A stretch of DNA of 64,000 nt from Escherichia coli. Lineage in GTDB: Bacteria; Pseudomonadota; Gammaproteobacteria; Enterobacterales; Enterobacteriaceae. A program made the translations under genes and the position numbers. The stretch lies in the NCBI RefSeq assembly GCF_003790525.1, contig NZ_CP033635.1; one strand, 5' to 3'. A model generated the notes under the pieces. It saw only the letters and a list, made by a program, of their open reading frames with translations, was not told the DNA's origin and ran no database searches. Every line of letters begins with the position of its first letter. Position 1 is the first letter of the stretch. Below are positions 1 to 64,000 of this stretch, in pieces.

Positions 1-803
1 GTCTGGGCAATACCCGTTTCAAATCGTCAGTTAACCGTACACCACGGCAGAAAACTAACGGTACGCCGGGCGATAAGCGTGAGCTGCTGCTGGAGCTGAT
101 GCTGCTGGCTGACGTCGGTATGTTGGGGATGCCAAACGCGGGTAAATCGACCTTTATTCGTGCGGTATCGGCGGCTAAACCGAAAGTGGCGGATTATCCG
201 TTTACCACTCTGGTGCCAAGTCTTGGTGTGGTACGAATGGACAACGAAAAGAGCTTCGTTGTTGCCGATATTCCAGGACTGATTGAAGGCGCTGCGGAAG
301 GCGCTGGCCTGGGCATTCGCTTCCTGAAGCACCTGGAGCGTTGCCGCGTTCTGTTGCACCTCATCGATATCGATCCGATTGACGGCACCGATCCGGTTGA
401 AAACGCGCGTATTATTATCAGCGAGCTGGAAAAATACAGCCAGGATCTGGCGGCGAAACCGCGTTGGTTAGTCTTCAACAAGATCGATCTGCTGGATAAG
501 GCAGAAGCCGAAGAGAAAGCGAAAGCGATCGCTGAAGCGCTGGGCTGGGAAGATAAATATTATCTGATCTCTGCGGCGAGCGGACTGGGCGTGAAAGATC
601 TCTGCTGGGATGTGATGACCTTTATCATTGAAAACCCGGTCGTGCAGGCTGAAGAAGCGAAACAGCCAGAGAAAGTCGAATTCATGTGGGATGATTATCA
701 CCGTCAGCAGCTTGAAGAGATTGCTGAAGAGGATGATGAAGACTGGGATGACGACTGGGACGAAGACGACGAAGAAGGCGTTGAGTTCATTTACAAGCGT
801 TAA
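1..803 (+). CDS. obgE: GTPase ObgE/CgtA, 3' portion (5' end lies outside window; reading frame begins at nt 3)
   Basis: In-frame translation from window start gives [49 protein letters not shown] (Obg GTP-binding domain) and ends with acidic tail ...[25 protein letters not shown]; stop TAA 801-803. Confidence 0.9.
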
Positions 804-807
804 TCAG

Positions 808-840
808 CAAAACCCCGGCCATGCGCCGGGGTTTCTCTTT
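808..840. terminator. Bidirectional rho-independent terminator between convergent obgE and dacB
   Basis: GC hairpin aaaaCCCCGGCcatgcGCCGGGGtttct flanked by A-run on one side and T-run on the other. Confidence 0.6.
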
Positions 841-843
841 AGA

Positions 844-2277
844 CTAATTGTTCTGGTAAATATCTTTATACAAACGGCTTTCAAAACGTACCAACGGAAT
901 ACGGCGATTACGCTGATCCGCCGGTTCTACTGCATAGCCAGAAAGATATTGTACAAACGCCATTCGTTGCCCGCTCGCCGTGGTAATGAATCCCGCCAGG
1001 TTATATACCCCCTGCAACGAGCCGGTTTTCGCTGAGACTTTGCCATCCACGCCCGCCTGATGCAGACCTGCACGGTACTGCAAAGAGCCGTCATAGCCCG
1101 CCAGCGGCAGCATAGAGATAAAGTTAAGTTCATTGTCGTGTTGGGCTATGTATTGCAGCACCTGCATCATGGTGGCGGGGGCAATCAGGTTATGCCGCGA
1201 AAGCCCTGAACCATCGGCAATAATGGTGTTACCAATATCGACACCGGCTTGCTGGCGCAGGATCTGACGCACGGCGTCCGACCCGGCCCGCCATGTTCCA
1301 GGCACATTGAAGCGCGCATGGCCGATCATGCGGAAAACCGTATCGGCAATCATGTTGTCCGACTTTTTCAGCATAATCTTAAGCAGATCGTGCAGCGGGG
1401 CCGACTGTTTACTGGCAACTACCGTTCCAGGTTCGTTAACTTGAGTCTGGCGCAGCAGTGTTCCGCTCCAGGTGATACCCGCCTGTTTTAACTCATCTTT
1501 CAGAATTGCCCCGGCATAGCTGGCACCATCCTGCACGGCAAAAGCCAACGGGAGCGGCTCAGAACGTTGTGGCAGGCATCCGGTCAGCGTAAAGCGGTTC
1601 AGGTCGCCTGGCACCACATCCAGCTCGCAGTATTGCGCTTCGGCAGAACCACGGGGGAGGGTGCGTACCTGGCTGAACATCGTAACGGGGTAATAAGATG
1701 CCACGCGTATAAAAGCCATATCACCAGGTTTTGGGGCACTATAGAGCGAGACGGAGAAACAGTTGCGGTCAACTATGGCGGCGGCAGGCGGAGCGCTAAA
1801 GCATTGTGTCATGTCATTCCATGGCCAGCCGGGGGCTTTATCGTGGCTGGCGAAAATGGAGGTATCTATCAACACATTGCCATCGATTTGGTTGACGCCA
1901 GATTTTTTCAAAGTCGCGACCATATTGCGAATATCCTGACGTTTTAACGTCGGATCGGCACCAAATCGCGCTACTAAGTCACCCTTAAGTACACCGTTTT
2001 CCACATTACCTTTGGTTTCAAGCGTCGTGGTAAAACGAAAATCGGGGCCGAGTTGAATCAACGCCGCCAGCGCAGTAATCACTTTCTGCGTACTGGCGGG
2101 CAGCGCCATCTGCTGACTGTGGTAATCAATAGCGGGGGCCGACGCGCCGACTTTTTGCACCATCAGGGCAAGGTTGGCACCAGCGGGGAGTTGAGTAATG
2201 TACTCATCAACATTTGCGGCCTGAACACTGAACGCTATACAGCTGGTCAATCCGATGATAAATCTGGAAAATCGCAT
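844..2277 (-). CDS. dacB: D-alanyl-D-alanine carboxypeptidase/endopeptidase PBP4
   Basis: 477-aa ORF with signal peptide MRFSRFIIGLTSCIAFSVQA and PBP4-like sequence; synteny dacB next to greA/obgE. Confidence 0.93.
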   Translation of the reverse strand: MRFSRFIIGLTSCIAFSVQAANVDEYITQLPAGANLALMVQKVGASAPAIDYHSQQMALPASTQKVITALAALIQLGPDFRFTTTLETKGNVENGVLKGDLVARFGADPTLKRQDIRNMVATLKKSGVNQIDGNVLIDTSIFASHDKAPGWPWNDMTQCFSAPPAAAIVDRNCFSVSLYSAPKPGDMAFIRVASYYPVTMFSQVRTLPRGSAEAQYCELDVVPGDLNRFTLTGCLPQRSEPLPLAFAVQDGASYAGAILKDELKQAGITWSGTLLRQTQVNEPGTVVASKQSAPLHDLLKIMLKKSDNMIADTVFRMIGHARFNVPGTWRAGSDAVRQILRQQAGVDIGNTIIADGSGLSRHNLIAPATMMQVLQYIAQHDNELNFISMLPLAGYDGSLQYRAGLHQAGVDGKVSAKTGSLQGVYNLAGFITTASGQRMAFVQYLSGYAVEPADQRNRRIPLVRFESRLYKDIYQNN

Positions 2278-2396
2278 AATCTCGCGCTAACAACCTGGAA
2301 TCGAGCCGTCATACTACGGCGCAACGCCCTATAAAGTAAACGATGACCCTTCGGGAACTTCAGGGTAAAATGACTATCAAAATGTGAATTGTAGCT

Positions 2397-2431
2397 GACC
2401 TGGGACCTGTACCCGGGTCGGTATTTTTTTT
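2397..2431 (+). terminator. Intrinsic terminator/attenuator hairpin in greA leader (consistent with GraL leader RNA)
   Basis: GACCTGGG-acctgta-CCCGGGTC stem followed by a run of eight or more T, located about 95 nt upstream of greA ATG. Confidence 0.5.
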
Positions 2432-2525
2432 GCTTCTGGTCCCGGTGAGGAGTTATGCCGGGCAGGCCGAACAGCCGGGGTGGGTGAAGACTTGCCCCAT
2501 CAGGAATATTCAAGAGGTATAACAA

Positions 2526-3002
<477 letters not shown>

Positions 3003-3046
3003 GAATTACCCAATACTCAAGATGTTGATGTATTGTAAAGAAAGGA

Positions 3047-3072
3047 AAAAGGCCGCTATGCGGCCTTTTATC
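3047..3072. terminator. Bidirectional terminator between convergent greA and yhbY
   Basis: aaaaaGGCCGctatgCGGCCtttta hairpin with A/T runs on both sides. Confidence 0.6.
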
Positions 3073-3157
3073 AACGAACAGAGCGTGGCATTTTGCTCTC
3101 CTGCCTGCGGAAAAACCCTCGTTTTACACAGCGAATGTGTGTAACTTTAGGATAATC

Positions 3158-3451
3158 TTAGCGTGGCAGCGAGATTTTACGTTCTTTAGTTGGGCGATAA
3201 AGCACCAGCGTTTTACCGATGACCTGTACATTACAGGCGCCGGTTTCGCGCACGATAGCTTCCACGATCAAGGTTTTAGTTTCGCGATCTTCGGTGGCGA
3301 TTTTCACCTTGATGAGTTCATGGTGCTCTAACGCTTGTTCAATCTCGGCCAGCACCCCTTCGGTCAAACCATTACTGCCAAGCAGAACAACTGGCTTGAG
3401 CGGATGTGCCAGACCTTTCAGGTGCTGTTTTTGTTTAGTACTCAGATTCAT
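3158..3451 (-). CDS. yhbY: RNA-binding protein YhbY (CRM/CRS1-YhbY domain, ribosome assembly)
   Basis: 97-aa ORF MNLSTKQKQHLKGLAHPLKPVVLLGSNGLTEGVLAEIEQALEHHELIKVKIATEDRETK...; divergent from rlmE as in E. coli. Confidence 0.9.
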   Translation of the reverse strand: MNLSTKQKQHLKGLAHPLKPVVLLGSNGLTEGVLAEIEQALEHHELIKVKIATEDRETKTLIVEAIVRETGACNVQVIGKTLVLYRPTKERKISLPR

Positions 3452-3576
3452 CGTATTTTTTGCTTACGTTGGGATTGAAAACGGGTCATTCTACCGCCAT
3501 CTCCCATATATCACCAAATAGGCGCGTAAAAATTTACGCAATTGGTTACGATGAGTTATCCCCATGGGAAAGTTAA

Positions 3577-4206
3577 ATGACAGGTAAGAAGCGTTCTGCC
3601 AGCTCCAGCCGCTGGCTTCAGGAACACTTTAGCGATAAATATGTTCAACAGGCACAGAAAAAGGGGTTACGTTCCCGTGCCTGGTTTAAACTTGATGAAA
3701 TACAGCAAAGTGACAAACTCTTTAAACCGGGAATGACGGTTGTCGACCTTGGTGCTGCGCCAGGTGGTTGGTCACAATATGTGGTCACCCAAATTGGCGG
3801 CAAAGGCCGTATCATCGCTTGCGATCTTTTACCTATGGATCCTATCGTTGGTGTGGACTTTCTTCAGGGCGATTTTCGTGATGAACTGGTGATGAAAGCA
3901 CTGCTGGAGCGCGTAGGCGACAGCAAAGTCCAGGTTGTCATGTCCGATATGGCACCAAACATGAGCGGAACACCGGCGGTGGATATCCCCCGTGCCATGT
4001 ATCTGGTGGAACTGGCGCTAGAAATGTGTCGTGATGTATTAGCGCCAGGTGGCAGTTTTGTAGTGAAGGTGTTCCAGGGCGAAGGTTTCGATGAGTATCT
4101 AAGGGAAATTCGCTCCCTGTTTACGAAGGTCAAAGTTCGTAAGCCGGACTCTTCTCGTGCACGTTCACGGGAAGTGTATATTGTAGCGACCGGGCGTAAA
4201 CCCTAA
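3577..4206 (+). CDS. rlmE: 23S rRNA U2552 2'-O-ribose methyltransferase RlmE (FtsJ/RrmJ)
   Basis: 209-aa ORF with SAM-binding motif [15 protein letters not shown]; directly upstream of ftsH. Confidence 0.95.
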
Positions 4207-4305
4207 CCGGGAGATTTCAGACGAAAGTTTGAAAGATGCTGGATATAGAGTATCCTGACGCTGTTTTTAACACAGTTGTAATAAGAGGTTAATCCCTTGA
4301 GTGAC

Positions 4306-6240
4306 ATGGCGAAAAACCTAATACTCTGGCTGGTCATTGCCGTTGTGCTGATGTCAGTATTCCAGAGCTTTGGGCCCAGCGAGTCTAATGGCCGTAAGGT
4401 GGATTACTCTACCTTCCTACAAGAGGTCAATAACGACCAGGTTCGTGAAGCGCGTATCAACGGACGTGAAATCAACGTTACCAAGAAAGATAGTAACCGT
4501 TATACCACTTACATTCCGGTTCAGGATCCGAAATTACTGGATAACCTGTTGACCAAGAACGTCAAGGTTGTCGGTGAACCGCCTGAAGAACCAAGCCTGC
4601 TGGCTTCTATCTTCATCTCCTGGTTCCCGATGCTGTTGCTGATTGGTGTCTGGATCTTCTTCATGCGTCAAATGCAGGGCGGCGGTGGCAAAGGTGCCAT
4701 GTCGTTTGGTAAGAGCAAAGCGCGCATGCTGACGGAAGATCAGATCAAAACGACCTTTGCTGACGTTGCGGGCTGCGACGAAGCAAAAGAAGAAGTTGCT
4801 GAACTGGTTGAGTATCTGCGCGAGCCGAGCCGCTTCCAGAAACTCGGCGGTAAGATCCCGAAAGGCGTCCTGATGGTCGGTCCTCCGGGTACCGGTAAAA
4901 CGCTGCTGGCGAAAGCGATTGCAGGCGAAGCGAAAGTTCCGTTCTTTACTATCTCCGGTTCTGACTTCGTAGAAATGTTCGTCGGTGTGGGTGCATCCCG
5001 TGTTCGTGACATGTTCGAACAGGCGAAGAAAGCGGCACCGTGCATCATCTTTATCGATGAAATCGACGCCGTAGGCCGCCAGCGTGGCGCAGGTCTGGGC
5101 GGTGGTCACGATGAACGTGAACAGACTTTGAACCAGATGCTGGTTGAGATGGATGGCTTCGAAGGTAACGAAGGTATCATCGTTATCGCCGCGACTAACC
5201 GTCCGGACGTTCTTGACCCGGCCCTGCTGCGTCCTGGCCGTTTCGACCGTCAGGTTGTGGTTGGCTTGCCAGATGTTCGTGGTCGTGAGCAGATCCTGAA
5301 AGTTCACATGCGTCGCGTACCATTGGCACCCGATATCGACGCGGCAATCATTGCCCGTGGTACTCCTGGTTTCTCCGGTGCTGACCTGGCGAACCTGGTG
5401 AACGAAGCGGCACTGTTCGCTGCTCGTGGCAACAAACGCGTTGTGTCGATGGTTGAGTTCGAGAAAGCGAAAGACAAAATCATGATGGGTGCGGAACGTC
5501 GCTCCATGGTGATGACGGAAGCGCAGAAAGAATCGACGGCTTACCACGAAGCGGGTCACGCGATTATCGGTCGCCTGGTGCCGGAACACGATCCGGTGCA
5601 CAAAGTAACGATTATCCCGCGCGGTCGTGCGCTGGGTGTGACCTTCTTCTTGCCTGAGGGCGACGCAATCAGCGCCAGCCGTCAGAAACTGGAAAGCCAG
5701 ATTTCTACGCTGTACGGTGGTCGTCTGGCAGAAGAGATCATCTACGGGCCGGAACATGTTTCTACCGGTGCGTCCAACGATATTAAAGTTGCGACCAACC
5801 TGGCACGTAACATGGTGACTCAGTGGGGTTTCTCTGAGAAACTCGGTCCGCTGCTGTATGCGGAAGAAGAAGGTGAAGTGTTCCTCGGCCGTAGCGTAGC
5901 GAAAGCGAAACATATGTCCGATGAAACTGCACGTATCATCGACCAGGAAGTGAAAGCACTGATTGAGCGTAACTATAATCGTGCGCGTCAGCTTCTGACC
6001 GACAATATGGATATTCTGCATGCGATGAAAGATGCTCTCATGAAATATGAGACTATCGACGCACCGCAGATTGATGACCTGATGGCACGTCGCGATGTAC
6101 GTCCGCCAGCGGGCTGGGAAGAACCAGTCGCTTCTAACAATTCTGGCGACAATGGTAGTCCAAAGGCTCCACGTCCGGTTGATGAACCGCGTACGCCGAA
6201 CCCGGGTAACACCATGTCAGAGCAGTTAGGCGACAAGTAA
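4306..6240 (+). CDS. ftsH: ATP-dependent zinc metalloprotease FtsH (HflB)
   Basis: ORF contains [19 protein letters not shown] membrane anchor, Walker [14 protein letters not shown] zinc motif; 644 aa from ATG 4306. The ORF also extends in frame to TTG 4297, which has the better Shine-Dalgarno spacing (AAGAGG 4283-4288). Confidence 0.92.
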
Positions 6241-6271
6241 GTTCCCGCATCAGATGACTGTATTTGTACCG

Positions 6272-6302
6272 AAAACCCCGGGGCGTGCTCCGGGGTTTTT
6301 TC
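6272..6302 (+). terminator. Rho-independent terminator after ftsH
   Basis: aaaaCCCCGGggcgtgctCCGGGGtttttt. Confidence 0.6.
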
Positions 6303-6329
6303 TTATCAATTCATACCAGGGATAACACC

Positions 6330-7178
6330 ATGAAACTCTTTGCCCAGGGCACTTCACTGGACCTTAGCCATCCTCACGTAATGGGGATCCTCAACGTCAC
6401 GCCTGATTCCTTTTCGGATGGCGGCACGCATAACTCGCTGATAGATGCCGTGAAACATGCGAATCTGATGATCAACGCTGGCGCGACGATCATTGACGTT
6501 GGTGGCGAGTCCACGCGCCCAGGAGCGGCGGAAGTTAGCGTTGAAGAAGAGTTGCAACGTGTTATTCCTGTGGTTGAGGCAATTGCTCAACGCTTCGAAG
6601 TCTGGATCTCGGTAGATACATCCAAACCAGAAGTCATCCGTGAGTCAGCGAAAGTTGGCGCTCACATTATTAACGATATCCGCTCCCTTTCCGAACCTGG
6701 CGCTCTGGAGGCGGCTGCAGAAACCGGTTTACCGGTTTGTCTGATGCATATGCAGGGAAATCCAAAAACCATGCAGGAAGCGCCGAAGTATGACGATGTC
6801 TTTGCAGAAGTGAATCGCTACTTTATTGAGCAAATAGCACGTTGCGAGCAGGCGGGTATCGCAAAAGAGAAATTGTTGCTCGACCCCGGATTCGGTTTCG
6901 GTAAAAATCTCTCCCATAACTATTCATTACTGGCGCGCCTGGCTGAATTTCACCATTTCAACCTGCCGCTGTTGGTGGGTATGTCACGAAAATCGATGAT
7001 TGGGCAACTGCTGAACGTGGGGCCGTCCGAGCGCCTGAGCGGTAGTCTGGCCTGTGCGGTTATTGCCGCAATGCAAGGCGCGCACATCATTCGTGTTCAT
7101 GACGTCAAAGAAACCGTAGAAGCGATGCGGGTGGTGGAAGCCACTCTGTCTGCAAAGGAAAACAAACGCTATGAGTAA
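6330..7178 (+). CDS. folP: Dihydropteroate synthase
   Basis: ORF from ATG 6330: [32 protein letters not shown]..., 282 aa; ORF-track start at 6264 is an upstream in-frame extension. Confidence 0.93.
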
Positions 7179-8508
7179 TCGTAAATATTTCGGTACCGAT
7201 GGGATTCGTGGTCGTGTAGGGGATGCGCCGATCACACCTGATTTTGTGCTTAAGCTGGGTTGGGCAGCGGGTAAAGTGCTGGCGCGCCACGGCTCCCGTA
7301 AGATCATTATTGGTAAAGACACGCGTATTTCTGGCTATATGCTGGAGTCAGCACTGGAAGCGGGTCTGGCGGCTGCCGGTCTTTCCGCACTCTTCACTGG
7401 CCCGATGCCAACACCGGCCGTGGCTTATCTGACGCGTACCTTCCGCGCAGAGGCCGGAATTGTGATATCTGCATCGCATAACCCGTTCTACGATAATGGC
7501 ATTAAATTTTTCTCTATCGACGGCACCAAACTACCGGATGCAGTTGAAGAAGCCATCGAAGCGGAAATGGAAAAAGAGATCAGCTGTGTTGATTCGGCAG
7601 AACTGGGTAAAGCCAGCCGTATCGTTGATGCTGCGGGTCGCTATATCGAGTTTTGCAAAGCCACGTTCCCGAACGAACTTAGCCTCAGTGAACTGAAGAT
7701 TGTGGTGGATTGTGCAAACGGTGCGACTTACCACATCGCGCCGAACGTGCTGCGTGAACTGGGGGCGAACGTTATCGCTATCGGTTGTGAGCCGAACGGT
7801 GTAAATATCAATGCCGAAGTGGGGGCTACCGACGTTCGCGCGCTCCAGGCTCGTGTGCTGGCTGAAAAAGCGGATCTCGGTATTGCCTTCGACGGCGACG
7901 GCGATCGCGTGATTATGGTTGACCATGAAGGCAATAAAGTCGATGGCGATCAGATCATGTATATCATCGCGCGTGAAGGTCTTCGTCAGGGCCAGCTGCG
8001 TGGTGGCGCTGTGGGTACATTGATGAGCAACATGGGGCTTGAACTGGCGCTGAAACAGTTAGGAATTCCATTTGCGCGCGCGAAAGTGGGTGACCGCTAC
8101 GTACTGGAAAAAATGCAGGAGAAAGGCTGGCGTATCGGTGCAGAGAACTCCGGTCATGTGATCCTGCTGGATAAAACCACTACCGGTGACGGCATCGTTG
8201 CTGGCTTGCAGGTGCTGGCGGCGATGGCACGTAACCATATGAGCCTGCACGACCTTTGCAGCGGCATGAAAATGTTCCCGCAAATCCTGGTAAACGTGCG
8301 TTACACCGCAGGTAGCGGCGATCCGCTGGAGCATGAATCAGTCAAAGCTGTGACCGCAGAAGTTGAAGCGGCGCTGGGTAGCCGTGGACGTGTGCTGTTG
8401 CGTAAATCCGGCACCGAACCGTTAATTCGCGTGATGGTGGAAGGCGAAGACGAAGCGCAGGTGACTGAATTTGCACACCGCATCGCCGATGCAGTAAAAG
8501 CCGTTTAA
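7171..8508 (+). CDS. glmM: Phosphoglucosamine mutase
   Basis: 445-aa [21 protein letters not shown]... with phosphoserine loop SASHNP; overlaps folP stop by 8 nt. Confidence 0.95.
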
Positions 8509-8526
8509 AGCGTTAGATAACTGGCT

Positions 8527-8553
8527 AAAAAGGCGGCGATTGTCGCCTTTTTT
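8527..8553 (+). terminator. Terminator-like hairpin after glmM
   Basis: aaaaAGGCGGCGAttgTCGCCttttttct. Confidence 0.45.
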
Positions 8554-8735
8554 CTCAGCGAACACATCGGTTTTGCTGTTTTTTTCCGCAGTTGATACAA
8601 TGCGATAAAATTGCCCTTGCGAAGGTCATTCGCTTTGGTTAGTATTCACACCCGCTTCAGTGGGAAAGATTAAAAACTCCCGCTTTATTGGTTGAAGCAT
8701 TGGTACGCGGCAACTCCGCAAGGAACAGGTTGATT

Positions 8736-9068
8736 ATGTACGAAGCTCTTTTAGTAGTTTTCCTTATTGTGGCAATTGGCCTTGTTGGTCTGATCATGCT
8801 GCAGCAAGGTAAAGGCGCTGATATGGGAGCCTCCTTCGGAGCAGGCGCTTCCGCTACGCTGTTTGGTTCAAGTGGTTCTGGTAACTTCATGACCCGCATG
8901 ACGGCGCTGCTGGCAACGTTATTCTTCATCATCAGTCTGGTGCTGGGTAACATCAATAGCAATAAAACCAATAAAGGTAGCGAATGGGAAAACCTGAGTG
9001 CGCCGGCGAAAACCGAACAAACTCAGTCAGCTGCTCCGGCTAAGCCGACCAGCGATATCCCGAACTAA
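8736..9068 (+). CDS. secG: Protein-export membrane protein SecG
   Basis: ORF from ATG 8736: MYEALLVVFLIVAIGLVGLIMLQQGKGADMGASFGAGASATLFGSSGSGNF..., 110 aa; SD AGGA 8721-8724. Confidence 0.9.
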   Translation: MYEALLVVFLIVAIGLVGLIMLQQGKGADMGASFGAGASATLFGSSGSGNFMTRMTALLATLFFIISLVLGNINSNKTNKGSEWENLSAPAKTEQTQSAAPAKPTSDIPN

Positions 9069-9082
9069 AAAGTAGTATCCGT

Positions 9083-9169
9083 GCCGAGGTGGTGGAATTG
9101 GTAGACACGCTACCTTGAGGTGGTAGTGCCCAATAGGGCTTACGGGTTCAAGTCCCGTCCTCGGTACCA
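9083..9169 (+). tRNA. leuU: tRNA-Leu (long variable arm, CCA-encoded)
   Basis: GCCGAGGTGGTGGAATTGGTAGACACGCTACCTTGAGGTGGTAGTGCCCAATAGGGCTTACGGGTTCAAGTCCCGTCCTCGGTACCA; acceptor stem GCCGAGG/CCTCGGT, T-loop GGTTCAAGTCC; immediately downstream of secG. Confidence 0.9.
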
Positions 9170-9180
9170 AATTCCAGAAA

Positions 9181-9208
9181 AGAGACGCTGAAAAGCGTCT
9201 TTTTTCGT
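9181..9208 (+). terminator. Rho-independent terminator after leuU
   Basis: AGACGCTgaaaAGCGTCTtttttcgtttt. Confidence 0.7.
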
Positions 9209-9627
9209 TTTGGTCCTGGTCTGAGGAATGGTTGTCAGGTATCTGTATCTCGTCCAGTTGCTTTACTCGTAGCTGGTACCTTGAAACGATGGTGCCGGTA
9301 CGCCTTAGTTATAAACTTTTCCCTTCTGCTGACATAATTGGCACTTTATTGTGTCAACTCCAGTTCCGGTACGAATACGGATATGTTTACTTCTCGATAA
9401 ACCATCCTGCTCCTGTCAGTATAACTACTGATGGCTACGTTCTGCGTAATGTTTAGAGACGCATTGATAATGTTATTTAATTACTGAGAACGCAATGGTC
9501 GCATCATTTAAAAAGAAAAAACTAACAGTGTTTCGGTCTGATATGGATCAGAGTTGAAAAACATGTCTGATATAAAATTGAACATTGTTGATAATTGTTT
9601 ATATTGGTTGTGAACCTGGATTTCTGG

Positions 9628-11253
9628 ATGACAGTATTCAACAAATTTGCTAGAAGTTTTAAATCTCATTGGTTGTTGTATCTTTGTGTTATTGTTTTTG
9701 GTATTACGAACTTAGTCGCCTCTTCCGGAGCGCATATGGTTCAGCGATTGCTGTTCTTCGTCCTGACCATCCTGGTTGTTAAACGTATATCATCCCTTCC
9801 GCTTCGCCTGCTTGTTGCCGCACCATTTGTGTTACTGACTGCGGCAGACATGAGTATTAGCCTCTATTCATGGTGTACCTTTGGTACAACTTTCAATGAT
9901 GGATTTGCGATTAGTGTGCTGCAGAGTGATCCGGATGAAGTTGTGAAAATGTTGGGGATGTATATCCCTTATCTATGTGCTTTTGCTTTTTTATCCCTTC
10001 TTTTTTTGGCAGTAATAATAAAATATGATGTTTCCTTGCCGACAAAAAAAGTGACAGGAATATTATTGCTGATTGTCATTTCGGGCAGTTTATTTTCAGC
10101 TTGTCAATTTGCTTATAAAGATGCAAAAAATAAAAAAGCGTTCAGTCCATATATACTAGCGTCTCGATTTGCTACCTATACACCGTTTTTCAATCTCAAT
10201 TATTTTGCTTTAGCAGCGAAAGAGCATCAAAGATTACTCTCAATTGCAAACACGGTGCCGTATTTTCAATTATCAGTCAGGGATACAGGTATTGATACCT
10301 ACGTGTTGATTGTGGGGGAGTCTGTACGTGTCGACAATATGTCTTTGTATGGATACACACGCTCTACGACACCGCAAGTCGAAGCACAAAGAAAACAGAT
10401 CAAACTGTTTAATCAAGCAATAAGCGGTGCACCTTACACTGCGCTGTCGGTTCCCCTTTCTTTAACTGCTGATTCTGTTTTGAGTCATGACATTCATAAT
10501 TACCCGGACAACATTATTAATATGGCTAATCAAGCAGGATTTCAGACTTTCTGGCTAAGCTCGCAATCCGCTTTTCGGCAGAATGGTACAGCAGTTACCA
10601 GTATCGCCATGCGCGCCATGGAAACAGTCTATGTCAGAGGATTTGATGAATTGTTGTTGCCGCATTTATCGCAAGCGTTACAGCAAAAGACGCAGCAAAA
10701 GAAACTGATTGTTCTTCATTTAAATGGAAGCCATGAACCGGCTTGTAGCGCCTATCCGCAATCCAGCGCCGTGTTTCAACCGCAGGACGATCAGGATGCC
10801 TGCTATGACAACTCCATTCATTACACAGATAGTTTGCTAGGTCAGGTTTTTGAATTATTAAAAGATCGCCGCGCCTCGGTCATGTATTTTGCCGACCACG
10901 GCCTGGAACGCGACCCTACGAAGAAGAACGTCTATTTTCATGGAGGCAGGGAGGCCAGCCAGCAGGCATATCATGTCCCGATGTTTATCTGGTATAGCCC
11001 CGTTCTTGGGGATGGCGTGGATCGCACAACGGAAAACGATATCTTTTCCACTGCGTACAATAATTACCTTATTAATGCGTGGATGGGGGTAACAAAGCCG
11101 GAACAGCCGCAAACGCTGGAGGAAGTGATTGCACACTATAAAGGAGACTCACGGGTTGTAGATGCAAACCATGATGTTTTCGATTTTGTGATGCTAAGAA
11201 AGGAGTTTACTGAGGATAAGCAAGGTAACCCCACCCCTGAAGGGCAGGGTTGA
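9628..11253 (+). CDS. yhbX: Inner-membrane sulfatase-family protein, phosphoethanolamine-transferase (EptA/OpgE)-like paralogue
   Basis: 541-aa ORF from ATG 9628 (MTVFNKFARSFKSHWLLYLCVIVFG...), N-terminal hydrophobic segments followed by a soluble domain; gene is AT-rich relative to neighbours. Confidence 0.8.
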   Translation: MTVFNKFARSFKSHWLLYLCVIVFGITNLVASSGAHMVQRLLFFVLTILVVKRISSLPLRLLVAAPFVLLTAADMSISLYSWCTFGTTFNDGFAISVLQSDPDEVVKMLGMYIPYLCAFAFLSLLFLAVIIKYDVSLPTKKVTGILLLIVISGSLFSACQFAYKDAKNKKAFSPYILASRFATYTPFFNLNYFALAAKEHQRLLSIANTVPYFQLSVRDTGIDTYVLIVGESVRVDNMSLYGYTRSTTPQVEAQRKQIKLFNQAISGAPYTALSVPLSLTADSVLSHDIHNYPDNIINMANQAGFQTFWLSSQSAFRQNGTAVTSIAMRAMETVYVRGFDELLLPHLSQALQQKTQQKKLIVLHLNGSHEPACSAYPQSSAVFQPQDDQDACYDNSIHYTDSLLGQVFELLKDRRASVMYFADHGLERDPTKKNVYFHGGREASQQAYHVPMFIWYSPVLGDGVDRTTENDIFSTAYNNYLINAWMGVTKPEQPQTLEEVIAHYKGDSRVVDANHDVFDFVMLRKEFTEDKQGNPTPEGQG

Positions 11254-11260
11254 TGTCGAA

Positions 11261-12619
<1,359 letters not shown>

Positions 12620-12654
12620 TTAATTAACTGATGATGAGCCTGGATTTCCGCTCT

Positions 12655-12695
12655 CACTGAATTTTTATGCAAAATAAATGAGTTTTCATTTAATC
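12655..12695 (-). promoter_or_regulatory. Putative tandem ARG boxes (ArgR operator) in argG promoter region
   Basis: TGAATTTTTATGCA and ATGAGTTTTCATTT, two adjacent imperfect palindromes resembling TGAAT-N4-ATTCA, about 50-90 nt upstream of argG start. Confidence 0.4.
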
Positions 12696-12829
12696 ATCTT
12701 TTATCGGAGACAGGAAGAGTTTAGTGTGTTTTTTGTAAAATAATGCGCTTAAGGGAGAGCAGGAGAAGGCAAAAGTATTCAACAAATGAAAGTGAACTGG
12801 ATATTCATTCACGTGATTAGCAATAAACG

Positions 12830-12859
12830 TTGACAAAATGTGGCATGGATCACTATAAT
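12830..12859 (+). promoter_or_regulatory. Near-consensus sigma70 promoter upstream of metY (TTGACA-N18-TATAAT)
   Basis: TTGACA at 12830-12835 and TATAAT at 12854-12859 on + strand; a second weaker -10 TAGAAT at 12931-12936 lies closer to the tRNA. Confidence 0.5.
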
Positions 12860-12951
12860 GCCTGCAGATTTTACGTCCCGTCTCGGTACACCAAATCCCA
12901 GCAGTATTTGCATTTTTTACCCAAAACGAGTAGAATTTGCCACGTTTCAGG

Positions 12952-13028
<77 letters not shown>

Positions 13029-13152
13029 CTTTCCCTTAGAGTCCTTTTTCAAATATACTGTGAAGACTTCGGCCTTCGTAGTGGGATTTGAAAAAATCCT
13101 TCTGGAAAGTGCTCCAGACCGCAGTTGCGGTTATAGGGTTCAGTTATATAAA

Positions 13153-13177
13153 GCCCCGATTTATCGGGGTTTTTTGT
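13153..13177 (+). terminator. Rho-independent terminator/attenuator downstream of metY
   Basis: aaaGCCCCGATttATCGGGGttttttgtt; a second weaker hairpin GGGCtttaGGCCC+T7 at 13196-13217. Confidence 0.6.
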
Positions 13178-13234
13178 TATCTGACTACAGAATAACTGGG
13201 CTTTAGGCCCTTTTTTTATGTCTTGGGGGTGGGC

Positions 13235-13687
13235 TTGTCCACATTAGAGCAAAAATTAACAGAGATGATTACTGCGCCAGTTGAGGCCCTGGGTTTTGAA
13301 CTGGTTGGCATCGAATTTATTCGCGGTCGCACATCCACACTGCGCATCTATATTGATAGTGAAGATGGCATCAATGTTGATGATTGTGCTGATGTGAGCC
13401 ACCAGGTAAGTGCTGTGCTGGATGTTGAAGATCCCATCACCGTTGCTTATAACCTGGAAGTCTCCTCACCGGGTCTCGATCGCCCACTGTTCACGGCTGA
13501 ACACTACGCCCGTTTCGTCGGAGAAGAGGTGACTCTGGTTCTCCGCATGGCGGTACAAAACCGTCGTAAATGGCAGGGCGTTATCAAAGCGGTAGACGGT
13601 GAAATGATCACAGTTACCGTCGAAGGTAAAGATGAAGTGTTCGCGCTGAGTAATATCCAGAAGGCGAACCTGGTTCCCCACTTTTAA
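13235..13687 (+). CDS. rimP: Ribosome maturation factor RimP
   Basis: ORF (L/M)[31 protein letters not shown]...; no in-frame ATG, so a TTG (13235 or 13223) or GTG (13229) start is inferred; 150 aa from 13235. Confidence 0.8.
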
Positions 13688-13714
13688 TAGTCTGGATGAG
13701 GTGAAAAGCCCGCG

Positions 13715-15202
<1,488 letters not shown>

Positions 15203-15226
15203 TAAACTGTAGCAGGAAGGAACAGC

Positions 15227-17899
15227 ATGACAGATGTAACGATTAAAACGCTGGCCGCAGAGCGACAGACCTCCGTGGAACGCCTGGTACAGCAATTTGC
15301 TGATGCAGGTATCCGGAAGTCTGCTGACGACTCTGTGTCTGCACAAGAGAAACAGACTTTGATTGACCACCTGAATCAGAAAAATTCAGGCCCGGACAAA
15401 TTGACGCTGCAACGTAAAACACGCAGCACCCTTAACATTCCTGGTACCGGTGGAAAAAGCAAATCGGTACAAATCGAAGTCCGCAAGAAACGCACCTTTG
15501 TGAAACGCGATCCGCAAGAGGCTGAACGCCTTGCTGCGGAAGAGCAAGCGCAGCGTGAAGCGGAAGAGCAAGCCCGTCGTGAGGCAGAAGAATCGGCCAA
15601 ACGTGAGGCGCAACAAAAAGCTGAACGTGAGGCCGCAGAACAAGCTAAGCGTGAAGCTGCTGAACAAGCGAAACGTGAAGCTGCGGAAAAAGACAAAGTG
15701 AGCAATCAACAAGACGATATGACTAAAAACGCCCAGGCTGAAAAAGCCCGCCGTGAGCAGGAAGCTGCAGAGCTCAAGCGTAAAGCCGAAGAAGAAGCGC
15801 GTCGTAAACTCGAAGAAGAAGCACGTCGCGTTGCTGAAGAAGCACGTCGTATGGCGGAAGAAAACAAATGGACTGATAACGCGGAACCGACTGAAGATTC
15901 CAGCGATTATCACGTCACTACTTCTCAACATGCTCGCCAGGCAGAAGACGAAAGCGATCGTGAAGTCGAAGGCGGCCGTGGCCGTGGTCGTAACGCGAAA
16001 GCTGCGCGTCCGAAGAAAGGCAACAAACACGCTGAATCAAAAGCTGATCGTGAAGAAGCACGCGCAGCAGTACGTGGCGGTAAAGGCGGAAAACGTAAAG
16101 GTTCTTCGCTGCAGCAAGGCTTCCAGAAGCCTGCTCAGGCCGTTAACCGTGACGTTGTGATCGGTGAAACCATCACCGTTGGCGAACTGGCGAACAAGAT
16201 GGCGGTTAAAGGCTCTCAGGTCATCAAAGCGATGATGAAACTGGGCGCAATGGCAACCATCAACCAGGTTATCGATCAGGAAACCGCACAGCTGGTTGCT
16301 GAAGAGATGGGCCACAAAGTTATCCTGCGTCGTGAAAACGAGCTGGAAGAAGCGGTAATGAGCGACCGTGACACGGGTGCAGCGGCTGAACCGCGCGCGC
16401 CGGTTGTGACCATCATGGGTCACGTTGACCACGGTAAAACCTCTCTGCTGGACTACATTCGTTCAACGAAAGTGGCCTCTGGCGAAGCGGGCGGCATTAC
16501 CCAGCACATTGGTGCATACCACGTTGAAACTGAAAACGGCATGATCACCTTCCTGGACACCCCGGGGCACGCCGCGTTTACTTCAATGCGTGCTCGTGGT
16601 GCGCAGGCAACGGACATCGTAGTCCTGGTTGTTGCTGCCGACGACGGCGTAATGCCGCAGACCATCGAAGCAATCCAGCACGCGAAAGCGGCGCAGGTTC
16701 CGGTGGTCGTTGCAGTGAACAAGATCGATAAACCAGAAGCCGATCCGGATCGCGTTAAGAACGAACTCTCCCAGTACGGCATCCTGCCGGAAGAGTGGGG
16801 CGGTGAAAGCCAGTTCGTACATGTGTCTGCGAAAGCGGGTACTGGTATCGATGAGCTGCTGGACGCTATCCTGCTGCAGGCGGAAGTTCTGGAACTGAAA
16901 GCGGTACGTAAAGGCATGGCGAGCGGTGCGGTTATCGAATCCTTCCTCGATAAAGGTCGTGGTCCGGTTGCTACCGTTCTGGTACGTGAAGGTACTCTGC
17001 ACAAGGGCGATATCGTTCTGTGTGGCTTCGAATACGGTCGTGTTCGTGCTATGCGTAACGAACTGGGTCGGGAAGTGCTGGAAGCGGGTCCGTCCATTCC
17101 GGTGGAAATCCTCGGCCTGTCCGGCGTTCCGGCTGCGGGTGATGAAGTTACCGTTGTACGTGACGAGAAGAAAGCGCGTGAAGTTGCACTCTATCGTCAG
17201 GGTAAATTCCGCGAAGTTAAACTGGCGCGTCAGCAGAAATCTAAACTCGAGAACATGTTCGCCAACATGACCGAAGGCGAAGTTCACGAAGTGAATATCG
17301 TCCTGAAGGCAGACGTACAGGGTTCTGTGGAAGCTATCTCCGACTCCTTGCTGAAACTGTCTACTGACGAAGTTAAAGTGAAGATCATCGGTTCTGGCGT
17401 AGGTGGTATCACCGAAACCGACGCTACCCTGGCTGCGGCGTCCAACGCCATCCTGGTTGGCTTCAACGTACGTGCTGATGCCTCTGCACGTAAAGTAATT
17501 GAAGCGGAAAGCCTGGATCTGCGTTACTACTCCGTCATCTATAACCTGATCGACGAAGTGAAAGCGGCAATGAGCGGTATGCTGTCTCCGGAACTGAAAC
17601 AACAGATTATCGGTCTGGCGGAAGTTCGTGACGTATTCAAATCACCGAAATTTGGTGCCATCGCAGGTTGTATGGTTACCGAAGGTGTGGTTAAACGTCA
17701 CAACCCGATCCGCGTTCTGCGCGACAACGTGGTTATCTACGAAGGCGAGCTGGAGTCCCTGCGCCGCTTCAAAGATGACGTTAACGAAGTCCGTAACGGT
17801 ATGGAATGTGGTATCGGCGTTAAGAACTACAACGACGTCCGCACTGGCGATGTGATCGAAGTATTCGAAATCATCGAAATCCAACGTACCATCGCTTAA
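15227..17899 (+). CDS. infB: Translation initiation factor IF-2
   Basis: 890-aa [35 protein letters not shown]..., G-domain [12 protein letters not shown]; in-frame internal starts GTG 15698 (codon 158) and ATG 15719 (codon 165). Confidence 0.95.
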
Positions 17900-17914
17900 G
17901 GTTTTTAGGGTTCC

Positions 17915-17988
17915 ATGCGGGATAAGGCGTTTACGCCGCATCCGGCATGGATTGCCTGATGCGACGCTGGCGCGTCTTATCAGGCCAA
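17915..17988. repeat. REP/BIME element (two inverted REP palindromes) in infB-rbfA spacer
   Basis: GCGGGATAAGGCGTTTACGCCGCATCCGGC followed by GCCTGATGCGACGCTGGCGCGTCTTATCAGGCC. Confidence 0.7.
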
Positions 17989-18020
17989 CGTGAACAGCCC
18001 TTCCACCTGAAATTAATTTT

Positions 18021-18047
18021 AAAAAGGGGCTAACAGCCCCTTTTTTG
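18021..18047 (+). terminator. Hairpin plus T-run upstream of rbfA (partial terminator within operon)
   Basis: aaaaaGGGGCtaacaGCCCCttttttg. Confidence 0.5.
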
Positions 18048-18062
18048 TCAGGAGAATTTATT

Positions 18063-18464
18063 ATGGCGAAAGAATTTGGTCGCCCGCAGCGCGTAGCGCA
18101 GGAAATGCAAAAAGAGATCGCTCTCATCCTGCAGCGTGAAATTAAAGATCCTCGTCTGGGCATGATGACCACCGTTTCCGGTGTCGAAATGTCTCGTGAC
18201 CTGGCGTATGCCAAAGTATATGTGACGTTCCTCAACGACAAAGATGAAGACGCGGTTAAAGCGGGCATCAAAGCGTTGCAGGAAGCTTCTGGTTTCATCC
18301 GCAGCCTGCTGGGGAAAGCGATGCGCCTGCGTATCGTGCCGGAACTGACCTTCTTCTACGACAACTCGCTGGTTGAAGGGATGCGCATGTCAAACCTGGT
18401 GACCAGCGTGGTCAAACATGACGAAGAACGTCGTGTTAACCCGGACGACAGCAAGGAGGACTAA
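18063..18464 (+). CDS. rbfA: Ribosome-binding factor A
   Basis: ORF from ATG 18063 [33 protein letters not shown]..., 133 aa; SD AGGAG 18051-18055. Confidence 0.9.
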
Positions 18465-19408
18465 TGAGTCGTCCTCGTCGTCGCGGTCGCGACATTAACG
18501 GCGTTTTGTTGCTGGATAAACCGCAGGGGATGTCCAGCAACGATGCGCTGCAAAAAGTGAAACGGATTTATAACGCCAACCGTGCCGGGCATACCGGTGC
18601 GCTGGACCCGCTGGCGACCGGCATGTTGCCGATTTGCCTCGGGGAAGCGACGAAGTTTTCCCAGTATCTGCTGGACTCCGACAAACGCTATCGGGTCATT
18701 GCGCGTCTTGGACAGCGTACCGATACGTCTGATGCCGACGGACAAATCGTTGAAGAACGTCCGGTAACCTTTAGTGCAGAGCAACTGGCGGCGGCACTGG
18801 ATACTTTCCGTGGCGATATCGAACAGATCCCTTCGATGTATTCAGCACTGAAATACCAGGGCAAAAAACTGTACGAATATGCGCGTCAGGGCATTGAAGT
18901 TCCGCGTGAAGCGCGCCCGATTACCGTTTATGAATTGCTGTTTATTCGCCACGAAGGCAATGAGCTGGAGCTGGAAATTCACTGCTCAAAAGGCACTTAT
19001 ATCCGCACCATCATTGATGACCTGGGTGAAAAACTCGGTTGTGGCGCGCATGTTATTTACCTGCGTCGTCTGGCGGTAAGTAAATATCCGGTTGAACGGA
19101 TGGTGACCCTGGAACATCTGCGTGAACTGGTTGAACAAGCCGAACAGCAGGATATTCCAGCCGCGGAGTTACTTGATCCATTACTGATGCCAATGGACAG
19201 TCCAGCTTCGGACTACCCGGTGGTGAATCTTCCGTTAACGTCTTCTGTTTACTTCAAAAATGGTAACCCGGTTCGTACATCCGGTGCGCCGCTGGAAGGA
19301 CTGGTTCGCGTTACAGAAGGTGAGAACGGCAAGTTTATCGGTATGGGCGAAATTGACGATGAAGGCCGCGTCGCGCCTCGTCGCCTGGTGGTTGAATACC
19401 CGGCGTAA
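18464..19408 (+). CDS. truB: tRNA pseudouridine(55) synthase
   Basis: 314-aa [56 protein letters not shown]...; start overlaps rbfA stop (TAATG). Confidence 0.95.
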
Positions 19409-19419
19409 TGTTAACCGTC

Positions 19420-19448
19420 TTGCGATAACAGGTCGCTACGAGTAGAAT
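19420..19448 (+). promoter_or_regulatory. Candidate rpsO promoter
   Basis: TTGCGA-N17-TAGAAT on + strand about 110 nt upstream of rpsO ATG. Confidence 0.4.
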
Positions 19449-19460
19449 ACTGCCGCTTAA

Positions 19461-19826
<366 letters not shown>

Positions 19827-19842
19827 TTCTTGCGAGTTTCAG

Positions 19843-19872
19843 AAAAGGGGGCCTGAGTGGCCCCTTTTTTCA
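19843..19872 (+). terminator. rpsO rho-independent terminator
   Basis: aaaaGGGGGCCtgagtGGCCCCtttttt. Confidence 0.75.
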
Positions 19873-20072
19873 AGCTGACGGCAGCAATTCACTGGAAACT
19901 AATGTATTGTTGCTATGAATGATCTTCCGTTGCAGAGGTTCGCGCGGCTAATGAGAGGCTTTACCCACATTGGGCTGGGTTAGGGTTGTCATTAGTCGCG
20001 AGGATGCGCAGAAGATCGGGTATTAACACCAGTGCCGTAAGGTACTGTCTAAGAAAGAGAAAGGATATTACA
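19873..20072 (+). promoter_or_regulatory. pnp 5' leader/promoter region (site of RNase III-dependent autoregulation in E. coli)
   Basis: 200-nt untranslated spacer between rpsO terminator and pnp UUG start; assignment of function is from established knowledge, exact processing site not mapped here. Confidence 0.45.
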
Positions 20073-22208
20073 TTGCTTAATCCGATCGTTCGTAAATTCC
20101 AGTACGGCCAACACACCGTGACTCTGGAAACCGGCATGATGGCTCGTCAGGCTACTGCCGCTGTTATGGTTAGCATGGATGACACCGCGGTATTCGTTAC
20201 CGTTGTTGGCCAGAAAAAAGCCAAACCAGGTCAGGACTTCTTCCCACTGACCGTTAACTATCAGGAGCGTACCTACGCTGCTGGTCGTATCCCGGGTAGC
20301 TTCTTCCGTCGTGAAGGCCGCCCAAGCGAAGGCGAAACCCTGATCGCGCGTCTGATTGACCGCCCGATTCGCCCGCTGTTCCCGGAAGGCTTCGTCAACG
20401 AAGTTCAGGTTATCGCCACCGTGGTTTCTGTTAACCCGCAAGTTAACCCGGATATCGTCGCGATGATTGGTGCTTCCGCAGCACTGTCTCTGTCTGGTAT
20501 TCCGTTCAATGGTCCGATTGGTGCTGCCCGCGTAGGTTACATCAATGACCAGTACGTACTGAACCCGACTCAGGACGAGCTGAAAGAGAGCAAACTGGAT
20601 CTGGTTGTTGCGGGTACTGAAGCCGCTGTACTGATGGTTGAATCTGAAGCTGAACTGCTGAGCGAAGACCAGATGTTGGGCGCAGTAGTGTTTGGTCATG
20701 AACAACAGCAGGTTGTCATTCAGAACATCAATGAACTGGTGAAAGAAGCCGGTAAACCGCGTTGGGACTGGCAGCCGGAGCCGGTAAACGAAGCGCTGAA
20801 CGCGCGCGTTGCTGCACTGGCTGAAGCTCGTCTGAGCGATGCTTACCGCATCACCGACAAACAAGAGCGTTATGCGCAGGTTGATGTCATCAAATCTGAA
20901 ACCATCGCGACGCTGCTTGCTGAAGATGAAACCCTGGACGAAAACGAACTGGGTGAAATTCTGCACGCTATCGAGAAAAACGTTGTTCGTAGCCGCGTAC
21001 TGGCAGGCGAACCGCGTATCGACGGTCGTGAAAAAGATATGATTCGTGGTCTGGATGTGCGTACTGGCGTGCTGCCGCGTACTCACGGTTCTGCGCTGTT
21101 CACCCGTGGTGAAACTCAGGCGCTGGTTACCGCAACGCTGGGTACTGCACGTGACGCGCAGGTTCTTGATGAACTGATGGGCGAACGTACTGACACCTTC
21201 CTGTTCCACTACAACTTCCCTCCGTACTCCGTAGGCGAAACCGGCATGGTCGGTTCTCCGAAGCGTCGTGAAATTGGTCACGGTCGTCTGGCGAAGCGCG
21301 GCGTGCTGGCAGTCATGCCGGATATGGACAAATTCCCGTACACCGTACGTGTGGTGTCTGAAATCACCGAATCCAACGGTTCTTCTTCTATGGCTTCCGT
21401 GTGCGGCGCGTCTCTGGCGCTGATGGACGCAGGTGTGCCAATCAAAGCTGCCGTTGCGGGTATCGCAATGGGTCTGGTGAAAGAAGGCGACAACTACGTT
21501 GTACTGTCTGACATTTTGGGCGACGAAGATCACCTGGGCGATATGGACTTCAAAGTTGCGGGTTCCCGCGACGGTATCTCTGCATTGCAGATGGATATCA
21601 AAATTGAAGGTATCACCAAAGAGATCATGCAGGTTGCACTGAACCAAGCTAAAGGTGCGCGTCTGCATATCCTGGGCGTAATGGAACAGGCGATCAACGC
21701 GCCGCGCGGCGATATCTCTGAGTTCGCTCCGCGTATCCATACCATCAAGATCAACCCGGACAAGATCAAAGACGTTATCGGTAAAGGCGGTTCTGTTATC
21801 CGTGCTCTGACCGAAGAAACTGGCACCACCATCGAAATCGAAGATGACGGTACTGTGAAAATCGCAGCGACCGACGGCGAGAAAGCGAAACATGCTATTC
21901 GTCGTATCGAAGAGATCACAGCAGAAATCGAAGTGGGCCGCGTCTACAATGGTAAAGTGACCCGTATCGTTGACTTTGGCGCATTTGTTGCCATCGGCGG
22001 CGGTAAAGAAGGTCTGGTACACATCTCTCAGATCGCTGACAAACGCGTTGAGAAAGTGACCGATTACCTGCAGATGGGTCAGGAAGTACCGGTGAAAGTT
22101 CTGGAAGTTGATCGCCAGGGCCGTATCCGTCTGAGCATTAAAGAAGCGACTGAGCAGTCTCAACCTGCTGCAGCACCGGAAGCTCCGGCTGCTGAACAGG
22201 GCGAGTAA
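20073..22208 (+). CDS. pnp: Polynucleotide phosphorylase (PNPase)
   Basis: ORF (M)[30 protein letters not shown]..., C-terminal KH and S1 domains; 711 aa from TTG start at 20073 (SD AAGGA 8 nt upstream); ORF-track start 19986 is an upstream in-frame ATG. Confidence 0.9.
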
Positions 22209-22217
22209 GGTTGCCAT

Positions 22218-22246
22218 TTGCCCTCCGCTGCGGCGGGGGGCTTTTA
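22218..22246 (+). terminator. Terminator-like GC-rich hairpin after pnp
   Basis: GCCCTCCGCtgcGGCGGGGGGCtttt. Confidence 0.4.
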
Positions 22247-22316
22247 ACCGGGCAGGACGCCTTGTTAGCAACCGGGAACAGGACGTTCATTCAACCGTGG
22301 TCTTCGGGAGTGGGAA

Positions 22317-23201
22317 ATGAAGCCTTTTTTGCGCTGGTGTTTCGTTGCGACAGCACTTACGCTTGCAGGATGCAGTAATACTTCCTGGCGTAAAAGTGAA
22401 GTCCTCGCGGTACCATTGCAACCGACTTTACAGCAGGAAGTGATTCTGGCACGTATGGAACAAATCCTTGCCAGTCGGGCTTTAACCGATGACGAACGCG
22501 CACAGCTTTTATATGAGCGCGGAGTGTTGTATGATAGTCTCGGTCTGAGGGCATTAGCGCGTAACGATTTTTCGCAAGCGCTGGCAATCCGACCGGATAT
22601 GCCTGAAGTATTCAATTACTTAGGCATATATTTAACGCAGGCAGGCAATTTTGATGCTGCCTATGAAGCGTTTGATTCTGTACTTGAGCTTGATCCAACT
22701 TACAACTACGCGCACTTGAATCGCGGGATCGCATTATATTACGGCGGTCGTGACAAGTTAGCGCAAGATGATCTGCTGGCGTTTTATCAAGACGATCCTA
22801 ATGATCCTTTCCGTAGTCTGTGGCTTTATCTCGCCGAGCAGAAGCTCGATGAGAAGCAGGCTAAAGAAGTGTTGAAACAGCACTTCGAAAAATCGGATAA
22901 GGAACAGTGGGGATGGAACATTGTCGAGTTCTACCTGGGCAACATTAGCGAACAAACGTTAATGGAAAGGCTCAAGGCGGACGCAACGGATAACACCTCG
23001 CTCGCTGAGCATCTCAGTGAAACCAACTTCTATTTAGGTAAGTACTACCTAAGTCTGGGGGATTTGGACAGCGCCACGGCACTGTTCAAACTGGCGGTTG
23101 CCAACAACGTTCATAACTTTGTTGAGCACCGATACGCATTGTTGGAATTATCGCTCCTGGGCCAGGACCAAGATGACCTGGCAGAATCGGACCAGCAATA
23201 G
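22317..23201 (+). CDS. nlpI: Lipoprotein NlpI (TPR repeats)
   Basis: 294-aa ORF with lipobox LTLAGCSN and TPR-like repeats. Confidence 0.95.
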
Positions 23202-23307
23202 CTGACGTACACATCAGCCCGTAATCTTTTTTGATTGCCATCACCTTAACGGGTGAGGGCGTTGTTGTTCGTTAATACACCTACTTTGAGCCGGTTCACA
23301 CTTTTCA

Positions 23308-23388
23308 ATGAAAATTGCTGATCAATTTCATGATGAGTTATGTAGACTGGCCGCCATTAATTTTGAGGCACACGTACTACATGGCTGA
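23308..23388 (+). CDS. yrbN: Small protein YrbN (26 aa) in deaD leader
   Basis: ATG 23308 ... TGA 23386-23388 encodes [26 protein letters not shown]; its stop overlaps the deaD start (ATGGCTGA). Below the ORF-track size cutoff. Confidence 0.7.
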
Positions 23389-25270
23389 ATTCGAAACCAC
23401 TTTTGCAGATCTGGGCCTGAAGGCTCCTATCCTTGAAGCCCTTAACGATCTGGGTTACGAAAAACCATCTCCAATTCAGGCAGAGTGTATTCCACATCTG
23501 CTGAATGGCCGCGACGTTCTGGGTATGGCCCAGACGGGGAGCGGAAAAACTGCAGCATTCTCTTTACCTCTGCTGCAGAATCTTGATCCTGAGCTGAAAG
23601 CACCACAGATTCTGGTGCTGGCACCGACCCGCGAACTGGCGGTACAGGTTGCTGAGGCAATGACGGATTTCTCTAAACACATGCGCGGCGTAAACGTGGT
23701 TGCCCTGTACGGCGGCCAGCGTTATGACGTGCAATTACGTGCCCTGCGTCAGGGGCCGCAGATCGTTGTCGGTACTCCGGGCCGTCTGCTGGATCACCTG
23801 AAACGTGGCACTCTGGACCTTTCTAAACTGAGCGGTCTGGTTCTGGATGAAGCTGACGAAATGCTGCGCATGGGCTTCATCGAAGACGTTGAAACTATTA
23901 TGGCGCAGATCCCGGAAGGTCATCAGACCGCTCTGTTCTCTGCAACCATGCCGGAAGCGATTCGTCGCATTACCCGCCGCTTTATGAAAGAGCCGCAGGA
24001 AGTGCGCATTCAGTCCAGCGTGACTACCCGTCCTGACATCAGCCAGAGCTACTGGACTGTCTGGGGTATGCGTAAAAACGAAGCACTGGTACGTTTCCTG
24101 GAAGCGGAAGATTTTGATGCGGCGATTATCTTCGTTCGTACCAAAAACGCGACTCTGGAAGTGGCAGAAGCCCTTGAGCGTAACGGCTACAACAGCGCCG
24201 CGCTGAACGGTGACATGAACCAGGCGCTGCGTGAGCAGACACTGGAACGACTGAAAGATGGTCGTCTGGACATCCTGATTGCGACCGACGTTGCGGCCCG
24301 TGGCCTGGACGTTGAGCGTATCAGCCTGGTAGTTAACTACGATATCCCGATGGATTCTGAGTCTTACGTTCACCGTATCGGTCGTACTGGTCGTGCGGGC
24401 CGTGCTGGCCGTGCGCTGCTGTTCGTTGAGAACCGTGAGCGTCGTCTGCTGCGTAACATTGAACGCACCATGAAGCTGACCATTCCGGAAGTTGAACTGC
24501 CGAACGCAGAACTGCTGGGCAAACGTCGTCTGGAAAAATTCGCCGCTAAAGTACAGCAGCAGCTGGAAAGCAGCGATCTGGATCAATACCGTGCACTGCT
24601 GAGCAAAATTCAGCCGACGGCAGAAGGTGAAGAGCTGGATCTCGAAACTCTGGCCGCCGCACTGCTGAAAATGGCACAGGGTGAACGTACTCTGATTGTT
24701 CCGCCAGATGCGCCGATGCGTCCGAAACGTGAATTCCGTGACCGTGATGACCGTGGTCCGCGCGATCGTAACGACCGTGGCCCGCGTGGTGACCGTGAAG
24801 ATCGTCCGCGTCGTGAACGTCGTGATGTTGGCGATATGCAGCTGTACCGCATTGAAGTGGGCCGCGATGATGGTGTTGAAGTTCGTCATATCGTTGGTGC
24901 GATTGCTAACGAAGGCGACATCAGCAGCCGTTACATCGGTAACATCAAGCTGTTTGCTTCTCACTCCACCATCGAACTGCCGAAAGGTATGCCGGGTGAA
25001 GTGCTGCAACACTTTACGCGTACTCGCATTCTCAACAAGCCGATGAATATGCAGTTACTGGGCGATGCACAGCCGCATACTGGCGGTGAGCGTCGTGGCG
25101 GTGGTCGTGGTTTCGGTGGCGAACGTCGTGAAGGCGGTCGTAACTTCAGCGGTGAACGCCGTGAAGGTGGCCGTGGTGATGGTCGTCGTTTTAGCGGCGA
25201 ACGTCGTGAAGGCCGCGCACCGCGTCGTGATGACTCTACCGGTCGTCGTCGTTTCGGTGGCGATGCGTAA
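23381..25270 (+). CDS. deaD: DEAD-box ATP-dependent RNA helicase DeaD/CsdA
   Basis: ORF from ATG 23381 [33 protein letters not shown]..., motifs [24 protein letters not shown]-rich C-terminal tail; 629 aa. Confidence 0.95.
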
Positions 25271-25294
25271 TCATCGCTGAACAGCGAATACAGT

Positions 25295-25312
25295 CTGTAA
25301 AATAATATATAC
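25295..25312. promoter_or_regulatory. Putative TyrR box upstream of mtr
   Basis: TGTAAAataataTATACA matches TGTAAA-N6-TTTACA in 11 of 12 positions. Confidence 0.45.
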
Positions 25313-25345
25313 AGCCCCGATTTTAATAATCGGGGCTTTTTTTCT
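25312..25345 (+). terminator. deaD rho-independent terminator
   Basis: aGCCCCGAttttaataaTCGGGGCttttttt. Confidence 0.7.
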
Positions 25346-25351
25346 GTCTTT

Positions 25352-25373
25352 TGTACTCATGTACTGGTACAGT
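25352..25373. promoter_or_regulatory. Putative TrpR operator in mtr promoter
   Basis: TGTACTCATGTACTGGTACAGT contains three GTAC(T) repeats resembling trp operator half-sites, about 50 nt upstream of mtr ATG. Confidence 0.4.
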
Positions 25374-25423
25374 GCAATGCATAACAACGCAGTCGCACTA
25401 TTTTTCACTGGAGAGAAGCCCTC

Positions 25424-26668
25424 ATGGCAACACTAACCACCACCCAAACGTCACCGTCGCTGCTTGGCGGCGTGGTGATTATCGGCGGCACCATTATTGG
25501 CGCAGGGATGTTTTCTCTGCCAGTGGTCATGTCCGGGGCGTGGTTCTTCTGGTCAATGGCGGCGCTGATCTTTACCTGGTTCTGTATGCTGCATTCCGGC
25601 TTGATGATTCTGGAAGCTAACCTGAATTATCGAATCGGTTCGAGCTTTGACACCATCACCAAAGACCTGCTCGGCAAAGGCTGGAACGTAGTCAACGGCA
25701 TTTCCATTGCCTTTGTGCTCTATATCCTGACTTACGCCTATATTTCTGCCAGCGGTTCGATTCTGCATCACACCTTCGCGGAGATGTCGCTGAACGTCCC
25801 TGCACGGGCAGCTGGATTTGGTTTTGCACTACTGGTGGCGTTTGTGGTGTGGTTGAGCACCAAAGCGGTCAGCCGGATGACGGCGATTGTGCTGGGGGCG
25901 AAAGTCATTACGTTTTTCCTCACCTTCGGTAGCCTGCTGGGACATGTGCAGCCAACGACCTTGTTCAACGTTGCCGAAAGCAATGCGTCTTATGCGCCGT
26001 ATCTGCTGATGACACTGCCATTCTGTCTGGCATCTTTTGGTTATCACGGTAACGTGCCGAGCCTGATGAAGTATTACGGCAAAGATCCGAAAACCATCGT
26101 GAAATGCCTGGTGTACGGTACGCTGATGGCGCTGGCGCTGTATACCATCTGGTTGCTGGCGACGATGGGCAACATCCCTCGTCCGGAGTTTATCGGCATC
26201 GCCGAGAAGGGCGGTAATATTGATGTGCTGGTACAGGCGTTAAGCGGCGTGCTGAACAGCCGTAGCCTGGATCTGCTGCTGGTTGTGTTCTCAAACTTTG
26301 CGGTAGCGAGTTCGTTCCTCGGCGTTACGCTGGGTTTGTTTGACTATCTGGCAGATCTGTTTGGTTTCGATGACTCGGCTATGGGCCGCTTGAAAACAGC
26401 GTTGCTGACCTTTGCCCCGCCTGTTGTGGGTGGCCTGCTGTTTCCTAACGGATTCCTGTACGCCATTGGTTATGCTGGCTTAGCGGCTACCATCTGGGCG
26501 GCAATTGTTCCGGCGCTGTTGGCCCGCGCATCGCGTAAACGCTTTGGTAGCCCGAAATTCCGCGTCTGGGGCGGCAAGCCGATGATTATGCTGATTCTGG
26601 TATTTGGCGTTGGCAACGCACTGGTCCATATCTTATCGAGCTTTAATTTGCTGCCGGTGTATCAGTAA
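25424..26668 (+). CDS. mtr: Tryptophan-specific permease (HAAAP family)
   Basis: 414-aa polytopic [47 protein letters not shown]... Confidence 0.95.
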
Positions 26669-26675
26669 TCAGCGG

Positions 26676-26775
26676 TGCCTTATCCGACATTTCTGCTGCC
26701 TACACAATGCCTGATGCGCTTCGCTTATCAGGAATTGTGTAGGACAGCGTTGCCATCTCGGATAAGGCTTCCTAC
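26676..26775. repeat. Nested palindromic REP-like element between convergent mtr and yhbW
   Basis: GCCTTATCCGA ... TCGGATAAGGC and CCTACACAAT ... ATTGTGTAGG inverted repeats around GCCTGATGCGCTTCGCTTATCAGG. Confidence 0.6.
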
Positions 26776-26786
26776 GTTAAAACACA

Positions 26787-27794
26787 CTACCCCAATAATT
26801 CTTCCTTCACATCCATCACCAGCTCAAACGAATGCAGGCGCGCCTGGTGGTCGAAAATCTGCCCGTTAACCATAATTTCATCGGCGTCGGTTTCGCGCAG
26901 GATCGACTGCAAGCCATGACGCACTTTCGCTTTATCGCCCACCAGCGACATACTCAGCGCCTGCTGCACACCATACTGTTCGGACGGCGACCAGAACTGA
27001 TCCATATTTTGAATCGGTGGCGGCAGTTGCCCGGTTTCGCCGCGGCGCAGCTTCACAAAGGCTTGCTGCATTGAGGTAAACAGGAATTCGGCATCGCGGT
27101 TGCTGTCGGCGGCGATAATATTGATGCACACCATCGCATACGGTTTCTCCAACCGTGCCGACGGTTTGAAGTTGCTGCGATAAAGATGCAGCGCCTGGAA
27201 CAACATATCCGGCGCGAAGTGTGAGGCAAACGCAAACGGCAGACCAAGCTGCGCCGCCAGTTGCGCGCTGTAAAGGCTGGAGCCTAACAACCACACGGGG
27301 ATTTTCTCGCCATAGCCTGGTACCGGGCGCACATGCGGATTGGGATCGCGGGCGTCAAACCAGTCCACCAGTTCCGCGACATCGCGGGGGAAATTATCAA
27401 TATCGCCGCTCATATGACGACGCAGCGCCATCATGGTTCGCTGATCGCTACCCGGCGCGCGGCCCAGCCCCAAATCGATTCGCCCCGGATAGAGCGTATT
27501 GAGCGTGCCGAATTGTTCGGCGATCACCAACGGTGAGTGGTTAGGCAACATCACGCCGCCAGACCCCAGATGCAGCGTGGTGGTATTCGCCGCCAGATAG
27601 CCAATTAACACCGACGTTGCAGCACTGGCAATACCGGTCATATTGTGGTGTTCTGCCAGCCAGTAGCGATGATAGCCGTGCTTTTCAGCCAGACGGGCGA
27701 GATCGAGAGAGTGGGAGAACGCTTCTCGCGCTGAAGAGCCTTCGGGGATGGGGGCCAGATCGAGTAGCGAAAACGCAATGGTTTTATCAGTCAT
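26787..27794 (-). CDS. yhbW: Luciferase-like (flavin-dependent) monooxygenase family protein
   Basis: 335-aa [53 protein letters not shown]... Confidence 0.88.
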
Positions 27795-27874
27795 AACAGC
27801 TCACTTTGTTACCGATTAATCTTTAATACTGCATTAAAGAGTAGTTAAAGTTGTTAACAAAGTGAGCTATATAC

Positions 27875-28753
27875 TTACGCTTGCAGCTCCAGCCCGGCCA
27901 GCCGCCGCCAGTAGCCGTTACAATCGCTGTTTGCCGTCAACGGCAGTGGTGCAGCGCCATTTTCATTGGCGCGGAAGGCGTCGAGCATTGCGAAAGTGTC
28001 AGTACCCTGCGGTGACAGGCGGACCACATCGACCAGCCCCTGCATGGATGTCAGCTCGTTACCGAGGTTGTAAACGTAGCCGCTCATGGTCTGAATGCCA
28101 TTGAGTACAAACACTTGTTGGTTTTCCTGCGATAGCACGTTGCGCCCGTTCGGATACTTAATGCAGCAGGTTTCACACTCATCTTTCGGGCGGTCTTCCG
28201 AACGCGCGGTAAAGCAGCGGGCGGAGTAGGCCAGCGGCAGATGACCGTAGCTCAGGACTTCCACTTCAAACTGGTTGCGAATGCCCAGCTCATCGCACTG
28301 ATTAAGCAGATTCACCAACCAGTCGCGGGAAAGCTCCACCGGCATACACCAGCGCATCATGCCCTGTTTGAGCAATATTTTCAGCGTCACCGCGTTGTAG
28401 CAGTTCAGCGCGTGCCCGGCGACGAACGGCAGTTTGCGTTCAGCGCACATATTCACCACGCCGAGATCGCTGGCTTCAATCAGAAACTCACCGTTCTCAA
28501 CATAGCGTTTCAGTTCGCCCAGTTCGGAGGATGCCTGCACCAGTGCCAGCGTGGAGAGCACAATCTGCTTGCCACTTCCGGCGAGCGATTTTGCCATCTC
28601 CAGCCAGTCGCCAACTTTGGTTGCCCGGCGTTTGCTACAGACCGCTTCACCAAGATAAATCACGTCGGCGCTGCTGGCGGCGGCCTGCTGATAAAATTCT
28701 TCCAGCGTCTCTTTTGGCCAGTACCACAGCACTGGCCCTAAGGAATATTTCAT
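27875..28753 (-). CDS. ubiV: U32-family protein UbiV (YhbV), O2-independent ubiquinone biosynthesis
   Basis: ORF from ATG at 28753 (MKYSLGPVLWYWPKETLEEFYQQ...), 292 aa; ORF track start 28771 is an in-frame upstream ATG. Confidence 0.82.
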   Translation of the reverse strand: MKYSLGPVLWYWPKETLEEFYQQAAASSADVIYLGEAVCSKRRATKVGDWLEMAKSLAGSGKQIVLSTLALVQASSELGELKRYVENGEFLIEASDLGVVNMCAERKLPFVAGHALNCYNAVTLKILLKQGMMRWCMPVELSRDWLVNLLNQCDELGIRNQFEVEVLSYGHLPLAYSARCFTARSEDRPKDECETCCIKYPNGRNVLSQENQQVFVLNGIQTMSGYVYNLGNELTSMQGLVDVVRLSPQGTDTFAMLDAFRANENGAAPLPLTANSDCNGYWRRLAGLELQA

Positions 28754-28761
28754 TGCTTTTC

Positions 28762-29757
28762 TCACTGCCATTTACGGTGATACGCGCCAAGGGTGGTCTG
28801 CGTGCCTTCGGACATCGACCCGAGCGTCTCCATCCACGCGCTTTGCGGTATGAAGTTTTGCGGATCGGCCTTACAACGGTCGATAGCCTGACGCCAGACT
28901 TTCGCCACCTGGCTGACATACGCCGGGCTACGCTGGCGGCCTTCAATTTTCACCGAAGCAATATTCGCTGCCATTAACTCCGGCAGCAGTTCCAGGGTAT
29001 TGAGACTGGTGGGTTCTTCCAGCGCGTGATAGCGCTCGCCGTCCACCAGATAACGCCCTTTACACAGCGTCGGATAACCTGCGTTTTCGCCGTCCTGATA
29101 ACGGTCGATCAGCACTTCGTTCAGGCGGGATTCCAGCCCCTGCGGCGTTTGTTGCCAGCGCACGAAACGGGCCGGAGAACACGCACCCACAGTGTTGGGC
29201 GACTCACCCGTCAGATACGACGACAGATAGCAACGACCTTCCGACATAATGCACAGGCTGCCGAAAGCAAAGACTTCCAGTGGTACAGGTGTGACCCGTG
29301 CCAGTTGTTTCACCTGATGAATCGACAACACGCGCGGCAGCACCACGCGGGCAACGTCAAAATGGCGATGATAAAAGTTAATCGCCTCTTCATTGGTCGC
29401 CGAAGCCTGCACTGACACATGACGCTCAATATGCGGGTAACGCTCGGCGGCGTACTCCAGCATGGCGAGGTCGGCGAGGATCAGCGCGTCGGCACCCAGC
29501 TGCGCCGCCATATCCACGGCGCGCTGCCAGCGGGCGTAACCGTCCGGATGCGCAAAAGTGTTAATCGCGATGTGAAGTTTGCGGCGATGTTGATGGACAA
29601 AACTCACCGCTTCCTGCAATTTTTTCTCGGTAAAGTTAAGGCCGGCGAAGTGACGGGCATTGGTATCATCTTTTAGCCCGATATAAACAGCATCTGCGCC
29701 GTTTTCGATGGCCGCCTTAAGCGCCGGGAGATTTCCGGCAGGGCAGAGCAGCTCCAT
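28762..29757 (-). CDS. ubiU: U32-family protein UbiU (YhbU), O2-independent ubiquinone biosynthesis
   Basis: ORF from ATG at 29757 (MELLCPAGNLPALKAAIENGADAVYIGLKDD...), 331 aa; 8-nt gap to ubiV. Confidence 0.82.
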   Translation of the reverse strand: MELLCPAGNLPALKAAIENGADAVYIGLKDDTNARHFAGLNFTEKKLQEAVSFVHQHRRKLHIAINTFAHPDGYARWQRAVDMAAQLGADALILADLAMLEYAAERYPHIERHVSVQASATNEEAINFYHRHFDVARVVLPRVLSIHQVKQLARVTPVPLEVFAFGSLCIMSEGRCYLSSYLTGESPNTVGACSPARFVRWQQTPQGLESRLNEVLIDRYQDGENAGYPTLCKGRYLVDGERYHALEEPTSLNTLELLPELMAANIASVKIEGRQRSPAYVSQVAKVWRQAIDRCKADPQNFIPQSAWMETLGSMSEGTQTTLGAYHRKWQ

Positions 29758-29965
29758 AATTTTTCCTGAAGGTTGCGCTATCAAAGCGCAAAAATGTTAA
29801 CGAACTGGGATTTTAGTTAACCTTGCTGCGACAATTTTTGATTTAAGGCAGTTAAAGTTGTATTGGTGGTAGCAGCAATTTCATATGGAATTGTTGATTT
29901 ATACCGCTATGTTATTTTTCTGATATGGCAAAATAGGATGATTGTTGAAACAGGGAGTAAAACTC

Positions 29966-30490
29966 GTGTTGGATAAACTGCGTTCCCGTATTGTGCATTT
30001 GGGGCCATCTCTGTTGAGTGTACCGGTAAAACTGACGCCATTTGCGCTAAAACGCCAGGTTCTTGAGCAGGTCTTAAGCTGGCAATTCCGCCAGGCGTTG
30101 GATGATGGCGAGCTGGAGTTTCTTGAAGGCCGCTGGTTAAGTATTCATGTGCGTGATATTGACCTGCAATGGTTTACCTCGGTGGTGAATGGCAAACTGG
30201 TCGTTAGCCAGAACGCGCAAGCTGATGTGAGTTTTAGTGCCGACGCCAGCGATCTGCTGATGATTGCGGCGCGTAAACAAGATCCGGATACGCTCTTCTT
30301 CCAACGTCGGCTGGTGATTGAAGGCGATACGGAGCTGGGGTTATATGTGAAAAACCTGATGGACGCCATTGAACTGGAGCAAATGCCGAAAGCCTTACGC
30401 ATGATGCTGCTGCAACTGGCGGATTTTGTTGAGGCGGGAATGAAAACCGCGCCTGAAACCAAACAGACATCGGTAGGTGAACCATGCTAA
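29966..30490 (+). CDS. ubiT: SCP2-domain lipid-binding protein UbiT (YhbT)
   Basis: ORF (V/M)LDKLRSRIVHLGPSLLSVPVKLTPFALKRQVLEQVLSW...; GTG 29966 preceded by GGAG 7 nt upstream gives 174 aa; ORF also extends in frame to TTG 29942. Confidence 0.78.
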   Translation: MLDKLRSRIVHLGPSLLSVPVKLTPFALKRQVLEQVLSWQFRQALDDGELEFLEGRWLSIHVRDIDLQWFTSVVNGKLVVSQNAQADVSFSADASDLLMIAARKQDPDTLFFQRRLVIEGDTELGLYVKNLMDAIELEQMPKALRMMLLQLADFVEAGMKTAPETKQTSVGEPC

Positions 30491-30987
30491 TTCGAGTAGA
30501 AATTCCCATTGATGCGCCGGGTATTGATGCCCTGCTGCGTCGTTCATTCGAAAGTGATGCGGAAGCGAAGCTGGTTCACGATCTGCGTGAAGATGGCTTT
30601 CTGACGCTGGGGCTGGTGGCGACAGATGACGAAGGTCAGGTCATTGGCTATGTGGCATTTAGTCCGGTTGATGTGCAGGGCGAAGACCTGCAATGGGTCG
30701 GCATGGCACCGCTGGCGGTAGATGAAAAATACCGTGGACAGGGGCTGGCACGCCAACTGGTCTATGAAGGACTCGATTCGCTTAATGAGTTCGGCTATGC
30801 CGCAGTGGTGACGCTGGGCGATCCGGCGCTGTACAGCCGTTTCGGCTTTGAACTGGCGGCACATCACGATCTGCGTTGCCGCTGGCCGGGCACTGAAAGT
30901 GCCTTCCAGGTACATCGTTTAGCGGATGACGCGCTGAACGGTGTAACTGGTCTGGTTGAGTATCACGAGCACTTCAATCGCTTTTAA
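30484..30987 (+). CDS. yhbS: GNAT-family N-acetyltransferase
   Basis: 167-aa [44 protein letters not shown]...; overlaps ubiT stop by 7 nt. Confidence 0.88.
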
Positions 30988-31276
30988 TCTTTGGGGTTTG
31001 CAGGCTGCTCAACAGTTCTGCAAACCCTGCGCCTTCCGCTACCAGACGCTCTTTTTGCCGTTTGGTCAGTTGCTTAACGCGATATTCCGCCCGTAGTGCC
31101 AGCGAACGATCGCCCACTGGCGCGGAAAACGCCAGCGTCAGTTCTCCTTTCCCGCGCAGTGCTTTCGCCCCTTTGCCGCTTTGGTGCTGCTGATAGCGGC
31201 GTTCGACATCTGTGGTGATCCCGGTATAAAGCTTATTGTCGGCGGTACGGATCAAGTAAAGAAACCAGGGTGTCAT
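30974..31276 (-). CDS. yhbQ: GIY-YIG domain protein (putative endonuclease)
   Basis: 100-aa [47 protein letters not shown]...; 3' end overlaps yhbS 3' end by 14 nt (convergent). Confidence 0.88.
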
Positions 31277-31326
31277 CGTCTGCGTCGCATGTTAAGGTCA
31301 GGCCCACAGTATAAAAGAGAACAGCA

Positions 31327-31749
31327 ATGGAAACACTCACCGCCATCAGCCGTTGGCTGGCAAAACAACATGTTGTCACCTGGTGTGTGCAGCAGGAAGG
31401 GGAACTGTGGTGCGCTAATGCCTTTTATCTTTTTGATGCGCAGAAAGTCGCCTTCTACATTTTGACGGAAGAAAAAACGCGCCACGCGCAGATGAGTGGG
31501 CCGCAGGCGGCAGTTGCCGGAACGGTAAACGGTCAGCCGAAAACGGTAGCGTTAATTCGCGGCGTGCAATTTAAAGGCGAGATCCGCAGGCTTGAAGGTG
31601 AGGAAAGCGAGCGTGCGCGCCAGGCGTACAATCGTCGCTTTCCGGTTGCCAGAATGCTGTCGGCACCGGTGTGGGAAATCCGGCTTGATGAAATCAAATT
31701 CACCGACAACACGCTGGGCTTTGGTAAAAAAATGATCTGGCTACGTAAC

Positions 31750-31770
<21 letters not shown>
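31327..31770 (+). CDS. yhbP: PNPOx-like FMN-binding family protein
   Basis: 147-aa [53 protein letters not shown]... Confidence 0.88.
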
Positions 31771-32280
<510 letters not shown>

Positions 32281-32281
32281 A

Positions 32282-33031
<750 letters not shown>

Positions 33032-33103
33032 TTATTCCCAAGAAATGATAGTGAGCGTAATATTCACGCGCTCAATTATCATATCTTATTCCTGGGGAAT
33101 GCT

Positions 33104-34144
33104 ATGACTGGTCAGTCTTCATCTCAGGCGGCAACGCCCATTCAGTGGTGGAAACCCGCGCTTTTCTTTCTCGTTGTCATTGCTGGTCTCTGGTATGTGA
33201 AATGGCAACCTTACTACGGCAAAGCGTTTACTGCTGCCGAAACCCACAGTATCGGTAAATCTATCCTTGCGCAGGCGGATGCTAATCCGTGGCAGGCGGC
33301 GTTGGATTACGCGATGATCTATTTCCTCGCGGTATGGAAAGCGGCGGTGCTGGGCGTACTGCTCGGGTCGTTGATTCAGGTGCTGATCCCGCGTGACTGG
33401 TTATTGCGTACGCTTGGGCAATCGCGCTTTCGCGGCACGCTGCTGGGAACGCTGTTTTCGCTGCCGGGCATGATGTGTACCTGCTGTGCGGCTCCGGTCG
33501 CGGCGGGAATGCGTCGCCAACAGGTGTCGATGGGCGGTGCGCTGGCATTCTGGATGGGGAATCCGTTGTTAAACCCGGCGACGCTGGTGTTTATGGGGTT
33601 CGTCCTCGGCTGGGGTTTTGCGGCGATTCGTCTGGTGGCGGGGCTGGTGATGGTGTTGCTGATTGCGACGCTGGTGCAAAAATGGGTGCGTGAAACACCG
33701 CAAACGCAGGCACCGGTCGAAATTGACATACCGGAAGCACAGGGAGGATTTTTTAGCCGCTGGGGCAGGGCGCTATGGACGCTTTTCTGGAGTACAATCC
33801 CGGTTTACATCCTTGCAGTACTGGTGTTGGGTGCCGCTCGCGTCTGGCTATTCCCCCATGCCGATGGTGCTGTCGATAACAGCCTGATGTGGGTGGTGGC
33901 GATGGCGGTGGCAGGATGCTTGTTTGTCATTCCCACGGCAGCAGAAATTCCGATTGTACAAACGATGATACTGGCAGGCATGGGAACCGCTCCGGCGCTG
34001 GCATTGTTGATGACGCTCCCGGCGGTGAGTTTGCCGTCACTGATTATGTTGCGTAAAGCGTTCCCGGCGAAAGCCTTATGGCTGACGGGGGCGATGGTGG
34101 CAGTGTCTGGTGTGATTGTCGGCGGGTTGGCGCTGTTGGCTTGA
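33104..34144 (+). CDS. yraQ: Putative permease (multi-pass membrane protein)
   Basis: 346-aa hydrophobic ORF MTGQSSSQAATPIQWWKPALFFLVVIAGLWYVKW... Confidence 0.88.
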   Translation: MTGQSSSQAATPIQWWKPALFFLVVIAGLWYVKWQPYYGKAFTAAETHSIGKSILAQADANPWQAALDYAMIYFLAVWKAAVLGVLLGSLIQVLIPRDWLLRTLGQSRFRGTLLGTLFSLPGMMCTCCAAPVAAGMRRQQVSMGGALAFWMGNPLLNPATLVFMGFVLGWGFAAIRLVAGLVMVLLIATLVQKWVRETPQTQAPVEIDIPEAQGGFFSRWGRALWTLFWSTIPVYILAVLVLGAARVWLFPHADGAVDNSLMWVVAMAVAGCLFVIPTAAEIPIVQTMILAGMGTAPALALLMTLPAVSLPSLIMLRKAFPAKALWLTGAMVAVSGVIVGGLALLA

Positions 34145-34159
34145 TTTGAGGGAAAACAT

Positions 34160-34248
34160 GTCGGATGCGGCGTAAACGCCTTATCCGACCTACGGTTTGC
34201 ATCGTTGTAGGCCTGATAAGACGCTGCAAGCGTCGCATCAGGCATTAC
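34160..34248. repeat. REP/BIME element between convergent yraQ and dolP
   Basis: GTCGGATGCGGCGTAAACGCCTTATCCGACCTAC and inverted GTAGGCCTGATAAGACGCTGCAAGCGTCGCATCAGGC. Confidence 0.7.
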
Positions 34249-34256
34249 AAGGGCTG

Positions 34257-34832
34257 CTATTTAATAAACGTAAACGCCGTAGTTACACGCTTTACGCCGC
34301 TCACCCGGCTGGCAATATCTGCCGCCGCTTTCGCTTCACGTTCAGTCACCAGCCCCATCAGGAACACTTCACCGTTTTCGGTGGTCACTTTCACGTTGGA
34401 CGATTTCACCAGGTCGCTGGTTAACAGCTGCGAACGCACTTTGGTGGTGATCCACGTATCGTTAGACGCTTCGCCCAGACCAATCGGCTGGCCCTGACGA
34501 ATCTCGTTATACACTTCGTTGGCACCGTCTACGCCCATCGCAATTTGTTTAGCGCGAGCCGAAAGTTCAGCGTTTGGTGACTGCCCAACCAACAGCACTT
34601 TGCCCTGATACGCCGTGACATTAATACGGGTTTCTTTCTTAATCTGTTCGTCTTTCGACAATGCGCTGTTCACGCGCACTTCCAGGGTACCATCGTCCAC
34701 CTGGGTGCCGACACTGCGTGGGTCAGTTGCGGCTTTGGTACCTACAGCAGCGGTACCCACTACGGCAGCGGCAACACAACCTTGCAACAGCAGCGCGGAA
34801 AGAAGGACTGCGATTGGCGATAATGCCTTCAT
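34257..34832 (-). CDS. dolP: BON-domain outer-membrane lipoprotein DolP (YraP)
   Basis: 191-aa ORF MKALSPIAVLLSALLLQGCVAAAVVGTAAVGT... with lipobox and two BON-like repeats. Confidence 0.9.
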   Translation of the reverse strand: MKALSPIAVLLSALLLQGCVAAAVVGTAAVGTKAATDPRSVGTQVDDGTLEVRVNSALSKDEQIKKETRINVTAYQGKVLLVGQSPNAELSARAKQIAMGVDGANEVYNEIRQGQPIGLGEASNDTWITTKVRSQLLTSDLVKSSNVKVTTENGEVFLMGLVTEREAKAAADIASRVSGVKRVTTAFTFIK

Positions 34833-34841
34833 GTATTCTCC

Positions 34842-35432
34842 TTAAACATCCTGGTGAGGGAAAAGCGTGTTATCGATCAGATCGCACAGGCAATTTACCG
34901 TCAGCATATGCATTTCCTGAATGCGAGCACTACGATGCGAAGGAATGCGGATCTCCACATCCTGTGGCCCTAACAAACCTGCAAGTTCACCGCCGTCATA
35001 GCCGGTTAATGCCACAATGGTCATATCACGCGTAACGGCAGCTTCTACCGCTTTTACAATATCGCGGCTGTTGCCACGGGTGGAAATGGCTAACAATACA
35101 TCTCCCGCATGACCCAGCGCCCGCACCTGTTTTGCATACACTTCATCATGTAAGCGATCGTTGGCAATCGCCGTTAAGACAACATTATCAGTATTTAGTG
35201 CAATGGCAGGTAAGCTGGGCCGCTCCGTTTCGAAACGGTTGATCATGCTGGCAGCAAAATGCTGTGCATTGGCAGCGGAAGTTCCATTACCACAACAGAG
35301 GATTTTGTTGCCATTGAGCAGAGACTGAACCAGCGTCATAGCTGCACGCGAGATGGCATCCGGAAGCGCCTCTGCCGCCGCAATTTGAGTTTGAATGCTT
35401 TCAGTGAAGCAAGCTTTAATTCTTTCTTGCAC
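34842..35432 (-). CDS. diaA: DnaA initiator-associating protein DiaA (SIS domain)
   Basis: 196-aa [63 protein letters not shown]... Confidence 0.93.
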
Positions 35433-35451
35433 GCTAATCCTTAAACCTTAA

Positions 35452-35847
35452 TTATGAGTGGTCATTAAAGGCATCCTTAATCCACTCAACCTCATTCCCG
35501 GTGAAGGCTACCACATCGAACCGGCAATCCACAGTATCAAAACTCCCATTATGACGCGCGAGCCACAAGCGGGCAGTCTGTAATAATTTGTGTTGTTTGC
35601 TGCGGGTCACACTGGCTGCCGCGCCGCCATAAAGCGCAGAGCGGCGGTAACGCACCTCGACAAAAACGGTGGTCCTGCCTTCACGCATTATCAGATCGAT
35701 CTCGCCGCCACGCTCGTTCACGTTAGCGGCGATAAACCGCAGTCCTTTGCCTTCCAGCCAGCGACGCGCTTGTGCTTCCCACGCATCGCCGGTCTGTTTG
35801 GTGGTTAACTGGCGGGGACTACCTGACCTTGTTGGTACTGTAGCCAT
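35452..35847 (-). CDS. yraN: UPF0102 family protein YraN
   Basis: 131-aa [57 protein letters not shown]...; start lies 43 nt inside the 3' end of lpoA. Confidence 0.88.
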
Positions 35848-37841
35848 GATAACTTCCTGTTAATCACGCAATCCGGGTTAGCCGTCAGACTTCCGGTATT
35901 ACCGTTGATTTCAAAACCCTGAACCTGGCGCATTTGTGAGAAATGATTTGCCAACGACCAGGCATCGACGCCCATCGCATACATGCGAGCCAGCGAATAA
36001 TCGTTGTTCACCGCGCTGAGCGCCTGCTGCATTAACGGCAGATTACCGCCTGCCAGCATCGGGATTTCGCTGTACTGCAAGCCTTCCATCTCCAGGCGGA
36101 AATCCGGGCCAGCGGTCCCTTGCGCACTGCGGGAGCTGGCGTACAGCGTTGCACCGCTCTGGCTACCGTTACGCATGGCGATCATTGGTTTGATAAAAGC
36201 GATTTCACCCGGCGTTGCCACAATGTACACCGCATCGACACGACCGCCATTATTGGTGAACTGGTCATCGGTTGGCGTGGTTTGCAGCGTTGGATTGTTG
36301 GTCGTCATGCCGGAGTCGGTTGTTTCTCTGGGAGTAATCGGGCTACCCGTTAAAGCAATACCAGAACCGCCGTTAACACCCGCGCGTAATTCGCTGGTGG
36401 AACCAAATTTTTGTTGCAGAACGGTGCCGCCACCCAGTTTCTGCCACTCTTGCGCAAACGCATTGGCTACGCGATCGCCCAATGAACTGCGTGGGATCAG
36501 CACCAGCGGCGCTTGTTTACCCTGGTCACGAATATGACGCGCTGCATCGCGCGCTTCGTCTTCCGGTGAAAGCGCGAAGTAACAAATATTGACGCGGTTT
36601 TCGATATTCTCCGGCTGGTTCAGTGCCAGCACGTTCAGCGGGGTGTTGCTCTTCAGCAACTCTTCAACGTTATTTTTCAGCAACGGACCGACCACAATAC
36701 TCGCACCATCCTGCTGAACCTGGCTTAAGATCTGGCTAAGTGGTTGTGATGAGGTATCGTAGATTTTTAGCTCTGCGGATGGATTTGCGGGTGCGCTTAC
36801 CGCTGCGGTGCTTGTCGCCGGGGCGCTTACAGGCACCGGCTGGGCCGCAGGCTGCTCACCGGTCAGATCGCTAACCGAGGCTTGTGCCGGGCTGGCAACG
36901 CCATCCACGGTTTGCGGCTGAGGTTGTTCTGCTACGTCTGCGGCAGGTGCGGCAGCTACCTGGGCCGCCACTGGCTGAGTGCCGATATTTTTCGCCGCTT
37001 CAAAGCCTTGCTGAATAGTGCGACCAAATACCGCTGCCTGGCCATTCAGTGGCAACAGCAGGGCGATTTTGTTGGTCGATGCGGGTTTAAACGCTTTTAC
37101 GTTAACCAACTGCGTTGGCAGCATTTTCGCGCCCGGGTTGTTCGGATAACGTTTCTGCCAGTCGGCGATCCCGGCTTTCATCATGTCGGGATCGTTACGG
37201 TTATCAAACCAGATGCGCTGCAGATCCAACCAGCCTTGCAGAATATTTTCGTCGGCATTGATCACGAGCGTATTCGCCTGTTCCTGAGTCATGGAGGAGA
37301 GCGCCTGCCAGGTGGCGTCAATATTCTGCTGCTTTTCTTTCGCGCCGAGCAGCGGTTCCTGAGCAATTAACGCGCGCAGTAAATCAATGGAAGGACGCCC
37401 CTGGCTGGCATCGATTTTTGCCTGCCAGTAACGCGCTTGCTGGTTTTGTTCTAAATCGGCAGGTGTGATTTTCGCCAGCAAGTTTTGCGCGCCAGCAAAA
37501 TCTTTCTGCGCCAGTTTAATCTCTGCCGCCAGCAGTGTTTTCTCGCGACGCTGAGAATCGTTCAGTTCTTGCGGTAGTTGGTTAAACAACTCCACCGCCT
37601 GTCCGGTTTTACCTTCTTTCACCAGTGCATGAATGGCGAGTAATTGCCAGTTGATCCTGGTATCATCAGAACTTTGCTGCATCTGTTGCAGGTAAAAGGC
37701 AGAATCAGCCTGCGCCGTGCCCTGCATATAAGCAGTGGACTGATCGGGAGTATGGGTGCCACAACCGGCGAAAATCAGGGCTGCCAGAACAACAGGCAGA
37801 CAACGCGCGGCTTTCAAACGAGAAAATGTTGAGGGTACCAT
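35805..37841 (-). CDS. lpoA: Penicillin-binding protein activator LpoA (YraM)
   Basis: ORF from ATG at 37841 [35 protein letters not shown]..., 678 aa, lipobox FAGC, TPR-like N domain. Confidence 0.9.
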
Positions 37842-37905
37842 AATGTATCCAGTGATATTTTTTTTACGCAATGCTCAATATTAAATCGGCAATACGGACG
37901 ACACA

Positions 37906-47966: not shown

Positions 47967-49247
47967 TTATTGGCCTTCACAGGCTGTGTGGTACTGCGCC
48001 AGGATGTCCTGAATATGGTTGATAATGAGTTCCCGTGGTGTTGGCTGCAGCTCGCCGGAGCGAACTTTCACGTATTGCAGCGGCAAATACTGGCTGATCA
48101 GCGGTAGCGGAATTGGTGAATCCGCCAGATTACGAACCAGATGAGCGAAAGCGTCATCAATCTGGCTGTCCGGCCAGTAATAGCGCACGCGATCCGAGTA
48201 GCTATAACCACGCGCCAGACGACGCGCGTTGCCGTCACCGTGGTAGTGGCTTTGCCAGTATTCCGGGCGGTCGAGCATCACGTTTTCCAGCACCTGACGC
48301 AGACCAGAACAGGCTTTTGCTGGTACCAGTTCTTCTTCAATCGCCGCCAGAGAGAACAGAGCTTCACGCAGAGCAAAGGTCAGCGCCGGGCCAACTTTCA
48401 GAATGGCAAAGTGGTCAATCACCAGCTGGCGCAGCGATTGCGGCGTTTGGTAATCAGTAGAGTGCGCTTCGAAAATCAGCGTTTCGTAGTTTTCGACCAT
48501 CTGGCTTAAGGCGGTCGCTTTGACGGGCTGATAATCAATAACGTTGGTGTGATCGAATTCGACGCCGGGTTGAACCACCAGGGCAATAATGCGTGGCCAG
48601 ATGGCACTCAGACCTTGCTTTTCAAAGGCGTGACGATGGGCTTCCAGCGTGGCGCGGGCGGCATCCGGCGTGGTGACCGCCAGCTCGCTTAAGGTTTCAT
48701 GCGCGCCGCCAGGTACCGGTACTTCGGTACCAATGACATACTCCAGATCGGCCGCGCCAAAATGTTCACGGCAGGTTTCTTCCGCCACTTTCGCCAGACG
48801 AGCGGCGCGTTCGGCCACGATGTCATCAGTTAAGGGAATCGGATCGTCCTGACAGGACATGCTGCAATCAAGGTGAATTTTTTTGAATCCTGCCGCCACG
48901 TAGCTTTTAATCAAATCATCGGCATTGGCCATTGCCTGAGCGGCAGGCAGGTTTTGCCAGCGGTTTGGCCCCAGATGGTCGCCACCCAGAATCAACGCAT
49001 CCTGTGGGAAATTCAACGAGTCGGCGAGCTGACAAACAAAGCCGCGAAAATCGGCGGGCGTCATTCCGGTATAACCGCCGAACTGGTCCACCTGATTGGA
49101 GGTTGCTTCAATCAGTAACGGCGTTTGGTTTGCACTGGCGTAGCGGATTGCAGCTTCCAGCACCAGCGGATGTGCGGAACAAACGGCATAAATCCCATTT
49201 GTTTTGCCCTCTTTGTGCTGTCTCACCATTTCTGTCAGATGTTTCAC
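47967..49247 (-). CDS. kbaZ: Tagatose-bisphosphate aldolase non-catalytic subunit KbaZ (AgaZ)
   Basis: 426-aa ORF (GTG start) [55 protein letters not shown]... Confidence 0.9.
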
Positions 49248-49269
49248 TTTCCTCTCCAGTTCAGATTAC

Positions 49270-49490
49270 TGCGATATTAATCTTTCGTTTTGTTTCAGTT
49301 GATACTGCGCCATGGTGAGATAAAAATAAAACGAAAGATAATGGTTTTCTGATCTGATTCACAAAAGAAACATAATGAAAGCCACTGAAACGAGAGTAGC
49401 TTGCGCCAATGGGTAAGGTGGGCTTGCATTTGCTTAATAGAAAGGCGTTAATAGGCAAAACGAAATGAAACGAAAGTTTTACGAAAGGAC
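49270..49490. promoter_or_regulatory. kbaZ/agaR divergent control region with multiple AgaR-operator-like repeats
   Basis: TCTTTCGTTTTGTTTC, AAAACGAAAGATAATGG, CATAATGAAAGCC, AAAACGAAATGAAACGAAAGTTTTACGAAAGG, repeated CTTTC/GAAAG half-sites. Confidence 0.5.
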
Positions 49491-49495
49491 TTACT

Positions 49496-50305
49496 ATGAG
49501 TAATACCGACGCTTCAGGTGAGAAGCGAATGACAGGCACCAGCGAGCGACGAGAACAGATCATTCAGCGTCTGCGACAGCAAGGGAGTGTGCAGGTTAAC
49601 GATCTGTCGGCATTGTATGGCGTATCTACTGTGACGATCCGCAACGATCTGGCGTTTCTGGAAAAGCAGGGGATCGCTGTGCGTGCCTATGGTGGCGCGT
49701 TGATCTGCGATAGCACAACGCCGTCAGTCGAGCCATCAGTGGAAGATAAAAGCGCACTGAACACCGCGATGAAACGCAGCGTTGCGAAAGCTGCCGTTGA
49801 GTTGATTCAGCCTGGTCATCGGGTGATCCTCGACTCCGGGACCACCACTTTTGAGATTGCTCGTCTGATGCGCAAGCACACCGACGTAATTGCGATGACC
49901 AACGGTATGAACGTGGCTAATGCGTTGCTGGAAGCGGAAGGCGTTGAGCTGCTGATGACCGGGGGGCATTTGCGCCGTCAGTCGCAATCTTTTTACGGTG
50001 ATCAGGCTGAGCAATCGCTGCAAAATTACCACTTCGATATGCTGTTTCTTGGTGTAGATGCGATCGATCTGGAGCGCGGCGTCAGCACGCATAATGAAGA
50101 TGAAGCCCGTTTAAACCGTCGGATGTGCGAAGTTGCGGAACGGATCATCGTGGTCACCGATTCCAGTAAGTTCAACCGTTCCAGTTTACATAAGATCATT
50201 GATACTCAACGTATCGACATGATCATTGTTGATGAAGGCATTCCTGCGGATAGTCTGGAAGGACTGCGAAAGGCTGGGGTTGAAGTGATTCTGGTCGGGG
50301 AGTGA
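49496..50305 (+). CDS. agaR: DeoR-family repressor of the aga regulon
   Basis: 269-aa ORF with N-terminal HTH ([33 protein letters not shown]) and DeoR C-terminal sugar-phosphate domain. Confidence 0.93.
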
Positions 50306-50359
50306 GAAAGGGTGCCCGCTGGTCAACACGAATGCGTTCGGCGGGCATTGTGAACACCA

Positions 50360-50824
50360 TCAATGGGTTTCTTCTGTCTCTCGGGTGAGGGTTTCCCAGT
50401 CGGCAGGAGGATGTCCTCTTTTTAACATTTTGCTGAATACGGTATAGGCATCTGTTTTTTTACCGTAGGTGCGCAGCGTGTTTTCATCGTTCATCCATCC
50501 CAGAATGATGACTTTCTCTTTTTCACTATAACGAAAGAAGAGACGATAACGACCAGCACCAAATTTTACCCGTGACCAGTCTTTATTTTTCCCAGAGCCT
50601 AACGACTTGCCATGACGGAATGCCGGTGATGATGGATTGACCGTGATATGCTCCTCAATCACTTTATGGACTACCGCCAATAACTTTGTGGCGGCTTTTC
50701 TCTGATAATTTTCAGGATCTTTTCCCTTTAATGTCTCGACTTCGGCAACTAAAGCGTCGTAGGTTTCCTGAAAACAGGGATGAGCATATAGCGCCCAACC
50801 ATTAACCCTTTGTGGAAAATCCAT
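50360..50824 (-). CDS. yhaV: Type II toxin YhaV (ribonuclease)
   Basis: 154-aa ORF MDFPQRVNGWALYAHPCFQETYDALVAEVETLKGKDPENYQRKAATKLLAVVHK... Confidence 0.9.
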   Translation of the reverse strand: MDFPQRVNGWALYAHPCFQETYDALVAEVETLKGKDPENYQRKAATKLLAVVHKVIEEHITVNPSSPAFRHGKSLGSGKNKDWSRVKFGAGRYRLFFRYSEKEKVIILGWMNDENTLRTYGKKTDAYTVFSKMLKRGHPPADWETLTRETEETH

Positions 50825-51159
50825 TATTCGTCGTCGCCAATCTCATCGTCAATGTTGACGTCCATGCCAGCGACAAGTTTCTTTCCTTGTTGAGTGTCGA
50901 ATGGACGAGTTTTTTGCGGGTTGTTCTGGATATCTGCATCCAGAAAACGCAAAAATGCATTCATAGTATGATCCTCCTGTTCATCTCCCAGTCGGCACAT
51001 AAATACTTGCCCACCAGGCAGAATTTCGTAATGAATGCTGTCCAGGCCTGGCTTCAGTTTTAAGGCCTCACGCACTGGCGCGGGGATAGTTGTTTGTCCG
51101 CGTATCGTGACCTTTGATTCAGTGGTCAGTACAGCGTTAGAGCGAGCATTAGCGGGCAT
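50824..51159 (-). CDS. prlF: Type II antitoxin PrlF (SohA), AbrB-fold
   Basis: 111-aa ORF MPANARSNAVLTTESKVTIRGQTTIPAPVREALKLKPGLDSIHYEILPGGQVFMCRL... with acidic C-terminus; stop overlaps yhaV start by 1 nt. Confidence 0.9.
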   Translation of the reverse strand: MPANARSNAVLTTESKVTIRGQTTIPAPVREALKLKPGLDSIHYEILPGGQVFMCRLGDEQEDHTMNAFLRFLDADIQNNPQKTRPFDTQQGKKLVAGMDVNIDDEIGDDE

Positions 51160-51307
51160 TATTTACTGTCCTTTTACAGCCTGTTTTCTGCTCAAATTAT
51201 AAGCTTGAACTAAGGTAATGCAAATGCATTATTAATGGATGTGTGGACTTTAAACAATAAAAACATGGCACTAAGGCCATGTTTTGCGAGGGACGTTCCA
51301 AAAGAAA

Positions 51308-52879
51308 TCAGGTCACCGGTGCTGGGTTAAACACCGCCAGCTGGTTATGCAGTCCCCATTGATCCGAGAAAGTTTTCTTCTTCCCGCTGGCGACGTCGAG
51401 AATAAAGTGGAACAACTTCCAGCCCACTTCTTCAATGGTTTCTTCGCCGGTAGCGATAGTGCCCGCGTTAATATCCATTAAATCAAACCAGCGGTTCGCC
51501 AGCTCGGTGCGGGTCGCCATTTTAATGACCGGTACCGCCATCAGGCCGTACGGCGTACCACGACCGGTCGTAAACACTTGCACAGTGATACCCGAAGCCA
51601 CCTGTTGCGTGCCACAGACAAAATCGCTGGCTGGCGTCGCGGCGTAAATTAATCCGCGTTTAGTCGGGCGTTGGCCGGGCGACAGCACTTCAACAATTGC
51701 ACTTTTACCCGATTTAGCAATGGAGCCGAGCGCTTTCTCCACCACATTTGCCAGACCGCCTTTCTTGTTGCCCGGCGAAGGGTTGGCGCTGCGGTCGGTT
51801 TTTCCCATATTGAGATAGTTATCGTACCACTCCATCTCCTCCAGCAGCCGTTTGCCGACCTCTTCGTTCACTGCGCGTGGTGTCAGCAGATGGATCGCGT
51901 CACGCACTTCCGTGACTTCTGAAAACATCACCGTTGCGCCGCAGCGCACCAGTAGATCAGACGCATACCCAACCGCCGGGTTTGCCGTTACGCCAGAAAA
52001 CGCATCGCTGCCACCGCACTGCATGCCGACAACCAGTTCTGAAGCCGGACAGGTTTCTCGCTGTCGTTGATTCAGTTTGTGCAAATGGCGTTCGGCGACC
52101 TGCAAAATATCCTCGACCATGGACTGAAAGCCGACATGCTTTTCATCCTGCAAACTGACAATGCTGGCGCTTTCTACTGGAATAGCTTGCACATCATCCG
52201 TTCCAGTCAGCAGGCGCTCAGGCTGCAACTTTTCACAACCCAGACCAATCACCATTACTTCGCCGCCAAAGTTAGGGTTCAGCGAAATATTGTGGATGGT
52301 ACGAATAGGCACAACTGCCGCCGGTGCGTTAATCGCCACGCCACAGCCGTACAAATGATTCAGCCCCACCACGCCATCGACGTTCGGGTATTTCGGTAGC
52401 AGATCGCGTTCAATGATTTTTACTACATAGTCCACCACGCCTGCTACACAGTGGACGCTGGTGGTGATGCCGAGCAGGTTTTTAGTGCCCACGCTGCCAT
52501 CGGCATTGCGATAGCCCTCAAAGGTGTATCCTTCCAGCGGCGGTAAGGGTTCCGGGACTTTGGTTGCCAGTGGCAGCGTGTGTAACGGCGGCGCTTCCGG
52601 TAGTACAACCATTGATTCGTCGATCCAGCTTCCGCGTGGGATTGCGCGCACGGCGTAACCAATCACTTCGCCATAACGAATAATTTCACCATTAGCTGGA
52701 ATGTCCAGCAATGCGACTTTATGCCCCTGGGGAATATGTTCAATTAATTCCAGCCCATCCGGAAAACGCGTTCCTGCTTTCAGGCCATTATCATTAACAA
52801 TAATTGCCACATTATCTGTGTCGTGAACTTTTATATAAAACGCAGTTGGCGTTTCTTGTCTGATTTCGATGTTGGCCAT
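51308..52879 (-). CDS. garD: Galactarate dehydratase
   Basis: 523-aa [63 protein letters not shown]... Confidence 0.95.
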
Positions 52880-53253
52880 TGTGCAATATTCTCCAGCCAG
52901 GGGTTATTAAAATGAGGACCTGGTCTCATTTAAAAATAAATGACTTCATTGGGTGAAATAAGAATGTCAGGAGTTTAAACGCAGAAATGTGATCAATGTC
53001 AATCATTTCAGGGATTGCAGTGCCGCCCGGCAAGGTAAAGCGCAAATCTGTGCTTTAGCGCGCAACCTTATGTGCATATGCTCAAAATAATATTTAAATA
53101 GTATTAATTAAATTAGCATTTGCACAATGATTATTATTCTCGCGCTGATTATACTAATTCCCGAGTTCATTGCCGTAACGGCATAAATAAAACTCATAAA
53201 TAACACCTTCCCCATAATAATAAAAATCAGCATAAGTACCCGAGGTAAATAAA

Positions 53254-54588
53254 ATGATTCTGGACACCGTTGACGTAAAAAAGAAAGGCGTGCATACCCG
53301 CTATTTAATATTACTGATTATTTTTATTGTTACCGCCGTTAACTACGCCGATCGTGCAACGCTGTCTATTGCTGGTACCGAAGTGGCAAAAGAGTTGCAG
53401 TTAAGTGCGGTTTCGATGGGTTACATCTTCTCCGCTTTTGGCTGGGCCTACCTGCTGATGCAAATTCCCGGCGGCTGGCTGCTTGATAAGTTTGGCTCGA
53501 AAAAAGTTTACACCTACAGCCTCTTTTTCTGGTCGCTGTTCACCTTCCTGCAAGGCTTTGTTGATATGTTCCCGCTGGCCTGGGCAGGGATCTCCATGTT
53601 CTTTATGCGCTTTATGCTGGGGTTCTCGGAAGCGCCATCATTCCCGGCGAACGCCCGTATTGTCGCCGCCTGGTTCCCAACGAAAGAACGTGGTACTGCC
53701 TCCGCCATCTTTAACTCGGCGCAATATTTCTCGCTGGCGCTCTTTTCGCCGCTGCTTGGCTGGCTGACTTTCGCCTGGGGCTGGGAGCACGTCTTCACCG
53801 TTATGGGGGTGATTGGTTTTGTGCTGACGGCGCTGTGGATCAAGTTGATTCATAACCCGACAGATCACCCACGTATGTCTGCGGAAGAGCTGAAGTTTAT
53901 CTCAGAAAATGGCGCGGTGGTCGATATGGACCACAAAAAGCCGGGCAGTGCGGCAGCAAGCGGTCCCAAACTGCATTACATCAAGCAATTGCTCTCTAAC
54001 CGCATGATGCTGGGCGTATTTTTCGGACAATATTTTATCAACACCATCACCTGGTTCTTCCTCACCTGGTTCCCAATTTATCTGGTGCAGGAAAAAGGCA
54101 TGTCGATTCTGAAAGTGGGTCTGGTCGCCTCGATTCCGGCACTGTGTGGCTTTGCGGGCGGCGTACTGGGAGGTGTCTTCTCGGATTATCTGATCAAACG
54201 CGGTTTGTCCCTGACCCTGGCACGTAAGCTACCGATTGTGCTGGGAATGTTGCTGGCTTCCACCATTATCTTATGTAACTACACCAACAACACCACGCTA
54301 GTGGTCATGCTGATGGCGCTGGCTTTCTTTGGCAAAGGATTTGGTGCGCTGGGCTGGCCGGTAATTTCTGACACCGCGCCGAAAGAGATTGTTGGTCTCT
54401 GCGGCGGCGTCTTTAACGTCTTTGGCAATGTTGCCTCCATTGTCACTCCACTGGTGATTGGCTACCTGGTAAGTGAATTGCACTCCTTCAATGCAGCACT
54501 GGTTTTCGTGGGATGTTCAGCGCTGATGGCGATGGTCTGCTACCTCTTCGTAGTTGGCGACATTAAACGTATGGAATTGCAGAAATAA
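53254..54588 (+). CDS. garP: Galactarate/glucarate MFS transporter
   Basis: 444-aa polytopic ORF MILDTVDVKKKGVHTRYLILLIIFIVTAVNYADRATLSIAG... Confidence 0.93.
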   Translation: MILDTVDVKKKGVHTRYLILLIIFIVTAVNYADRATLSIAGTEVAKELQLSAVSMGYIFSAFGWAYLLMQIPGGWLLDKFGSKKVYTYSLFFWSLFTFLQGFVDMFPLAWAGISMFFMRFMLGFSEAPSFPANARIVAAWFPTKERGTASAIFNSAQYFSLALFSPLLGWLTFAWGWEHVFTVMGVIGFVLTALWIKLIHNPTDHPRMSAEELKFISENGAVVDMDHKKPGSAAASGPKLHYIKQLLSNRMMLGVFFGQYFINTITWFFLTWFPIYLVQEKGMSILKVGLVASIPALCGFAGGVLGGVFSDYLIKRGLSLTLARKLPIVLGMLLASTIILCNYTNNTTLVVMLMALAFFGKGFGALGWPVISDTAPKEIVGLCGGVFNVFGNVASIVTPLVIGYLVSELHSFNAALVFVGCSALMAMVCYLFVVGDIKRMELQK

Positions 54589-54603
54589 GCAAAGGTATAA
54601 GCG

Positions 54604-55374
54604 ATGAATAACGATGTTTTCCCGAATAAATTCAAAGCCGCACTGGCTGCGAAACAGGTACAAATTGGTTGCTGGTCAGCACTCTCTAACCCGATTAGCA
54701 CTGAAGTCCTTGGTTTGGCTGGGTTTGACTGGCTGGTGCTGGATGGCGAACATGCGCCAAACGATATATCCACGTTTATTCCGCAGTTAATGGCCCTGAA
54801 AGGCAGCGCCAGCGCGCCAGTAGTGCGAGTGCCGACCAACGAGCCGGTAATTATTAAGCGTCTTCTGGATATCGGTTTCTATAACTTCCTGATTCCTTTT
54901 GTAGAAACAAAAGAGGAAGCAGAGCAGGCGGTGGCATCAACCCGTTACCCACCGGAAGGCATTCGCGGCGTCTCCGTTTCTCACCGCGCCAATATGTTTG
55001 GCACCGTGGCGGATTATTTCGCTCAGTCGAACAAGAACATCACCATTCTGGTCCAGATAGAAAGTCAGCAGGGCGTAGATAACGTCGATGCCATTGCCGC
55101 TACCGAAGGCGTAGACGGTATCTTCGTCGGCCCCAGCGATCTGGCTGCGGCATTAGGCCATCTCGGCAATGCCTCGCACCCGGATGTACAAAAAGCAATC
55201 CAGCATATTTTTAACCGTGCCAGTGCGCACGGCAAACCCAGCGGTATCCTCGCACCGGTCGAAGCCGATGCGCGTCGTTATCTGGAATGGGGGGCGACGT
55301 TTGTGGCTGTCGGCAGCGATCTCGGCGTCTTCCGCTCTGCCACTCAGAAACTGGCTGATACCTTTAAAAAATAA
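54604..55374 (+). CDS. garL: 5-keto-4-deoxy-D-glucarate (2-dehydro-3-deoxyglucarate) aldolase
   Basis: 256-aa [57 protein letters not shown]... Confidence 0.93.
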
Positions 55375-55403
55375 CCACCACCGCAACAAGAGAGATGATT
55401 GAT

Positions 55404-56294
55404 ATGACTATGAAAGTTGGTTTTATTGGCCTGGGGATTATGGGTAAACCAATGAGTAAAAACCTTCTGAAAGCAGGTTACTCGCTGGTGGTTGCTGACC
55501 GTAACCCAGAAGCTATTGCTGACGTGATTGCTGCAGGTGCAGAAACAGCGTCTACGGCTAAAGCGATCGCTGAACAGTGCGACGTCATCATAACCATGCT
55601 GCCAAACTCCCCTCATGTGAAAGAGGTGGCGCTGGGTGAGAATGGCATTATTGAAGGCGCGAAGCCTGGTACGGTATTGATCGATATGAGTTCTATCGCA
55701 CCGCTGGCAAGCCGTGAAATCAGCGAAGCGCTGAAAGCGAAAGGCATTGATATGCTGGATGCTCCGGTGAGCGGCGGTGAACCGAAAGCTATCGACGGTA
55801 CGCTGTCAGTGATGGTGGGCGGCGACAAGGCTATTTTCGACAAATACTATGATTTGATGAAAGCAATGGCGGGTTCCGTGGTGCATACCGGGGAAATTGG
55901 TGCAGGTAACGTTACCAAACTGGCGAATCAGGTCATTGTGGCGCTGAATATTGCCGCGATGTCAGAAGCGTTAACGCTGGCAACCAAAGCGGGCGTTAAC
56001 CCGGATTTGGTGTATCAGGCAATTCGCGGTGGACTGGCGGGCAGTACCGTGCTGGATGCCAAAGCGCCGATGGTGATGGACCGCAACTTCAAGCCGGGCT
56101 TCCGTATTGATCTGCATATTAAGGATCTGGCAAATGCGCTGGATACTTCCCACGGCGTCGGCGCGCAACTGCCGCTCACAGCTGCGGTTATGGAGATGAT
56201 GCAGGCACTGCGAGCAGATGGTTTAGGAACGGCAGATCATAGCGCCCTGGCGTGCTACTACGAAAAACTGGCGAAAGTCGAAGTTACTCGTTAA
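55404..56294 (+). CDS. garR: Tartronate semialdehyde (2-hydroxy-3-oxopropionate) reductase
   Basis: ORF MTMKVGFIGLGIMGKPMSKNLLKAGYSLVV... (Rossmann GxGxxG); start chosen at ATG 55404 by SD spacing (AAGAGAG 55388-55394); in-frame ATGs also at 55395 and 55410. Confidence 0.85.
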   Translation: MTMKVGFIGLGIMGKPMSKNLLKAGYSLVVADRNPEAIADVIAAGAETASTAKAIAEQCDVIITMLPNSPHVKEVALGENGIIEGAKPGTVLIDMSSIAPLASREISEALKAKGIDMLDAPVSGGEPKAIDGTLSVMVGGDKAIFDKYYDLMKAMAGSVVHTGEIGAGNVTKLANQVIVALNIAAMSEALTLATKAGVNPDLVYQAIRGGLAGSTVLDAKAPMVMDRNFKPGFRIDLHIKDLANALDTSHGVGAQLPLTAAVMEMMQALRADGLGTADHSALACYYEKLAKVEVTR

Positions 56295-56390
56295 TGACGT
56301 CGTGCCCGGATGGCGTATTGCAATCCGGGCCTGGAATCCAGGCCGAAAAAGAGAAACGCCCTCCGGCGTCATGTGGTAACAGGCATAGGT

Positions 56391-57536
56391 ATGAAAATCG
56401 TAATCGCCCCAGACTCTTATAAAGAAAGTTTATCTGCCAGCGAGGTTGCGCAGGCGATAGAAAAAGGATTTCGGGAAATTTTTCCTGATGCACAGTACGT
56501 TTCTGTTCCTGTTGCCGATGGTGGCGAAGGAACGGTGGAAGCGATGATTGCAGCCACCCAGGGTTCCGAACGTCACGCCTGGGTTACAGGGCCGCTGGGC
56601 GAGAAGGTGAATGCCAGTTGGGGGATCTCCGGCGATGGCAAAACCGCGTTTATTGAAATGGCGGCGGCCAGTGGGCTGGAGCTGGTACCTGCGGAAAAAC
56701 GTGATCCACTCGTGACCACTTCACGCGGCACAGGCGAGTTAATTCTGCAGGCGCTGGAGAGCGGCGCGACAAACATTATTATCGGCATTGGCGGTAGCGC
56801 TACAAATGATGGCGGTGCAGGCATGGTACAGGCGCTGGGGGCGAAATTATGCGACGCCAACGGCAATGAAATTGGTTTTGGCGGCGGTAGTCTTAATACT
56901 CTGAATGATATTGATATTTCCGGCCTCGATCCGCGCTTAAAAGATTGCGTCATTCGCGTCGCTTGTGATGTCACCAATCCGCTGGTGGGCGATAACGGCG
57001 CATCGCGCATCTTTGGCCCACAAAAGGGAGCCAGTGAAGCGATGATTGTTGAGCTGGACAATAACCTTTCTCACTATGCCGATGTCATTAAAAAAGCGCT
57101 GCATGTTGATGTGAAAGATGTCCCCGGCGCAGGAGCTGCGGGTGGTATGGGCGCGGCGCTAATGGCGTTTCTTGGTGCGGAACTGAAAAGCGGTATTGAA
57201 ATCGTCACGACGGCGCTGAATCTGGAGGAACATATTCACGATTGTACGCTGGTGATCACCGGTGAAGGGCGTATTGACAGCCAGAGTATACACGGCAAGG
57301 TTCCGATTGGCGTCGCAAACGTGGCGAAAAAGTACCATAAACCGGTGATTGGCATTGCGGGTAGCCTGACCAATGATGTTGGCGTTGTACATCAGCATGG
57401 CATTGATGCGGTCTTCAGCGTATTGACCAGTATTGGTACGTTGGACGAAGCATTCCGCGGGGCTTATGACAATATTTACCGTGCTTCACGTAATATCGCC
57501 GCGACACTGGCGATTGGAATGCGCAACGCGGGGTGA
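56391..57536 (+). CDS. garK: Glycerate 2-kinase
   Basis: ORF from ATG 56391 MKIVIAPDSYKESLSASEVAQAIEKGFREIFPDAQYVSVPVADGGEGT..., 381 aa; ORF-track start 56310 is an upstream extension. Confidence 0.9.
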   Translation: MKIVIAPDSYKESLSASEVAQAIEKGFREIFPDAQYVSVPVADGGEGTVEAMIAATQGSERHAWVTGPLGEKVNASWGISGDGKTAFIEMAAASGLELVPAEKRDPLVTTSRGTGELILQALESGATNIIIGIGGSATNDGGAGMVQALGAKLCDANGNEIGFGGGSLNTLNDIDISGLDPRLKDCVIRVACDVTNPLVGDNGASRIFGPQKGASEAMIVELDNNLSHYADVIKKALHVDVKDVPGAGAAGGMGAALMAFLGAELKSGIEIVTTALNLEEHIHDCTLVITGEGRIDSQSIHGKVPIGVANVAKKYHKPVIGIAGSLTNDVGVVHQHGIDAVFSVLTSIGTLDEAFRGAYDNIYRASRNIAATLAIGMRNAG

Positions 57537-57561
57537 CAAGGGCGCGCAAACCCTCTATACT
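57533..57561 (+). promoter_or_regulatory. rnpB promoter
   Basis: GTGACA (57533-57538)-N17-TATACT (57556-57561), 7 nt upstream of the M1 RNA 5' end; -35 overlaps garK stop codon. Confidence 0.5.
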
Positions 57562-57568
57562 GCGCGCC

Positions 57569-57945
<377 letters not shown>

Positions 57946-57954
57946 GTTTTACGT

Positions 57955-57980
57955 AAAAACCCGCTTCGGCGGGTTTTTGC
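57955..57980 (+). terminator. rnpB terminator (repeat copy 1)
   Basis: aaaaaCCCGCttcgGCGGGtttttgc. Confidence 0.75.
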
Positions 57981-58069
57981 TTTTTGGAGGAGCGGAAAGA
58001 TGAATGACTGTCCACGACGCTATACCCAAAAGAAAGCGGCTTATCGGTCAGTTTCACCTGTTTTACGTA

Positions 58070-58096
58070 AAAAACCGCTTCGGCGGGTTTTTGCTT
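58070..58096 (+). terminator. Second terminator (repeat copy 2)
   Basis: aaaaaaCCGCttcgGCGGgtttttgc. Confidence 0.7.
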
Positions 58097-58166
58097 TTTG
58101 GAGCATAGTGTAAGATGAATAAATATCTACGGTATTAATAATAGACTTTGTAAGAAATTATTAAGT

Positions 58167-59354
58167 CTATATTGCATTTAAAAGGTCGTAATCATACGTA
58201 TAGTCCTCTCTGGTAAAATATTGCTTCTCTGAGTTATAAGCTTCATATGTGTTATATTTTACGACCTCAAAGCAATTGTCATGAGAATTTTCGTCTTTCT
58301 CTAGTGTATTATCTGAAAGGAATTCCTCTGAGCTAGAATCCTCTATGTTTAAATCTGTATTGTAATTAATTTTTGGAACGATTAGATAAGCATTTTCTTT
58401 GACGCTTTCATAATCTTTAATGATTATATCGATGTAATAATCTATTTTTTCTAATGAGAATGCTTTCATCTCTGGTAATTTAATTCTGTTCAAGTAATTG
58501 TTAATTTTCGATGAGCTTTTATATATTTCTTTTGTTAATTCATTTTCTAATTCATCTGTTAGAGTTGCTCTTGGTATAGATTCTATAATTGCAAGTCTCA
58601 TAATTTTTAATTGTTCTTCGGTAATATCTCCAAGCGCATTTAAACAACTTTCGACAAGCTTAATTTTTTCTTCAGAATACATATCGTTAATGCTTGTTAT
58701 AACAGGCGTTATTTTTAGTAAATAATCCCATGAGATTGTGGCGTTTTGTTTTGAACTAACGAAATTTACCTGAAACATGTTGGCATTAGTAAAATCTGTG
58801 TCATCCAATTTAAAAGGATTTAAAATTGTATTGGCCATATGTTTATCTGTAAAATCATAAAGTTCTAAATCGACATTCCGTAAGTCCAGAGAGGATAGAT
58901 CAACTATACCTCCAGTCCCACAACTAAAGATTACGTTCAACCTCCTGATTTCATTGTAAATGTCTTTCAATGGGCAATTAACATTGATATTGCCTGTGGA
59001 TATTTCCTGGTTTTTTAACGGTTCATTAATTGTAAGTTCACAGGTATTGTCTGATCGTTGGATAATTCGGGCGTTATAACCAAAAAAATCCATACGAAGA
59101 GACGAATCATTATAAAGAATTACATTTTGTAAGTACGCTAATTCTTTTTGAAAATCACCAGTGATAATGCATTTCCCACCTGGTTGTAACGCGTTAAGTA
59201 AAGTGACCATTTCAATAGAGGTCTGTTTTAGTTTTTCTATACCTGGTGCTAGTGCTTCGAGGTTATTAACTATGGGGCTTTCAGGAAGATCATTCATTTT
59301 TCGACGGACTAAATCACTACTAATATCATTACCAATTGATGAAACAGGGAACAT
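58167..59354 (-). CDS. yhaC: Protein of unknown function YhaC (AT-rich gene)
   Basis: 395-aa ORF MFPVSSIGNDISSDLVRRKMNDLPESPIVNNLEALAPGIEKLKQ...; N/K/I/E/Y-rich composition, low GC. Confidence 0.8.
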   Translation of the reverse strand: MFPVSSIGNDISSDLVRRKMNDLPESPIVNNLEALAPGIEKLKQTSIEMVTLLNALQPGGKCIITGDFQKELAYLQNVILYNDSSLRMDFFGYNARIIQRSDNTCELTINEPLKNQEISTGNINVNCPLKDIYNEIRRLNVIFSCGTGGIVDLSSLDLRNVDLELYDFTDKHMANTILNPFKLDDTDFTNANMFQVNFVSSKQNATISWDYLLKITPVITSINDMYSEEKIKLVESCLNALGDITEEQLKIMRLAIIESIPRATLTDELENELTKEIYKSSSKINNYLNRIKLPEMKAFSLEKIDYYIDIIIKDYESVKENAYLIVPKINYNTDLNIEDSSSEEFLSDNTLEKDENSHDNCFEVVKYNTYEAYNSEKQYFTREDYTYDYDLLNAI

Positions 59355-59375
59355 TATTTTATCCTTTATAAATAA

Positions 59376-64000: not shown

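Follow-up and report, generated by a model that had tools for sequence, protein, structure and literature searches.

An intact prlF-yhaV toxin-antitoxin operon at the garD-agaR junction of Escherichia coli, in a cassette with signs of recent exchange between species

The 64,000-nucleotide stretch of Escherichia coli DNA analysed here (the window) very probably carries the chromosomal prlF-yhaV type II toxin-antitoxin (TA) operon of this species in an intact and self-contained form. We infer from sequence comparison that the operon belongs to a discrete module, which appears to have passed between Escherichia species at a later time than the divergence of the genes on either side of it. The two genes are as follows:

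50824-51159, minus strand: prlF, 111 aa, antitoxin and autorepressor with an AbrB/SpoVT/MazE-type N-terminal domain and an acidic C-terminus
50360-50824, minus strand: yhaV, 154 aa, RelE/ParE-superfamily ribosome-dependent mRNA endonuclease toxin

The open reading frames form a bicistronic unit with the antitoxin gene first, and base 50824, the third letter of TAATG, is common to the prlF stop and the yhaV start codon. On the upstream side, garD (51308-52879, minus strand) is read in the same direction and is separated from prlF by a spacer of 148 bp (51160-51307); on the other side, agaR (49496-50305, plus strand) converges with yhaV across a gap of 54 bp, and the identities of both neighbours were confirmed by NCBIfam equivalogs. 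Order, orientation and every spacing (148 bp, 1-nt overlap, 54 bp) equal those of K-12 MG1655 b3128-b3131, in which the pair is b3129-b3130, and PGAP labels the genes yhaV and prlF in the RefSeq chromosome of strain SC516, which is 100% identical. The original prediction, a known E. coli type II TA pair with a 1-nt stop/start overlap lying directly downstream of and co-directional with garD at a distance of 148 bp, thus agrees with the coordinates, with the Pfam and NCBIfam matches given below and with the K-12 identity. It had also placed the pair between two sugar-acid loci; the position between agaR and garD stands, but the aga genes degrade the amino sugar N-acetylgalactosamine. The aga cluster beside the pair is intact here and partly deleted in K-12. 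The operon at its usual chromosomal site is an already known, ordinary system, and the K-12 pair PrlF-YhaV (SohA-YhaV) has reportedly been characterised since 2007, in work attributed to Schmidt et al. (2007, J Mol Biol 372:894).

YhaV is 100% identical in amino acid sequence to K-12 b3130 and matched Pfam Toxin_YhaV (PF11663) with an E-value of 7.8e-54 and 181.9 bits (cutoff 35) over 137 of the 138 model positions, while the profile search gave no NCBIfam match for it. When the AF2 model of the toxin (pLDDT 89, pTM 0.86) was compared with the PDB by Foldseek, the top 42 matches were PfiT, RelE, HigB, YoeB, ParE and related toxin chains, with PfiT, RelE and HigB2 as the best; E. coli RelE (4fxe_E) matched with a TM of 0.77 on the target and a probability of 1.00, and Mtb RelE1 was also among the matches. 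As modelled, YhaV carries a RelE-like alpha/beta (BECR) fold. Searching PDB sequences with YhaV returned no solved structure and one spurious match to ThreeFoil. R85, K87 and R94 never vary across 15 homologues of 37-99% identity, R70 and R98 hardly ever, and conserved YhaV arginines are needed for activity (PMC5408214). In the K-12 pair, YhaV stops growth and PrlF neutralises it by direct binding (PMC7781912, PMC5408214, PMC8546651). Cleavage by YhaV is described as ribosome-dependent and occurring before G (PMC8546651, PMC11980606), and that of mRNA by the K-12 toxin as RelE-like and codon-phased (PMC8546651); the passages of PMC7781912 and PMC11980606 that cite Choi 2017 likewise give ribosome-dependent, codon-phased cleavage for K-12 YhaV, while an earlier in-vitro report gave ribosome-independent cleavage (PMC5408214).

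The antitoxin matched Pfam PrlF_antitoxin (PF15937; E 2.2e-40) and the NCBIfam equivalog NF007429 (165.8 bits, cutoff 125); the family assignments of both proteins thereby stand well clear of chance expectation. Its match to the AbrB-domain model TIGR01439 (E 4.6e-06, 26.2 bits) fell below the cutoff of 28.3 and that to Pfam MazE_antitoxin (PF04014) was weak (E 0.0044). The AF2 model of PrlF is of moderate quality (pLDDT 77, pTM 0.40); Foldseek placed SpoVT, an archaeal AbrB-like protein, AbrB-N and MazE chains at PDB ranks 1-8 and Abh-N at rank 10, with rmsd values of 1.4-3.6 Å over 44-56 columns and probabilities of 0.95-1.00, the E-values being weak (0.016-0.5) because the domain is small. 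According to the model, the N-terminal ~45 residues are beta-rich and of AbrB-type fold, and the C-terminus is acidic (...VNIDDEIGDDE). The family and predicted-fold matches thus bear out what had been proposed for both proteins, an AbrB-type fold with an acidic tail for PrlF and an RNase for YhaV. No solved structure was found in a PDB sequence search with PrlF. In PMC7781912 and PMC5408214, the stoichiometry of the complex is given, second-hand, as PrlF2-YhaV4, and a prlF1 allele is described.

Both intergenic regions carry candidate signals:

51169-51174, minus strand: Shine-Dalgarno sequence AAAGGA, 9 nt before the prlF ATG, read from the sequence
51196-51224, minus strand: predicted sigma-70 promoter, with -35 TTTGCA (51224-51219), a 17-nt spacer and -10 TATAAT (51201-51196)
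51216-51231, no strand assigned: candidate operator, a perfect 7-2-7 palindrome TAATGCA-NN-TGCATTA that overlaps the -35
51250-51285, minus strand: intrinsic terminator after garD, with stem AAAACAUGGC/GCCAUGUUUU, a 6-nt loop and a U-rich tail
50313-50347, no strand assigned: hairpin TGCCCGC...GCGGGCA in the 54-bp yhaV/agaR gap, a possible but weak shared terminator

The promoter-like site has 10 of the 12 consensus matches in a consensus scan, and a -10 (TATAAT or TATACT) also follows TTGCAT at 16-17 nt in Pseudocitrobacter and Cedecea. The original prediction had suggested a search of 51160-51307 for a palindromic operator, and the palindrome at 51216-51231 lies in that interval. K-12, E. 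albertii, Pseudocitrobacter and Cedecea all have it unchanged within a spacer that otherwise diverges, and its core AATGCA-N2-TGCATT recurs ahead of prlF homologues, in Cedecea as well as on plasmids of Pantoea, Bradyrhizobium, Phaeobacter and Dinoroseobacter, with two copies on the Pantoea plasmid. Shuffling the 100-nt promoter region produced a palindrome with 7-nt arms in 5.2% of cases, and a chance test on the exact pattern was uninformative; because the palindrome alone is thus only marginally improbable, its assignment as an operator rests on conservation and on second-hand literature, namely PMC7781912, which, citing Schmidt 2007, describes binding of the PrlF-YhaV complex to a palindrome of the prlF promoter. 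Another promoter-like site, in the 3′ end of prlF (50852-50823), might serve yhaV alone; it was rejected as a main feature, given that published RNA-seq classified the two genes as transcribed together in one operon, at an antitoxin/toxin RNA ratio of 1.11 (PMC5535158).

K-12 and the window share the operator, -35, -10 and terminator without a difference; the five substitutions in the 148-bp spacer all fall outside the terminator stem, the palindrome and the -10, and the 800-bp coding region contains seven nucleotide differences. Five of these are in prlF, four of them non-synonymous, and they give the four amino acid changes H8N, Q39L, N88D and I89T relative to K-12 PrlF. Such an excess of replacements is what a decaying, non-functional remnant might display, but we regard this explanation as hardly credible. 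Both frames are full length, YhaV is the same as the active K-12 toxin, and operator, promoter, Shine-Dalgarno sequence and gene overlap are intact; moreover, E. albertii has the residues of the window at positions 8, 39 and 88 and the divergent lineage E69 has them at all four, so the variants represent a standing allele. Toxicity and neutralisation are established for the K-12 proteins, from which the window pair departs at no residue of YhaV and at 4 of the 111 residues of PrlF.

The original prediction held that read-through from garD could feed the TA operon, and that a strong terminator immediately after garD would speak against it. A conserved intrinsic terminator does follow garD, and after it come the operon's own predicted promoter and operator. 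In the terminator scan, the hairpin begins 23 nt past the garD stop and consists of a 10-bp stem followed by UUUUUAUUGUUU; its fold (-12.4 kcal/mol, z -3.33) was equalled by 1 of 200 shuffles, and it is kept in E. albertii and Pseudocitrobacter. It is predicted to insulate prlF-yhaV from garD transcription. Substantial read-through, by which induction of galactarate catabolism would co-induce the TA pair, could draw on the co-directional arrangement and the short spacer, on the linkage of garD and prlF, which E. albertii retains, as does Pseudocitrobacter although the pair does not adjoin agaR there, and on the moderate terminator core of six strong pairs (four of them G-C), from which some leakage is plausible. 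We nevertheless consider it unlikely. The hairpin and U-tract are canonical and directly follow garD, homologues with the same operator stand on plasmids behind unrelated upstream genes, and the pair is classed as one operon transcript by the RNA-seq cited above. Furthermore, the terminator sits inside the TA cassette, between garD and the prlF promoter, and the cassette therefore has its own upstream insulation. Some leak-through from garD may occur, but nothing in the sequence favours it; a literature search for co-expression of garD and prlF found nothing relevant. At the other end of the cassette, the stem of the yhaV/agaR hairpin folds, with a whole-region z of only -0.83 and without a good U-tract, and the terminator scan did not call it.

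We propose that transcription of prlF and yhaV, which are translationally coupled through TAATG with the antitoxin gene in front, would start near 51190 from the operon's own promoter, with garD read-through adding little. From the literature on the K-12 proteins, PrlF would bind the palindrome through its AbrB-type N-terminal domain, the PrlF-YhaV complex would repress the operon, and PrlF would neutralise YhaV by direct binding, probably with its acidic C-terminal part contacting the toxin. Free YhaV, again by analogy with the K-12 protein, would act as a ribosome-dependent RelE-type mRNA endonuclease and arrest translation.

With the ribosome-dependent mRNA interferase TA systems RelBE and HigBA, the pair shares the toxin fold, as matched by the YhaV model, and a RelE-like cleavage in published work (PMC8546651). 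However, those toxins have about 95 residues, whereas YhaV has 154 with two long N-terminal helices in the model; RelB is a ribbon-helix-helix and HigA a helix-turn-helix antitoxin, whereas PrlF is of AbrB/MazE type; and the PrlF2-YhaV4 stoichiometry reported in PMC7781912 also sets the pair apart. With MazE, AbrB and SpoVT, it shares the fold of the N-terminal ~45 residues of the antitoxin, whose predicted structure fits onto SpoVT (rmsd 1.4 Å) as well as onto the AbrB N-domain and MazE, and, according to published descriptions, the binding of a promoter palindrome; MazE, however, pairs with a MazF-type toxin and PrlF with a RelE-type one.

PrlF/YhaV pairs in the same gene order also occur on plasmids of Pantoea, Enterobacter, Roseobacteraceae, Bradyrhizobium and Acetobacter and on IncF plasmids of E. 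coli and E. marmotae, and homologue pairs have 1-nt or 4-nt overlaps or short gaps. Several plasmid pairs have the same operator core as the window, but YhaV identity to the plasmid proteins is only 37-54%, and the window copy is chromosomal and at a fixed site. Within the PrlF family, only a subset has the AATGCA-N2-TGCATT core, and GTAAGG-N4-6-CCTTAC takes its place in further plasmid homologues. Among the plasmids with pairs of this family, 175 of 328 are predicted to be conjugative, and the plasmid-borne pairs presumably act in plasmid maintenance. The frequency of the YhaV family on conjugative plasmids, the yhaV homologue in a P2-like Vibrio phage fragment and the discussion of many RelE/ParE-superfamily toxins as defence toxins (PMC11980606) might point to a role of the pair in anti-phage abortive infection and not in stress-linked control of growth or in selfish persistence. 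This role appears very unlikely here, given that neither PrlF nor YhaV matched a PADLOC model at E <= 0.01, that the neighbours are sugar-catabolism rather than defence genes, and that the literature consulted gives no experimental evidence for phage defence by PrlF-YhaV.

The original prediction named universal conservation of the pair at this site as something that would speak against it, and the pair proved not to be universal. It is present at the garD-agaR junction in 5114 of 5426 complete E. coli genomes (~94%), and 188 of the 5426, a B2 subset including UTI89, have a TA-less allele. This agrees with the published rarity of YhaV in ST95 and ST12 (PMC10790755), so that the patchy absence of the pair in B2 lineages such as ST95 is itself already on record. 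The unit that differs between the alleles is the following:

50300-51307, no strand assigned: cassette as insertion/deletion unit, ~1.0 kb, in place of which UTI89-type E. coli have a ~66-bp unrelated stretch

In the UTI89-type allele, agaR has a different 3′ end and encodes a 274-aa AgaR, and the spacer, of 51 bp, forms a hairpin of its own. The idea that this allele arose by recent deletion of the cassette was rejected, in view of a spacer and an agaR 3′ end unrelated to those of the TA-bearing allele and of a ~10% diverged copy of the empty allele in a malX island; judged from sequence, the empty junction is an old alternative allele. Only short, chance-level direct or inverted repeats and no target-site duplication were found at the cassette ends, and the cassette is therefore not a transposon-like insertion.

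We then compared the cassette with its flanks. The exchange inference draws on a single genome each of E. albertii and of a cryptic lineage, and a scan of genome contigs by exact peptide words gave eight loci, in close relatives only. Across ~50300-51400, the window is 96-100% identical to E. albertii, whereas the flanking genes are 88-92% identical, and the identity drops stepwise at about 51400 and about 50300. At third codon positions, the TA genes differ from E. albertii at 9 of 267 sites (3.4%) and the flanks at 434 of 1666 (26%; Fisher p 4e-21); the same pattern of low TA and high flank divergence was seen against E69. The 148-bp spacer is identical at 148 of 148 positions to that of E. 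albertii, compared with 75% for the garP-garD spacer, and the GC content of the cassette is 44-46% against 51-57% in the flanks, about 8 points lower. This contrast in divergence indicates, on sequence grounds, a recent interspecies exchange.

Alternatively, the cassette might be kept similar by exceptionally tight constraint or by a mutation rate that is low at this site, as the TA-to-flank ratio of third-position divergence is alike (about 4- to 8-fold) in the K-12, E69 and E. albertii comparisons. Against Pseudocitrobacter, however, third-position divergence is 47% in prlF and 43% in garD, and the TA proteins retain 76-83% amino acid identity while GarD retains 94%, the TA proteins thus diverging faster. 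Together with the identity of a non-coding spacer, the stepwise edges and the lower GC content, these values make constraint or mutation rate an improbable explanation. Taken together, we favour with moderate confidence the reading that a ~1.0-1.1-kb unit of terminator, operator/promoter, prlF and yhaV spread by homologous recombination among Escherichia species at one fixed site, at a much later date than the divergence of the flanking core genes. On this reading, the old TA-less allele survives in one B2 sublineage, and a malX island contains a fossil copy of it; the operator core, found both on conjugative plasmids of alphaproteobacteria and in the chromosomes of enterobacteria, would suggest an origin on a plasmid and a common code by which PrlF proteins of only ~35% identity recognise DNA.

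For the biology of the pair, these results make a coupling to galactarate catabolism by read-through unlikely, since the cassette brings its own terminator, promoter and operator. The cassette clearly bears the marks of a recent exchange between species at one fixed site, which may be of interest to TA specialists, and the operator half-site, kept in very distant PrlF homologues, offers a ready set of cases for testing how AbrB-type antitoxins recognise DNA.

The PrlF-YhaV pair lies in the window (contig NZ_CP033635.1) between garD and agaR, in the following arrangement.

50824-51159, minus strand: prlF, ORF of 111 aa
50360-50824, minus strand: yhaV, ORF of 154 aa
51308-52879, minus strand: garD, upstream of prlF on the same strand, spacer 148 bp
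49496-50305, plus strand: agaR, convergent with yhaV, gap 54 bp

Base 50824 is common to the prlF stop codon TAA and the yhaV start codon ATG (TAATG), and the ORF coordinates thus gave exactly the 1-nt stop/start overlap, the 148-bp spacer and the orientation along garD that had been described in the original prediction. YhaV matched Pfam Toxin_YhaV (E 7.8e-54) and PrlF matched Pfam PrlF_antitoxin (E 2.2e-40), the latter also scoring well above the cutoff of the NCBIfam equivalog NF007429, and the neighbours matched the NCBIfam GarD and AgaR equivalogs; the family assignment is unambiguous. The garD-prlF-yhaV-agaR-kbaZ order and all three spacings are the same in K-12 MG1655 (b3128-b3132), YhaV and its K-12 counterpart are 100% identical, and the SC516 chromosome, 100% identical across 1.6 kb, carries the NCBI pipeline annotation yhaV/prlF. 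These results bear out the earlier identification as a known E. coli type II TA system: the locus is PrlF-YhaV itself, not merely a relative, and all sequence-level defining features that were tested were found. Toxicity, neutralisation, DNA binding and ribosome dependence, established for a toxin with identical sequence, would be expected to apply here. No PADLOC defence model matched.

The description of both neighbours as sugar-acid loci failed for the aga locus, which belongs to amino-sugar catabolism. This N-acetylgalactosamine/galactosamine cluster is complete in the window (agaV, agaW, agaE, agaF, agaA (annotated nagA), agaS, kbaY, agaB, agaC, agaD and agaI), while in K-12 agaW and agaA are pseudogene fragments on either side of a deletion. 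The RNAs listed with it, the first six matching Rfam at gathering score, are ordinary for this region of E. coli.

38819-47980: aga/kba cluster
57569-57945: rnpB (RNase P RNA)
19843-20014: SraG sRNA
2308-2429: greA leader
19499-19613: S15 leader
13117-13217: rimP leader
17916-17986: naRNA4
9083-9169: tRNA-Leu(GAG)
12952-13028: tRNA-Met

PrlF differs from the K-12 protein at four residues (H8N, Q39L, N88D and I89T), corresponding to four of the 5 nt differences between the genes (window 50824-51159 against 7003-7338 of the K-12 locus), and both nt differences in yhaV are synonymous. The window residue is found at 3/4 of these positions (8, 39, 88) in E. albertii PrlF and at 4/4 in E69. The antitoxin outpaces the toxin in divergence, with 76% against 83% identity in Pseudocitrobacter and 57% against 65% in Cedecea. 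A sequence search found no solved structure of PrlF or YhaV; small alignments were built from homologues in hand, and structures of both proteins were predicted. The YhaV model was confident (pLDDT 89, pTM 0.86), and its best PDB matches suggest a RelE/ParE-superfamily toxin: PfiT, M. tuberculosis RelE1, HigB2 and E. coli RelE (4fxe_E, TM 0.77 on target), with ribosome-bound RelE also matched. R85, K87 and R94 were invariant in 15 homologues, in keeping with a report that YhaV activity depends on conserved arginines (PMC5408214). The identical K-12 toxin cleaves in a ribosome-dependent, codon-phased manner with G preferred after the cut (PMC8546651, PMC11980606), and the window YhaV would presumably act likewise. 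For PrlF the model was moderate (pLDDT 77); in the PDB comparison its N-terminal ~45 residues matched the N-domains of SpoVT, AbrB, Abh and MazE (1.4-3.6 Å), in agreement with sub-threshold AbrB and MazE profile matches, and the C-terminus is visibly acidic (...VNIDDEIGDDE). PrlF-YhaV resembles RelBE and HigBA in the toxin and MazE and AbrB in the antitoxin, a hybrid arrangement already known.

Two further YhaV matches were noted. In a P2-like Vibrio phage O395 fragment (476-1159), ORF14a is 45% identical to YhaV and follows a 64-aa ORF14b, far shorter than PrlF; ORF14b may be a truncated antitoxin or one of another kind. A 210-bp scaffold of Limosilactobacillus vaginalis DSM 5837 encodes a stretch that matches residues 113-143 of E. 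coli YhaV with 100% identity, so E. coli DNA has almost certainly contaminated this Lactobacillaceae draft assembly.

The garD-prlF spacer contains the following elements.

51285-51250, minus strand: predicted terminator, 10-bp perfect stem AAAACAUGGC / GCCAUGUUUU, 6-nt loop, then UUUUUAUUGUUU
51224-51196, minus strand: promoter-like site TTTGCA, 17 nt, TATAAT, downstream of the terminator
51216-51231: candidate operator, perfect 7-2-7 palindrome TAATGCA-NN-TGCATTA, overlapping the -35
9 nt before the prlF ATG, minus strand: Shine-Dalgarno AAAGGA

The terminator, called by the scan, begins its stem 23 nt past the garD stop; the fold (-12.4 kcal/mol, z -3.33) was equalled in 1/200 shuffles. The terminator is kept in E. 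albertii and in Pseudocitrobacter, in the latter with a sole difference that lengthens the stem. It is canonical in form, and its predicted strength is moderate. The proposal that garD read-through feeds the TA operon therefore fared poorly against this conserved terminator right after garD: substantial read-through is unlikely, and because terminator strength is moderate, some leak is possible. Since the spacer of TA-less E. coli is unrelated, the terminator lies inside the cassette, the ~1-kb unit that also holds the operator/promoter, prlF and yhaV, and the cassette therefore carries its own upstream insulation. Plasmid homologues with the same operator sit behind unrelated upstream genes. 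In published RNA-seq the operon is described as one transcript, the antitoxin/toxin ratio being 1.11 (PMC5535158), and another paper reports that prlF is repressed in a CpxR-dependent manner (PMC9600279). A promoter-like TTGACG-18-AATAAT (10/12 matches; 50823-50852, minus strand) in the prlF 3′-end, directly before the yhaV start codon, might allow transcription of the toxin alone, but the single transcript and its ratio argue against a strong internal promoter (PMC5535158).

The search for a palindromic operator in this spacer yielded a candidate, TAATGCA-NN-TGCATTA, which is the only sizeable inverted repeat there besides the terminator. Shuffling the 100-nt promoter part gives such a repeat in 5.2% of cases, and the palindrome therefore requires independent support. 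We found that AATGCA-TTGCATTACC was invariant, with the rest of the spacer diverged, in an upstream alignment of the window, K-12, E. albertii, Pseudocitrobacter and Cedecea davisae. The YhaV of Pseudocitrobacter is 83% identical and that of Cedecea 65%, the Cedecea pair lying among other genes, and in Cedecea the repeat grows to a perfect 24-nt palindrome. Homologues with 37-54% identity were retrieved by tblastn from 328 plasmids, 175 of them predicted conjugative. The AATGCA-N2-TGCATT core occurs upstream of prlF in two tandem copies on a Pantoea plasmid and once each on Bradyrhizobium, Phaeobacter and Dinoroseobacter plasmids, the PrlF of these last three being only 35-39% identical to that of the window. 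Plasmids of Novosphingobium (pCAR3), Acetobacter and Simplicispira carry GTAAGG-N4-6-CCTTAC at the equivalent place instead, a class that replaces the AATGCA core and is flanked by a TTGACA -35 and a TACCTA-like -10. In all cases compared, the repeat overlaps or lies between core promoter elements. According to passages citing Schmidt 2007 in two later papers, PrlF is a DNA-binding protein controlling its operon, and the PrlF2-YhaV4 complex binds a promoter palindrome upstream of prlF cooperatively (PMC7781912, PMC5408214). That 51216-51231 would be this published site is a well-supported inference.

Among 5426 complete E. coli genomes, 5114 (94%) have the full junction with prlF-yhaV. In 188 (3.5%), among them UTI89, ATCC 11775, E2348/69 and APEC strains, the junction is empty and all share one haplotype; the pair is thus not universally conserved at the garD-agaR site. 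This distribution agrees with a survey in which YhaV was prevalent in all sequence types but two, ST95 and ST12, both from phylogroup B2 (PMC10790755), as well as with its variable presence in urinary and AIEC isolates (PMC7500147, PMC7232551). The remaining genomes show other junction states. In ETEC6 (3074-5421 of its locus), for example, IS1A adjoins garD truncated at its 3′-end. This genome lacks prlF-yhaV, agaR, the whole aga cluster and the genes that normally separate it from the yra fimbrial cluster, with a truncated yra usher gene on the far side; this is an IS1-associated deletion of many kilobases. As a separate observation, Escherichia sp. MOD1-EC7003 has an intact prlF but a yhaV split over two contig ends: a 750-bp contig encodes residues 1-80, and the end of a second contig encodes residues 57-154. 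This suggests that the toxin gene of that lineage was interrupted by an insertion (probably of an IS element) or rearranged.

Homology to UTI89 ends at the agaR penultimate codon on one side and the garD stop codon on the other. Against ~1.0 kb of the window (roughly 50300-51307), UTI89 has ~66 bp, made up of a different AgaR tail and a 51-bp spacer that contains a hairpin as well. The AgaR C-terminus tracks the junction allele: beside the cassette the protein has 269 aa and ends ...VILVGE, and at the TA-less junction it has 274 aa and ends ...VILVGDHASSL. Each agaR spacer (window 50297-50362; TA-less locus L001 1797-1875) holds a TGCCCG...CGGGCA hairpin, which may be a distantly related agaR terminator. 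We found no transposon-like ends on the cassette. A recent deletion as the origin of the empty allele is ruled out by a ~10% diverged copy inside a malX island, present in roughly 280 genomes with the same AgaR tail and hairpin stem and a decayed garD. In E. coli AMA1167 (10711-13352 of its locus), this second, decayed TA-less junction is ~90% identical to that of UTI89 and adjoins malX, an enterotoxin gene and IS elements. Its AgaR has 274 aa, its garD (a 'UxaA family hydrolase') is frameshifted, and only fragments of the aldolase are present; the copy resembles a relic acquired from a different Escherichia lineage.

The TA-bearing arrangement has the same neighbours in E. albertii, and in Pseudocitrobacter the pair also follows garP-garD, but without agaR. 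Against E. albertii, the flanks (garP, garD, agaR, kbaZ) were 88-92% identical in nucleotides, whereas the cassette, both spacers included, was 96-100% identical (garD-prlF spacer 148/148). Third codon positions differed at 9/267 sites in prlF and yhaV, compared with 434/1666 in these four flanks (Fisher p 4e-21), and E69 showed the same contrast (15/267 against 245/1221). E69, titled E. coli, has no collinear garP upstream and shares only ~92% identity with the window across garD, agaR and kbaZ; so large a divergence is usual between E. coli proper and another Escherichia species or a cryptic clade. Constraint is an unlikely cause of the low cassette divergence: the third positions of prlF are as diverged from Pseudocitrobacter as those of garD (47% and 43%), and in this comparison the TA proteins have changed faster than GarD. 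The GC content of the cassette is ~8 points under that of the flanks. With one genome per other species compared, the best reading is that the cassette was probably exchanged among Escherichia lineages by recombination through conserved flanks, well after the lineages split.

Taken together, PrlF-YhaV is an already known system, to which these results add three points: a negative outcome for garD read-through, an operator conserved across a wide range of homologues, and a signature suggesting that the cassette passed between species recently.
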